Source of the DNA: a virus
Lineage: Duplodnaviria > Heunggongvirae > Uroviricota > Caudoviricetes
Direction: 5' to 3' (one strand)
DNA: 43,151 bases
Virus record (IMG/VR): IMGVR_UViG_2917403263_000003
In this document: in pieces, positions 1-43,151 of the stretch
Layout: every line of letters begins with the position of its first letter
How positions within the stretch are numbered: the first letter of the stretch is position 1
Position numbers and translations under genes: made by a program
Notes under the pieces: model-generated
Seen by the model: only the letters and a program-made list of their open reading frames with translations
Databases searched by the model: none
What the model was told of the DNA's origin: nothing

Positions 1-603
1 TCAAGCACCTGTTGCGGCTAATTTACAAGCGGGTTTGTCGGGAAATTTCACAGGTAATTCAGATGTGTCCGTCGCTTCAACTTTTTGGGCATACAACATC
101 CACTCCCTGAGTGATTTTTTATCAGCTTCGCTGATAATCCCAAGTGACAGCCACGTTTGCCACAGCTGTGTTTTTTCCATTATCTCCTGAAGTAATTTTT
201 GCTTCTCCCGTTCAGCGTCACGAATTTTCGCCGCCCTTTCGGCCTCGTCGTCTTTTATCCATTTCGCACCATCCCATTGATGGAATTCCCCCTCTGGCGG
301 TAAAGTGGTGACATCATCCGGCAAAGCCCCCGGACGGGAAATGCACAATGTCTTCCCGGTGGCTGTGTCATATACCGTTTTCCCACGGTGGTCTTCAACA
401 ACTTCCCACTGTTGCTGCGCATCGTTGAAAACGGCAACCAGGCCGGGGCCAGCCTCTGGCGGTTCGATAAGCGTGCAGTTCGCCGGTAATCCCGTATACG
501 GTGGAATATAAACATCTCCTGCGCCTATATACTCTTTTGTATCAGCCCGTAAGTTATAAATTTTCAGTGTCCGCGATTCCGGACTCATTTTGAAATTTGT
601 CAT
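1..603 (-). CDS. tail fiber assembly protein (Tfa-like)
   Basis: 200-aa ORF directly after a tail fibre gene with 4-nt overlap; C-terminal region typical of lambda/Mu-type Tfa chaperones. Confidence 0.75.
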
Positions 604-1997
604 GCCAGTCTCACAATGAAGTTAAACGCGATATTTTTAACTGTATTTTCTGCATTACCCGTCTCATCAACTGTGACATCATGACCATGCTCGCCCAGTG
701 CCACGGTATGAATATGCGGGCCGATATAAACCACATGCACATGCTCGCCTCCGCTGCTGGTTGTTATATCCGCTATATATCCTGGCGTGTCCCACTTTGT
801 TCCTCCGTTCCTCGTTGTAGAACCTGTCCAGACTCCGTTGGTAATGTGATTATGCAATCCTCCATGCTCTGTACTTTTAGAGCCATAATCAAAGGAACTT
901 GTCTCCCTGGCTCCCAAATCCGTCGGTAATACCTTTGCCGTATGCCCGTGCCGCTTAACACCATCCTCTTCATGAGACAGTACTGCGCGCCCGTCTGGTT
1001 TGCCTTTTATTGTCCACCCCCGCATATCAGGTATTACACCTGACGGAAATACAGCTGCCAGTTGTGGATACGCAGATTTATCGAATGGCTGCCCCTGCAT
1101 TATTGCAAACCCCTCCGGGGGAATATCCGCTGGCCATGCAAAAGCTATCCCTGCCGGATAAGTACCGACAGATTTCAGTTCATCGACCGCTTTTCTGGCA
1201 CTGTCACTGTACTCTTTTGCATCCTCTGAACTTTTCCTGGATTCGTCGGCAAAGCGACCGGCTTCGTTTCTTAACTGCGTTGTCAGCTGTGCATTCCGCT
1301 CCACAGACTGCGCTGCATCCGTTACTGTCAGGGTATTCTGATGCACCTGGCTGGCATTCTGCGCAACTTCTGATGCCAGACGCTCAACATGCTGTACGTT
1401 CTGATAAACATCGCCTGCATTCTGTCGAATATCTGTCGCCAGGATTTCCACCTGCTTTTCAGTTTGTGCAGCATCCGAAGCGTGCTGTCCGGCACTTTGC
1501 GCGCATCCCGCAGCGATTTCGGCATTCTTCCGTGATTGTTCTTTAAATTCCTCCGCCTTATTTGTATTGTCCAGAGCTGCTGATGCTGCATTTTTTGCAG
1601 CATCAGCAGCTGCTTCTGCTTTCTCCTTGTCAATACTCACCTGTTCAGAGAGACGGTTGACTGCATCTGCAATTTCCTCAAAACGCTTCACCACATCCGG
1701 CTTCAGGTCGTCTTCATCAAGGGCGGTCAGAAAGTCGTTCAGCGTGCCGGGCTTTGAGTCGTAATAAACTGAAATGTCACCGACACAATATTCTCTTTCA
1801 ATGCACGACCGAAGATATACATCATATTTTCCGGTCTGAGCCTCAAAGGCATATTCTCCTGCCGCCCCTGTCACCACTGCAGCCACCGTTCTCATGACCA
1901 CTGCAGATGTATTCTGCCGGGCTTTCAGAATAATATGGTATCCGGACATGGGGAGTCCCGCGCCATCAGTCAGCACACCTGAAATTAATACAGCCAT
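600..1997 (-). CDS. side tail fiber protein (lambda Stf / prophage tail-fibre N-terminal type)
   Basis: 465 aa; N-terminus [14 protein letters not shown]... resembles StfR/Stf N-terminal domain; long Ala/Gln-rich coiled region; His-rich C-terminus ([14 protein letters not shown]) as in fibre tips; ATG at 1995-1997. Confidence 0.7.
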
Positions 1998-2021
1998 TTT
2001 TATTACCTGATACAGAAAACA

Positions 2022-3122
2022 CTAACCAAAATAATTCACGCCCTTTTTATCCGCTTTCTTCTTCCCTGAGGCCTTCCCTTTCGCGGAAATATCGGTAGCC
2101 AGCGACAGATTCAGCGCAAACCCCTGCCCTGGTGCCAGTGAAAACTCCACTGACTCTGCCTGCCAGTTATGATCTTCCCGTACTCCAAACCCCTGCGTGA
2201 TAAAACGCATCTCTGCTCCCGCTTTCAGCAGTGCCGGTCTGCACGGTAGCGTTATCGTCATCTGGCGTCCGGCTTTCTGCACGCGTTTAACTTTCGAGTC
2301 TGCACAGTGTTTTGCGGTGCCCTGGTCAGGCTGGGTAAACGGATGCCGCTTGTCTGTAGACTCCACATCCACTTTAACTTCTCGTGTGCGTCCGTCACGG
2401 GTATCAAAATATCGGACACCCACTTTCCCATTCTTTTTGTCTCCCTTCCCACTACCCGCAGCACCCTGTCGTTCGCCCTCCCGGTAATCCCAGTCTGACA
2501 CCATATCCGGTGTGATGGTCATCACAGGGGTATCTCTTCCGCCTGTACTCTGCGATGCGCCATACTCCAGAAATAACCAGTAACCGTTCGTCGGTTTACT
2601 GGTGGCACCATACACGCCTGCAAGCCGGGACAGGAGGGCTGCGTCTGATTCTGATGACTGCATCACCCAGGAGATACGAATATCAGCAAGCGATGGTGAA
2701 ACCCGCGCCACCAGATTATTTTCAGTGGCGATGTTTTTTACCAGGTCGCCCAGCGTGATATCGCTGAAGGCGCGGGTTTTCAGTGCGGTCACATCCGCGC
2801 CATGTCTGGACGCATTCATGGGGGCTGCGGTGGCATAAATGGTGATCCGGCGGGGAGGGCCACCGCTTGCCACCTGACAGACGGTAAAGCTGCCTTTATT
2901 TACCAGATTTCCATTAAATCCCAGCCCCAGCGTTAATACCGCACCTTTCGGAGGCAGCACCATCGTCTCGCTGAACAGCGTTACCATCAGTTCATCGGAT
3001 CGCTTTGTGGCCGCACCATTATCGGTATAACGCAGTTCTGCCAGCCCCCGCTTTATGGCCTTTGTGATATCATTACCTTCCGCTGTCAGACTGAAATCAG
3101 GCTGATATTCATTCAGTCCCAT
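2022..3122 (-). CDS. tail protein D (P2 gpD-like)
   Basis: 366 aa, last gene of the P2-type tail operon after U and X; motifs NKGSFTV and ITIYATAAP resemble P2 gpD as recalled. Confidence 0.7.
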   Translation of the reverse strand: MGLNEYQPDFSLTAEGNDITKAIKRGLAELRYTDNGAATKRSDELMVTLFSETMVLPPKGAVLTLGLGFNGNLVNKGSFTVCQVASGGPPRRITIYATAAPMNASRHGADVTALKTRAFSDITLGDLVKNIATENNLVARVSPSLADIRISWVMQSSESDAALLSRLAGVYGATSKPTNGYWLFLEYGASQSTGGRDTPVMTITPDMVSDWDYREGERQGAAGSGKGDKKNGKVGVRYFDTRDGRTREVKVDVESTDKRHPFTQPDQGTAKHCADSKVKRVQKAGRQMTITLPCRPALLKAGAEMRFITQGFGVREDHNWQAESVEFSLAPGQGFALNLSLATDISAKGKASGKKKADKKGVNYFG

Positions 3123-3330
3123 AACTGAAACGCCTCCTCCTCTTCCGGCTCATATGTCCAGTCCGGCAACACGATTTCCACCCTGCGGGATACACCGGAC
3201 CAAAGTCAGCAATCCCCGGATTAGCCTCCAGTACCGCTGCCAGTGACTGGTTAAGTCCGGCACTGCCATAGTGTCTCTGACAGATATCATCCAGCATATC
3301 GCCGTCAGTGGTCCGCCAGTTTTTCGCCAT
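3109..3330 (-). CDS. tail protein X (gpX-like), reading frame interrupted by a single-base indel
   Basis: N-terminal 49 aa gpX-like; after ...VYPAG the listed frame is W/C/R-rich junk, while the adjacent frame reads VEIVLPDWTYEPEEEEAFQLWD-stop, a typical gpX C-terminus. Confidence 0.6.
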   Translation of the reverse strand: MAKNWRTTDGDMLDDICQRHYGSAGLNQSLAAVLEANPGIADFGPVYPAGWKSCCRTGHMSRKRRRRFSYGTE

Positions 3331-3793
3331 AGTATTTCAGCTCCAGTGTGAACGTTTTGTTCTTCGGCGCACCGCCGGGAAGAAAGGACGTGGTGTTATC
3401 TGAATAGGCAGTTGCCACAAAATACCCCATCACATCACCTGTGCTCGAAACCAGAAGATGCGGAGCCGGATTGTCATCCACCATCTGAACCAGTGTATCA
3501 AGAGCATCCATTCCCACACCGTCACGAAATCCCGCATGCACCATACCTTCAAGGGTTATTGTTCTGGCCCCCTTACCGGTATACTGCAGCAGGTCGTTTT
3601 TTCCGATAAGTTGCTGTTCATCCCATCGCCATTCCATAGTGCGCTTCATGGCGTTATAGGCTGCCGTATCAATACTGAATTCAAACTCACCAAACGACAG
3701 CATGACGCGGGAGGCGACATCCGTTAATGAGCCCACCGCGTCCCATGCTTCACGCTCAAGCCGGTTTACGCCCCAGCCCAGCAAATCCACCAT
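3305..3793 (-). CDS. tail protein U (gpU-like)
   Basis: About 162 aa between tape measure and X; ATG at 3791-3793 immediately after tape-measure stop. Confidence 0.65.
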   Translation of the reverse strand: MVDLLGWGVNRLEREAWDAVGSLTDVASRVMLSFGEFEFSIDTAAYNAMKRTMEWRWDEQQLIGKNDLLQYTGKGARTITLEGMVHAGFRDGVGMDALDTLVQMVDDNPAPHLLVSSTGDVMGYFVATAYSDNTTSFLPGGAPKNKTFTLELKYYGEKLADH

Positions 3794-3795
3794 GT

Positions 3796-5457
3796 TCACC
3801 CCCAGAATGCATCACCATCGGTCATGCGAGAACGCTGACCAAAATTAATATCTCCCAGATTTTTCGTTACCCTGTCTGCCAGTTGTCCGGCATCCTCGCC
3901 GGGCTTCTGAGTGATGTTAAATTCCGCCCGTATCTGATACGTGGGTTTTACTTCCACCTGGCTGATACTGCCGGGGGTATCCTGAAGAGCCGAGAGAGGA
4001 TCCGGGTTTTTCTGCTCCTGCCCGACAGCAGGCAGCGCACCATATTTCACCAGACCATTGCGGATTGCCTCTTCCCACCCCTTAAAGTCGGGAGTATCTT
4101 CTGGCCCCAGCAAAGGGTCGAGAAATGCATCAAACTTTTTATCGTCATGATTCCATGGGAGATAACCGCGAGTGTCTTTATAGGCCTGTACAACCTGTTT
4201 CGTCAGGTCCGGATTTTGCCTGAGAAGTTCATCAAACCATTCACCCTGACCGTTTTTCTGCGCCACCGCTCTCGCCAGCTCCGGCGACCCCATTTTTGCC
4301 AGATATTCCAGCACTTCTCGTCGGTCCTCTCGCGGATCATCCGCCAGCCCCCACTCAATGGCTTTTTGTGTAATTCCGCCCAATACTTTTCCGAATTTCC
4401 ACATCCATGCAGCCATCCTGATCAACGTCGGCAAAGCGACGTCATTTATAAATTCCTGAATTTTTTCAAGTCCACCATTCTTAAACCAGTCCGCAAGGTC
4501 ATCCGTCACCTGTTGAATATGTGGTGACAGCTCCTTACCCAGTTTCCCACTGATGTCATCAATGGAAGAGCTCAGAACATTACGGAGATTTGACAGCGCC
4601 ACATGCCCCTGAACTGCGCCATCAGCCCCTTCCTTTGTCACCAGGTTATAGCGTTTCTGCTCACTGATAAGTTCCTGGAAGGTCTTTCCTGACAGACGCA
4701 TCCAGGTCAGAATTTTATTGGCCTCACCACCAAACAGCGCATCTGCCATACCCGCCGCCTGCTGCTCATTCTCCACCTGCAGTAAGCGTTCAAACAAAAA
4801 TTCGACTTGCTCCTGGTTGCTTTTTCCGGCCATTACGCCCGCCTTCAGCCCCAGTTTACCGAATACCTCCTGAATGGCTCCTTTGTCCGTGGCACCATTA
4901 TCATCGTCAAAAACCTTGTTCCGGTATTCCTCAAACAGATCACCGATGTTTTCGCCGTTTAACCCCATCTGCCGGCCCAGTGAATCCCACGCCGCATAGG
5001 TTTCATAATCCACCCCGTAACTCCGGGCTATCCCTGACCGCTCTGCCGTTTCCGCATTCCGGTTCAGTACCGCGCCGGCACCGGCTGCCAGCGTCAGTCC
5101 GGAACCAACCGAAAGCCCCAGCCCGGTTTTAAGAACCGTCCCGGCCCGTCCTTTCCAGCGTTCCAGACGTTCTGCCCGCGCCAGCTTACGGTTAAATTTA
5201 TCCTGTTCCCCGGTGGCATCATGAATTTTTCTGCCCAGCTTTTCATACTGCTTTCGCAGTTCGGTAATATCCTGTCCTGCCAGTACACCAGCCTGAATTT
5301 TTCGTTTCAGTACGTCCTGCTGGCGTGTCAGGCGAGCCACTTCCTGTGTTGCCCCTGATAATCCGTGCTTCAGTCCATCAACCGATTTTTTCCACGACGG
5401 ATCTATCGAACCTCCGATCCGGATATTCGCTTTAAGGTTATCGCCCACCGTTGCCAT
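3796..5457 (-). CDS. tail tape measure protein
   Basis: 553 aa, Gly/Ala-rich N-terminal segment, long helical region; positioned after chaperone E/E' and before U; ATG at 5455-5457. Confidence 0.8.
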   Translation of the reverse strand: MATVGDNLKANIRIGGSIDPSWKKSVDGLKHGLSGATQEVARLTRQQDVLKRKIQAGVLAGQDITELRKQYEKLGRKIHDATGEQDKFNRKLARAERLERWKGRAGTVLKTGLGLSVGSGLTLAAGAGAVLNRNAETAERSGIARSYGVDYETYAAWDSLGRQMGLNGENIGDLFEEYRNKVFDDDNGATDKGAIQEVFGKLGLKAGVMAGKSNQEQVEFLFERLLQVENEQQAAGMADALFGGEANKILTWMRLSGKTFQELISEQKRYNLVTKEGADGAVQGHVALSNLRNVLSSSIDDISGKLGKELSPHIQQVTDDLADWFKNGGLEKIQEFINDVALPTLIRMAAWMWKFGKVLGGITQKAIEWGLADDPREDRREVLEYLAKMGSPELARAVAQKNGQGEWFDELLRQNPDLTKQVVQAYKDTRGYLPWNHDDKKFDAFLDPLLGPEDTPDFKGWEEAIRNGLVKYGALPAVGQEQKNPDPLSALQDTPGSISQVEVKPTYQIRAEFNITQKPGEDAGQLADRVTKNLGDINFGQRSRMTDGDAFWG

Positions 5458-5877
5458 AACATCGCTTCCTCTCTTCCGACTCCGCCAGCATCATTGCCAC
5501 AAAATCCGTATACGGCAGCGCCATCACATCTCCCGGAGACCACCCGAACCAGGCACCGGCGCGCCGTATCGCCGTCAGGATGCTTTCTTCTTCCGCCGGA
5601 CCGGCGGCAGCAAAAAAACATTGAACTGCCGCTCCAGGGTCAGGTAATCACACGCTTCCATGTTCATCATGTCCGCCGCGTCCATCCCGCACAGACCGGC
5701 AATCATATCCAGATCAGCCTCTGCTTCCGGTTTGGTACTCCGGCGATGCAACAGACGATCGCGGACGGTAGGCGCACGCATGGTGACATGCGTGATCGTC
5801 TGTCCTGATGCGGTGACATACGGCACGGATAACACAATTTCCACACTGCTGGCGGGAACACTGTTTTTTTCCGACAT
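5438..5877 (-). CDS. tail assembly chaperone gpE and frameshift-extended gpE+E'
   Basis: 100-aa ORF 5575..5877 with strong RBS (AAAAGGAG); slippery T7G on coding strand at 5611-5617; -1 frame continues 56 aa (...WFGWSPGDVMALPYTDF...) to a stop overlapping tape-measure start. Confidence 0.6.
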
Positions 5878-5890
5878 AATCGTCTCCTTT

Positions 5891-5916
5891 TAAAAAAAAA
5901 AGCGGCCTGAGCCGCC
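5891..5916 (-). terminator. intrinsic terminator between tube and chaperone genes
   Basis: GC hairpin (gcggc-ctga-gccgc) followed by T10 on the minus strand. Confidence 0.45.
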
Positions 5917-5936
5917 TGAATGACAGGATGCCGGGA

Positions 5937-6455
5937 TTAAACCCGGATAATTTTTTTCAGATCCGACAGAACATTAACGCCGTTAATACGACGCACAAAT
6001 TCCTCCGGAATAATGCAGATGGTTTCCAGACCGTCGACAGCCTGACGGTAATAACTCAGTGACATTTCCACCGTCACCGAAGCCTCAGCCTGTGATGTTG
6101 CCGGGCGCGCATCCGGGGTGATACTGGTGATCATCCCCTGCAGGGTTTCCACCTGTCCGCTGGTCGCATTCCCCACCCGGTAAGCCTGACGAACAACGAT
6201 CTCCGGTGAATAAAGTCCGGCCTGCAACCCCAGCAGAGTCAGCATGGCAACATCGTAGCCATAAATTTTAAATGAGCAGGTCAGTGCTTCCATGCCATCA
6301 TCCACTGCTACCGGTGCATCCATTGCGCCGGTTTTGATATCCACTGTCGTGATATTAATGGCAGGCGGCGTGTATTCATGTGCCCCCTGAAGACGGATCC
6401 CGCCAGGAAGAAATAACGCCCACGCGCGCAACAGTTTTTTTTCACCCGTAATCAT
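5937..6455 (-). CDS. tail tube protein (P2 FII-like)
   Basis: 172 aa directly downstream of sheath with ATGA overlap; size and position match FII. Confidence 0.8.
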   Translation of the reverse strand: MITGEKKLLRAWALFLPGGIRLQGAHEYTPPAINITTVDIKTGAMDAPVAVDDGMEALTCSFKIYGYDVAMLTLLGLQAGLYSPEIVVRQAYRVGNATSGQVETLQGMITSITPDARPATSQAEASVTVEMSLSYYRQAVDGLETICIIPEEFVRRINGVNVLSDLKKIIRV

Positions 6456-7927
6456 ACTGTCAGCTCCTCCAGCGCCAGTTTATTGTTAATCATCGCCCGC
6501 AGTGTCAGGCGCTCCAGTGGTGACTTCGGCCCAAAGTCATAATCAATATACAACTGCCCTGCCGCCAGGGTTTCTGCTGTATTCAGTTCATCATTCAGCC
6601 AGGCACTGCCTCCGTGGATCGCGCCCAGATTTTTAAGCTGGCGCATATAGGCATTAATACTGCCAAGAATGTCTTCTGCCACATCCCGATCAAGCGGCCG
6701 ATCGACATAAGGCAGCATGGCCTCCTGAATGCTGTCTTCAATCACATCTGCTGTACGGCGTACCGGCTCAAAACGCCACTGACTGTGGGATGAGCACAGA
6801 CGGTTCCCCCAGTGTTTAAAACCGTCGTGGCGAATAATGGTGGAGATATTTTCCATGTTCAGCAGGTTTGCTGTGCAGTTCTGCTCTCCGAGAATAAATG
6901 TGTCAACCTGCTCCAGTCCGGTGATATTCATCACGTCCTGGTTTGACTTGGACCACCACCATCCTTTTTCGTAATCAATACGGGCACGTAGCCCTGCAGC
7001 TCGTGCTGAATACGGACGAAATACCGTCTGCCCGCTGTCATCCATCACTGACACGCGCGGACGCAGCAGCTCCACACGCCCGCCAAAGGACGCACGTCGC
7101 TGAACCACATCCTGCGGCGTTGCCATTGAGGGGGAGTCTATATAGGCCACGGCCCGTAACTTCGCTGCGTACGTTTCCAGCGCCTTTGCCACGCCATCAT
7201 CCTCACTGTAACCAGTAGCGATAAGAATGCGCGGCTGGTAGCCCGTTTTTCCTTTGCTTTCCATCAGGGCTTCCATTGCCCGAATGACTGCCGCGCGCTG
7301 TTCTGCTTCCTTTGCCTTCGTTTTGCTTTCCGCACGCACCACAATCACCAGCGCACCTGTCTGGTCAAAAATATCACGCAGGGCCGGATATAATGTCCCG
7401 GCTGCGCCCAGTTTCCCGGCCTGAGTTAACGCCCCCGCCACCACCACCGGTGTATTAACCGGAAACGCCTCATCCTCTCCGCCGGATAAGGTCAGACTGA
7501 ACGGCGACACCACATTATTTTCTGCACCCTCTGCATTCAGTGGACTGACCGCCACTGTCACTGGCGAATCACCCAGTGCATTCACCACCTCAATCACACG
7601 AGCCACCGTGGTGTTAACCTGGCTGCGTTCATCCGTACCCAGCGTTATCATCAGGGTCGAACCTTCCAGCGAAGCCGCTGTCTGCGCGCTTTGCTCTGTG
7701 GCAGCGACAGCAACAACCGAAATATTATTGCCAGCCCTACCTTCCTGTTTCGCCGTAAAATCCAGCGCCGTTCCCAGCAGCCACGAACCAGCTGTACCGG
7801 AAGCACACACACCACCGGAGGCGTCCGGCGCGGTCCCCACCAGGCCAATTACAGCCGTGGAGATGGTCTGCACGGCAACCGTGCCTGTCGTCAGTTCAAT
7901 GGTTTCAACACCATGTAGTCCGGACAT
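6452..7927 (-). CDS. tail sheath protein (P2 FI-like)
   Basis: About 491 aa from ATG 7925-7927 (RBS GGGAG); N-terminus MSGLHGVETIELTTGT... resembles P2 FI; C-terminal LYIDYDF motif. Confidence 0.85.
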   Translation of the reverse strand: MSGLHGVETIELTTGTVAVQTISTAVIGLVGTAPDASGGVCASGTAGSWLLGTALDFTAKQEGRAGNNISVVAVAATEQSAQTAASLEGSTLMITLGTDERSQVNTTVARVIEVVNALGDSPVTVAVSPLNAEGAENNVVSPFSLTLSGGEDEAFPVNTPVVVAGALTQAGKLGAAGTLYPALRDIFDQTGALVIVVRAESKTKAKEAEQRAAVIRAMEALMESKGKTGYQPRILIATGYSEDDGVAKALETYAAKLRAVAYIDSPSMATPQDVVQRRASFGGRVELLRPRVSVMDDSGQTVFRPYSARAAGLRARIDYEKGWWWSKSNQDVMNITGLEQVDTFILGEQNCTANLLNMENISTIIRHDGFKHWGNRLCSSHSQWRFEPVRRTADVIEDSIQEAMLPYVDRPLDRDVAEDILGSINAYMRQLKNLGAIHGGSAWLNDELNTAETLAAGQLYIDYDFGPKSPLERLTLRAMINNKLALEELTV

Positions 7928-7940
7928 ACATTTCTCCCAT

Positions 7941-7963
7941 AAAAAAACCGCCCTTAAGGCGGT
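7941..7963 (-). terminator. intrinsic terminator upstream of sheath gene
   Basis: accgcc-cttaa-ggcggt hairpin followed by T7 on minus strand, between Tfa stop and sheath RBS. Confidence 0.5.
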
Positions 7964-7982
7964 CAGATAATTCATTTCTTTT

Positions 7983-8528
7983 TCAGATATTTTGTGGTGG
8001 CTCAGGCCAGACGATATTGTTGCAAGTGGCCTTATCCGAAATATTGCTGAAATCCATCATCTGCAATTTCTTTGCGTAAATACGGTACGCCTTCAGCTTT
8101 TCTTTATCTTCGTCGCTGATTAACCCAAGTTGCAGGTCTTTTTCCCACTCGCTGGTCACGATACTGACCTGCTTTAACAGAGCATCGCGTTCGTCTTCTG
8201 CTTTTAATTTGTAGTCGAAAACAAATTCATCATTGCGGTAAAACCAGTAGCCTGACGCTGCAATACGACGATTCGCGGTAATGTCCGGCAGTTCAATTAC
8301 GCTTTTATTTTCCGGGCAAACCGATGTGATATTTTTCCCGACCCAGACGACTTCTCCCGTTTTGACATAAATCACTTTGAGTGTGTCTGGCTGAAATTTT
8401 TCCTGAGCTTCGTGCCATTCCTGACCATCCTCTGAGAACAGCCACAATAAAAATTTATGCTGTCGTGCCAGTTGGTATTGCTCAATCGTTTTAGGGTTCT
8501 GAACAGAAATATTTTTTAAATGCATCAT
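7983..8528 (-). CDS. tail fiber assembly protein (P2 gpG-like)
   Basis: 181 aa directly after the gpH-like fibre; C-terminus typical of Tfa. Confidence 0.7.
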   Translation of the reverse strand: MMHLKNISVQNPKTIEQYQLARQHKFLLWLFSEDGQEWHEAQEKFQPDTLKVIYVKTGEVVWVGKNITSVCPENKSVIELPDITANRRIAASGYWFYRNDEFVFDYKLKAEDERDALLKQVSIVTSEWEKDLQLGLISDEDKEKLKAYRIYAKKLQMMDFSNISDKATCNNIVWPEPPQNI

Positions 8529-8565
8529 AATTACAAACTCGCTACATTCCGCCAGACGCCATTAA

Positions 8566-9918
8566 TCAGAACCTGCACCGGGCGGCATTCGCCCAGTCCA
8601 CGCTTTCGCCACCATCAACACCGCTCAGCAAATGGCCTGATGGTGCATTCCCTCCACGCCCAATCCCAACCGCACTCCCCAGTCGCACATCCTGTACGAT
8701 CCCTGTTTTCATCTGGTAACGGGCATCAAAGTTTCCATAATTTGATGGCACTACCTGTCCGTTTACAGCGAACGTGATGCTGTTATCTGTATTCCTCTGG
8801 CTGTAAAAATGCCAGCCTGAATCATCACCAAGTTCAACAACTACGGGTCTGGATGAATGCCCCCATAAATTAAACGTTGCATTTTTCGCAGATTCGTTAG
8901 TGCTGGATAGCGTAAATTTCCTGGCATTTCCGGCCTGAATATTTTTTAACGCTATTGCCACCCCATTCTGAAAACGAAATACATGCTGTCCATTCGCATA
9001 AACATCCAGAATGCCGTCGCCGTTTTGTTTTATACCTGTATCGTTATCTCCGAGAGCAATTGAGTTACCGCCCAGTGCGTTCTGAACGCCGATACCCAAT
9101 GCACCATTCACCTGAGAACCACCGCCAACAGACAATTTGTGCGACATGGATATCTCACCCGTCCGCAAATTTATGGTGAACGGACGCAGGGAGCCAATAT
9201 CGCCATTTTCACCCTGACCTTCACTGGTAGGGATAAGGTGCAGGCACTCTTCCGAACGACGAAAAATCAGGCCAAAAGCTTCGTTGAAAATCCTCAGCGC
9301 ATTCACACCATGGATTTTCAGTTCCCCGCTCATGGTGTCACCATCACGCTGAACGGCATTTTTTGCCTTGTCTACCGTGGGTTTTAATCCGAGGTTATCA
9401 ATTGCTTCGTCATTGTCTTCCACATCTGAAAGATTGTTTTTTCGCTGCAGATAACGCCTGTCACCTGTTTCCTGGGTAATAATGGCCCTTTCAGGATCAA
9501 TCTCCAGCGTCACATTCTGGGTGTGGGTAAGCGCCAGAACCATTGTCAGTATAACTTCTTTGATAACAGAATCAGTCTGCGCCGGTAAATACGTGTCGGG
9601 ATAACGACCATAAGCAATCAGCGTACCGCTGCTGCTAACCATTCCCAGCTCACGCAAGGTTCTTCCGGGATATTTTTTACAGTCAATGACAATGTCACCA
9701 CTGATAAATCCCTGCTCAACCTTACCTTCAGAAAACACTTCCTGACCAAATTGCCCCAACAATGCCGACATTGAAGCCATCTCATCCGGTGTTGATGGTA
9801 ACGTTTTACCGCCGCCATCCCCCGTCAGTACATGAGTGATCGTAACCACCTGACCAGTCTGATAAGCCGATTCAATTTCGGCTGCTCCTTGTATTGTTAA
9901 CGTCAGTCCTGATGGCAT
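8566..9918 (-). CDS. tail fiber protein (P2 gpH-like)
   Basis: 450 aa; N-terminal GDGGGK motif and C-terminal NALGGNSIALGDNDTGIKQNGDG... region resemble P2 H as recalled; follows gpI. Confidence 0.75.
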   Translation of the reverse strand: MPSGLTLTIQGAAEIESAYQTGQVVTITHVLTGDGGGKTLPSTPDEMASMSALLGQFGQEVFSEGKVEQGFISGDIVIDCKKYPGRTLRELGMVSSSGTLIAYGRYPDTYLPAQTDSVIKEVILTMVLALTHTQNVTLEIDPERAIITQETGDRRYLQRKNNLSDVEDNDEAIDNLGLKPTVDKAKNAVQRDGDTMSGELKIHGVNALRIFNEAFGLIFRRSEECLHLIPTSEGQGENGDIGSLRPFTINLRTGEISMSHKLSVGGGSQVNGALGIGVQNALGGNSIALGDNDTGIKQNGDGILDVYANGQHVFRFQNGVAIALKNIQAGNARKFTLSSTNESAKNATFNLWGHSSRPVVVELGDDSGWHFYSQRNTDNSITFAVNGQVVPSNYGNFDARYQMKTGIVQDVRLGSAVGIGRGGNAPSGHLLSGVDGGESVDWANAARCRF

Positions 9919-9930
9919 ACATTCTCCTTA

Positions 9931-12342
9931 TCAGTCTGTAAGTAACGAACAATAATTAAATGCATTAGCAACAGATACCGGATCCGGAAACTTTGCCATA
10001 AATTCTGACTTACTGCCTGTTACATTGCTGCACTGGAAAAACAAATATGACAGATTGCATTTTTCAGCAAACACATCCGGGAATATATCATTAATGTCCA
10101 TTGCCAATAATGTGCACTCACGAAACATTTCGGTCATGTCGACACTACTTTCCCGATGATTAATCACCCCACAAGGAACCTTAATCAATGACGAACACCA
10201 TCTGAACATGCCTCTGCTCACGGTAAGTGGGCAGTCTGCAAATAGTTCACCCTGAATCTTCGTTAATGCATTGCAATTCGAAAAAATATAAGACACATCT
10301 TTCAGCGAAATACATCCTCTGAATGTGTCAGCCGGTAACATAATAAGTTTTCTGCAATTTGCAAAAACGGAATTCATTGATATCAGAGATGTACAACCAG
10401 AAAAAATCCCTTCACCGATCTCAGTCGAAATATTACAGTTAGCAAACGTTTCTGATGCCGATTTAACTGACACACACCCCGAAAAAAGTCTGTCACCAAT
10501 GCTTTCCAGTGATTTGCAGTTATAAAACACCCCGTTTATTCCTGTCAGCTTCTGACATCCCTCGAATAAGCCATCGCCAACATGGGTAATACTGTGGCAG
10601 TTGTAAAACGCATTATTAGCAGAACGAAGATTATCTGCTCCAGAAAACAATCGCGCAGGTATACTGCGTATACTGTCACACTCATTAAATATGCCATCAA
10701 TATGCGCAATTCTGCTTCTGATAACATCCACCCAGCCACCGGGAATGGTTGTCAGTGTTCGGCAACCATAAAACGCATAGGACAAATCAATTGATGATGC
10801 GTCGTTTTCGTTCTGCTCCCCAAATATCGCCGGGAGTTCCGCAAGATTACAACACCCAGAAAACGCCCTGTAAAAATTCTGAAGTCTGTGAGCTGGAATA
10901 GCGGGGGCATTAACCATCTTCTCACACCCGGAAAAAGCATTTTCAAAAGTCAATGCATTCTCCATACCAGCGAATAATGTCTCCGGAACCCGGACGATCT
11001 CCGAACAGCCACAAAACAGTTTTGAAAGTATGTTCGCGCTTGATTTTGTCGCAAATAAAAGTGGGATGTCTGTCAGGGCAGAGCACCCATAGAATACACC
11101 AGACCAATTCACCACAGCTTCGCACCTGGCAAAAAGATTTTCAGGTAATTCATGAAGAGACGAACACCCCCTAAAGGCATTCTCAAATGAAAGTACGTGA
11201 GGCAGATTATCAAAAGAACCTGCGTGAATTTTTCGCAATGCCCACTGCAGATTCGCAAACCACGACATGTCTTTTCTGGAACCACTGACGCGGATGATCT
11301 CCAGGAGTGGATTGGTGTTGTTTACTGCCTTCGAGGTGTAGAATGTCAGACTTTCCGCGCCCTTAATCGTCAGTGTAATTTCTTCTCCGACCGGCAATGT
11401 GCGGGTAGCTTTGACCACATCCTCCTTAATCACATAATCTCTGCTGTCCAGTCCATCACCATAATCAATAGTGAAGTCGTTATCCTGGGGATCGATAAAA
11501 AACAGTGGCATGCTGGCGTTATCTGCCCTGATAATAACCTGAACAACAGACACAACACTTACCGGCAGTCTGGCAACCACTCCATTTACCGTTGATACGA
11601 CGACTGTAGTTCGACCAGACTGTTTCCCTGTCAGAGTAACCACATCACCAGAAACACTTATCGCGGCCACACTGTCATCTTCGATTTGTACAGAAAATAC
11701 GCGGGAATCAGCAATCAGTGGTAGCACCGTCACCTGCACAGAAACAACGTCTCCAGGGGCCAGTCGTAAGTTGTCTGATGACAACTGTATTTCTGACGGC
11801 AGTATCCTGTTTTTCATCTTTTCCGTCGCTGTCACATACCCATAGCCGTATCCTTTCCCCTGACAGCCCCCATAAACATGAATACTGAACCAGCTGCGCA
11901 GATTTTTGGCACGTAATACGGCATGTTTCAGATCCTGGTGGTCACTCATCAGGACAGGCAAGTCCTTCTGCTCCACATTCAACCGGAATGTATAGGGATC
12001 ACCAGGCGGCGTCTGCTCATACCATTCCACAATCTGCGACCGGAACGGACTGTCAGCCAGCGACGCCATCAGCGCCGCTTTAGTCCCTCTGTGGCGATGG
12101 ATATAGGCGGCACGCTTTATAGCAGAACGTTTTTCCGCCTCCGTCCAGTGTTCATTCCAGGTATCTACTGCCATTTCCCAGGCCAGCCATGGCAGCAATT
12201 CAGCAGGACATAAATCGGGATTTTTCACATAGCGGATCAGACAGACCGCTATGTCTGCCAACATATCTCCGGCGACACAGTCCACCACCCGCTCTGCCCG
12301 GCTGGCATTGATCGGCAGTATGCTCCTGATATCGTCATTCAT
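9931..12342 (-). CDS. baseplate protein I (gpI-like N-terminus) fused to Ig-like domain and BspA-type leucine-rich repeats
   Basis: 803 aa; N-terminal ~170 aa gpI-like in position (after J, 8-nt overlap); Big_2-like segment; about 20 tandem units with F-x-x-C motifs (FRGC, FYGC, FSGC, FANC...). Confidence 0.7.
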   Translation of the reverse strand: MNDDIRSILPINASRAERVVDCVAGDMLADIAVCLIRYVKNPDLCPAELLPWLAWEMAVDTWNEHWTEAEKRSAIKRAAYIHRHRGTKAALMASLADSPFRSQIVEWYEQTPPGDPYTFRLNVEQKDLPVLMSDHQDLKHAVLRAKNLRSWFSIHVYGGCQGKGYGYGYVTATEKMKNRILPSEIQLSSDNLRLAPGDVVSVQVTVLPLIADSRVFSVQIEDDSVAAISVSGDVVTLTGKQSGRTTVVVSTVNGVVARLPVSVVSVVQVIIRADNASMPLFFIDPQDNDFTIDYGDGLDSRDYVIKEDVVKATRTLPVGEEITLTIKGAESLTFYTSKAVNNTNPLLEIIRVSGSRKDMSWFANLQWALRKIHAGSFDNLPHVLSFENAFRGCSSLHELPENLFARCEAVVNWSGVFYGCSALTDIPLLFATKSSANILSKLFCGCSEIVRVPETLFAGMENALTFENAFSGCEKMVNAPAIPAHRLQNFYRAFSGCCNLAELPAIFGEQNENDASSIDLSYAFYGCRTLTTIPGGWVDVIRSRIAHIDGIFNECDSIRSIPARLFSGADNLRSANNAFYNCHSITHVGDGLFEGCQKLTGINGVFYNCKSLESIGDRLFSGCVSVKSASETFANCNISTEIGEGIFSGCTSLISMNSVFANCRKLIMLPADTFRGCISLKDVSYIFSNCNALTKIQGELFADCPLTVSRGMFRWCSSLIKVPCGVINHRESSVDMTEMFRECTLLAMDINDIFPDVFAEKCNLSYLFFQCSNVTGSKSEFMAKFPDPVSVANAFNYCSLLTD

Positions 12343-13243
12343 CGGTTGTCTCCACCTTGTTCAGTGTTACCTTACGGCACCACGGTGCCTGCCCCATCGC
12401 AGGAACGATATCGCTGGCAGGAGAGGTCAGATTCACCGTAATCACCCCGGTCTGGTGCAGTGCACCATCCATGCCGGAACGGGATGCCACTGAACCAATC
12501 CTGTGGACACTGTCAGTGTAAGACTGCAGCGCCTTACGGGCATTTGCCATTACCAGTTCACCATCCAGTCCGTAGGGAATATGAATATTCGCCACCACGT
12601 CGTAGGGAATAATTTCTGCCGCCCGGACACTGACAAAATCCGTCAGGGGACGGGTTTCATCATCACTGACTGATGCTGCCACCTTATCCAGCAGGGGTTG
12701 TGATGCGGTGCCATTTCCTGACCGGGATAACACATAAAGAAAAACCCGCCCTTCCTGCGAATGCGTTTCCGGCCCGTAGGCTTTCACATCCAGCACATCA
12801 GGATCAGCACTTTGTGCAAAATAGTGGTACGCATTTTTCGCGCCAGCGGTGCTGAGCCGTGCCCATGACAACTGAATGCGTTCGCGAAAGGCGTCATCAT
12901 CTTCATACACCGCCGGCGTGGGCGGAATGGTGCTGTCGTCTGCAGGGGTAATTACCAGCCGCTGTACCTGATAATTCGCGCCAACCTGATCCAGATCGTT
13001 CCCACCGGCACTGGCAAGCAGTACTGCACGAACTGCATCATTTATTTGCTGGCGCATCAGCGCCACCCGAAAAGCCAGTGCCTCCGCCCATTTATAAGCA
13101 GGATCAGATTCCACCAGTGCTGAAAACAACGTATCCAGCTCCTGATACTTCGCCACTATCTGAGAGACGAGCATTGCGGTATCCGGCACTTCCACAGCAT
13201 CCGGTACCGGTATCGCGGACAGATCAATGATTGCCTGAGACAT
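12335..13243 (-). CDS. baseplate assembly protein J (gpJ-like)
   Basis: About 302 aa from ATG 13241-13243; IIDLSAIPVPD start and AGGNDLDQVGANY motif resemble P2 gpJ. Confidence 0.8.
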   Translation of the reverse strand: MSQAIIDLSAIPVPDAVEVPDTAMLVSQIVAKYQELDTLFSALVESDPAYKWAEALAFRVALMRQQINDAVRAVLLASAGGNDLDQVGANYQVQRLVITPADDSTIPPTPAVYEDDDAFRERIQLSWARLSTAGAKNAYHYFAQSADPDVLDVKAYGPETHSQEGRVFLYVLSRSGNGTASQPLLDKVAASVSDDETRPLTDFVSVRAAEIIPYDVVANIHIPYGLDGELVMANARKALQSYTDSVHRIGSVASRSGMDGALHQTGVITVNLTSPASDIVPAMGQAPWCRKVTLNKVETTDE

Positions 13244-13580
13244 TGCCAATTTTTATCTCCTCGAGTCGAATCGTGTCCTGAGTTTCGTTGTTCACCCCGA
13301 CAAGCGTCAGCCAGGCGCTCCCTTCTCCTGTCCACGTCACCTCCACCCGCCGGAGGGTCAGGCGGGGTTCCCAGCGTTCAAGGGCGGTTACCGTTTCACG
13401 GACAATTCTCACCCGCGTGAAATCATCCTGTGGGTTATCAAGCAGACTGAACAGTCTGCTGCCGTATTCCCTGAGCAGGACCCGGCTACCGACCGGCGTT
13501 GACAAAATATCGGTGACGGACTGGCGCAGATGTTCGTTACCGTGCAGATATCTGCCGGTGGCTGAATCAATACCAATCAT
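13224..13580 (-). CDS. baseplate protein W (gpW/gp25 lysozyme-like)
   Basis: 118 aa from internal ATG 13578-13580 (MIGIDSATGRYLHGNEHLRQSV...), typical gpW/gp25 N-terminus; the longer listed ORF overlaps gpV. Confidence 0.75.
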   Translation of the reverse strand: MIGIDSATGRYLHGNEHLRQSVTDILSTPVGSRVLLREYGSRLFSLLDNPQDDFTRVRIVRETVTALERWEPRLTLRRVEVTWTGEGSAWLTLVGVNNETQDTIRLEEIKIGNVSGNH

Positions 13581-13614
13581 GTTGTTTATTCCGGAAAAAA
13601 AACTGAAAAGGAGA

Positions 13615-14238
13615 TTACATTTGCTGACCAGGCTGTCCGGTGCTGCCACCACTGTCGCCCCGGTGATTGTGACCGTTATAGACAAGCCGGATTTGACTCA
13701 TCGTTCCGTAATGATCAGAAACCTCACCACCGACCGTCAGATCCGCCTTAACTACCGCTTCAGTATTCATGGTTGCTTTACCATGTACGGTCAGGGTGTC
13801 TGTGATTTCTACCGGACCGTCCAGGGTTCCCTTGCCGGTAATTTTATAGCTACCGCCTTCAGCCAGCGTGATGGACAGGGCATTAGCCTTACGGTCGTAA
13901 CGGATTTCCGTTCCGGTATCAAACAAAATAACATGTTCGTATTTACTGCCCTCAGGGACAGGGATAGCGTCAATATTGGCCCCCGGATACACCCGACCGT
14001 TACGCAGATCGCCCGCCTCCGATATCACCGTAACGGCATCGCCGGGAGCCGGATAATTACTGACCTGCATGTAGCGCCCGGACTGCACCTGAATCCAGGG
14101 TAACGGCGGCGAAAGCACATCCCCGATATCCACCCGAACCATCACCGGACTACCCGGTATCACTTCCTCCACCACCCCACGCCGCACCATATCCGCCACC
14201 CTGCGGCGTAACTCTGCCACTTCATCCGCCAGACTCAT
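13615..14238 (-). CDS. baseplate spike/assembly protein V (gpV-like)
   Basis: About 207 aa from ATG 14236-14238; C-terminal NGHNHRGDSGGSTGQP motif like P2 gpV; longer listed ORF overlaps upstream gene. Confidence 0.7.
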   Translation of the reverse strand: MSLADEVAELRRRVADMVRRGVVEEVIPGSPVMVRVDIGDVLSPPLPWIQVQSGRYMQVSNYPAPGDAVTVISEAGDLRNGRVYPGANIDAIPVPEGSKYEHVILFDTGTEIRYDRKANALSITLAEGGSYKITGKGTLDGPVEITDTLTVHGKATMNTEAVVKADLTVGGEVSDHYGTMSQIRLVYNGHNHRGDSGGSTGQPGQQM

Positions 14239-14785
14239 TGCCGGTGCCCTCGGTTTTCCAGATAAGACGATAATCCCGCTCATGTCTCTTGCCAGTTTCC
14301 GGTACTTTCCCCAGCCAGACTTCCTGTAATGGCGCACCTGCCGGAACCGCGAACGGATCTTCCCCGACAGGAATATCCTGTTCGAAAGAAACACGGAAAA
14401 CGATGTAGTCATCCAGAAGCCGGTCGAAGGTATCCACCTCTGCATCAATAAAAACAGCCGGATCAACGTTATCCAGCCCGAACGTGGCCCCCTCAATCCA
14501 GTCAGACAAATCCATCGCCAGGCAACGGGCAAAAATCTGCGGTTTTGGCACGTTTTCCGTCTTTCCGGCCCGGTCTGTCACCACAAACAGATCACATTTC
14601 AGCGTGACCCGCGTCTGCCCGTCGGCAAACTGAGTCTTGTCCCAGCCAGGTACATCCACAAACACGGCAGGCGTCACCAGTTGCGTCACTTTTTCCGGGT
14701 ATTCATCAGCATCTTCCACCCAGGGAATTTGTTTCAGACTGTCAATCACCGCCTGATGCCAGGCTCCCATCATCAATGGCTCCAT
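14222..14785 (-). CDS. putative tail completion / virion morphogenesis protein
   Basis: 187 aa between head-proximal genes and gpV; assignment by position only. Confidence 0.35.
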   Translation of the reverse strand: MEPLMMGAWHQAVIDSLKQIPWVEDADEYPEKVTQLVTPAVFVDVPGWDKTQFADGQTRVTLKCDLFVVTDRAGKTENVPKPQIFARCLAMDLSDWIEGATFGLDNVDPAVFIDAEVDTFDRLLDDYIVFRVSFEQDIPVGEDPFAVPAGAPLQEVWLGKVPETGKRHERDYRLIWKTEGTGNESGG

Positions 14786-15507
14786 CACTCCAGCCCCTTA
14801 AATACCCGGAATTTCAGTTCATGCTCAAAATTTTTCAGGATCAGTGCTTCCGCATCCGGAAAAACAAAATCCTCTATACGGTTCAGCATGGCTTCATAAA
14901 TATCAATTTCCGCTTCACGCACCCTCCGCCGTCCGGATGCCTGTCGGACCAGTATCGTTTTCCTTTTTGATATACGTCCGTTACGATTTTCCGTTTCGAA
15001 CTGGTTGATGAAGGCATCATCCGTTGACCAGGTGGTGACAGGCAGGGATTCCCCGGAAGGTTTAAAACGGATCTCCCGCGCCTTCCTGCGGTGGGAAGCT
15101 GGTGCAAAACGTCCCCGCTCATCGCGCAACTGATGACGTTCGCCGCGTCGTCCCCCACTGATGCGTCCGCGCAGATCACGTACTTTGATGGCATTCAGAC
15201 CAAACCACACCTTCGCCTCATCAAACTCATCACCGTTACGACGAATGACAAAATTATGCAGAACACGCTTTTTGATCATTTTCTGACTGCGTGGGGCAAC
15301 CTGTTTTTTAAACTCTGCCATAGCCTTCATCCGCAGTGCAGACGAAGCTCTTTTCAGTGCCACGCCCCAGGCTTTACGGATCTGGCTTTTTGAACCGCCC
15401 AGTTTAGCGATAATTTTCAGCACCTCATCTTCATCAATATCGACGACGAGGTTTCGTGCCAGCCGTCGCTGCCGGGCACTGCTTCGTTCATGCTCTCTGA
15501 CTGCCAT
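14785..15507 (-). CDS. phage structural (neck/head-tail) protein, highly basic
   Basis: About 240 aa from ATG 15505-15507; Arg/Lys-rich; position between head and tail modules; function not recognised. Confidence 0.3.
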   Translation of the reverse strand: MAVREHERSSARQRRLARNLVVDIDEDEVLKIIAKLGGSKSQIRKAWGVALKRASSALRMKAMAEFKKQVAPRSQKMIKKRVLHNFVIRRNGDEFDEAKVWFGLNAIKVRDLRGRISGGRRGERHQLRDERGRFAPASHRRKAREIRFKPSGESLPVTTWSTDDAFINQFETENRNGRISKRKTILVRQASGRRRVREAEIDIYEAMLNRIEDFVFPDAEALILKNFEHELKFRVFKGLE

Positions 15508-15874
15508 AACGTTTACTCGGTCGGACAGGGGCGGCAGGTGTACTTCTTCCGGGTTCTCCCCGCGCAAGAGTAACCCGTGTACGCCCTTCCTCATCAGCGC
15601 CAATATGCGTCACGTGAAAAATATCAGCATTAATTTCCACCTGATCACGTTTCATTAACCCGGAAATATCTGCTGTCATGGCACTGAAGGCTGGCGCATG
15701 ATCATTAATTTCACCACCATCACGGATCCCGACGGTCGCATCCGGCGATTCGAATATCACGCTTACAGGCCGTTTATCTCCGTCCCGGAGGAACAGGTAT
15801 GCGGGTATCTCTTCAGCAAATGCCCGGGTTACCCGGGCATCCGCGTTTGTAAGCAGGCGTCGAAACCTGTTCAT
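15488..15874 (-). CDS. putative head completion / head-tail adaptor protein
   Basis: 128 aa from ATG 15872-15874, ATGA-coupled to upstream gene; position after capsid/decoration genes. Confidence 0.3.
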   Translation of the reverse strand: MNRFRRLLTNADARVTRAFAEEIPAYLFLRDGDKRPVSVIFESPDATVGIRDGGEINDHAPAFSAMTADISGLMKRDQVEINADIFHVTHIGADEEGRTRVTLARGEPGRSTPAAPVRPSKRYGSQRA

Positions 15875-16203
15875 CAGTACCCCAGACGTACACACACAGT
15901 GGCATCACTGGTTTCAGCGTTACACCAGACGGTACCCACCAGCGTATTACCTGATTTCGTTGCTGTCAGTGTTGCCGTATCCGCTTTGAAATACACCAGC
16001 TTGCCTTGCGTCAACGCCTCTGCCTCTTTAGGCAAAGAGAAAACTCCCGTCGTATGCAGAATGCCCACATCTCCGTCCGGAATATCAGCATGAGCAACAC
16101 CAATAAGATTATCCTGAACAACCAGATCGCCAGATGACACTACCTTTCCGGTCCCATTCAGCCAGTCGACGTTTTTTCCGTCCTGAACAAAATTTTTTGA
16201 CAT
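15874..16203 (-). CDS. putative head decoration/cement protein (DUF2190-like)
   Basis: 109 aa, RBS GGAG before ATG 16201-16203; immediately downstream of major capsid gene and its terminator. Confidence 0.4.
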   Translation of the reverse strand: MSKNFVQDGKNVDWLNGTGKVVSSGDLVVQDNLIGVAHADIPDGDVGILHTTGVFSLPKEAEALTQGKLVYFKADTATLTATKSGNTLVGTVWCNAETSDATVCVRLGY

Positions 16204-16248
16204 TTTCTTCTCCGGTAAATGCGGCGCCTGGTACGCCGCTTCAGCCAT

Positions 16249-16272
16249 AAAAAAACCGCCCTGTCCGGCGGT
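16249..16272 (-). terminator. intrinsic terminator immediately after major capsid gene
   Basis: accgcc-ctgtcc-ggcggt hairpin followed by T7 on minus strand, right after capsid stop codon. Confidence 0.55.
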
Positions 16273-16275
16273 TAT

Positions 16276-18366
16276 TTACTGTTTTTTCACTTTGACCATG
16301 CCACGCCAGTCAAGCGGTGCCACTCCGGCATCAATGCGCACCTTGAATGCTGCACCATCAACCGTAAAGCCCTGTTGCTGCTCCAGATACGGCGTATCAA
16401 TACCGTCGAGGTAAGCCACTTCAATCGTGTCACGCCCCTGCGCTGCCACCAGGTAATAATCCGTCTGGCTGCTGTCATCAAGACGGGCCTCTGACAGAAC
16501 CGTGGAAAAATTCTGAATCGGGTTAATAATGCCGCTGTTCGCATCTGCACCGGGCACGCTGGCAGACTTAATCAACTGATTGGCACGCGACTCAATGGCA
16601 ACAGGCGTCAGCATAAAAGCAGGACGAATGTTCAGACGACGGTCACCCGATTTCTGGAGCAGCATAGCTTTACGCCCGGAATCCAGCCCCTCAATAGACA
16701 AATCGGCAGTCACCAGGTTGCCATGATCTGCATGGAACAGCGGTTTACCATCCGACATTTTCGGATTGCTGGTCAGCACGGCCCAGACCAGATCACCCAC
16801 GGTAGTACGCGCTGCCGCCCCCATTGCCATCGGAATACGGGTCAGCATATCCAGGTCATCATTGATGATGGTCTGGCGATCAATGCTGAACAATTCGCCA
16901 TACGTCGCCAGTGCAATCGGTTCGCCACGATCTTTCAGGGTCACATATTTATATTCAGCCCCCGGCAATACTTTTCGTAGCGTCGGGAAAGTTTCCAGCC
17001 CGACACGATGCGCGGTTTTAAAATCAGTCAGCGTTCCCTTGCGGGTCCATTTGTCAAAATTTTCGCTGGCATCATCCCAGCCCTGCAACGCAGCTTTATG
17101 AGCCACATCCATCAGGATATTGCCGAAATCGCTGCTGCTGTGAGTAAATGCCAGCCCAACCATCGCCATCGGTGCGGAATGACCTGAGATACCAATACCG
17201 CGATCAACCAGCGAAGCACGCGCCAGCTCGCGCAGAGTAAAACCGTTATAAGCATTATCTTTTTCTGCTTCGGCATATCCGGCGCGTGCCATCACAGCCG
17301 CACGAATGGAATCGCCGACCAGATTACCGTTCCCGGCATGAATATGAACAGCGCCCGGGCCTGCACTTGGTGTCGTTCCGACTGCCAGCGCATGCAAAAG
17401 TTTTTCACGGGCCTGTGCTTCCGTACAGGTCATGTCGTTCAGACACTCCGCTTTCAGTGCGGCATAAGACGGGAAAGAGGCAAAAACAGCAGTTACAGCC
17501 TGCACACGTTCCGCATTGGCTGCCATCAGTTGTTGCTGAACCTGCGAAGCAATTGCGCTGATATCCACATTTCCGGTTGATGACGCCTGCTGAGTTGCGG
17601 TCTGTTGTGCATCTTGCGAACCTGCTTTCGGTTCCTGCTGCTGTCCGTTCGTCGTTTCTGCACGCGGAGCAAAAAGCGTGTTAAGCTGTTTTGGCATGTT
17701 ATGGTAATCCTTCAGTTTATTTTGGTTCACACAGGCCGCAGCCTGTAATTCTGGTTCAAGCGTATCAGCGAAGCCTTTTTCCACGGCTTCAGCACCGTTC
17801 AGCCAGGTTTCTGCTTTCAGCATGACTTCCAGCTCCTCCTGCCCGAGTCCGGTTTTATTCATGTAGGCTGACAGCATCAGCGCCTCGTTGCGATCCAGCC
17901 AGTCGGCATAATCACGCATATCATCAGAATCGCCGGCGATCCCACCCCACGGCTTGTGTATCATCAGCCAGGCGTTTTCGGGCATATGCACTGTGGCGCC
18001 GGGCAGACAAACAATCATGGAGGCCATGCTGGCAGCAACCCCATCCACCCAGATATCCACCTTCGCTTTCAGACGTGACAGCGTGTTAAAGATGGCAAAA
18101 CCCTGCATCACATCACCGCCCGGGCTGTGGATATGCAGATCAATGGCGCTGGCCTCAAACACCCCCGCATTTTTACAGTCAGCAATAAACTGCTGCGCGG
18201 TGATGCCCCATCCACCAATCACGTCATAGAGGTAAATTTCCACCCGCCCGGCAGCCTGTGCCCGGATTTCGTACCAGCACTGACCATTAGCGGCATCCAC
18301 CCCCGCAAGGCTGGCGCGGGGATTAATCATCGTCCCGCGAAGACGCGGGTTTATCATTTGCTGCAT
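16276..18366 (-). CDS. prohead protease (ClpP-like) - major capsid protein fusion (HK97 fold)
   Basis: N-terminal ClpP/S14-like region, Gln/Ala-rich linker, C-terminal HK97-type capsid domain; ATG 18364-18366 with AAGGAG RBS (first listed codon is GTG). Confidence 0.8.
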   Translation of the reverse strand: MQQMINPRLRGTMINPRASLAGVDAANGQCWYEIRAQAAGRVEIYLYDVIGGWGITAQQFIADCKNAGVFEASAIDLHIHSPGGDVMQGFAIFNTLSRLKAKVDIWVDGVAASMASMIVCLPGATVHMPENAWLMIHKPWGGIAGDSDDMRDYADWLDRNEALMLSAYMNKTGLGQEELEVMLKAETWLNGAEAVEKGFADTLEPELQAAACVNQNKLKDYHNMPKQLNTLFAPRAETTNGQQQEPKAGSQDAQQTATQQASSTGNVDISAIASQVQQQLMAANAERVQAVTAVFASFPSYAALKAECLNDMTCTEAQAREKLLHALAVGTTPSAGPGAVHIHAGNGNLVGDSIRAAVMARAGYAEAEKDNAYNGFTLRELARASLVDRGIGISGHSAPMAMVGLAFTHSSSDFGNILMDVAHKAALQGWDDASENFDKWTRKGTLTDFKTAHRVGLETFPTLRKVLPGAEYKYVTLKDRGEPIALATYGELFSIDRQTIINDDLDMLTRIPMAMGAAARTTVGDLVWAVLTSNPKMSDGKPLFHADHGNLVTADLSIEGLDSGRKAMLLQKSGDRRLNIRPAFMLTPVAIESRANQLIKSASVPGADANSGIINPIQNFSTVLSEARLDDSSQTDYYLVAAQGRDTIEVAYLDGIDTPYLEQQQGFTVDGAAFKVRIDAGVAPLDWRGMVKVKKQ

Positions 18367-19834
18367 CAGGGAGCACTCCTTTATCGTTAGCGGCGTCAGA
18401 ATCGAACACCAGCCCGTTTTCCCGGTTAAATTCAGTTTCACGCAGTCGCTGACGTTTGACCTCCTGCGGTGACTGCCCACGGGCACGTATCCACTCGGCC
18501 TCCGTCCCGGCACCACCGCGAAGAATGGCCCGCCATGCTGCAGCCTCCTTCACCGGATCAATCCACGGCATCACCGGCCCAAGATAAGTGGCATTGAAAA
18601 GCGTGGACATATCCACATCAGGAGGAATTTCAAGAAAAGGTATCGCCTGCTCCAGCCATGCCCGGTACACCGGGCGGCTGTACTGACCGACAAACCACTG
18701 CTGTAAAACCCCATAGCCTTCGTAACCTTCCACCAGCTCCTGACGCTGCGAACTGTAGGAGCCGTTATAGTCACGAGCAATACTGGAATAACTGCCACGG
18801 GTTCCGGCAGCCACAGCACGCAACTGCCCGTTCCGGAATTCATAAAGATGAACATTCGGACGATTCGACTCCACCATCCCCAGATCTTCACCCGGCGCCA
18901 GTTCGTCAAAAATCATGCCCGGCGAAATATCAAAATACCGGGGTTTTTGTTCTGTGGGTGTCCAGTCGTTATCCGTAGGAAAGCTGGCGGCATCACCACG
19001 CTTAATGTAGAACCCCAGCGCGGCAGCAATACGGGCAGCCACACGCTCTGATTCTTCGTAATCTTTCAGATCAGCAATCCGGCGAATCACACCATGTAAC
19101 AGGCTGACACCTCTCACCTGATGAAGCCGTTTCCGCATCGCCAGATGAAGCATGCTGTCTGCGTGAACAGTTTTGAGATCGGCGCTGAATCCACGCATAT
19201 TTGCAGGATGGTATTTATAAACCCGATACCCTACAGGCCGCCCCCAGTTGTTAAGAATAATGCCCTGACGGACTTGCTGACCCGCGTTCGTGTTCAGACT
19301 GACCGGAACAAAATCTGCTTCGAGAAGTTCCAGTGATAATGGCACCACAGTGGAATGATTCAGACCGGCGACAGGACCACGCACCAGTTGTACGAACATC
19401 TCGCCATCACGCAAAGCAGATCGCAATGCCATCCGTTCGGCCTCCGGGCGGGTGAACATCCCCGTGACCTCAGGGCGAACAGACCATTCAGACCACAATG
19501 CCGAGATCTGCTCTGCCAGCAATTCATGCAGGGTGCCATCGCTTCTCAGTGGTTGTGGTTCAACCTGGATCCCCTGCGCACCAATAACCCGCTCTTCCAG
19601 CTTATCCAGCAGACCAATCACGATATCATGATCTTCATCCAGCGCCCTGGCCTGCTCCCTTAACGAAGTGCCGGCAGAAAAAACTGCTGTATCGGCAGAA
19701 CGACTCTCACGCCGGGCTTTATTCAGGCGTGAAGGCTGCGCCGCCTCATAAGCTCTCAGCAGCATTTTGTTTCTGGCGCGCGAAACTGCCCACCCTGGCG
19801 CAATTGCGCCAAGTGCTTTATCAAAAAAACCCAT
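18323..19834 (-). CDS. portal protein (lambda gpB family)
   Basis: 503 aa directly after gpW-like gene; size and position of lambda-family portal. Confidence 0.85.
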   Translation of the reverse strand: MGFFDKALGAIAPGWAVSRARNKMLLRAYEAAQPSRLNKARRESRSADTAVFSAGTSLREQARALDEDHDIVIGLLDKLEERVIGAQGIQVEPQPLRSDGTLHELLAEQISALWSEWSVRPEVTGMFTRPEAERMALRSALRDGEMFVQLVRGPVAGLNHSTVVPLSLELLEADFVPVSLNTNAGQQVRQGIILNNWGRPVGYRVYKYHPANMRGFSADLKTVHADSMLHLAMRKRLHQVRGVSLLHGVIRRIADLKDYEESERVAARIAAALGFYIKRGDAASFPTDNDWTPTEQKPRYFDISPGMIFDELAPGEDLGMVESNRPNVHLYEFRNGQLRAVAAGTRGSYSSIARDYNGSYSSQRQELVEGYEGYGVLQQWFVGQYSRPVYRAWLEQAIPFLEIPPDVDMSTLFNATYLGPVMPWIDPVKEAAAWRAILRGGAGTEAEWIRARGQSPQEVKRQRLRETEFNRENGLVFDSDAANDKGVLPDAANDKPASSRDDD

Positions 19835-19842
19835 AAAAAACC

Positions 19843-20067
19843 TCAGGAGAAACGGGCGAGTTTGTACGGTTTCCTTGTGGGCTGGCAGGCCGCCGCCCAG
19901 CGTTTTTCCCAGTATTCAAGCTCCCTGCGCAATGCAACAGGATCATGGTTGGTGATCGCTCTGCCATTCACCCCGGTAAAAGACACACTTTTACCATCCA
20001 GGGAATCCCTGTATGCCTGACGCACGATAACCAGCATCTGGAAAATCTCATCTTTTTTCACAACCAT
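19843..20067 (-). CDS. head-tail joining protein (lambda gpW-like)
   Basis: 74 aa between terminase large subunit and portal, as lambda W. Confidence 0.65.
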   Translation of the reverse strand: MVVKKDEIFQMLVIVRQAYRDSLDGKSVSFTGVNGRAITNHDPVALRRELEYWEKRWAAACQPTRKPYKLARFS

Positions 20068-22176
20068 CCTCCGTTTCGGGGTAGTGATAACCAGTTTCCG
20101 GATAACGCTTCCGGCGACGCTGCTTTTTGCCGCTCATCTCTGCCGGCAACGTTTTTCTTGTCCACTGTGCCGGAAGAACGTCTGTCTGCCGAAGCCCCCG
20201 CGTCAGCATCCTGCCCTCTTGCCCACTGGGGAGGGTTGCTCCAGTCACGGATTTTTTCATAGCCACGCAGAATGGCGACGGCATGTGCATAGCAAAAAAG
20301 GTCAAACGCTTCGTTATTCCCCTTTTCCCGGCTTGCGCCATTTCCCGTCAGCACCGCGTTCCTCATAGGTCAACTCTTCATAAAACCACTCCCCGAGCCA
20401 GTCAGGAAAATGAATGTAGCCCGGTCCGGGCATTTCACGTTGCAGGTTATTGCTTAGTTGATCTTTCAGCAGGTCTGTCTGCAGGAGATATACCGGCACC
20501 TTTCCCTGAGCATCCGCACGGCGATCGCTTCGCCCGGTATTATCCGGGTGTGTGATGGTGATAATTTTCTGGCGTTTCGTGCTGTCTCCCTTTACCAAAA
20601 AAACCCGTCTCCCCACTCCATCCTGACGACATTTTCGCCAGAATTTATAGGCGTTATCCGTCACCCCGTCTTCACCACCACTGTCCACCGCCATTGCCAG
20701 TACAGGCATTCTGCGGGCCGGATCGGACTGGAGCGGATACGTTTTCTCTAGTATATCGGTGACCAGCAACTGCCAGTCTTCAGGATAAGCCCCGGGATGC
20801 ACAGGTAATGCTTCGCCATTTTCATCGCAGCGCAATGACTGTCGGATGTTATAACGGTCCACCAGCCAGCGTTCACCGTCCTCGCCATAACCAATAATCT
20901 GCACCACAAACCGTCGGTTCTTCCCGCCCTGCACGTCCACCGCCGCAATAAGAAAACGCACTTTCGGCGGTACCAGGCGCTTACCGTAATCCTCAGCCCG
21001 CTGCATCAGAACATCTGCACTGCGCAACTCCATTGCGGAACGAGGCAAATAAGGTAATCCCCAGTCGGTGTTAATCACCGCCTTCAGCGTTTCCTCACTG
21101 CCTGTGGCTTCATATTCCTGCTCAGCAGTCAGTAGTTTGTAAACCAGTTGCGCCCAGGTCTGATACGCAGCAGCCGGCCCTTCCATCCAGAAGCTGGCTA
21201 TCCTTGAATGACGTGGCGTTCCGGTAACATTCCCTTCTCTGTCAATCTGCTCACCTTCACGCAACCAGACGCCGCGACCATTCAGTTCACGTTTCATATC
21301 TGCAGTGATTTGACTGCCACAATGCGGACACAATATATGAGCCGCTTCACTGGCTTTTACAGGATCAGGATTGTCACGATATCCCGTCATAGCCTCCATT
21401 GATGGCTGAAAATAATCACCACAATCCGGACAGGGCCAGTACCAGCGACGACGATCGCCACGGTTATACAGAGAAAGGATCCCCGTGGTGGGCGGGGCCT
21501 CATGCGGTGACGTTCTGCGCCATTTGCTGTTTGTGATCTCACGTCCAGGGGAACTCTCCACCAGCGTCATACCAGCTGACATAAATGTGGTGGTACGTTT
21601 TGAAGCCAGGGAGAAACCATCACCTTCGCCATCGATATCTTCAGGAAATCGGTCGTAATCAGTCAGCGCAACACATTTAAAATCAGAGGATGACATGACA
21701 TTGATGGAAGGCCAGCCGATTTTCAGAAAGCTGCCTGACAGAAAATATTTGTCATGAACGTTGTTATCGTTACGGCGTGGGCTGAGGCGTTTTCTGACCT
21801 CCGGGCTGCAACGAAATGTTCTTGCCAGGCGCTTTTTGGAGTGCTCCTGCGCCTTATCCTGCGTCATCTGCACCAGCAAAAAGTCCGACGGATCGCAGAC
21901 AATGTTATAAACCACCCAGCCATCAATCAGGCCGTTAGTCTTACCCGTACGGGCAGGGCCAACAAAAACAACCGCATCAAACTCACGGGACGACAGGCAG
22001 TTCATGGGGTCAATCACATACGGCGCAACCATCGGATCCCACGGAACAGAGTTGCCACCAGATGTAGGGACTCGCATAAATTTTTGTACCGCTTCGGCAA
22101 CAGGCATTCTGCGCGGCGCTTTAATTAACTGGCCCGTATCCAGTTTCAACGATCTGGCGGTCGCCTGCACAGGCAT
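20058..22176 (-). CDS. terminase large subunit (lambda gpA family), C-terminus displaced by a single-base frameshift
   Basis: 620-aa ORF 20314..22176 with Zn-ribbon-like WYWPCPDCGDYF; continuation ...GNNEAFDLFCYAHAVAIL... lies in another frame (20058..20366) and ends 10 nt into gpW; shift at C4-T4-C3 run 20317-20329. Confidence 0.85.
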
Positions 22177-22673
22177 TATTCGTCCTCCTGATTTTCCTCC
22201 TCTGTATCTTCCTGTTTGCTGTCATCTGCCACCCGCCGCGCAATTTCGTCACGCAGATCATCAATAATGCTTTGCACCCGCATGACAGCCGAAGGCTCAA
22301 GAGCGCAATCGCGTTCAAGAATATCGGGGAGGGTTTCCAGAACCTGCACCATAGCCTTTGCCATTTCAGCAAATTCACGGGCGACATCAGACGCAGGGAT
22401 CAGTTCTCCGACCTCCTGTTCGAATTTCAGACGTTCCCGTTCTGACTGATACCAGGCTTTTCGGTCATGGGGATCCATTTCCCCTTCAGCGACAGGCGGT
22501 GGCAACTTCAATAACTCAGCCAGAATATCAGTGAGTTTGTACAACTTAAGTTTGTCGTGCCCACCCGTGGTTTTAATTTTTTTTAACCTTTCAGACACCG
22601 TTTGTCGGTGTAACCCAGACAGAGCAGCTACCTGACTGATGTTGAGTGCAAGATTCTTCAGTTCACGATCCAT
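22176..22673 (-). CDS. terminase small subunit (Nu1-like)
   Basis: 165 aa, N-terminal HTH-like segment, acidic C-terminus; stop overlaps terminase large start (TAATG). Confidence 0.65.
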   Translation of the reverse strand: MDRELKNLALNISQVAALSGLHRQTVSERLKKIKTTGGHDKLKLYKLTDILAELLKLPPPVAEGEMDPHDRKAWYQSERERLKFEQEVGELIPASDVAREFAEMAKAMVQVLETLPDILERDCALEPSAVMRVQSIIDDLRDEIARRVADDSKQEDTEEENQEDE

Positions 22674-22960
22674 AATTCACCAGACACATAAAAAACCAAG
22701 GTCACGACGAGTTTTATGTTGTCGAATAAAAAAACACCAATTTCGACATAGAAGAACTAAATTAACAATAAATATCATGTAGTTAACAAGATGATGATGA
22801 CGAATGAAAATGCAAAAATTTGGCGATTTCTGCGCGTCCGCATCCCCCCGGTGTTTCAGATTCTGGAAAGGACCCGTAAAAATGGGAGTAATTATCATTT
22901 ACACACATTCCAACACCTGCATTATCGCAGCCCCTCACTGAAGGGCTGCTGTAATACCTG

Positions 22961-23260
22961 TTACTCAGTAACAACTGCTCCTTCCGGTAATTTCATGCAG
23001 GCAAATACCGGACAACCAGGATGACGATCATCTTCTGTTGCTTCCAGCATTGACTCACCAAACCACTCCGTCGTGGCTCGACCATCAGCTGCTTTGTAGT
23101 GGATCAAGTACTGGTTTTCGCCATCCGCATACTGCGCGCGGGCTTTAACCTCACCCCATTCATCACTGATGCGCATCTCCACCAGTTGAGACAACTCAAA
23201 CTTAAACGGAGCAACATCAGCACCAATTACAATCGGTTTGTTTTCTGTTTTTTCCATCAT
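22961..23260 (-). CDS. hypothetical acidic protein (moron position between lysis genes and cos/Nu1)
   Basis: 99 aa from ATG 23258-23260 with AGGA RBS; no recognisable motif. Confidence 0.3.
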   Translation of the reverse strand: MMEKTENKPIVIGADVAPFKFELSQLVEMRISDEWGEVKARAQYADGENQYLIHYKAADGRATTEWFGESMLEATEDDRHPGCPVFACMKLPEGAVVTE

Positions 23261-23431
23261 CGTATCCTGATATCGAAGCCCGTCGCCGCACCGGGCACTG
23301 ATCAACATTTGAGTATTCGCGGCGACAGAAAGAATTTATTTTATTGAGTAGCCACAACCACAGAATTTCATGCTTTCCGGACGTAGACGCGCCCTTCATT
23401 TTTCAGCAAAATATTCTGCTCTTACAGGCGA

Positions 23432-23614
23432 TCAGTTCTGCAGACACAGCCGAACAACGTCGACAATTTCACAGACCTGAGAAGCTGTATCGAAAAGCTG
23501 GCGCGCCTTATCCAGGCTGGCGCATCCCACCAATAAAAAAGGCACCAGTATCACTACCAGTGCCCATTTCGCCGCCGTTCGCGGCATTCTGTGTGTCCAG
23601 TGTCTTCGACTCAT
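23432..23614 (-). CDS. putative small lipoprotein (possible outer-membrane lysis/spanin-like or Bor-like)
   Basis: Signal-peptide-like AAKWALVVILVPFLLVGC with lipobox-like LVGC; located downstream of endolysin. Confidence 0.25.
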   Translation of the reverse strand: MSRRHWTHRMPRTAAKWALVVILVPFLLVGCASLDKARQLFDTASQVCEIVDVVRLCLQN

Positions 23615-23855
23615 GTCACCACCAACGCACAGCCCAAATCAGAACAGCGATCGCCACAAGGCGAATTGCAAAGGCTGCAGCCCTTGTCAGATCAAGGCTC
23701 GCGGGAGTTTCAACTTCTATGCCTCTCATAATGGACAACCTCAAAAAGAATCTTTTATACTTTCCCACGAGGATTTTCTCCGCACTCACTGTTCACAATT
23801 TCCTCACCTCATGCTGTTTTGCAACTTGTTGTTCCTTTTCATGGCGTGAAAACTA

Positions 23856-23888
23856 AAAACCCCGGACTGTTCCAGCAGCCGGGGTTTT
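23856..23888. terminator. bidirectional intrinsic terminator after endolysin
   Basis: 10-bp stem aaaaccccgg / ccggggtttt with 13-nt loop, T-rich on both sides. Confidence 0.5.
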
Positions 23889-23895
23889 GTTTTGC

Positions 23896-24273
23896 TTATC
23901 GTTTCAACTGAAAGTGAGGTCCGTCTTTCAGTGTTTTCCAGTCCCCGCCCCATTCGATGGCAGTTCCCAGCTCTGCGGCAGCCTGCTTAAATGCCTGCGC
24001 GATTTTCTCGTACAGAGGCCAGTCCCATGACACCTGGCTGCCAACGTAGGCCACAACATCCACCGCATCACCCGTCAGGTGGCGGCTGTTCATGGTCTGA
24101 CTTTTTCCTTCCGCGACCAGCTGTTTCTGGCGATACTTACTGCGCAGGCCTTCCGTAATACCAAAATCAACCTCCGTCAGCTCCAGCGCACGGCGAACGA
24201 CAGCAACCAGCTGTGGTTTGATGCCCTCCAGATTTTTTTCACTGCGACGGCTGAATCTGAATTTACCCGACAT
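23896..24273 (-). CDS. endolysin, M15-family L-alanyl-D-glutamate peptidase
   Basis: 125 aa; HLTGDAVDV and WGGDW motifs typical of Peptidase_M15 endolysins; ATG 24271-24273 just after upstream stop. Confidence 0.75.
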   Translation of the reverse strand: MSGKFRFSRRSEKNLEGIKPQLVAVVRRALELTEVDFGITEGLRSKYRQKQLVAEGKSQTMNSRHLTGDAVDVVAYVGSQVSWDWPLYEKIAQAFKQAAAELGTAIEWGGDWKTLKDGPHFQLKR

Positions 24274-24275
24274 AC

Positions 24276-24551
24276 TCACCTCAACAATGGAAAGATTCTT
24301 GTGACGTTCCCGCGTGCACGTATTACCAGTACGCAGAACAACAGATTAAAAAATACGTCCAGCCAGCCCGTTGCTAACGGGCGACCACACAGATAGCTGA
24401 GTGGCGCAATGGCATAAAGCAGCATCAGCAGCCAGGCCAGCCATGACATCAGCGGTTTATGCGTGGAATCTTTACGTCGATAAAAAAAGAGCGTCAGCAC
24501 GATAACCATGCATAACGCCACGTTCAGCAATCCGGGAAGGTTACTTAACAT
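24276..24551 (-). CDS. putative holin/antiholin-like membrane protein
   Basis: 91 aa from ATG 24549-24551 with GGAGG RBS; two or three hydrophobic helices; directly upstream of endolysin. Confidence 0.4.
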   Translation of the reverse strand: MLSNLPGLLNVALCMVIVLTLFFYRRKDSTHKPLMSWLAWLLMLLYAIAPLSYLCGRPLATGWLDVFFNLLFCVLVIRARGNVTRIFPLLR

Positions 24552-24934
24552 TTGCCGCCTCCTCCGCCCCGCAGGCGGGAGAACAGACCGGACACCAGTG
24601 ATGCAATATCCTGCTGGTGGATGAACGACAGAATCTTCACCGACACCACTGACACCAGCACTGCACAAAGTGCATCCGCAGATGTACCGTCATAACCTGT
24701 TTTTGATGCAATCCAAGCTGACAGCACACGTGCCCCCAGCACGCCGACAATGAACGACACCAGAAAATGCGCAGCCACACGCCAGGCTGAAAGTGACTGC
24801 GGCATCGTTGCCACAAACAACGCTCCCGCAAATGCACCAAACACAATCCCGAAATCCGTTCCGGTAAACAGCCCGAATACCGTCGCCCCACCGAGCGCCG
24901 CAGCCGTACCGGAACCGGACAAGGGTTCAGACAT
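24545..24934 (-). CDS. putative holin
   Basis: 129 aa from ATG 24932-24934 with AGGAG RBS; Gly/Ala-rich transmembrane segments, Gly-rich basic C-terminus. Confidence 0.5.
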   Translation of the reverse strand: MSEPLSGSGTAAALGGATVFGLFTGTDFGIVFGAFAGALFVATMPQSLSAWRVAAHFLVSFIVGVLGARVLSAWIASKTGYDGTSADALCAVLVSVVSVKILSFIHQQDIASLVSGLFSRLRGGGGGKC

Positions 24935-25026
24935 ACTTTTTCTCCTGTAAATAAAAAAGGGCCACCAGCGGCCCGTAAAAAAACAGCACCCAATCAAAGG
25001 CGCCCGCAGACGCCTTTTGTGTGGTG

Positions 25027-25179
25027 TTATTCAGATTTACGCAGTAAAGGCCGGAGCACGACCAGCGCCATTGCCACCAGCACACCATCTGCCAGTACCG
25101 ACATCAGCCGTCCGGTGAAATCCACCACCACTACCAGAAACAGCAGGATGGCAGCCAGCACAAGGCGCGCACTTTTCAC
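25027..25179 (-). CDS. small hydrophobic peptide (about 50 aa), not in ORF track
   Basis: GTG at 25177-25179 overlapping TerB-like stop (GTGA); translation VKSARLVLAAILLFLVVVVDFTGRLMSVLADGVLVAMALVVLRPLLRKSE. Confidence 0.2.
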   Translation of the reverse strand: MKSARLVLAAILLFLVVVVDFTGRLMSVLADGVLVAMALVVLRPLLRKSE

Positions 25180-25601
25180 AGATACTGCTCCAGTGGTAGC
25201 TGCAGCGCCTGCGCAATTTTCTTGAGCTGTGTCTCCTCCTCCGGACCAATGCCATCCTGGTCAGCAATATCCAGACACAGGCACAGCACATTAACTGCGT
25301 CATCAGTACCGGCAACATCAGCCAGCTGACGAAGGGCTTCGGCATTGGCAGAACGCGGTGACGCTTCATAACGGGCGCGGATATTGGCACTCATCTGGGC
25401 AATCTCACCGGAGAACGGCGCAAAGGCAGGAAGTGCTGCAATGGTTTTCTCCAGTACCGCGATTTCTTTCGCATCACAAGTACCGTCGGCGAATGCAATG
25501 GAATACGCACCCCAGACAGTCGCCTCCACTGCATCGCGGTTCTCCATTTTCTTTACTTCAGTAATGGCTTTGCGGGTTTTCTTTTTGAAAATACCAAACA
25601 T
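25176..25601 (-). CDS. TerB-like domain protein
   Basis: 141 aa; IAFADGTCDAKEIAVLEKTI and CLCLDIADQDGIGPEEETQLKKIAQAL resemble the two halves of TerB; ATG 25599-25601 with AGGA RBS. Confidence 0.5.
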   Translation of the reverse strand: MFGIFKKKTRKAITEVKKMENRDAVEATVWGAYSIAFADGTCDAKEIAVLEKTIAALPAFAPFSGEIAQMSANIRARYEASPRSANAEALRQLADVAGTDDAVNVLCLCLDIADQDGIGPEEETQLKKIAQALQLPLEQYL

Positions 25602-25781
25602 CGTGACGTTTCCTTTTAGTGGGTGAGCCTGCGCCCGGGGGTGACCAGCCCACAGAGAAAGTCACACTGACCATCCCGTAAGTTCACCCCTGAAAGGCTC
25701 TGTGGTTTTGATGTGCGCCGGGCGTGGCGCGGAAATAAAAAAGGCCCGCCGTAGCAAGCCATGAAGAAACTGAATTCAGAA

Positions 25782-25808
25782 TAAAAAAAACCGCCCGGTG
25801 GAGGCGGT
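25782..25808 (-). terminator. intrinsic terminator downstream of tRNA pair
   Basis: accgcc-cggtgga-ggcggt hairpin followed by T8 on minus strand. Confidence 0.5.
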
Positions 25809-26169
25809 TGGTCAATGCATGAGATAAATCATTTTATTGTAATAAGAATCGAGGTGTCGGGTGCCTCCCGAAATATCCATCCCTACAACAGATATTGTGA
25901 TTCCCCGCTAAACCACTATATAAACCACCCTCGCACTGAGGAACACCTCTTTAGTGTTATTTACAACACCGGGATAGTGCATCATCGGCCCTGCCAGGAA
26001 ATACAAAACCTCCACCGATAATGCACCATTCCGTTGTTGTAAAAAAACAGCACTGTGACTACAACCGACCTCAAATCATAGCCAGAAAACAGAATGTCTT
26101 TTAAAAACAACCAGCCCCCACGTAACAAAAAAATACGCCAGTGCCACGATACAATAAGGCTTGTTTCTC

Positions 26170-26249
26170 TGGAGCGGGTCGCGGGAATCGAACCCGCATC
26201 ATCAGCCTGGAAGGTTGAGCTGAGGTAATAGCCATTATACGATACCCGC
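26170..26249 (-). tRNA. tRNA-Gly(UCC)-like gene with 5-nt insertion in anticodon arm (possible pseudo-tRNA)
   Basis: Acceptor, D and T arms and CCA match a tRNA-Gly(UCC) scaffold, but the anticodon region reads TCAGC-TCAACCTTCCAG-GCTGA (12-nt loop); acceptor position 7-66 mismatched. Confidence 0.5.
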
Positions 26250-26252
26250 ATA

Positions 26253-26328
<76 letters not shown>

Positions 26329-26496
26329 ATTGGTTCCTCGGGGGAGCGATACCACCTTGAAGAGGAGTTCCCCTCAGAACCGCGGCGTATAATAACGAAT
26401 AAAAAAAACACCTCAACTGAAATAATCCGAAAATAATCTCCGGATTAGTAATTATATCTTTTATTTTTGCTCTGTTGAAATTTCAGAAATAAAAAA

Positions 26497-27543
26497 TTAA
26501 ACACTCAAATCAATTTCATTAACAGTCTGTTTAAATCTGTTTTCCTCAAGCTCCACCCCAACCGCTTTCCTCCCCAACGACAATGCCGCTTTTATTGTTG
26601 AGCCTGAACCCATGAAAAAATCCGCAACCAAATCACCGGGACGACTGCTGGCAGTAATTATCTGACGCAACATATCCGCCGGTTTTTCACAGGGATGTTT
26701 GCCGGGGTAATACTGCACTGGCTTGTGCGTCCAGACATCCGTATAAGGAACGGCAGCCGATACGGAAAAATAACGCCGCAGGGATTTGTACTCATCCAGC
26801 AGACTGACATATTGCCGGTTCAGTTCACTGTATGTGCTGACCAACTGGTGGTGTGGCTTTTCCAGTTCACCGCGTTGATGTTTTTCTGCTGCAACACGCG
26901 CAAACAACGCCTGCAGTTTTCTGTAATCATCCTCGTTCGGTAACTGCCACTGACTGGCACCAAACCAGTGCGAAGCCATATTTTTCTTTCCGGTAGCTTC
27001 CGCTATCTGTTTCGACGTTATCCCCAGTGATTCACGTGCATCACGAAAGTAAGAAATCAGCGGGGCCATGACGTGCTGTTTAAGCTCGCGACCCTTTGTC
27101 GCGTAGCCGTCATTTTTGGGTTGATATGGCCCCTGATAATGTTCAGCAAACAGAATGCGCTCTGTTGCCGGGAAATACGCCCGCAGGCTTTCCTTATTGC
27201 ACCCGTTCCAGCGTCCGGACGGTTTCGCCCAGATAATGTGGTTCAACACATTAAAACGTTCACGCATCATGATTTCGATATCAGATGCTAGGCGATGCCC
27301 ACAGAACAGATAAAGACTTCCGGCAGGTTTCAGTACCCGCCAGAACTGCGCCAGACACTGGTCCAGCCATTTCAGGTAATCATCGTCGCCCTTCCACTGG
27401 TTATCCCAGCCTTCGGGCTTCACTTTAAAGTATGGCGGGTCTGTGACTATCAGATCGACAGAGTTTTCCGGTAAAGTCTGGATAAATTCCAGGCAATTAG
27501 CGTTGATTAATTCACAACTGGATATTTTTACAGTATCAACCAT
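26497..27543 (-). CDS. DNA methyltransferase (N6-adenine/N4-cytosine, beta-class motif order), orphan
   Basis: 348 aa; DPPY motif near N-terminus and FxGxG (FFMGSGS) near C-terminus; no adjacent restriction endonuclease. Confidence 0.8.
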   Translation of the reverse strand: MVDTVKISSCELINANCLEFIQTLPENSVDLIVTDPPYFKVKPEGWDNQWKGDDDYLKWLDQCLAQFWRVLKPAGSLYLFCGHRLASDIEIMMRERFNVLNHIIWAKPSGRWNGCNKESLRAYFPATERILFAEHYQGPYQPKNDGYATKGRELKQHVMAPLISYFRDARESLGITSKQIAEATGKKNMASHWFGASQWQLPNEDDYRKLQALFARVAAEKHQRGELEKPHHQLVSTYSELNRQYVSLLDEYKSLRRYFSVSAAVPYTDVWTHKPVQYYPGKHPCEKPADMLRQIITASSRPGDLVADFFMGSGSTIKAALSLGRKAVGVELEENRFKQTVNEIDLSV

Positions 27544-27693
27544 AGATCAATAAGCACTTCTCTGATAGGCTCATACCGCTTTTGCGCAAAGCAGATGGGC
27601 CTGAGGTTTGCTTGTGACCCCAACGCATGAGCAGATGGCTGGCAGGTTCCGCTAACACCCACCAGCCGCCCATTACCACAAATTAAAAAACCT

Positions 27694-27978
27694 TCACTGC
27701 GGAAGGCGTCTGTAACAACCGAACTGATAATCTGCCAGACCCGCCATAACAAGCTGGGTCAGTATTAACTGGCAGCGTTCGCGTGAAAGGTAAGTATTCT
27801 GCGCAATTTCCCCGACGGTCGCCGGTTCGGTGACGCTTAATTCATTAAACACCACTCTGGCGGTTTCGGTCATATCCTGCTGTTTTAGCATGTCTTTTTC
27901 CATTTTCTGGTTAACGTGACATACCAATAACTCTTGTCTAAAAAGACAGCAAGCTGAAAGACAGGTATTCGCAACCAC
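27694..27978 (-). CDS. small putative winged-helix DNA-binding protein
   Basis: Listed ORF starts with GTG; ATGs at 27903, 27891, 27873 give 59-69 aa; flanked by terminators on both sides. Confidence 0.3.
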   Translation of the reverse strand: MVANTCLSACCLFRQELLVCHVNQKMEKDMLKQQDMTETARVVFNELSVTEPATVGEIAQNTYLSRERCQLILTQLVMAGLADYQFGCYRRLPQ

Positions 27979-28013
27979 CAGCGCGTTTAACGTCCTGTGC
28001 CTTTTTCAGGTAT

Positions 28014-28039
28014 AAAAAAACCCGCTTGGCGGCGGGTTT
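28014..28039 (-). terminator. intrinsic terminator downstream of Q (tR'-like)
   Basis: 8-bp stem aaacccgc / gcgggttt with 6-nt loop followed by T7 on minus strand, about 560 bp downstream of Q. Confidence 0.6.
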
Positions 28040-28594
28040 AAGCTGCGTGGCGAAGCAACCACTCTTAACAGGGTATCTAAATTTTTACGATCGTAAATAC
28101 TTTTGAGTTGGTTAATATTGTCCGTCCGCACATATTGGCAAATTCGTATACCCCGGCTGATGCGCCATATGCAGAGGTGCACAAGTCGGCCCACTTTTTT
28201 TCTCTTGATGCGTGTTTTTCGCTCGCACATCAGGTTGATTGTTTTTTATGCGCGATATTTTGTTGTTCACCTTATTTGTTCTTTTCTTTTGAATGGTAGA
28301 TTCTTGCTCCTCACTCTGCTTTATATTCGCTCCATCGACTGCCCCAAAATAATCGACCCCTCTAGCTGAATGAGACTCATCCTTACTTGCATTATTATAT
28401 CTATGATAATGATGTGTATGTGAACGATGGTACGATCTTTTATATCTCCGCTTTGCATCAGAAAAAGAAGAAAAAAAACAAACAAATCACCAATGTTAAA
28501 AAAAATTGACGTTCTAAACATATCCACCTTGCTTAATGTATTACGAGAACTTTTTTATTCTCTCCATTCATTCCGAATAAAAAAATGATACAAG

Positions 28595-28975
28595 TCAAAC
28601 CGACACAGCCAAATCCATCTCAAGAGAAACATCCAGCATCATTAACATACCATCAATAACGCCTTCTGCTTTTTGCAATCGTTTACCAATACAAGTATCA
28701 GAACACCCATGTTTCTCTGCCAGTCTCATGAATGTCATTCCAGCAACGTAATAGTCGACCAACAGATCATGTAATCTATTATTATTTTTCTTAAGGCGGG
28801 CCATACATCCACAAATAATCATTGCATCGTCATCACTACATTGTGGTCGTGATTTGACTTTTGAAGGAATAAGCCCTTTGAATCCTGCCGCAATAGTAGG
28901 CCAGGCCACATCTTCATAATTATTTGCAACCCACGCCCCCCAACGCTCAAGGACCATCTGAATATCACGCATCAT
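28595..28975 (-). CDS. late-gene antiterminator Q (phage 82/21-type)
   Basis: [15 protein letters not shown]...[13 protein letters not shown]...LLVDYYV closely resembles Q of phage 82 as recalled; ATG 28973-28975. Confidence 0.8.
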
Positions 28976-29336
28976 CGTTATCACCTGTAATTTCGAAAAT
29001 CTTCACACCCAGTCGCCCACCAAGAACAGGCAGCCCACGCACAATAGTAATTTCATCAAACTGCTCGTCATCGATAAGCAGTCCCGCATGCGTCAGTGCA
29101 TCCAGTGGTGCTTTCAGGATGTTGTCCAGGTCGCGGCGGCGCTTATCCGGTGGCTCTGCAACAATCTTTATTGCCAGCCTTCCGGACAGGTTTAATTTCA
29201 GCCGCTGCTGACGAACAATAAGCGCCACATCACGGCGATAACGCTCACCGGCTTTTGATACAAAATATGTGCTGCCACGACGTCGCCAGTAGGTGTTCAC
29301 CGTCGGCGGGTAAGGCAAAACAAACTCTATACGCAT
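28965..29336 (-). CDS. rusA: Holliday junction resolvase RusA
   Basis: 123 aa; [15 protein letters not shown] start and catalytic-region [18 protein letters not shown] typical of RusA. Confidence 0.85.
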
Positions 29337-29348
29337 CAGTAACCTCTT

Positions 29349-30398
29349 TTACCCAAGCACGCCGGTTGCAAAGGCGTGATCAAGAAAACGGAAAATTAAA
29401 TCAATCTGGGAACCATGCTTTTCTTCAAATGCCAGCGGATCAGCATGAAGTTCGTTGTGATGCTCCCGGCACAGCGGTAGCGTGAAAATATCGTGGGCTT
29501 TTGTCCCTATTCCGCCCTGACCGTGGCCTATCAGGTGGTGGGGATCGTCGGCTGGCTTACCACAACACGCACACGGCTGCGCCTTAACCCAGCGCGTGTA
29601 CTTTTCATTAACCCAGCGGCGACGTTTTGGTCGCTTCATGAAAGATTCTGGAGACTCCGGATCAACAGCGATGCTTACCACCGTCTTTTCCTGTGGCAGG
29701 CTCTGTTGCTGGTGGACGTGAGGCGGTAACGCAATATTTTTTGTGCGCTGCTTCAGTATGCTGGTGGCTCTCTGCTCTCCCGGTACGATGTCGCTTTCGC
29801 GATATACGGAACGGATTTTTTCCACTGGTAATCTCAGCGAACGACGTATTACTGCCTCCGGTAATGCGTCCACCACCTGATTACAGACCGCCCACCAGGA
29901 TAATTCAGCCAGCGATAATTCTCGCTCCTGTGCTCCATTCATTGCGTGACGGATGACGTCAATCATCCATGCAGCCAGGTTTTGATGAGCAAGTTTCTCG
30001 AGTGATTCGGAGGTCTGGTCGCGCAGCTGGTTGTCGCAGTGCCAGCACAACACCATCGCGCCAGCACCGTAACGGTGAATGACGGTTTCACTGTGATGGT
30101 AGTCACCATGAGGCCACTGGCAGGATTTAACATGACGCAGGAGCCAGTCAGACAGTGCACCAGCACCGCCTGCAGCGCGAATCACCCGCTCATCGCTGAA
30201 AAATGGCAGTAATGATTTATCTTCCGCCAGCGGCTGGCGAACGGCAGGAACGACTCCGGACGGCAGACTGCGCATGCTTTTCGGTTCCGGCTCTACCAGC
30301 ACTCGAGGATTATGAAATACCTGCATGGATTCACGGCCCGGCTTAAGGAGCGCCAGCCCAAGTTCTGGCACCAGAACGGGTCTAAGTAATACCCGCAC
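29349..30398 (-). CDS. ydfU: DUF968 (YdfU-like) protein with C-terminal HNH-like Cys/His motif
   Basis: 349 aa; C-terminal CACCGKPADDPHHLIGHGQGG...CREHHNELH; same position (between Q/RusA and hok) as ydfU in Qin; start uncertain (GTG 30398 or ATG 30326). Confidence 0.65.
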   Translation of the reverse strand: MRVLLRPVLVPELGLALLKPGRESMQVFHNPRVLVEPEPKSMRSLPSGVVPAVRQPLAEDKSLLPFFSDERVIRAAGGAGALSDWLLRHVKSCQWPHGDYHHSETVIHRYGAGAMVLCWHCDNQLRDQTSESLEKLAHQNLAAWMIDVIRHAMNGAQERELSLAELSWWAVCNQVVDALPEAVIRRSLRLPVEKIRSVYRESDIVPGEQRATSILKQRTKNIALPPHVHQQQSLPQEKTVVSIAVDPESPESFMKRPKRRRWVNEKYTRWVKAQPCACCGKPADDPHHLIGHGQGGIGTKAHDIFTLPLCREHHNELHADPLAFEEKHGSQIDLIFRFLDHAFATGVLG

Positions 30399-30399
30399 G

Positions 30400-30678
30400 T
30401 TACCTCCAGATCCGTTGCTGGAATGTGCGGGACGGACGCGGCGGGCGTTCAGAGTAAGGCAGTCTGACTGAGATTATCCAGTGACGATAATCGAGGCTGA
30501 GATCTTTCTGAACCTCGTACCCACGTCTGCGGTAGTTCTGAATCAGCCATTCGGCCTGTTCTTCAGTGCAGGGGTCATGCTGGAACCAGTCAGATTTGAA
30601 TGCGTGAGAACGCCGCCCGAGCCTGCTGGCAAGGACGGCGAGATTATCAGAATTGTGTGGTCTGGAATTTTGCGCCAT
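30400..30678 (-). CDS. hypothetical protein
   Basis: 92 aa, ATG 30676-30678; function not recognised. Confidence 0.3.
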   Translation of the reverse strand: MAQNSRPHNSDNLAVLASRLGRRSHAFKSDWFQHDPCTEEQAEWLIQNYRRRGYEVQKDLSLDYRHWIISVRLPYSERPPRPSRTFQQRIWR

Positions 30679-30744
30679 CGGCTTTCTCCGGTGGCACAGT
30701 GTTACTCAACAGGGGTTCAGCCCTGCGCTGAATTGTAGTTGAAT

Positions 30745-31005
30745 TCACTCATCTTCAAAAGTAGAAAAACCAGCCTTAAGCACGGTTTCTTTCAGAGACT
30801 GCAATGATGTGACAAATTCATTTTCGCGCAAAATAAAACCGTCCGTCAGAAGCTCATCCACAAAATAAATTAACGCAGCCCCACTCTTCCTTGGTTGGGA
30901 TTGTAAACATTTAATACGGCAGTGACTGACAATAGTTCTATTCTCAACGCGCACAGCATAGAGGCCATTTTCACTAAAAAATTCACGTAATTCTTCGATT
31001 TTCAT
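30745..31005 (-). CDS. hypothetical protein in AT-rich segment
   Basis: 86 aa from ATG 31003-31005 with AGGA RBS; preceded by a 170-bp A-rich low-complexity tract. Confidence 0.3.
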   Translation of the reverse strand: MKIEELREFFSENGLYAVRVENRTIVSHCRIKCLQSQPRKSGAALIYFVDELLTDGFILRENEFVTSLQSLKETVLKAGFSTFEDE

Positions 31006-31247
31006 CTTCAGAATCCTTCCAGATAAATAGCACTCCCCTGTTCGGGGTCCATCCATCTTCTCCCTGCGCGCTACTCAAAACGGGGGAATTCTAATTAATC
31101 TTTATTTCGAAGCAATCGCAAAAAATAAAATAGAAAATAAAAACAAACACACTAAAAACAACAAATACAACCATATCGAAAATTAATTAACTATTCGGAC
31201 AGCAGAGCAATATAACTTCAGTTAAAATCATTAATCTCCCTTATTCA

Positions 31248-31275
31248 TGAAAAACAAAACCCGCCGAAGCGGGTT
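31248..31275 (-). terminator. intrinsic terminator downstream of hok
   Basis: aacccgc-cgaa-gcgggtt hairpin followed by T-rich run on minus strand. Confidence 0.45.
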
Positions 31276-31343
31276 AAGTGCGGGTGCGTTGAGGATGCCT
31301 GACACATCAGAGGTGGCGAGGGATTTCTCCCCCGCCGGGTCTC

Positions 31344-31499
31344 TTACTCCTCAGGTTCGTAAGCTGTGAAGACAGCGACCTCCGTCTGTCCGGTTCGGAT
31401 TCGTACCTCGCAGAGGTCTTTCCTCGTTACCAGTGCCGTCACAATGACGGTTAAACAGATGACGATCAGGGCGATTAGCATCGCCTTTTGCTGCTTCAT
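31344..31499 (-). CDS. hokD: Hok/Gef-family type I toxin
   Basis: 51 aa MKQQKAMLIALIVICLTVIVTALVTRKDLCEVRIRTGQTEVAVFTAYEPEE; single TM helix plus conserved CE(V/I)R motif; AAGGAG RBS; in-frame upstream extension in listed ORF. Confidence 0.8.
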   Translation of the reverse strand: MKQQKAMLIALIVICLTVIVTALVTRKDLCEVRIRTGQTEVAVFTAYEPEE

Positions 31500-31792
31500 A
31501 GCCTGCTTCTCCTTGCCTTTCGGCACGTAAGAGGCTAACCTACGTGTGCAAGTCATAGATATGGCCTCAGATTAATGTTAAGCGTCTTGCAGGACGCGTA
31601 ATGTTAACTGGGGCTTTTCTCTGTCTGCCTTACAGTGGCATGCCCGAGGCAGACAGCCTCAAGCACCCGCAGCAATTCTACTTAACTATCTTTCTCCCGC
31701 AAATCGTTTTTATCCCCAGCGGCAAATCGAATACACCACCAGCGCCACCGCCAGTGCAATTCCTACTGTTGTGAATGCTTTAGGCTAGGTCA

Positions 31793-32521
31793 TCAGTTCA
31801 CCTCCTGCGGTGGTTCCGGTAGCGGCATCCAGTGAGTTGAGCTCTCTACTTCGACGCCGTCTTCGTCCACAAAAGCCATCTTATTCCCGCCACGAGTGGG
31901 GCAAAAAACCTTATCCCAGGAACCGGGGAATACATTCCCGAGATCATCGCAAAGAATCACATCGCAGTATTCCGCTGGAACTGCATCACTACAGCTTATC
32001 CAACCATCCGGAGTTGCCGGGGAACTGGTTGACGAATTATTATTTTCCCGAAAGTTTCCGGCCTGAAACATAGCGGCGCGGTGACACCAGATAATCCAGC
32101 CAATCGCCATATCCCATGCCATGTATTCGCTACCGCCATTTTTTGCCCTGCGGCGATCTACAGAATCCCCGAAACGCTTCTCCATAAATAACTCATAGGC
32201 AGCCCGTTCATCCGGCACTACCGTCGCTGGCGGGGCTGCGTAAAGCGGTGTTATTTCTGACCGAAAATCACCCAGTTTATGCAGCTGCACCCACTGTTCG
32301 GCTTCTGCTTTGTCAGAATACATATCGGTGAACGTATTATATTCATTGTCAATTTGCGTGAAGGTTGCCTTCCACGCCACCGGGTCTGCTTCCAGTGATG
32401 TCAGTGCAATTTTGAATAACTCGCACTCTACCCGTGCCATCTCTGAATTGGGGTAACATTTCGCAACCGCTATTTTTAATTTGGCCTCTTCGATTAATTG
32501 TTCTTTTGTTAATTCAGTCAT
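31793..32521 (-). CDS. DUF551-domain phage protein
   Basis: 242 aa; C-terminal ...THWMPLPEPP characteristic of DUF551. Confidence 0.55.
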   Translation of the reverse strand: MTELTKEQLIEEAKLKIAVAKCYPNSEMARVECELFKIALTSLEADPVAWKATFTQIDNEYNTFTDMYSDKAEAEQWVQLHKLGDFRSEITPLYAAPPATVVPDERAAYELFMEKRFGDSVDRRRAKNGGSEYMAWDMAIGWIIWCHRAAMFQAGNFRENNNSSTSSPATPDGWISCSDAVPAEYCDVILCDDLGNVFPGSWDKVFCPTRGGNKMAFVDEDGVEVESSTHWMPLPEPPQEVN

Positions 32522-32618
32522 TTTTCATTACCGCCCTTTCGGGCGGCCTCCTGATGTTCTGAGGGTGCAGAAATCCCTCCGGTTAAGGATTAAATTTTAT
32601 TTACAGCACTAAATTTAA

Positions 32619-32975
32619 TTATTCAGTTCTGGATTTTGTCGCTCTGCGTATCCGCGCTTTCGCGTTACGCTCAATCTGAATTAGCTTTTCTATATTTTTC
32701 CGTCTTTCCTGTTCCTCCTGACGCAATAGCCTTACATCATCTGCCAGCCTGGTTTCTCTTTTCGCCACAGAGAGCATCCAGTCAAATGGCTCCACAACCG
32801 CACCACAGATTTTGCACCGGACCTGACGCTCTTTTTCATCAACCCGGACAGAGGCATGATGGCAATATGGTCTTTCCGATGGTTCATAAAGAAAATTAAC
32901 CTGATTACGCGGGTCATCCTCTTTTACCGGAAATAAAACAATATTACTTAACTCATCTTCTGGTTTTATTTCCAT
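32619..32975 (-). CDS. hypothetical protein with CxxC zinc-ribbon-like motif
   Basis: 118 aa from ATG 32973-32975 with AAAGGAG RBS; CKICG motif. Confidence 0.3.
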   Translation of the reverse strand: MEIKPEDELSNIVLFPVKEDDPRNQVNFLYEPSERPYCHHASVRVDEKERQVRCKICGAVVEPFDWMLSVAKRETRLADDVRLLRQEEQERRKNIEKLIQIERNAKARIRRATKSRTE

Positions 32976-33594
32976 GCTCTTCTCCTTTGATGTGAATGCC
33001 AGCGTCAAACATCATATGCAACTCTCCTTTGCGAAGCTGGGCGGCTAACTCATCACATATGTGCGTCAAAGAGCAAAGTTTGATTGATGGGTGTTCGCGC
33101 ATCATCTCTACCCCCTGCGCCCTTACTTCAGCCAAAAAAGCATCGGTGGCCGGAGTGGGCTTTTGTGGTGATATAGCAATACGAATTGTCTCAAGGTCCG
33201 GATCTGTTTCCGCTTTTGGCACCTTGATATACCCCAGTTGCACTCCTTTCATGATGAACCTGCGGCGGTCCTCACACATCACCTTCAGTCTCGCATTCTC
33301 CGCTGCCAGCGCCGCAAGATTAGTCTCCATCTCTGCAATGCGTTTGCTTTGGGCTTCCCGCTCATCCAGCAGTGCCTGCACTACTGCAGGGTTGAAAGCT
33401 GCGATATAACGAGCGTTGTTCTCTGCGTTTTTCTGTCCGTCAAAGCCGGTCCATTTGATAACGTCTTCACATCGTTTATCACCGGGCGTATGCACCGCAT
33501 ACGTACCAGTACCCGTCGAAATAAATGCGACCCATTCGCCCTGTGTTGCCTGTTTTGCTATCTCACGTAGTACCTGGTAGTTAATTTTGCTCAC
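32953..33594 (-). CDS. Ead/Ea22-like protein
   Basis: 213 aa; N-terminus MSKINYQVLREIAKQATQGEWVAF typical of Ea22-like proteins; GTG start. Confidence 0.55.
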   Translation of the reverse strand: MSKINYQVLREIAKQATQGEWVAFISTGTGTYAVHTPGDKRCEDVIKWTGFDGQKNAENNARYIAAFNPAVVQALLDEREAQSKRIAEMETNLAALAAENARLKVMCEDRRRFIMKGVQLGYIKVPKAETDPDLETIRIAISPQKPTPATDAFLAEVRAQGVEMMREHPSIKLCSLTHICDELAAQLRKGELHMMFDAGIHIKGEEHGNKTRR

Positions 33595-33847
33595 TGGTTG
33601 CCTCCGCTTCCCACGTTTTCAGACTTTCACCACAGAACGGGCAAAATGAAATTCGAATCGGCGATTTAGAAAACTCTCCTGACCGCAGCATGATCAAGTC
33701 TTGCGAGTAAATTAATTCATTGTTATAGATTTTGTATTTCAGCAGACCTTTTCGCGTCGTGTATTCAGCATCATGCTCAAGGGACCTTGCCAGTGCCGCA
33801 CACGGCTCTATCTGATTGCCATTAACCCGGCATTTTGATTCACTCAT
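33581..33847 (-). CDS. hypothetical protein
   Basis: 88 aa, ATG start; CPFCG motif. Confidence 0.25.
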   Translation of the reverse strand: MSESKCRVNGNQIEPCAALARSLEHDAEYTTRKGLLKYKIYNNELIYSQDLIMLRSGEFSKSPIRISFCPFCGESLKTWEAEATSEQN

Positions 33848-34050
33848 TGCTTGAATCCCTCCCGAAGCTGTTCTGCACAGTGCAGCAGCGCATCAGTCGC
33901 TTCTTTCACCGTAACGAGATCGCCATCGTCCAGTCCTGCAATTTTTGCGTGCCTGACAAACGCCGCGCAAAGGTCGTTAAACGCCCCCGCCCGCACATCC
34001 GCCAGGAAAGCGTTAGCAGCAGCCAATTCCTGGTAGTCAATCCTGCTCAC
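33844..34050 (-). CDS. hypothetical small protein
   Basis: About 68 aa from GTG 34048-34050 (GTGA coupling, AGGAGG RBS); longer listed ORF overlaps upstream gene. Confidence 0.2.
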   Translation of the reverse strand: MSRIDYQELAAANAFLADVRAGAFNDLCAAFVRHAKIAGLDDGDLVTVKEATDALLHCAEQLREGFKQ

Positions 34051-34469
34051 TGCGCCGCCTCCTGAAAATTCCTCTGATAAAACGCCAGCACGCGCTGCAT
34101 AACCTCGCTCTTCCGACACTCGCGACAGATTATGTTCATACGCCTGTCGTAGCGGCGTATTTCTCCGCCTGGTAATGACCAGATAAGGTCCGGATCAACC
34201 ACAACCGGTTTCTTCGCCTTTGTCCTCGAGAGTTTTTTGCGGGCGTTTTGCCAGTCCTTACGAGCCTGTTCTGAGGGAAATAACCCGTAGCCACAGTTGT
34301 ATACATCACCACTGGCGACCAGCTCTCTTGCGAGAACGCTCATTAAATATCTTGTCGCACCAGTCTTGGTTTCCAGTTGTCGTAACGTCTCGCGCCCACT
34401 CTGGCGCACGAGTTCAACAACCTGCCCCTTAATTTTTTCCCGCTCTTCTTGTGTAAATACTTTTGCCAC
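34047..34469 (-). CDS. hypothetical protein (early region)
   Basis: 140 aa, GTG start with AGGAGG RBS; basic; Cys pairs (CRECRK). Confidence 0.3.
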   Translation of the reverse strand: MAKVFTQEEREKIKGQVVELVRQSGRETLRQLETKTGATRYLMSVLARELVASGDVYNCGYGLFPSEQARKDWQNARKKLSRTKAKKPVVVDPDLIWSLPGGEIRRYDRRMNIICRECRKSEVMQRVLAFYQRNFQEAAQ

Positions 34470-34509
34470 AAGTCCTCCTAAAAATTACCTTATGACCTGA
34501 AATCAACAA

Positions 34510-35475
34510 TTACCCTCTGAACCCAGGTGGAATTTCGGTATCCGGTTCAGAAATATGATTCACACAACGCTGTATTGGCGAACACCCCAAGCGAATAACC
34601 AGCTCATCCCATTTTTCGCGAAGCTTTGACGGGCTCATGATGTTTTTTACCCAGAATGGATCTCGCTGAACCCGACCAAACATTTCGCAAATTTGTCTGT
34701 GGCTTCTGCCATCCAGCATCCGCATTGTGCGCACGTCATTGGCCCAGGCAGTCCAGTTAGGCTCTTTTGGCCGCATGATCTCGCCATCATCACTAGCTGC
34801 CTGTTCGTAGAGACCCACAATCCGCCCCCAGATCCACTGCGCACACGCCAGATCCTCCTGGCTACCCCACTGGCGTTTTTTCGCACTGAACACAACCGCG
34901 TCAGGGTGTCGTGTTAAAAAATCCTGTTCAGCCGCCTGCAGGTCCGGTTGCGAAGCTTCCGGACGAAAAGTGTTTTTATTCTCTGTAGTAATCTCTGTTG
35001 TATTCTCTGTAGGATCATCGGGCCATTTTGACCCGATGACATTGGGTCGTTTTGAACCAATGGAGCGTTTCATTTTGACCCCTTCCATCATGTCATTTTG
35101 ACCTGATGGAGCGGCGCATTCTGAACTGATGGATTCGCTCAATTTGCCACCATCTAAAAGCTCGCTCCCGTAGTTGATCGTGTAGAAATTGGTCATGTCG
35201 CGCTTTGATTTATTGAGCTTTTCACAACGCAAAAGCCCCAGCGTTTTCAGACTTGCAAACGCGCGCTTTAACGTTGACTCTGACCAGAACGGGAACTGTT
35301 CCAGCCATTGTTCCGTTGTGTTATAAATCCAGCGAACACCATCACATTCCATGCCAGAATTGGTATCTCTCAACCAGTAATGTAGCTGCTGCAATACAAT
35401 GGCTTCGTTTAGGCCAATTTTCATCGCCAGCTGCGTGTTTATAACCAGTGGGCGTTCAGCAAAAAGAAGGCTCAT
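34510..35475 (-). CDS. putative replication initiation / replisome organiser protein
   Basis: About 321 aa from ATG 35473-35475; position immediately downstream of cro-like/YdaT-like genes; N-terminal domain resembles phage replication initiators. Confidence 0.4.
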   Translation of the reverse strand: MSLLFAERPLVINTQLAMKIGLNEAIVLQQLHYWLRDTNSGMECDGVRWIYNTTEQWLEQFPFWSESTLKRAFASLKTLGLLRCEKLNKSKRDMTNFYTINYGSELLDGGKLSESISSECAAPSGQNDMMEGVKMKRSIGSKRPNVIGSKWPDDPTENTTEITTENKNTFRPEASQPDLQAAEQDFLTRHPDAVVFSAKKRQWGSQEDLACAQWIWGRIVGLYEQAASDDGEIMRPKEPNWTAWANDVRTMRMLDGRSHRQICEMFGRVQRDPFWVKNIMSPSKLREKWDELVIRLGCSPIQRCVNHISEPDTEIPPGFRG

Positions 35476-35977
35476 AATTCCATCCGGCTTTTTGTTGATA
35501 TTGCTGTCGATACGCAAGCTTGAAAGCAATGGCTTTTTCTATAAGCTCGTCAGTCTCACGTTCCACAACGGCTGGATCGGCAAAAAGCAGCCCTGACTCC
35601 ACCACATCGCCATATTCTTTGTTTAACCCGGCGATCATGTACGTAATGCTTTTTCCGTCAGTAATTTCACGATACAACCTGAAATCACTTATCCGGATAG
35701 CCTCCATAATTGCCGGAATCAGCGCCGTGAATTTTTCACGCTTATCCCTGGTATCGATAGCTTTCCAGCGTTCGAATATCTTCACCCGATTAACGCCTAG
35801 CGCCCGTTGATCAACCGCGCCATCATCAAACGTGACACGTTGAACATCGATGCTCGGGCGTTCTTTCAGAGCCCAGAAGGCTTCTGTGATTAGTATCGTC
35901 GCCTGCTCCTGTGTCATTCCTGGTCGGCATACCCAGGCATCCAGGGCTTCACAAACCTGTTCAGGGGTGATTTTCAT
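35456..35977 (-). CDS. YdaT-like protein
   Basis: 173 aa directly downstream of the Cro-like gene; segment KFTALIPAIMEAI resembles YdaT family as recalled. Confidence 0.4.
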   Translation of the reverse strand: MKITPEQVCEALDAWVCRPGMTQEQATILITEAFWALKERPSIDVQRVTFDDGAVDQRALGVNRVKIFERWKAIDTRDKREKFTALIPAIMEAIRISDFRLYREITDGKSITYMIAGLNKEYGDVVESGLLFADPAVVERETDELIEKAIAFKLAYRQQYQQKAGWNYEPSFC

Positions 35978-36191
35978 TGTTCAACCGCCCCGCCCGCTTT
36001 GCCTTACGATATTCGTCATAAACCTTGGGGTTGTACTGAAGTTCCCCGCCAGATGCCTCTTGCAGGCGCATCGCGCGACCTTCAGGTACTAGCTCCCCTT
36101 TCCAGCTATAAAGCGAAGCCAAACGAATACCAGCAGCTTGTGCAAGTTTTGTTTTTGAACCGAAATACAAAAGTGCGTCAGTTTTAAGCAT
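35961..36191 (-). CDS. dicC: Cro/DicC-like HTH regulator
   Basis: 76 aa, HTH (TKLAQAAGIRLASLYSW); divergent from dicA-like repressor across an operator-containing intergenic region. Confidence 0.65.
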   Translation of the reverse strand: MLKTDALLYFGSKTKLAQAAGIRLASLYSWKGELVPEGRAMRLQEASGGELQYNPKVYDEYRKAKRAGRLNNENHP

Positions 36192-36204
36192 TTAAAGCAC
36201 CTAC

Positions 36205-36224
36205 TTGTTAGCCATGGCTAACAA
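36205..36224. promoter_or_regulatory. perfect 20-bp palindromic operator in dicC-dicA intergenic region
   Basis: ttgttagccatggctaacaa is its own reverse complement; an imperfect copy (ttagcattagctaa) lies at about 36258-36271. Confidence 0.55.
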
Positions 36225-36273
36225 AATAGATGTTAACAAAAACATAGTCAATAAGATTTAGCATTAGCTAACT

Positions 36274-36681
36274 ATGGATACAAAAAATTTAACCATTGGC
36301 GAACGCATTAGGTATCGCCGAAAAAACCTCAAATACACCCAAAGGTCTCTTGCTAAAGCCCTGAAAATTTCTCATGTATCGGTTTCACAATGGGAACGGG
36401 ATGATAGCGAACCTACAGGGAAGAATCTTTTTGCCCTCAGCAATGTACTGCAGTGCTCGCCAACATGGATTCTATTTGGCGATGAAGACAAGCAGCCATC
36501 ACCACCTATTGAGGAGCCAGTTGCTTTATCCCCCAAAGAACACGAGCTCCTTGAGCTTTTTAATGCATTGCCTGAATCAGAACAGGATGCTCAGCTCACC
36601 GAGATGCGCGCCCGAGTAAAAAATTTCAACAAACTCTTTGAAGAATTATTAAAAGCCCGTCAACGAACAAACAAAAGATAA
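36274..36681 (+). CDS. dicA: DicA-like XRE/cI-family repressor
   Basis: 135 aa; N-terminal HTH (TQRSLAKALKISHVSVSQWER); divergent from cro-like gene; followed by ydfA-like, DicF and dicB-like genes as in Qin. Confidence 0.8.
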   Translation: MDTKNLTIGERIRYRRKNLKYTQRSLAKALKISHVSVSQWERDDSEPTGKNLFALSNVLQCSPTWILFGDEDKQPSPPIEEPVALSPKEHELLELFNALPESEQDAQLTEMRARVKNFNKLFEELLKARQRTNKR

Positions 36682-36706
36682 CACAATCAATGTGTTATCT
36701 TTTTTG
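36677..36706 (+). terminator. intrinsic terminator at end of dicA-like gene
   Basis: gataacaca-atcaa-tgtgttatc hairpin overlapping the stop codon, followed by T6. Confidence 0.45.
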
Positions 36707-36716
36707 TTGTCATAAA

Positions 36717-36770
36717 TGTTAGCCATAACAAACAAAAACACTTGACCTAATTGTTAGTCATGGCTAATCT
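36717..36770 (+). promoter_or_regulatory. promoter of ydfA-dicF-dicB-like operon with two operator-like half-palindromes
   Basis: tgttagccataacaa (36717-36731) and ttgttagtcatggctaatc (36751-36769) resemble the intergenic operator; TTGACC at 36742-36747 and TAATCT at 36765-36770 spaced 17 bp. Confidence 0.45.
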
Positions 36771-36846
36771 TGTTTGCATCAAGACACCGCACGGTGTTCT
36801 CAGCAAACAGTTCCGCTACCCTGGCGTTAAGGGGAAATGAGGTCAC

Positions 36847-37002
36847 ATGGATACTATCAATCTTGGCAACAACGAATCTCTGGCATACGGTGTGTTTCCC
36901 AACCAGGACGGTACGTTCACCGCTATGACGTATACCAAAAGCAAAACGTTTAAAACCGAAAATGGTGCCCGTCGCTGGCTGGAAAGAAACTCAGGCGAGT
37001 GA
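36847..37002 (+). CDS. ydfA: YdfA-like small protein
   Basis: 51 aa MDTINLGNNESLAYGVFPNQDGTFTAMTYTKSKTFKTENGARRWLERNSGE; first gene after dicA-like as in Qin. Confidence 0.5.
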   Translation: MDTINLGNNESLAYGVFPNQDGTFTAMTYTKSKTFKTENGARRWLERNSGE

Positions 37003-37003
37003 T

Positions 37004-37309
37004 ATGGATTTCGACACAATCATGAAAAAGGCTTACGAAGAATACTTCGAAGGCCTTGCCGAAGGCGAAGAAGCACTCAGCTTCAGTGAATTTAAACAGG
37101 CACTCAGAATAAGAATGTGCTCTCTCAATGATGCGGAGCACAAATATGAGAAGCGAAATCAAACCGCAGAAAATTTTGTTATGAAACCCGGTGAAACGCT
37201 TTTCAAAATTCCCTCTACGTGCCCCATTTGCGGTTTTACATCAGAAGAACTTGACGACTCCTGTAACAATAAGGCAACAACCAAGTATGTCGAAGATGAT
37301 ACCGAGTGA
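37004..37309 (+). CDS. hypothetical protein with CxxC motif (ydfB-like position)
   Basis: 101 aa from ATG 37004, 1 nt after ydfA-like stop; STCPICG motif. Confidence 0.3.
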   Translation: MDFDTIMKKAYEEYFEGLAEGEEALSFSEFKQALRIRMCSLNDAEHKYEKRNQTAENFVMKPGETLFKIPSTCPICGFTSEELDDSCNNKATTKYVEDDTE

Positions 37310-37561
37310 GCACGAAGAACGGTTATATCCACGAGCCCAAACTCCAGGACCAATAAATCTCACTTTGAGAGGGTGGTTAATCCACTCTCCCAAACCAATA
37401 AAAAAGATGCCGGAGGACAAAAAACCCAATGGTACAACGGGATATCTGTCGAAAAAAGACGTTCCATTAAAGACAAACAACGCAGCGCCAACAACTGCAA
37501 GCGATTTATACCAGTAATCAATTTTCATGTTCTTAAGCGGATTTATTGGTGGTTGCGACAT
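37241..37561 (-). CDS. putative membrane protein (possible superinfection-exclusion SieB-like)
   Basis: 106 aa with two or three hydrophobic segments, opposite in orientation to the early-left operon; identity is positional guess only. Confidence 0.3.
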   Translation of the reverse strand: MSQPPINPLKNMKIDYWYKSLAVVGAALFVFNGTSFFDRYPVVPLGFLSSGIFFIGLGEWINHPLKVRFIGPGVWARGYNRSSCSLGIIFDILGCCLIVTGVVKFF

Positions 37562-37838
37562 TGCTTAATGAATCCTTAAAACTGTGGTGATTTTAAGGAT
37601 ACCACCTCGCCTGACGTGGTTAAAAGCAGGCACACAACACGAAAGCGCACGGCGAAGTTCGTCTCACTGTACGGTGTCGTTAAATTTAATTCGACCGTGC
37701 GCTTCCGGTTGTGGCAACCCGCGAAATGGCGCGGCGGTAAGTATGGCGGGGTTATTCCTTCCCCGTTGAGGACGCCGGGTTGTCAGGTTGACCATACGCT
37801 TAAGTGACAACCCCGCTGCAACGCCCTCTGTTATCAAT

Positions 37839-37896
37839 TTTCTGGTGACGTTTGGCGGTATCAGTTTTACTCCGTGACTGCTCTGCCGCCATTTTT
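37839..37896 (+). ncRNA. dicF: DicF small RNA (ftsZ-targeting sRNA)
   Basis: tttctggtgacgtttggcggtatcagttttactccgtgactgctctgccgcc + T-run matches the DicF sequence as recalled; 3' GC stem plus U-tract; upstream of dicB-like gene. Confidence 0.7.
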
Positions 37897-38065
37897 AAAG
37901 TGAATTTTGTGATGCGGTGAATGCGGCTAAGCGCACGCGGAACAGTTAAAACCAAAAACAGTGTTATGGGTGGATTCTCTGTATCCGGCGTTAATTGTTA
38001 ACTGGTTAACGTCACCTGGAGGCACCAGGCACCGCATCACAAAATTCATTGTTGAGGACGCGATA

Positions 38066-38254
38066 ATGGAAACGTTATTAATCAATTCCACTACGCCTGA
38101 AACCCGTTTTGAAATTGGCGTTATAACTGGTGATAAAACTTTTATTGAGGATGCCATTAATCAGATAAAGCGCATGCCAGATTTATTAAATAAAGTATGC
38201 ATTGCTTCAAAGATGGCTCGCTTAAACCTGATGAAAAAAGGATGCTTGCAATGA
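38066..38254 (+). CDS. dicB: DicB-like cell division inhibitor
   Basis: 62 aa METLLINSTTPETRFEIGVITGDKTFIEDAINQIKRMPDLLNKVCIASKMARLNLMKKGCLQ; position after DicF. Confidence 0.6.
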   Translation: METLLINSTTPETRFEIGVITGDKTFIEDAINQIKRMPDLLNKVCIASKMARLNLMKKGCLQ

Positions 38255-38442
38255 ATACTGCATTTGCACTTGTTCTGACAGTTTTCCTTAATACCGGAGA
38301 GCCTGTTGACCTGGTTACAGGTGTATACGGCTCAATGAAAGAATGCACGACCGCTGCAGACGAACAAAAAATTCCCGGTAACTGTTATCCGGTCGATAAA
38401 GTTATTCACACAGATAATAGCGAAATCCCGGCAGGGCTTTAA
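38251..38442 (+). CDS. ydfD: YdfD-like small protein
   Basis: 63 aa from ATG 38251 overlapping dicB-like stop (ATGA); hydrophobic N-terminus. Confidence 0.5.
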   Translation: MNTAFALVLTVFLNTGEPVDLVTGVYGSMKECTTAADEQKIPGNCYPVDKVIHTDNSEIPAGL

Positions 38443-38535
38443 AACAGACCTGCAGTAAATATCCGGTTCCATTTTTATATGCCAGCAATGGCAGGGATTT
38501 GTTCACCCTTAAATCTGTAATGAGGTTAAAACAAA

Positions 38536-39678
38536 ATGAGTAAAGTCTTTATTTGCGCCGCCATTCCGGACGAACAGGCAATAAAGGAAGACGGTGCAGT
38601 TGCTGTAGCCACTGCCATTGAAGCCGGCGACGAACGCCGCGCCCGTGCTAAATTTGCATGGCAATTCCTGGAGCAATATCCGGCTGCTCAGGACTGCGCT
38701 TATAAATTTCTTGTCTGCGAGGATAAGCCCGGCATGCCACGCCCTGCCCTCGATTCCTGGGATACCGAATATATGCAGGAAAATCGCTGGGATGAAAACT
38801 CAGCTTCTTTTGTCCTGGTCGAACCAGAATCCGATCCGATGAACGTCAATTTTGACAAGCTGTCCCTTGAAGTACAGAACGCGGTCCTGGTTAAGTTCGG
38901 TACATGTGAAAACATCACCGTTGATATGGTGATTAGCGCACAGGAGTTACTGCAGGAAGACATGGCAACATTCGACGGGCATATCGTTGAAGCATTAATG
39001 AAAACGCCTGAAATTAACGCTATGTATCCGGAACGCAAACTGTTCGCTATCGGATGGGTTAAGCACAAATGTAAGCCGAGTGCCAAATGGCCCGAAATTC
39101 AGACTGAATTACGTAACTGGAAAAAACGGCAGGACGCAGAGCGCAAAGAGACTGGAAAATACACGTCTGTTGTTGATCTTGCCCGCGCCAAAGCCAACCG
39201 ACAGCACACTGAAAACCCGGCGGGAAAAATCCACCCTGTCACTGCTGCCATTCGTCGCGAATACAAGCAGACATGGAAAACACTGGATGAAGAACTGGCC
39301 TGCTATCTCTGGCCTAGTGATATGGATGCCGGAAACATTGACGGCAGCATCCTTCGCTGGGCAAAAAATGAAGTTATCGCCAAGGATCGCGAAGACTGGA
39401 AGCGTATTTCAGCATCTATGCGCAAACAGCCTGATGCGCTTCGCTACAGCTGTCAGACTATTTTTGGTCTTGTCCGTGAGCGCCCGATCGACATTCACAA
39501 AGACCCTGTGGCACTGAACAAATACATCACTGAATACCTGGCGACAAAGGGCGTGTTTGAGGATGAAGAAACAGACCAGAGCACTGCTGATATTCTCCAA
39601 CCGTCAGCAGCACAAACTGATGCAGTGGAAACTGAAGTATCTGATACCAAAAAAAATGAAAGCAACGCTGGAAACTGA
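38536..39678 (+). CDS. RecE-like protein, N-terminal part (ydfE-like); may be fused to next ORF
   Basis: 380 aa; ends 23 nt after an A8 run (39649-39656) at which the next ORF begins in another frame. Confidence 0.45.
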
Positions 39679-41008
39679 ACCATCTGTAGAGCGTGAGGGG
39701 CCGTTCTACTTCCTCTTTACCGATAAAGATGGCGAAAAATACGGTCGCGCAAACAAACTTTCTGGTCTGGATAAGGCGCTGGCTGCGGGAGCTACTGAAA
39801 TCACGAAAGAAGAATATTTTGCCCGCAAAAACGGTACATACTCAGGTTCACAACAAAATACTGGTGCATCTGACACGATCGCACAACCGGAACTGGTAAA
39901 AGTTACCGCTGACGAAGTAAACCAAATTATGCAGGCAGCCAATATCAAGCAGACTGACGCCGATAAGTTGCTTGCTGTATCACGTGGTGAATTTGTTGAC
40001 GGGATTAGCGACCCGAATGACCCAAAATGGGTTAAGGGGATCCAGACTCGCGATTCTGTGAACCAGAACCTGCAAGAAACGGAACAGAACGACCAGAAAG
40101 CGGAACAAAACAGCCAAAATGCGTTACAAAACGAGCCAGAAACGAAACAGCCTGAACCAGTAGTGCAACAAGAAGTGGAAAAAGGTTGCACCGCCTGCGG
40201 GCAGACAGGCGGTGGCAACTGCCCTGATTGTGGTGCAGTGATGGGCGACGCAACATACCAGGAAACATTCGATGGAGAAAATCAGGATGAATCTCGGGAA
40301 GAAAGTCCGGAGGAAATGGAAGGCACTGAGCATCCGCACAAGGAGAACACTGGCGGCGATCAGGACCACGTCAGCGATAATGAAACTGGCGAGGTGACAG
40401 CTCCCTTAGTTAAGGTGAACGGTCATCATGAAACCACATCCACCAGCAGGGTGTGGCACCATCTGATGATCGACCTTGAAACGATGGGAAAAAATCCTGA
40501 TGCTCCGATTATCTCAATAGGTGCAATATTTTTCGATCCGCAAACCGGAGATATGGGGCCGGAATTTATTAAGACTGTTGATCTGGAAACTGCAGGCGGA
40601 ATCATTGATCGGGACGCCATTAAATGGTGGCTGAAACAATCACGCGAAGCGCAATCCGCCATTCTGGTCGATGAAATCCCGTTGGATGATGCACTGCTGC
40701 AGTTGCGTGAATTTATAGACGAAAACTCCGGTGAATTTTTTGTTCGGGCCTGGGGAAATGGGGCCAACTTCGACAACGTGATTTTACGCCGTTCATATGA
40801 ACGACAGGGAATCCCCTGTCCGTGGCGTTACTACAACGATCGCGATGTGCGCACAATCGTTGAGCTGGGAAAAGCCCTGGAATTTGATGCCAGAGCGGCT
40901 ATTCCGTTCGAGGGTGTACCCCACAATGCACTGGATGACGCCCGCCACCAGGCGAAATACATTTCAGCAATCTGGCAAAAACTGATCCCTAATCAGATTG
41001 ATTTTTAA
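39656..41008 (+). CDS. RecE-like central region with C-terminal DnaQ-type (DEDDh) 3'-5' exonuclease domain
   Basis: [30 protein letters not shown]...[29 protein letters not shown] resembles the middle of Rac RecE as recalled; C-terminus has [34 protein letters not shown]. Confidence 0.6.
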
Positions 41009-41069
41009 TGTTCAACCGTCGCCAGTTGTAGTTGGTATTCTGCAACTGGCGCGTTCCGGAGTGATAGCC

Positions 41070-41339
41070 ATGAGCGAACAGTACCTGATAACGCTCGACG
41101 AGTGGAAACCTAAACGGTTCAGTCTCCCAATAACAAACACTACCTTGGTGAAATACGGAAAACTTGGATACATCGTTCCGAGACCACAAAAAATTCGTGG
41201 GCGTTGGCTGATAGATCGCCGGGCAGTATTTGTTGGACCAGGTGAAACAGGAATTGCGCCGGAAATTCATACTGGCGATGATGATGCACTGAAGGAGATT
41301 TTAACTCATGTCACCGAGGCCACGAAAAAACAGCACTGA
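41070..41339 (+). CDS. excisionase (Xis-like)
   Basis: About 89 aa from ATG 41070; LITLDEWKPKR motif reminiscent of lambda Xis; immediately upstream of and overlapping int. Confidence 0.55.
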   Translation: MSEQYLITLDEWKPKRFSLPITNTTLVKYGKLGYIVPRPQKIRGRWLIDRRAVFVGPGETGIAPEIHTGDDDALKEILTHVTEATKKQH

Positions 41340-42425
41340 CGTAGCCGGTCTTTACGAAAAGTTTGATCGCAGAACTGGCAGGGTTTACTACCAGTATAAA
41401 AACCCTGTGACTGGAAAATTTCACGGGCTCGGAACAGACAAAGGCAAAGCAGAAAGAATCGCTTCCACAGCCAATCAGCGAATAGCTGCAGCAGAAGCTG
41501 AATACTTCATGCGCAAAATTGATGAAAGTCCGTCAGCAACAAAACGTCGGGGTATCAGATTAAAGCATGGGTTGATCGGTATCTGAAAATACAGGATACA
41601 CGACTGAAAAATGGGGATATTGCAGCTACAACCCACAAAGAAAAAGCGCGAATGGCTGCATACCTGGTTTCCCGCCTGGGAAACCACCCATTGAAAGAAC
41701 TTGAAGTAAGAGACTTTGCATTGATACTGGACGAGTGGCTGGATAAAGACATGGTGAGCACAGCGAGAGTAAATCGCGGATTATGGGTTGATATTTATAA
41801 AGAAGCACAGCATGCAGGGGAAGTCCCTCCCGGATGGAATCCTCCGGAGGCTACCCGTAAACCGATCCCTAAAGTAACCAGAGCCAGGCTCACTCTGGAA
41901 GACTGGCAAAAAATTTACAACGCAACACCTGAAAAACACTTTATCCGTAACGCAATGCTTCTTGCGATTGTTACTGGCCAGCGCCGTGATGACATATGCC
42001 ACATGCGTTTTTCAGATGTGTGGAACGATCACCTGCATATTACCCAGGGAAAAACTGGAATGCGTCTGGCGTTACCGCTTACGCTACGCTGTGATGCCAT
42101 TGGGATATCGCTAAAAGAAGTGATTAATGGATGCAGGGACAGAATATTGAGTCCATACCTGATTCATAGTCGGCACCAGAAACAACCAAAACCAATGAGT
42201 AAAGACAACCTGAGCGATTACTTTGCCAAAGCGCGGGAGCTGGCTGGAATAATTCCACCAGCAGGAAAAACACCGCCAACATTTCATGAACAACGCTCCC
42301 TGTCAGAACGGCTGTACCGCGCACAGGGTATCGATACAAAAACATTACTGGGACATAAAGTCCAGGCAACCACCGATCGCTATAACGATACTCGTGGTCA
42401 GGAATGGGTTAAATTGGTTGTTTGA
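41308..42425 (+). CDS. tyrosine integrase (lambda Int family), interrupted by a single-base frameshift
   Basis: N-terminal arm-binding-like domain in ORF 41308..41586; the catalytic part (WVDRYLKIQ..., HEQRSLSERLY, TDRY) continues in another frame from about 41550 to 42425; one G added in the G4 run 41549-41552 restores a single frame. Confidence 0.8.
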
Positions 42426-42470
42426 CGAAATAAATACAGCTGAAAAATGTTGATATTGCTTTGCTAGTGT

Positions 42471-42493
42471 AAAAACCCCGGCATCAACCGGGG
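42471..42493 (-). terminator. intrinsic terminator between int and the convergent flanking gene
   Basis: ccccgg-catcaa-ccgggg hairpin followed by T5 on minus strand. Confidence 0.4.
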
Positions 42494-42535
42494 TTCGGAG
42501 ACTAATCTTGATCTGATGCCTGGTTAGAGTAATGT

Positions 42536-42970
42536 TTACCAGCAATAAATACGGAAACTAATGCCAAAAGATCTACTGAAACGAGTGTTACAGCAAGACC
42601 TGTTTGTCCCCTCGCGCCAAAAAAGACGGCTGCCAGTATGATAATCAGCGCGATACAGAAAGCCATTTTCTGACCATTTTTTTGTGATCTTTATACTATC
42701 AGCGACTGTTTTATGGCGATGAGCTTGCTCTTTTTCCGTCAATTCAACGAGTCGATTTGCAAGCCCGGGAATCAATTGCTCATACTCTTTCAGCATTGAT
42801 GGCGGAGGAACCGGTCCCTGAAAATGCTGGCAAACGATAGCTCGCCCTTGCGGGCTATCCAAAACCCGATTTAAAACCTCTGGATTTTCGATTACTCGAG
42901 AAACCAGTTCGTTATCTTTTTGTTCTTCACTGGTGAGTTCAGCATTCTCACTTTCTTTTTGGTCTGGCAT
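42536..42970 (-). CDS. hypothetical protein with probable C-terminal transmembrane hairpin (frame interrupted)
   Basis: N-terminal ~100 aa soluble; listed C-terminus is W/C/R-rich junk while the adjacent frame reads MAFCIALIIILAAVFFGARGQTGLAVTLVSVDLLALVSVFIAGK...; beyond predicted prophage end. Confidence 0.3.
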   Translation of the reverse strand: MPDQKESENAELTSEEQKDNELVSRVIENPEVLNRVLDSPQGRAIVCQHFQGPVPPPSMLKEYEQLIPGLANRLVELTEKEQAHRHKTVADSIKITKKWSENGFLYRADYHTGSRLFWREGTNRSCCNTRFSRSFGISFRIYCW

Positions 42971-43151
42971 TGTTCAGTTTTTCGAAGTTAACGGATACCG
43001 CTGCTCTTTGGAAATCACCTCTGATAGCTGCCGCATCCTGACGCAAAGCGGCAACTGAATTTGCTGGCATGCCACTTGCTGAAACGACCGCCGGGCTCAG
43101 GGCTATAACCGAGCCAATGGCTTGCAGCAAAGCAACCCTTTTACGATTCAT
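42948..43151 (-). CDS. hypothetical small secreted protein (start at window edge, possibly truncated)
   Basis: 67 aa with signal-peptide-like N-terminus; ATG coincides with last 3 nt of window. Confidence 0.2.
   Translation of the reverse strand: MNRKRVALLQAIGSVIALSPAVVSASGMPANSVAALRQDAAAIRGDFQRAAVSVNFEKLNNARPKRK

What the first reader, a model, noticed from the sequence alone, without database searches (positions are those of the whole stretch)
25027..25601. TerB-domain protein plus a 50-aa hydrophobic peptide leading the lysis cassette
The first gene after the tRNA terminator encodes a 141-aa protein with both TerB-like halves (IAFADGTCDAKEIAVLEKTI... and CLCLDIADQDGIGPEEETQLKKIAQAL). Its stop overlaps (GTGA) an unlisted ORF for a two-helix membrane peptide, followed by two holin-like proteins and the M15 endolysin. 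TerB domains are usually discussed in tellurite/stress and membrane-associated defence contexts, not as late-operon lysis components.
Basis: partly seen in the sequence, partly recalled or inferred. Interest (0 to 1): 0.5.

Follow-up and report, generated by a model that had tools for sequence, protein, structure and literature searches.

The report
Phage tciAB cargo with structured leader
The TerB-like gene and its 50-residue membrane peptide are the already-known phage P1 tciA/tciB pair sitting in the swappable cargo slot (where relatives carry Shiga toxin) ahead of the lysis genes, not a lysis component, but they are preceded by a conserved, unannotated, pseudoknotted RNA leader that hides the ribosome-binding site.

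Summary
On the minus strand, a 141-aa TerB-family protein (25176-25601) overlaps by GTGA a 50-aa two-helix DUF3927 peptide (25027-25179). Two holins and an M15 endolysin follow.

It is not new. These are homologues of phage P1 tciA/tciB (86% aa identity), annotated in hundreds of E. coli genomes.

The lysis-component reading is not supported:
- The pair also occurs in P1/P7 (ban operon), P2-like early operons, N4-like phages and jumbo phages, far from lysis genes.
- The same lysis cassette works without it. phiP27 carries stx2e in that slot and keeps a 3' tciB remnant. About half of E. coli copies lack tciAB.
- P1 knock-downs are non-essential.

It is a mobile accessory module in the Q–tRNA–[cargo]–lysis slot. 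Its protein function is still unknown; I infer a membrane-tethered TerB acting during lytic growth.

One unexpected result: the ~134 nt before tciA (25602-25735) form a conserved RNA with four helices, a pseudoknot and an anti-SD:SD pairing.
- Covariation supports it: 95% of cells paired against 37-51% in slid controls, and 26 of 43 pairs compensated.
- It is present in 1365 of 5426 E. coli genomes and in jumbo phages.
- It is absent from Rfam and unannotated in RefSeq.

The parts
26253..26328 (-). tRNA-Thr (UGU), upstream context
   Evidence: ARAGORN; Rfam tRNA 69.8 bits
26170..26249 (-). tRNA-Gly (UCC), upstream context
   Evidence: ARAGORN; Rfam
25779..25809 (-). Terminator-like hairpin plus T-tract downstream of the tRNAs
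   Evidence: Scan (8 pairs, followed by TTTTTTATTC)
25733..25760 (-). Terminator-like hairpin GGCTTGCTACGGCGGGCC plus T-tract. It marks the 5' boundary of the mobile tciAB module and is conserved whatever lies upstream.
   Evidence: Scan; alignment of different contexts
25602..25735 (-). Conserved structured 5' leader RNA of tciA. Helices in + coordinates: H0 25726-25730:25715-25719; pseudoknot PK (H0 loop) 25720-25724:25632-25636; H1 25698-25705:25650-25657; anti-SD CCUUU 25693-25697 : SD AAAGG 25612-25616; H2 25681-25689:25621-25629; H3 25667-25677:25638-25648.
   Evidence: Covariance-model hit of 148-159 bits. Covariation counts. RNAalifold. ViennaRNA. No Rfam family.
25176..25601 (-). tciA: 141-aa TerB-family protein, all-alpha with six helices and two ADG...E acidic motifs
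   Evidence: dN/dS about 0.04.
25027..25179 (-). tciB: 50-aa DUF3927 two-helix membrane peptide, with a GTG start overlapping the tciA stop (GTGA)
24950..25004 (-). Two tandem terminator-like hairpins between tciB and the holin RBS. This junction is shared: it is found after tciB in front of two unrelated holin types, and in front of this holin in prophages that lack tciAB.
   Evidence: Scan; alignments; breakpoints
24545..24934 (-). Holin 1 (Phage_holin_8); true start is the ATG of MSEPLSG
   Evidence: Pfam 4.7e-23; PHROG 198
24276..24551 (-). Holin 2 (3-TM Phage_holin_3_7)
   Evidence: Pfam 9e-21; PHROG 217
23896..24279 (-). M15 endolysin (L-alanyl-D-glutamate peptidase type)
   Evidence: Pfam Peptidase_M15_4 1.5e-12; PHROG 465 1e-74
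26497..27543 (-). DNA N6/N4 methyltransferase, part of the conserved frame upstream of the slot
   Evidence: Pfam 2.7e-44; same frame in phiP27
28595..28984 (-). Antiterminator Q, which defines the late operon containing tciAB
   Evidence: Pfam Phage_antitermQ 5.7e-53

Best explanation
tciA-tciB is a self-contained, horizontally mobile accessory module. It consists of an upstream terminator hairpin, a ~134-nt structured leader, tciA, a translationally coupled tciB, and a double terminator. It sits in the variable cargo slot of a lambdoid late operon (Q ... methylase - tRNAs - [cargo] - holins - endolysin). Relatives carry stx2e, stx2k or nothing in that slot.

Shown: (1) TciA is a full-length TerB-fold protein. 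(2) TciB is a conserved 2-TM peptide always encoded immediately after it with overlapping stop and start. (3) The pair is dispensable for the neighbouring lysis cassette and occurs in phages where it is nowhere near lysis genes. (4) In every phage class its position puts it in a lytic-cycle stretch of the genome: the lambdoid late operon, the C1-controlled ban operon of P1/P7, the P2-like early operon and the N4-like early region. It also occurs in strictly virulent phages. (5) The lambdoid and jumbo-phage versions carry a pseudoknotted leader whose consensus fold pairs an invariant CCUUU with the Shine-Dalgarno AAAGG.

Inferred: TciB tethers TciA to the cytoplasmic face of the inner membrane, as TerC does for TerB in ter operons. 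The complex would condition the envelope, ion balance or proton-motive force of the infected cell, for example by tolerance to pore-forming colicins or superinfecting phage, or by division arrest, until programmed lysis. The leader would keep tciA translation off until the fold is opened by an unknown trigger such as a ligand, a protein, RNase III processing or temperature. The module is not part of the holin-endolysin machinery.
For: Identity:
- Pfam TerB above cut-off.
- Profile against 2JXU, E=1.5e-17.
- AF2 model pLDDT 89 with six helices; top PDB fold match is 2H5N, which from my own knowledge SCOP files in the TerB-like superfamily (probability 1.0).
- 86% aa identity to P1 TciA.
- Invariant acidic ADG...E motifs.

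Pairing of the two genes:
- A DUF3927 ORF follows tciA in P1, P7, JLK-2012, LMessi, SP-076, Pollock and phiK7B1 above Pfam's cut-off; the ChrisDB ORF scores below it (E=0.053, 14 bits vs 25) but is annotated TciB-like.
- It follows tciA in 80 of 80 IMG/VR loci by tblastn, and as an intact ORF in 79 of 80.

Cargo behaviour:
- phiP27 has the same methylase-tRNA-[stx2e]-holin-holin-endolysin frame and retains about 100 nt of the tciB 3' end.
- E. coli W, P15-25 and STEC711 lack tciAB before the same holins.
- 166 of 365 genomes with this holin have the tciAB junction.
- tciAB also precedes S-type holins (8 of 80 loci) and sits 1-2 kb from S with nanS-p in between.

Contexts without lysis genes.

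Other points:
- Non-essential in P1 (PMC10695390) and transcribed during P1vir lytic infection (bioRxiv 2025.12.28.696737).
- TerB partners the membrane protein TerC (Turkovicova 2016 as cited in PMC11003894), and Vibrio phage MS02 has TerD-x-TerC-TerB.

Leader:
- Module boundaries.
- Covariance-model hits.
- 95.3% of cells paired against 37-51% when partners are slid; 26 of 43 pairs with double changes against 10.9 +/- 1.9 in shuffles.
- Helices not used to build the model: 97.9% paired against 34-61%.
- The unconstrained MFE of the Klebsiella-type and ChrisDB leaders equals the SD-sequestering fold.
Against: - No experiment links TciA or TciB to any phenotype. The 'tellurite/colicin/cell division' labels are by homology only.
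- Membrane tethering of TciA by TciB is inferred from gene order, not shown. I obtained no contact prediction.
- In 66 of 80 close relatives a holin lies within 2.5 kb downstream of tciA, mostly about 90-120 nt after tciB. A functional link to lysis timing therefore cannot be excluded by genomics.
- PADLOC finds no defence-system match.
- The leader precedes functionally unrelated genes as well: KilAC antirepressor, KilA-N and tail-tip-like proteins. It therefore says little about TerB function.
- The anti-SD:SD helix is invariant, so it is not itself proven by covariation.
- The single-sequence fold of the window leader is not unusually stable (z = -1.29).
Confidence: 0.6

Rival explanations
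1. Lysis-timing component. TciB, a small 2-TM peptide, and TciA would act with the holins as an antiholin-like regulator, or as protection against premature triggering. They would be co-transcribed from the late promoter and placed just before the holin for stoichiometric expression.
For: A holin lies within 2.5 kb downstream in 66 of 80 close loci, across two unrelated holin families. The pair lies in the same Q-dependent operon. TciB has a holin-like size and topology. The ter operon is linked to resistance to pore-forming colicins (Whelan 1995 as cited in PMC7371120).
Against: The pair is conserved in P1/P7, P2-like, N4-like and jumbo phages far from lysis genes. The same lysis cassette exists without it in phiP27, a phage I recall from the literature as inducible and lysogenising (own knowledge), and in about half of E. 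coli copies. Two terminator hairpins and, in some phages, 1-2 kb of other cargo separate it from the holin. P1 knock-down is non-essential.
Confidence: 0.12
2. Lysogenic-conversion moron. TciAB would be expressed from the prophage and give the lysogen resistance to tellurite, colicins or phage, like the plasmid ter operon.
For: PHROG files both genes under 'moron/host takeover'. The slot is the stx/LT-II moron slot. The module is bracketed by terminators. The ter operon confers Te, Phi and PacB phenotypes.
Against: No sigma-70-like promoter was found in the 140-nt leader. A terminator sits directly upstream, and the SD is sequestered in the consensus fold. In all four phage classes the position is within lytic-cycle operons. 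The pair is present in virulent N4-like and jumbo phages, which form no lysogens. The smallest ter construct named as tellurite-resistant in PMC11003894 carries terBCDEF (pLK18), and from my own knowledge TerB alone is not known to suffice.
Confidence: 0.15
3. Anti-defence decoy. A free phage TerB with a small membrane anchor would mimic or titrate host TerB-domain sensors (the ter operon Phi phenotype, Shango, Bunzi) and block membrane-surveillance immunity.
For: TerB domains occur in the defence systems Bunzi and Shango (Millman 2022 preprint). Phage TerB is widespread in virulent phages. Its position in each phage class suggests lytic-cycle expression.
Against: This is purely analogical. 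There is no co-occurrence or exclusion data. TciA keeps the conserved acidic motifs of a functional TerB rather than a degenerate mimic.
Confidence: 0.07

Closest known systems
Phage P1/P7 tciA-tciB(-tciC) operon
   Same: TciA is 86% identical. A DUF3927 TciB follows directly with overlapping stop and start. tRNA genes and a DNA methyltransferase are neighbours. The pair is non-essential, with function known only by homology.
   Different: In P1/P7 it lies in the C1-controlled ban operon, has a third small gene tciC, and lacks the structured leader (no model hit in L002 or L010). Here it lies in a Q-dependent late operon just before the holins, has no tciC, and has the leader.
TerB of plasmid/chromosomal terZABCDEF operons (KP-TerB, PDB 2JXU)
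   Same: Same family and fold, same size, conserved acidic motifs, and association with a membrane partner.
   Different: There are no terZ/A/C/D/E neighbours. The partner is a 50-aa peptide instead of the multi-pass TerC. A single-sequence search does not even reach 2JXU.
Stx/LT-II 'moron' slot of lambdoid late operons (phiP27 stx2e, Stx2k phage)
   Same: Identical flanks (methylase - tRNAs - X - holin - holin - M15 endolysin), with Q-dependent late transcription inferred from the position downstream of Q.
   Different: The cargo is tciAB rather than a toxin. phiP27 still carries the 3' end of tciB, which indicates replacement of tciAB by stx2e or recombination inside tciB.
SD-sequestering structured leaders (translational riboswitches, RNA thermometers, RNase III-processed phage leaders such as lambda N or T7 R sites)
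   Same: A long imperfect helix pairs an anti-SD with the SD directly upstream of the start codon. Tertiary pseudoknots are present and the element is conserved across distant phages.
   Different: It matches none of the 4227 Rfam families. No ligand or factor is known. It precedes unrelated genes: tciA, KilAC antirepressor, KilA-N and tail-tip-like proteins.

Membership tests
TerB family (Pfam PF05099) | Profile match above the curated threshold | tested here: met
   30.2 bits against a cut-off of 24.4, E=6.2e-7. Homologues carry PF05099.
TerB family (Pfam PF05099) | Full-length homology to an experimentally solved TerB | tested here: met
   Profile A2 against 2JXU, E=1.5e-17, positions 14-137 aligned to 20-144. 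The single sequence alone fails.
TerB family (Pfam PF05099) | All-alpha TerB-like fold with two conserved acidic (A)DG...E motifs | tested here: met
   AF2 pLDDT 89 with six helices. Top Foldseek hit 2H5N, probability 1.0, TM about 0.5. D39/G40/E46 and D116/G117/E122 are invariant or nearly so.
ter operon (terZABCDEF) system | Co-location with terC, terD, terE and related genes | tested here: not met
   No ter genes flank it in the window or in related loci. Only Vibrio phage MS02 has TerD/TerC next to TerB.
ter operon (terZABCDEF) system | Confers resistance to tellurite, colicins or phage | not testable with these tools
   Needs MIC and plating assays.
P1-type tciAB module | TciA homologue immediately followed by a translationally coupled DUF3927 peptide | tested here: met
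   GTGA overlap. DUF3927 1.6e-14. tblastn finds a TciB homologue next to tciA in 80 of 80 loci; 79 of 80 have an intact coupled ORF.
P1-type tciAB module | Third small gene tciC | tested here: not met
   Only 92 nt, made of two hairpins, lie between tciB and the holin. P1 TciC gave no tblastn hit in the 80 related loci.
Holin/antiholin lysis component | Obligate co-occurrence with, and requirement for, the lysis cassette | tested here: not met
   The pair is found without lysis neighbours. The cassette is found without the pair.
Holin/antiholin lysis component | Effect on lysis timing | not testable with these tools
   Needs induction curves of deletion mutants.
Moron (autonomous promoter-gene-terminator unit expressed from the prophage) | Own terminator | tested here: met
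   Double terminator after tciB.
Moron (autonomous promoter-gene-terminator unit expressed from the prophage) | Own promoter active in the lysogen | tested here: inconclusive
   No sigma-70-like site lies between 25743 and 25602 in the consensus scan. The scan is crude and no expression data exist.
Any Rfam 15 RNA family (for the leader) | Covariance-model match | tested here: not met
   No hit at E<=1 over 25602-25735 or over the jumbo-phage and second-copy instances.
Riboswitch | Conserved, covariation-supported aptamer-like fold coupled to an expression platform | tested here: met
   Four helices plus a pseudoknot with compensatory changes; SD pairing.
Riboswitch | Specific ligand and functionally coherent regulated genes | tested here: not met
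   Downstream genes are unrelated: TerB, KilAC antirepressor, KilA-N, tail-tip-like. Ligand binding is not testable here.

The most novel reading that the evidence does not exclude
The ~134-nt tciA leader would be an undescribed class of phage cis-regulatory RNA. Its fold is a double-pseudoknotted structure that locks the Shine-Dalgarno sequence. It is conserved from lambdoid prophages (a quarter of complete E. coli genomes, including O157:H7) to 240-kb jumbo phages. It is reused in front of antirepressor-like genes and would be opened by a specific signal of the lytic programme (ligand, phage or host protein, or RNase III). That would make TciAB and other late accessory genes conditionally translated.
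Probability: 0.4. Interest if true: 0.7.

Novelty: new variant of a known kind. Interest (0 to 1): 0.5.

Why it matters
**The gene pair.** By itself it is ordinary: it is tciAB, long annotated though never characterised. Two things make the locus useful.

First, it is a minimal TerB system of one TerB protein plus a 50-aa membrane peptide, carried by temperate and virulent phages alike. The molecular role of TerB, both in ter operons and in defence systems such as Shango and Bunzi, has been open for decades. A two-gene phage version is a tractable model.

Second, the module carries a conserved, unannotated structured RNA that hides the ribosome-binding site. It occurs in 1365 of 5426 complete E. 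coli genomes, including EHEC prophages at the position where Stx phages carry stx. If it is a regulated switch, it would be a new control point for late-operon cargo expression in medically relevant prophages.

**Recombination junctions.** Showing that tciAB and stx2e are alternative occupants of one slot, with a tciB remnant left in phiP27, documents where toxin cassettes recombine.

Tried and rejected
- Single-sequence search of TciA against PDB sequences found only chance PNPase matches. The profile was needed.
- PADLOC and NCBIfam gave nothing for either protein.
- GC content does not set tciAB apart from the lysis genes, so there is no compositional argument for recent import.
- The genome-contig scan with the 16-mer GAGCCTTTCRGGGGTG returned almost only chance matches in unrelated phyla.
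- Of the 28 viral loci from the 18-mer scan, only the jumbo phages and L123 were true instances by covariance model.
- The MAFFT alignment misaligned the jumbo-phage leaders. I replaced it with a model-guided alignment.
- The single-sequence MFE of the window leader gave a different fold with z = -1.29, which is uninformative on its own.
- I considered an HDV-like double pseudoknot and RNase III site readings for the leader but could not test them.
- I considered that the leader might be a Pas sRNA or STnc100. The Pas preprint only lists TerB as a common neighbour. STnc100 gave a sub-threshold hit upstream of the leader, not on it.
- I did not model a TciA-TciB complex, because the structure tool returns no contact or PAE data.
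- The P1 genome paper could not be read: I requested it under a PMC id recalled from memory, and no paper with that id is held.
Full report
**1. What is at the coordinates**

All genes here run on the minus strand.
- ORF 25176-25601 encodes a 141-aa protein. ORF 25027-25179 encodes a 50-aa peptide whose GTG start overlaps the preceding TGA as GTGA.
- tRNA-Thr and tRNA-Gly lie upstream at 26170-26328.
- Two terminator-like hairpins follow the tRNAs (25809-25789 and 25760-25743). Two more lie between the peptide gene and the next RBS (25004-24985 and 24974-24959). The scan found 13 terminator-like sites in the region against 3.8 +/- 2.4 expected.
- Downstream are a Phage_holin_8 protein, a 3-TM Phage_holin_3_7 protein and a Peptidase_M15_4 endolysin.
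- Upstream of the tRNAs are a DNA methyltransferase, a small TrmB-like gene and antiterminator Q. The whole stretch is therefore a lambdoid late operon.

**2. Identity of the two proteins**

The 141-aa protein:
- It passes the Pfam TerB threshold (30.2 against 24.4 bits) and matches PHROG 632 at 1.4e-64.
- Alone it does not reach any solved TerB. A profile of ten phage homologues hits the NMR structure of Klebsiella TerB (2JXU) at E=1.5e-17 over almost the whole length.
- An AlphaFold model from 35 homologues is confident (pLDDT 89) and shows six helices. Its best PDB fold match is 2H5N (probability 1.0, TM about 0.5). From my own knowledge, SCOP files 2H5N in the TerB-like superfamily.
- Two acidic (A)DG...E motifs are invariant or nearly so.

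The 50-aa peptide:
- It is Pfam DUF3927 (1.6e-14) and PHROG 1470 'TciB-like'.
- It has two hydrophobic segments separated by a conserved DFT(S/G) turn, and a WP..K tail in relatives.

Nucleotide and protein searches show these are homologues of phage P1 tciA and tciB: 80% nt and 86% aa identity. RefSeq already annotates the pair as 'tellurite resistance TerB family protein | DUF3927 family protein' in hundreds of E. coli genomes.

Both genes are under purifying selection: dN/dS is about 0.04 for tciA and about 0.33 for the short tciB. tciB is intact in 79 of 80 relatives, with a conserved -4 or -1 overlap.

**3. Is it part of the lysis cassette?**

The evidence says no. The pair is conserved in contexts that have no lysis genes nearby:
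- P1 and P7, in the C1-controlled ban operon between tRNA genes.
- P2/186-like phages, between a CII-like gene and TraR/Dam/replication protein A.
- Virulent N4-like phages, next to dUTPase and early genes.
- 240-kb Erwinia and Salmonella jumbo phages, inside a tRNA cluster.

One Vibrio phage has TerD-x-TerC-TerB.

Conversely, the same holin-holin-M15 cassette occurs without tciAB:
- phiP27 has the identical frame (methylase - tRNAs - X - holin - holin - endolysin) with stx2e A/B as X. Alignment shows it still carries about 100 nt of the 3' end of tciB plus both terminators.
- E. coli W and P15-25 go from the tRNAs to the holin with no gene between. STEC711 carries stx2k and other cargo.
- Among complete E. 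coli genomes, 365 have this holin's 5' region but only 166 have the tciAB junction. Breakpoints cluster at the tciB stop, inside tciB, or after the second terminator.

In 80 close IMG/VR relatives:
- tciAB is followed by Holin8-type cassettes in 58, by unrelated S-type holins in 8, and by no recognised lysis gene in 8. Six contigs were too short to judge.
- Some have 1-2 kb of other cargo (nanS-p) before S, as in JLK-2012 and O157:H7 prophages.

The double terminator after tciB is a shared junction. It follows tciB in front of both holin types, and it precedes this holin in prophages that lack tciAB.

P1 CRISPRi knock-downs of tciA, tciB and tciC are non-essential (PMC10695390).

Adjacency to holins is therefore what one expects of the only cargo slot in a lambdoid late operon. 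It is not evidence of a lysis role.

**4. What the proteins probably do**

No experiment exists. [quoted passage not shown]
- What is shown is the anatomy: a soluble TerB-fold protein, translationally coupled to a tiny 2-TM peptide.
- In every phage class the genes sit in a lytic-cycle stretch of the genome, and they occur in phages that never lysogenise. P1 tci transcripts are seen during lytic infection.
- Canonical TerB associates with the inner membrane and with TerC (Alekhina 2011 as cited; Turkovicova 2016 as cited).

I therefore infer that TciB is the membrane anchor or partner of TciA, and that the complex acts on envelope, ion or PMF physiology of the infected cell. Which output it has (colicin or superinfection tolerance, division arrest, metal handling) is open.

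The rivals are a lysis-timing regulator, a lysogenic-conversion moron, and a decoy against TerB-based defence. Each is listed with its evidence. PADLOC gives no defence match.

**5. An unexpected feature: a structured leader**

Aligning the region upstream of tciA from loci with different upstream neighbours shows that homology starts at the terminator hairpin GGCT(C/T)GCT..GGCGGGCC-T6. It continues through about 134 nt to the ATG. The neighbours compared were tRNA-Met/Arg, tRNA-Val, Q, methylase and no tRNA.

The same leader is recognisable in front of tciA genes that are only about 40% identical in protein. These include O157-type prophages, JLK-2012 and the jumbo phages, and they carry compensatory substitutions.

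Helices in the window (+ coordinates):

| Element | Coordinates | Note |
|---|---|---|
| H0 | 25726-25730 : 25715-25719 | hairpin |
| PK | 25720-25724 : 25632-25636 | H0 loop CGCCC pairs with GGGCG |
| H1 | 25698-25705 : 25650-25657 | crosses H2 and H3 |
| anti-SD : SD | 25693-25697 : 25612-25616 | invariant CCUUU pairs with AAAGG |
| H2 | 25681-25689 : 25621-25629 | |
| H3 | 25667-25677 : 25638-25648 | |

Searches with a covariance model built from H0, the anti-SD helix, H2 and H3 gave:
- Every lambdoid tciA tested, at 108-168 bits (81-85 bits in the divergent L090/L091).
- The jumbo phages, at 42-61 bits.
- No hit upstream of tciA in P1, P7, P2-like, N4-like, Pseudomonas or Vibrio phages.
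- Only one copy in the window, with filters off.

Covariation on the model-guided alignment of 38 distinct sequences:
- 95.3% of cells pair, against 37-51% when partners are slid.
- 26 of 43 pairs show changes on both sides, against 10.9 +/- 1.9 in shuffles (0 of 500 shuffles reach the observed value).

The two helices that were not in the model (PK and H1) are 97.9% paired against 34-61% in slid controls. They have 31 double-change cells against 6.1 +/- 2.1; one PK pair is CG 21, UA 9, AU 5.

Read directly from the sequences, the PK pairing occurs as five combinations:
- CGCCC:GGGCG
- CGCUC:GAGCG
- GGCUC:GAGCC
- CGCAC:GUGCG
- CUCAC:GUGAG

RNAalifold recovers H0, the anti-SD:SD helix, H2 and part of H3. 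For the Klebsiella-type and ChrisDB leaders the unconstrained MFE is exactly this SD-sequestering fold (-52.0 and -48.1 kcal/mol). An H1-only nested alternative is 8-20 kcal/mol worse. H1 and PK are therefore best read as tertiary pseudoknots on an extended hairpin that buries the SD.

The anti-SD helix itself is invariant and so is not proven by covariation. The window leader's own MFE is not exceptional (z = -1.29).

**6. Spread and novelty of the leader**

- A 159-nt query (terminator plus leader) finds 2876 places in 1365 of 5426 complete E. coli genomes, up to six per genome, with no annotated feature beneath. In O157:H7 the leader sits between tRNA-Arg and the TerB gene.
- Second, more divergent copies lie after the lysis cassette in some prophages. 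They sit directly before genes for a KilAC antirepressor-domain protein, a KilA-N/ORF11CD3 protein and tail-tip-like proteins.
- No Rfam 15 family matches any class at E<=1. No paper in the held library prints the core sequences.
- A 2026 preprint on Pas sRNAs notes TerB as a frequent neighbour of PasA/PasC near holin-lysozyme operons, but does not describe this leader in the passages I read. I could not compare the Pas sequences.

The function of the leader is inferred only: it keeps translation off until it is opened. Because the regulated genes are unrelated, a metabolite riboswitch is less likely than a phage-programme signal, RNase III processing or a physical cue.

**7. Verdict**

- The 'lysis component' reading is not supported.
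- The gene pair is a new member of the known tciAB family in the stx-type cargo slot.
- The additional value is the covariation-supported, unannotated leader RNA and the documented tciAB/stx2e replacement junction.
- Confidence is about 0.6 that the module is accessory cargo acting during lytic growth as a membrane-tethered TerB. It is about 0.9 that the leader is a genuine structured RNA. It is about 0.4 that the leader represents an undescribed regulated RNA class.

Noticed in passing
L003 (phiP27 NC_003356) about 5100-5215; window 25027-25121: phiP27 keeps the last ~100 nt of tciB and both terminators immediately downstream of stxB2e. stx2e therefore replaced tciA and the 5' part of tciB, or recombination occurred inside tciB.
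   Followed up: yes
window 26170-26328; L002, L006, L008, L010, L013, L098-L102, L252: tciAB lies next to tRNA genes in very different phages: P1/P7, lambdoid, jumbo Erwinia/Salmonella and Pseudomonas Nickievirus. 38 of the 78 close IMG/VR loci with enough upstream sequence have a tRNA within 1.6 kb upstream. No base rate was computed.
   Followed up: partly
L001 3810-3947(-), L034 6095-6233, L097 5911-6049, L094 6784-6902, L078 6309-6426, L096 6740-6858, L087 7398-7514, L086 7471-7589: Divergent second copies of the leader RNA lie after the lysis cassette. They directly precede KilAC antirepressor, KilA-N/ORF11CD3 and tail-tip-like genes, with the pseudoknot and H1 kept by compensatory changes. 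In L097 the ORF starting at the leader's ATG is only 17 codons.
   Followed up: partly
window 25957-26046 (-): A ~90-nt long hairpin lies between tRNA-Gly and the first terminator. It gives only sub-threshold miRNA-precursor-like Rfam hits, and there is a weak STnc100 hit at 25779-25977. Its function is unknown.
   Followed up: no
P0049 (196 aa), P0124 (197 aa): Database proteins in which TerB and DUF3927 are fused in one ORF. These may be natural frameshift fusions across the overlapping stop/start, or sequencing errors.
   Followed up: no
L012 (Vibrio phage vB_VpaP-MS02) 1-2670: A phage carrying TerD, a hypothetical gene, TerC and TerB in a row, followed by a 64-aa ORF that is not DUF3927. 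This is a mini ter operon in a phage.
   Followed up: no
window 23432-23614 (-) and 23616-23789 (-): After the endolysin lies a 60-aa ORF with a lipobox (LLVGC), a possible o-spanin. It is preceded by a 57-aa ORF with a C-terminal hydrophobic stretch. Neither has a Pfam match and no canonical i-spanin was seen.
   Followed up: no
L253 (E. coli Ecol_AZ159) 2501-2742: A decayed leader (74% identity) followed directly by a DUF3927 pseudogene next to an IS200/IS605 transposase, outside an obvious prophage. tciA is apparently deleted.
   Followed up: no
window 24950-25004 (-); L014, L015, L031, L032, L036: The tandem terminator pair upstream of the holin is a conserved junction shared by tciAB-containing and tciAB-less prophages and by two holin types. 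It is a likely recombination linker between modules.
   Followed up: yes
window as a whole: The best matches in complete E. coli genomes are only 91-95% identical across this region. The source may be a less-sampled E. coli lineage or a related enterobacterium. IMG/VR has TciA at 99% identity (L018-L022).
   Followed up: no

Follow-up and report, generated by a model that had tools for sequence, protein, structure and literature searches.

A tRNA-Gly(UCC)-derived prophage gene with an expanded anticodon loop, probably a pseudogene

Our analysis of a 43,151-nt stretch of Caudoviricetes DNA (IMG/VR record IMGVR_UViG_2917403263_000003, hereafter the window) strongly favors the view that a tRNA-Gly(UCC)-like gene on its minus strand is a genuine, inherited pseudogene residing in a decaying prophage. 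The gene, GCGGGTATCGTATAATGGCTATTACCTCAGCTCAACCTTCCAGGCTGATGATGCGGGTTCGATTCCCGCGACCCGCTCCA, descends from a functional tRNA family, bears a disrupting lesion that is absent from its relatives and shows, on small counts, relaxed constraint. The window is prophage throughout, with tail-fibre and baseplate genes to the left and a cI-like repressor, DicF, an exonuclease, an excisionase and an integrase to the right. The positions of the tRNA genes, the lesions and the neighboring genes are collected in Table 1.

Table 1. Positions within the window of the two tRNA genes, the changes in the Gly gene and the genes around them
Feature	Position	Strand	Description and basis
tRNA-Gly(UCC)-derived gene, expanded anticodon loop, probable pseudogene	26170..26249	-	80 nt including encoded CCA; ARAGORN, Rfam RF00005, homologue alignment
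Five inserted bases	26214..26218	-	RNA UCAAC, positions 32-36 of the 80-mer (equivalently CUCAA at 31-35); gap column in alignments
U66G	26180	-	A7-U66 acceptor pair becomes an A.G mismatch; alignments, cmscan 'v' mark, ARAGORN drawing
A38G	26207	-	shared with E. coli ET650
Former anticodon UCC	26209..26211	-	now RNA positions 39-41 within the 10-12-nt loop; UCU in the sister lineage (+26209 G>A)
tRNA-Thr(UGU), intact, 76 nt	26253..26328	-	3 nt upstream of the Gly gene; ARAGORN (tgt), Rfam 69.8 bits
Sigma-70-like promoter match, TCAACA-16-TATAAT, 10/12	26451..26478	-	about 120 nt upstream of tRNA-Thr; consensus scan only
N6/N4 DNA methylase gene	26497..27543	-	Pfam PF01555, E 2.7e-44; directly upstream of the tRNA pair
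Antiterminator Q gene	28595..28984	-	Pfam PF06530, E 5.7e-53
TerB-like gene	25176..25601	-	Pfam; first coding gene downstream of the tRNAs
Two holins	24545-24997, 24276-24668		after the TerB-like gene; Pfam
M15 endolysin	23896-24279		after the holins; Pfam

The enlarged anticodon loop and its predicted fold

ARAGORN reported the gene, which can also be written GCGGGUAUCGUAUAAUGGCUAUUACCUCAGCUCAACCUUCCAGGCUGAUGAUGCGGGUUCGAUUCCCGCGACCCGCUCCA, as an 80-nt tRNA-Gly(tcc) with its anticodon shifted from position 34 to position 39. It also passed the Rfam tRNA model RF00005, scoring 40.9 bits (E 2.2e-05) against a gathering score of 29, which is 21–25 bits below its intact siblings (61.6 and 65.6 bits with the same model). 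In the cmscan alignment the loop takes up 11 residues against 6 in the consensus, and one of the acceptor pairs is marked as non-standard. The gene lacks the canonical configuration, in which a 7-nt loop contains U33 and presents the anticodon at positions 34–36. A preceding sequence-only reading had described anticodon stem halves TCAGC and GCTGA enclosing a 12-nt loop, TCAACCTTCCAG, and had proposed an insertion of five nucleotides, TCAAC, into a tRNA-Gly(UCC)-like gene. The stem halves and loop are indeed read on the minus strand as it described, and an alignment with four prophage homologues and the host glyT gene contains exactly five extra bases, situated between G30/C31 and C32. It had further held that the acceptor, D and T arms and the CCA end fit a tRNA-Gly(UCC) scaffold. 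This holds for the D arm, the T arm and the CCA, which are intact together with the discriminator U73, but not fully for the acceptor stem, which retains six of its seven pairs and contains an A7.G66 mismatch. The elements looked for in a regular tRNA were a 7-bp acceptor stem, a D arm bearing G18G19, a T arm whose loop reads GTTCGAWTC, and a discriminator followed by CCA. The acceptor change, U66G, had been overlooked, as had A38G and the four-in-five likeness of the inserted pentamer to the bases beside it.

Folding predictions consistently favor the expanded loop. With a 5-bp anticodon stem formed by the halves UCAGC and GCUGA, the 12-nt loop in its RNA form is UCAACCUUCCAG; RNAfold predicted a 6-bp stem, extended by a U.G pair, which closes a loop of 10 nt. 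When the cloverleaf was imposed, the fold with the 6-bp stem and 10-nt loop was assigned -25.8 kcal/mol and that with the 5-bp stem and 12-nt loop -24.3 kcal/mol, as against -18.3 kcal/mol for the register in which a 7-nt loop is obtained by using the inserted UCAAC as the 5' strand of the stem. This latter register falls 7.5 kcal/mol short of the expanded-loop fold in predicted stability, and its pair probabilities do not exceed 0.07. It is nevertheless the register on which the tRNA-Gly call of ARAGORN rests, at the cost of an A.C mismatch and the collapse of its D arm. The sequence-only reading had allowed that a tRNA detection program might call an ordinary tRNA with a 7-nt loop here, and the call that was obtained reaches seven nucleotides only by means of this mismatched stem and collapsed arm. 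In view of the predicted energies and pairing probabilities, a functional 7-nt register of the kind drawn by ARAGORN was rejected.

If an RNA is made from this gene, its acceptor, D and T arms would be expected to form, and its oversized loop should be incapable of presenting the canonical U-turn between U33 and the anticodon. The gene would accordingly be predicted not to decode GGA or GGG and to be glycylated poorly at best. The nucleotides that we take to constitute the identity set of glycyl-tRNA synthetase (GlyRS), namely G1-C72, C2-G71, G3-C70, U73, C35 and C36, are all found in the window allele, with the anticodon displaced. A stable, processed and possibly chargeable RNA is plausible, because the gene passes the Rfam threshold and keeps the CCA end, U73 and the G1-C72, C2-G71 and G3-C70 pairs. 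We also considered a group I intron in the anticodon loop. Such introns in bacterial tRNA genes span hundreds of nucleotides and usually lie 3' of the anticodon; the insertion here is only 5 nt long and lies 5' of it, and no Rfam intron match was found in the window.

Genomic context, descent and distribution of the allele

The order of elements on the minus strand is DUF968, RusA, Q, two small ORFs, the methylase, tRNA-Thr, tRNA-Gly, the TerB-like gene, two holins and the M15 endolysin, and it is the position of the Q gene that places the tRNAs in the late operon. Scans for consensus features only detected a terminator-like hairpin downstream of Q (28039-28018) and two more downstream of the Gly gene. 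A gene for a 50-aa DUF3927 protein also follows the TerB-like gene. An 89-aa ORF (25982-26251, minus strand), whose ATG overlaps the first bases of the tRNA-Gly gene, reads through the insertion; being without a Pfam match and uncalled in the source assembly, it is probably spurious. Across the ORFs of the window GGA makes up 20.8% of the glycine codons and ACA 25.7% of the threonine codons, a usage that would fit a codon-supply rationale for phage tRNAs.

Elsewhere in the window we noted a full-length Rfam match to the sok antitoxin RNA (112.9 bits, 31494-31668, minus strand), which implies a putative hok/sok-type toxin-antitoxin locus in the early region of the prophage. A full-length DicF small RNA (73.4 bits, 37840-37891, plus strand) adjoins a cI/DicA-like HTH repressor gene (36274-36681) and dicB/ydfD-like genes, in a layout like that of the Qin/Kim-type immunity region.

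The consensus of the prophage tRNA-Gly genes, to which 87 of the 125 sampled copies are identical, is the same as host glyT at 73 of 75 positions, and departs from it only by a compensatory change of C6-G67 to U6-A67. The glyT sequence used in this comparison is 100% identical to the annotated tRNA-Gly in complete E. coli genomes. This gene, which encodes tRNA-Gly2(UCC) in the thrU-tyrU-glyT-thrT-tufB operon, has the same D, T and anticodon arms as the prophage consensus; the window copy differs from it further by the insertion, G38 and G66, by its location in a prophage late operon and by the absence of tyrU between the Thr and Gly genes. The alignments identify the Gly gene of the window as a descendant of a prophage-borne copy of host glyT. 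The adjacent tRNA-Thr is derived from host thrU, with a 96–98% identical copy present in most, or essentially all, E. coli genomes. Given the close match of the prophage Gly consensus to glyT and the 96–98% identity of the Thr gene to E. coli tRNA-Thr, the two genes are a captured thrU/glyT pair.

Apart from the 5-nt insertion, the Gly gene differs from intact prophage copies at only two positions, G38 and G66. Among the sampled family copies, U66G is private to the clade that bears the insertion. A38G is a polymorphism of the family, because E. coli ET650 has it in an otherwise normal 75-nt copy. The inserted pentamer, which can be written as CUCAA or UCAAC, matches the adjacent CUCAG or UCAGC in four of five bases, and because it is such a near copy of its neighbor it suggests an origin by slippage, with a tandem duplication of CTCAG followed by a single G>A transition.

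The insertion is not confined to the window. The identical 80-nt allele was found, through a look-up of identical neighboring proteins, in GCA_005781135.1, which over 7 kb differs from the window only in the length of two T-runs, at window positions 28478 and 28505 (T8 vs T7); one of the two assemblies probably contains sequencing errors at these homopolymers. The window is also 100% identical to GCA_004745145.1 across the 7.6 kb compared. The presence of the same allele in other assemblies rules out a private mutation of a single record. A sister lineage with the same insertion and G66 is represented by three records, GCA_005781185.1, GCA_004745255.1 and IMG/VR UViG_2913112809_000003, the first two of which differ from each other by two single-T indels. 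In this lineage the anticodon has changed from UCC to UCU (C36U), and ARAGORN calls the gene tRNA-Arg(tct). Compared across 4.36 kb, the two lineages have 98.4% identity, and their shared lesion places the insertion, on sequence grounds, before the split of the two prophages. It should be noted that repeated sequencing of only two strains may account for all five insertion records. The IMG genome 2913112809 combines the broken allele with an intact Thr-Gly pair in a second prophage. Since host glyT and, in this at least one carrier, the intact second pair are available, loss of the Gly gene would be harmless.

The allele is rare in all the collections that were searched. The insertion is absent from the 124 other copies of the family, all with a 7-nt loop, that were drawn from 119 IMG/VR loci and 5 phage or E. 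coli loci. When the 80-mer was compared with 5,426 complete E. coli genomes, 466 places in 367 genomes were recovered, all of them 75 nt in length with a 7-nt loop; none reached 95% identity, and the best matches, at 92.5%, were 75-nt genes. The phages of INPHARED contained nothing closer than 91.3%. Among the 302 tRNA calls made across all fetched loci, an anticodon at position 39 was seen in only six, every one of them within the insertion clade. The allele can be characterized by the string GGCTATTAYCTCAGCTCAACCTT; exact and gapped insertion patterns requiring CCTTCCAR, which are blind to the UCU sister allele, gave no matches in GTDB species representatives, IMG/VR or JGI metagenomes, and a relaxed pattern run against IMG/VR and the metagenomes gave one IMG/VR contig and no metagenome contig. 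A search of the literature on the Thr and Gly tRNAs of lambdoid prophages and on expanded phage anticodon loops found nothing specific to this element. The flanking host DNA, lolE-nagK-cobB-ycfZ-potC (L133:1-6500, GCA_004745145.1), shows at most 95.4% identity to any of the 5,426 complete E. coli genomes. In all likelihood the carrier belongs to an Escherichia lineage outside mainstream E. coli, such as a cryptic clade or sister species, and this would explain why the allele is missing from the E. coli collection. A related prophage in E. coli XJ34 also lies beside potC.

Selection, prophage decay and alternative readings

To gauge selection we used the differences between the two insertion-bearing prophage lineages, the counts of which are small. 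Intergenic DNA around the tRNAs differs by 2.4–3.5%. All 8 differences in the TerB-like gene are synonymous, which indicates strong purifying selection on this moron-like gene, and the methylase gene has 11 nucleotide and 5 amino-acid differences. Two differences are seen in the 76 nt of tRNA-Thr, and these constitute a compensatory pair in which A5-U68 is replaced by G5-C68 in the sister lineage. Given the compensatory nature of the Thr changes and the exclusively synonymous changes of the TerB-like gene, selection still acts on the neighbors of the Gly gene. The 80 nt of tRNA-Gly show a single difference, which falls in the anticodon and leaves the acceptor, D and T arms unchanged. This one difference compares with about 2.4 expected under neutrality (a Poisson estimate gives P ~0.3 for one or fewer), and when set against the flanks it fits neutrality, although so small a count does not discriminate between neutral change and a constraint on those three arms. 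Each of the clade-specific changes in the Gly gene (the insertion, U66G and C36U) breaks structure or alters identity. A tRNA-Thr under selection next to a tRNA-Gly that is accumulating damage conforms to the pattern expected of a pseudogene beside a selected gene. Two interpretations had been offered in the sequence-only reading, a decaying phage tRNA or a noncanonical RNA, and the comparative evidence, in the form of the lesion absent from siblings, U66G, the lost anticodon and the contrast with tRNA-Thr, supports the first of them. The same reading had judged the adjacent tRNA-Thr(UGU) to be intact, with which its Rfam score (Table 1) agrees.

Decay is also apparent elsewhere in the prophage. 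In comparison with the intact homologues of E. coli XJ34, a 1-nt insertion at about 39662 (plus strand) splits an 823-aa exonuclease gene into ORFs 38536-39678 and 39557-41008, and a 1-nt deletion at about 41565 (plus strand) divides a 372-aa integrase gene between a 257-aa ORF (41652-42425) and a piece of about 92 aa. Neither of these indels lies in a long homopolymer, and the source assembly has no protein call at the two loci. The prophage has probably lost the ability to excise.

These observations can be arranged in a simple scenario. A Thr(UGU)-Gly(UCC) pair copied from host thrU and glyT lies between Q and the lysis genes, a position in which it would be transcribed with the late operon. 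An insertion of 5 bp at the 5' side of the anticodon loop, probably by the slipped duplication and subsequent transition proposed above, left the anticodon stem closing a loop of 10–12 nt, with UCC displaced by five positions. With decoding lost the gene would then have drifted, U66G breaking the 7-66 pair and C36U removing the glycine anticodon in the sister lineage.

The lack of change in the acceptor, D and T arms also admits of a reading in which the Gly gene serves as a processing handle for RNase P, such that a cut 3 nt after the CCA of tRNA-Thr would set the 3' end of that tRNA and punctuate the Q-dependent late transcript. RNase P requires only the minihelix of the acceptor stem and T arm and not the anticodon arm, and the dimeric tRNA precursors of phage T4 provide an analogue. 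Only 3 nt separate the Thr CCA from G1 of the Gly gene, and the acceptor stem with its six pairs, the T arm, the D arm and the CCA are the same in both lineages, whose intergenic flanks have diverged by the amounts given above; a role of this kind, if true, would explain why these arms are unchanged and the anticodon arm has decayed. However, zero changes in about 68 nt, where roughly 2 would be expected, are not significantly fewer, and U66G weakens the very helix that RNase P would use. In E. coli the 3' ends of tRNAs are also matured by other routes involving RNase E and exonucleases. We consider this reading unlikely, though it is the best of the alternatives to the pseudogene.

Still less probable is a working, noncanonical decoder, either as a minority conformer with a 7-nt loop that reads GGA weakly or as a frameshift suppressor that reads an extended codon. 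In its favor are the 7-nt-loop cloverleaf that ARAGORN is able to draw and the presence in the window allele of all the presumed GlyRS identity nucleotides. Against it stand the energetic disadvantage of that register, its pair probabilities of at most 7% and its collapsed D arm, together with the mutation of the anticodon in the sister lineage and the restriction of the allele to one small clade. In the known natural frameshift suppressors the loop has 8 nt and the extra base is beside the anticodon, an arrangement unlike the five bases added here at the loop's 5' edge. A frameshift suppressor was rejected on this account, as the loop of the window gene comprises 10–12 nt and the added bases, at its 5' junction, are separated from the anticodon by three to four bases.

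A decoy or sponge for a nuclease that targets anticodon loops, or for a tRNA-modifying enzyme, might be conceived by analogy with phage tRNAs in which altered anticodon loops evade or neutralize anticodon nucleases. The known evasion variants retain a loop of 7 nt and are found conserved in different phages, and the window gene departs from them on both counts. The change is limited to a tiny clade, the loop differs between the lineages (UCC vs UCU), and no tRNA-Gly-specific nuclease was evident in the window; we regard this possibility as very remote. That the five bases are an artefact of sequencing or assembly, as might be imagined from the repetition of host thrU/glyT in the tRNA region and from two Logan short-read contigs that break inside tRNA-Thr, has a negligible chance of being correct and is ruled out in practice by the recurrence of the insertion in five records and in two allelic forms from prophages 1.6% apart, the assemblies within each pair differing only at T homopolymers in a manner that suggests different sequencing technologies. 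The earlier remark that the insertion is not an error of the homopolymer type was correct in this respect, the further assemblies confirming it.

The pseudogene reading has consequences for annotation. Both ARAGORN and the Rfam threshold accept the gene, so that automated pipelines would tally it among the functional tRNAs, and in the case of the sister allele a wrong amino-acid identity (Arg) is assigned from a forced structure. The gene also illustrates, on a small scale, how selection differs between the two members of a prophage tRNA cluster, and how a cryptic prophage decays gene by gene. It would have a bearing on decoding or on phage-host conflict only if the RNA were expressed and functional.

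Comparison with known tRNA systems

The closest counterparts of the window genes are the Thr(UGU)-Gly(UCC) pairs of lambdoid and P27-like Escherichia prophages, which have the same order of Q/methylase, Thr, 3-nt spacer, Gly and lysis genes. Carriers of this pair include the Escherichia phages vB_EcoS-683R6, phi467, JLK-2012 and SerU-LTIIb, and E. coli Eco_23-2667, ET650 and ETEC1747. The flank downstream of the window tRNAs is common to vB_EcoS-683R6. In these relatives the tRNA-Thr is nearly identical to that of the window and the tRNA-Gly is identical apart from the lesions; their Gly genes are 75 nt long, with a 7-nt loop and an A7-U66 pair, whereas that of the window has five additional bases, U66G and A38G.

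Two further variants were noted in this family. In SerU-LTIIb the tRNA at the Thr position (L003:1122-1197) has a body of the Thr(UGU) type with the anticodon UCU and is annotated as tRNA-Arg. This is apparently an anticodon switch within the same prophage tRNA family, and it parallels the change of UCC to UCU in the Gly gene of the sister lineage. A sublineage of nine IMG/VR copies has the loop UUUCCAG (U32, G38) and C66 opposite A7, which gives an A.C mismatch; its 3' end reads ...CGCTCTCCA, so that the CCA does not directly follow the discriminator, and some of the copies have changes in the T arm. This sublineage may be decaying independently, by another route, or may have a form that is tolerated.

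The tRNA clusters of Stx phages (ileZ-argN-argO), located between Q and the late or toxin genes, occupy the same place as the window pair, downstream of the antiterminator and upstream of moron and lysis genes. The presumed role of such clusters is to supply tRNAs for codons that are used more by the phage than by its host, and in this presumed role the two would be alike; the tRNA species differ, and in the window the Gly member is disabled. Suppressors of the sufD/sufA6 type and engineered quadruplet decoders resemble the window gene in having a loop of more than 7 nt in an otherwise normal cloverleaf. However, the loops of the suppressors have 8 nt, or rarely 9 nt, with the extra base adjoining the anticodon, and have been selected for function. 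The loop of the window gene has 10–12 nt, with five bases at the 5' junction of stem and loop, and its anticodon changes between lineages. Decayed tRNA genes of prophages are a known kind of element, and the window gene is a new, minor example of them.

Follow-up and report, generated by a model that had tools for sequence, protein, structure and literature searches.

The closest described systems for the locus examined here are the late control units of phage 21 and lambda and the late regions of porcine Stx2e prophages. The phage 21 unit includes a −10-like, sigma-dependent pause element in the initially transcribed region. Its Q-binding element is embedded in the promoter and is a direct repeat, TGAGCA-N2-TGAGCA, with an 8-bp period (PMC6606751). 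A scan with the pattern TGAGCAAATGAGCAACA, deduced from an oligonucleotide in that paper, retrieved true phage-21-type units, which consist of TTGACA, TGAGCA-AA-TGAGCA, a −10 element, TAAG at +2 and a terminator by about +50; an unrelated coding match in L132 was retrieved as well. In lambda, a 194-nt leader (the 6S RNA) extends from pR′ to tR′. The Stx2e prophages carry an ORF of the WP_192297351 type within the order Q, gene, pR′ module, 65-aa gene, methylase and tRNAs, which is also the order found here; papers on Stx2e prophages and pR′ (PMC12571312, PMC6266700) describe neither this gene nor the promoter type.

The window analyzed in this study is a stretch of 43,151 nucleotides from a tailed-phage record (IMG/VR IMGVR_UViG_2917403263_000003) that represents a lambdoid prophage, with its late genes on the minus strand. 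Along that strand, from high to low coordinates, a DUF968/NinG-like gene, rusA and Q are followed by an interval that had been flagged in a sequence-only reading of the same DNA, and then by a terminator, a 65-aa gene, a DNA methylase gene, tRNA-Thr and tRNA-Gly. We read the interval, with a probability of roughly 0.72, as comprising three things: an AT-rich cargo gene inserted after the Q stop codon, the inactivation of that gene in this prophage, and a compact late control unit at 28097–28011. The features of the region are as follows.

30398–29349, minus strand: DUF968/NinG-like gene
29336–28965, minus strand: rusA
28595–28984, minus strand: antiterminator Q of the Q21 family (maximal ORF, from GTG)
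28522–28594, minus strand: spacer of 73 bp between Q and the cargo gene (from the sequence and alignments A1 and A3)
28527/28521–28321, minus strand: small ORF of the sequence-only reading (68 aa from GTG, 66 aa from ATG)
28112–28521, minus strand: frameshifted remnant of the cargo (moron) gene, ~135 codons (ATG at 28521, TAA at 28114–28112)
28498–28505, minus strand: first T8 run, with the first +1 insertion (gap at column 137 of A1 and A3)
28471–28478, minus strand: second T8 run, with the second +1 insertion (gap at column 166 of A1 and A3)
28060–28097, minus strand: predicted late promoter and putative Q-loading module (a block conserved in relatives of Q)
28097–28092, minus strand: −35-like TTTACG, inside the palindrome TTTACGATCGTAAA (28097–28084)
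28075–28070, minus strand: −10-like TACCCT, separated from the −35 by a 16-nt spacer
28070–28060, minus strand: conserved TGTTAAGAGTG
28011–28063, minus strand: predicted late leader of ~50 nt (5′ hairpin, CAGCTTA, intrinsic terminator tR′)
28062–28059 and 28050–28047, minus strand: predicted 5′ hairpin of the leader (GTGG paired with CCAC)
28039–28018, minus strand: stem of the terminator tR′, with its T7 run at 28020–28014 (terminator scan)
27694–27891, minus strand: first gene after tR′, 65 aa (phrog_331, PHROG E = 2.5e-42; called as a 65-aa gene in relatives)
27543–26497, minus strand: DNA methylase gene (Pfam)

The sequence-only reading had described positions 28040–28594 as an AT-rich island lying between Q and a tR′-like terminator, had equated it with the pR′-to-tR′ interval of lambda, and had noted on the late strand a strongly ribosome-bound small ORF. 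Its account of the composition is borne out. The island (28112–28594) has a GC content of 37.1%, against 49.8% for the window as a whole, the lowest 200-bp value in the region (29.5%) falls at 28400–28599, and both T8 and A7 runs are present. The terminator at 28014–28039 was found by a terminator scan as a hairpin followed by T7, and the 66–68-aa ORF at 28321–28527 does exist on the minus strand. The spacing of 5 nt given for AAGGTGG and the ATG holds if it is counted from the AAGG core, the distance from the final G to the ATG at 28521 being 2 nt. As an ORF it is statistically unremarkable, since dozens of ORFs of 30–90 aa are found on both strands of the same 5 kb. Searches of Pfam and PHROGs with its translation gave no significant family, and its sole match among 5.8 billion protein clusters was the same genome's own annotation (P0001).

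The gene upstream of the island is a clear member of the Q21 family, belonging to Pfam PF06530 (E = 5.7e-53) and matching the solved Q21 chains 6P18 and 6JNX (E = 6.9e-8). The NCBI annotation starts this protein at the ATG at 28972 (125 aa), and its TGA stop codon occupies 28597–28595. The 73-bp spacer that follows contains the Shine-Dalgarno-like AAGGTGG (28530–28524) and a short upstream frame (ATG GAG AGA ATA AAA AAG TTC TCG TAA) that is in frame with the cargo gene in E. coli relatives.

No match to the island was returned by megablast, whether against 50,697 phage records or against 5,426 complete E. coli genomes, nor by distant blastn or tblastn against the phages. Homologues surfaced only in distant blastn against the E. 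coli genomes, where a match of ~73% nucleotide identity across the whole island was present in 23 of the 5,426, always adjoining a Q-family gene; most of these are porcine Stx2e strains. An intact gene occupies the equivalent position in Stx2e prophages of pig strains of E. coli, in other E. coli and in E. albertii. K_EC180 (where it fills the island), L130 and the viral contig L056 have an intact ORF of 135–137 codons, and the gene is also intact in E. coli L131. Plus-strand ORFs of 88, 63 and 53 aa within the island were considered and rejected, as the alignment of homologues supports coding on the minus strand only.

Aligned with this intact frame, the window sequence shows two gaps only, each of 1 nt and each corresponding to an insertion in the window within a T8 run, the two runs being 27 nt apart. 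Intact homologues read ATTACTCTT at the first of these sites, without a long run, and C followed by T6 at the second. Removal of one T from each run yields a 135-codon ORF devoid of stop codons. Its product shares 80% identity with E. coli P0006 and 62% with the Stx2e-prophage protein, the corresponding nucleotide identity for the latter being 73%. Past the second T8 run, the frame that ends at 28112 stays free of stops over 118 codons (28470–28115), with the nearest upstream stop at 28489; an equally long open stretch appeared in 8 of 20,000 dinucleotide shuffles. For the intact pair L130 and K_EC180, the dN/dS ratio is 0.25 overall and 0.075 in the signal peptide (dS about 1.0), while the comparison of the window with L130 gave 0.40 overall and 0.43 in the signal peptide, values above those of the intact pair and thus fitting relaxed constraint. 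In the window assembly, the frame is therefore disrupted relative to homologues that are under purifying selection, as in a pseudogene, and to judge from these alignments the window copy of the cargo gene is probably dead, having gained an extra base in each T8 run within its signal-peptide codons. Independent ±1 homopolymer frameshifts occur elsewhere in the family, in one A run in UMNF18 and L048 and in another A run in L126.

From the alignment gaps and the two T insertions, the small ORF reads as the true start and first five codons of the cargo gene, followed by an out-of-frame continuation (in frames +1 and +2) to the first stop. The 66-aa ‘hypothetical protein’ of the existing annotation is an artefact of the frameshift. 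Thus the strong ribosome site noticed earlier is genuine, in that it and the ATG are the real start of the cargo gene, but the ORF is not by itself a gene product; ribosomes starting at this conserved site and at the ATG at 28521 would make an unrelated, out-of-frame peptide of 66 aa. The sequence-only reading had also held that conservation at the nucleotide level only would indicate a pure leader. Conservation is instead found at the level of protein, in a frame that differs from the one it had proposed.

Some further observations concern these frameshifts in relatives. An A-run insertion was seen in L010 and L048, and an A-run deletion in L126, at about 4290–4350. The cargo gene has been broken by ±1 homopolymer changes in at least three independent lineages, a pattern that may reflect either plain decay or on/off switching.

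The position of the late promoter is suggested by a block of sequence that lies 10–60 bp past the Q stop codon in Photorhabdus and Providencia loci containing relatives of Q. The block consists of TTTACGATCGTAAAA, 12 variable bases, TG(A/T)TAAGAGTG, a short variable stretch, CA(C/G)CAGCTTA, a GC-rich hairpin and a T run, and the same block is found in the window at 28097–28011. Expressed as a pattern, it reads TTTACGATCGTAAAA-N12-TGnTAAGAGTG, then CAGCTTA and a terminator. Viral contigs were scanned for it, giving more than 119 loci, and over all loci examined 118 of 125 module copies are preceded, on the same strand, by a Q21-family Q. The gap never departs from 12 nt in the 65 distinct copies, in each of which the hexamer found 16 nt after TTTACG starts with TA; this hexamer is overall TAyynT, in which the final T was part of the search pattern. 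In the window the −10 (TACCCT) is weak. Two other assignments, TAAAAA as the −10 and TGnTAAGAG as an extended −10, were judged less likely, there being no −35 or −7 T in most copies.

On this assignment a sigma-70 promoter would initiate transcription at ~28063, and the leader, of ~50 nt, would extend to the T7 run. The T run begins 40–59 nt past the predicted +1 in 56 of the 65 modules. Relative to the predicted start, the conserved TGnTAAGAG spans about −7 to +2; it may alternatively belong to the promoter or to a pause signal, which would shift +1 by several bases. The predicted fold of the leader (−18.6 kcal/mol, z = −1.66) is unremarkable, and its 5′ hairpin contains one GC-to-AU covarying pair, in 4 of 13 sequences, which lends it weak support. 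The island had been equated with the pR′-to-tR′ interval, an identification that does not survive: the promoter module starts at 28097, which leaves ~485 bp of the island upstream of pR′.

Two side observations were made on the module itself. The palindrome at 28084–28097 (minus strand) is perfect over 14 bp and contains the −35 region, and it is conserved beside Q in Escherichia, Photorhabdus and Providencia. In addition, the conserved TAAG (28060–28070) is complementary to the conserved CTTA (28039–28045) located ~25 nt downstream, with no covariation between the two; in phage-21-type units such as L225, the TAAG at +2 is followed ~20 nt later by CTTAAG. This pairing could correspond to an RNA stem, to two −10-like elements, or to coincidence.

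Compared to the phage 21 unit, the module displays several likenesses: its Q shares a Pfam family with Q21, whose solved structures it also matches, its promoter is compact, with conserved sequences between −35 and −10 and a TAAG element at or near +1, and it has a leader of ~50 nt with an intrinsic terminator. The differences are also considerable. The Q of the window and Q21 have only about 30% protein identity, the promoter spacer is 16 nt rather than 17, the distance from the start of the −10 to TAAGAG is 8 nt rather than about 13, and Q is separated from the promoter by 497 bp of cargo, unlike the arrangement in phage 21. The TGAGCA repeat is not present in the window module, which contains the palindromic TTTACGATCGTAAA instead (conserved TTTACGATCGTAAAA), and the Q-binding site in the window must therefore differ. 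The subgroup of Q proteins that is associated with this palindrome may bind differently from phage 21 Q. By analogy with phage 21, the Q protein of the window would nonetheless be loaded at the module. The lambda unit offers a looser parallel, with its constitutive short terminated transcript and a Q that modifies RNA polymerase promoter-proximally; in contrast to lambda, the Q of the window is from a different family, the predicted leader is ~50 nt in length (neither 194 nor 550), and the AT-rich island lies outside of the leader, upstream of the promoter.

These comparisons are consistent with the following sequence of events. The early Q transcript would extend at its 3′ end into the cargo gene, since a terminator scan found none between the two genes and the cargo gene has no conserved promoter of its own. 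Late transcription would start near 28063, at the module, and late RNA made without Q would end at 28014–28020 after ~50 nt. Q, loading at the module, would carry RNA polymerase through the hairpin at 28039–28018, and read-through by the modified polymerase would reach the 65-aa gene, the methylase gene, the tRNAs and the lysis genes.

Downstream, tRNA-Thr(TGT) and tRNA-Gly(TCC) follow the methylase gene at 26170–26328 (minus strand). In Stx prophages with the same Q/methylase backbone (L001 and L009), tRNAs are found at this position and are followed by stx. The window has no stx at 25600–26170, where ~570 bp without a long ORF precede the next gene. Elsewhere in the prophage, Rfam searches identified a hok/sok-type antitoxin RNA at 31494–31668 (minus strand; Rfam sok, 112.9 bits) and the DicF sRNA at 37840–37891 (plus strand; 73.4 bits). 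The Stx2e copies of the cargo gene are mostly intact and followed by stx2e, whereas the window copy is frameshifted and resides in a prophage without stx.

The island had further been considered large enough for a moron or a regulatory RNA. The first of these suggestions stands, in that moron-type cargo is present inside it, while no Rfam family matches the island. A search of 27900–28700 with Rfam 15 produced no match at the gathering threshold, and at both gathering and E-value thresholds the island was without an RNA family. The best sub-threshold scores (RNAI, 20.4 bits; isrK, 16.7 bits) covered only the terminator region (28012–28105), and the leader region of L018 similarly gave weak, terminator-driven matches only. 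Identification of the leader as isrK or isrJ was considered and rejected; isrK is a separate element, located within the cargo of other phages.

Three other explanations of the interval were weighed against the decay of a cargo gene upstream of a compact promoter. The extra T's might be homopolymer errors of sequencing or assembly, such that the gene is intact in the living strain and a 135-aa exported protein is expressed together with Q. The nature of the differences, both of them single bases in T8 runs so close together, is what such errors would produce, and the repaired frame is not only without stops but improbably open by the shuffling analysis above, encodes a signal peptide that is still hydrophobic, and perfectly keeps the C-terminal motif. 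Two independent errors would be needed, however, and the surrounding sequence has changed as well: several substitutions are found in nearby codons, and the dN/dS of the signal peptide is raised over that of the intact pair (0.43 versus 0.075). The independent homopolymer frameshifts in UMNF18, L048 and L126 indicate that genuine decay is common in the family, and we consider an assembly artefact to be unlikely. It is also conceivable that the T8 tracts act as a switch, with replicative or transcriptional slippage restoring the frame in a subpopulation and generating a phase-variable protein. Both kinds of slippage are well established at long A or T runs, and the disruptions in the three lineages are all ±1 homopolymer changes. 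Such a switch would have to correct both tracts, and the tracts are not conserved, the intact relatives having ATTACTCTT at the first site and T6 at the second, and this explanation appears very improbable.

The last of these explanations would make the whole 550 bp a pR′-tR′ leader and would assign a regulatory function to the 66-aa ORF or to an island-derived RNA. A weak promoter-like sequence, TTGGCT-16-TATCAT (9 of 12 positions matching), does overlap the end of Q at 28612–28585, and the ribosome site and ATG are conserved. That promoter-like site is not conserved in relatives, however, and the promoter prediction that the sequence-only reading had proposed, while it did find five promoter-like sites, found no more than chance would supply (3.7 ± 2.2 in shuffles). 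The module associated with Q is located at 28097, the sequence of the ORF past codon 5 is conserved nowhere among the 5.8 billion clusters, and the island has no Rfam match other than the sub-threshold, terminator-driven ones at 28012–28105. A long leader is already largely refuted, and we regard it as scarcely credible. We conclude that the AT-rich stretch consists mostly of a decayed prophage passenger, a moron of a small uncharacterised family, rather than of a long regulatory leader.

The slot between Q and the module was found to vary in content from locus to locus. The gap is 17–76 bp in most loci, and larger gaps fall into discrete classes:

about 500 bp: small secreted-protein cargo gene (only where that gene is present)
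561 bp: reverse-strand ORF
791–1073 bp: antirepressor-like ORF
875 bp (L077) and 1073 bp (L018): isrK and C4 RNAs besides the antirepressor-like ORF
1535 bp: reverse-strand ORFs
1723 bp: reverse-strand porin gene

Inserts homologous to that of the window have a GC content of 36–40%. The gene is present or absent among related phages at the same site, and its composition is unlike that of the flanking genes, as expected of a moron, and it is horizontally acquired. Between its stop codon at 28112 and pR′ at 28097 there is no terminator, and no conserved promoter of its own was found; it is accordingly a moron only if that term is used loosely, for cargo in general.

Porin genes, nmpC and lc, follow Q in DLP12 and PA-2. 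E. coli loci of the DLP12 type contain a porin remnant after quuD, and in L023 the slot holds a reverse-strand OmpC/NmpC-like porin gene. In L070 it holds reverse-strand ORFs of 268 and 174 aa. An isrK sRNA and a C4 antisense RNA, both above Rfam gathering thresholds, were found in L018 (1695–1880, minus strand) and L077 (1273–1459, plus strand), where the slot also contains a Bro-N/KilAC-type antirepressor ORF. These two loci match the layout of Gifsy-1, in which isrK-orf45-anrP follows antQ (PMC4825925). All such cargo occupies the same slot as in the window, after a Q21-family Q and before the same pR′ module. Unlike the cargo of Gifsy-1, DLP12 and PA-2, that of the window encodes a small, secreted, basic protein without a Pfam or PHROG family, and has been inactivated.

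The intact product is ~135 aa in length, and contains a signal peptide, a middle region rich in His, Lys and Arg, and a conserved two-cysteine motif at the C-terminus. By inspection of alignment A2, the signal peptide comprises MFKK, SLLLTLVMCLLFSSF and A-D-A, with cleavage placed between MFKKSLLLTLVMCLLFSSFA and DAKRR. The same alignment shows that the signal peptide is conserved and is followed by a basic, His-rich block (HKRSYHRSHTHHYHR) and a variable, Lys-rich middle. The C-terminus is nearly invariant across the family (PTCAPLxMAHxPGYTNLPICxDGxY), and it is perfectly kept in the window remnant (PTCAPLHMAHQPGYTNLPICADGQY). An AlphaFold model of the family contains a signal helix (residues 2–27), a C-terminal knot of moderate confidence and a disordered middle (pLDDT <50); overall confidence is low (pTM 0.19), and the model does not lend itself to a fold search. 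The signal peptide and the modelled helix suggest that the protein would be exported by a Sec-type route.

RefSeq calls the intact homologues (L009 2988–3488, WP_192297351.1; P0002 and P0006) as proteins of 166 aa that start from a TTG overlapping the end of Q. Both the conservation of the signal peptide and the distance to the Shine-Dalgarno sequence favor the MFKK start, which gives 135 aa; this start is probably the real one, and the N-terminal 31 residues are probably over-annotated.

Pfam and PHROGs searches with an intact homologue and with the repaired protein gave no significant family, the best hits being sub-threshold matches to low-complexity or signal-peptide sequence, and no match to the family was found in deposited phage genomes. 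Among the 5.8 billion clusters there are 8 at 90% identity, all from Escherichia, and a profile search of 1.84 billion representatives returned 11 matches at E ≤ 1e-3. Eight of the 11 (P0010–P0017) are distant proteins that have the C-terminal motif and, where they are full-length, also a signal peptide; two of them, P0010 and P0015, are found in other accessory contexts. One further match, to a 756-aa protein and made up of seven short stretches, is probably spurious. The family is restricted mainly to Escherichia.

Two remote relatives (L252 3001–3417 and L255 1017–1424) have in common only the signal peptide and PTC(A/S)PLxMAxxPGYTxLP(I/V)C. Their neighbors are either an integrase and a colicin/pyocin immunity gene, or CdiI and Fic genes, and one of the two has a YdcA-like N-terminal domain.

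In edema-disease E. coli, the promoter driving stx2e has intact copies of the cargo gene immediately upstream of it. A more speculative proposal, and one that we consider distinctly doubtful, is that this exported, basic, His-rich family (PTCAPLxMAHxPGYTNLPIC) is an unrecognised lysogenic-conversion or phage–host interface factor subject to homopolymer on/off switching, the window copy being ‘off’. If that were true, the protein might act in the periplasm or at the cell surface, bind metal, or have a part in superinfection.

For annotation, the analysis puts ~500 bp more between Q and the late promoter than would be assumed by analogy with lambda, and reduces the predicted leader to ~50 nt. 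The slot between Q and the module is a recurrent insertion point for cargo, which may be this gene, an isrK/C4/antirepressor cassette, a porin gene, or defence-like genes. The module itself, TTTACGATCGTAAAA-N12-TGnTAAGAGTG followed by a terminator, provides a practical marker of late promoters for this Q21 subgroup, which includes the Stx2e prophages.
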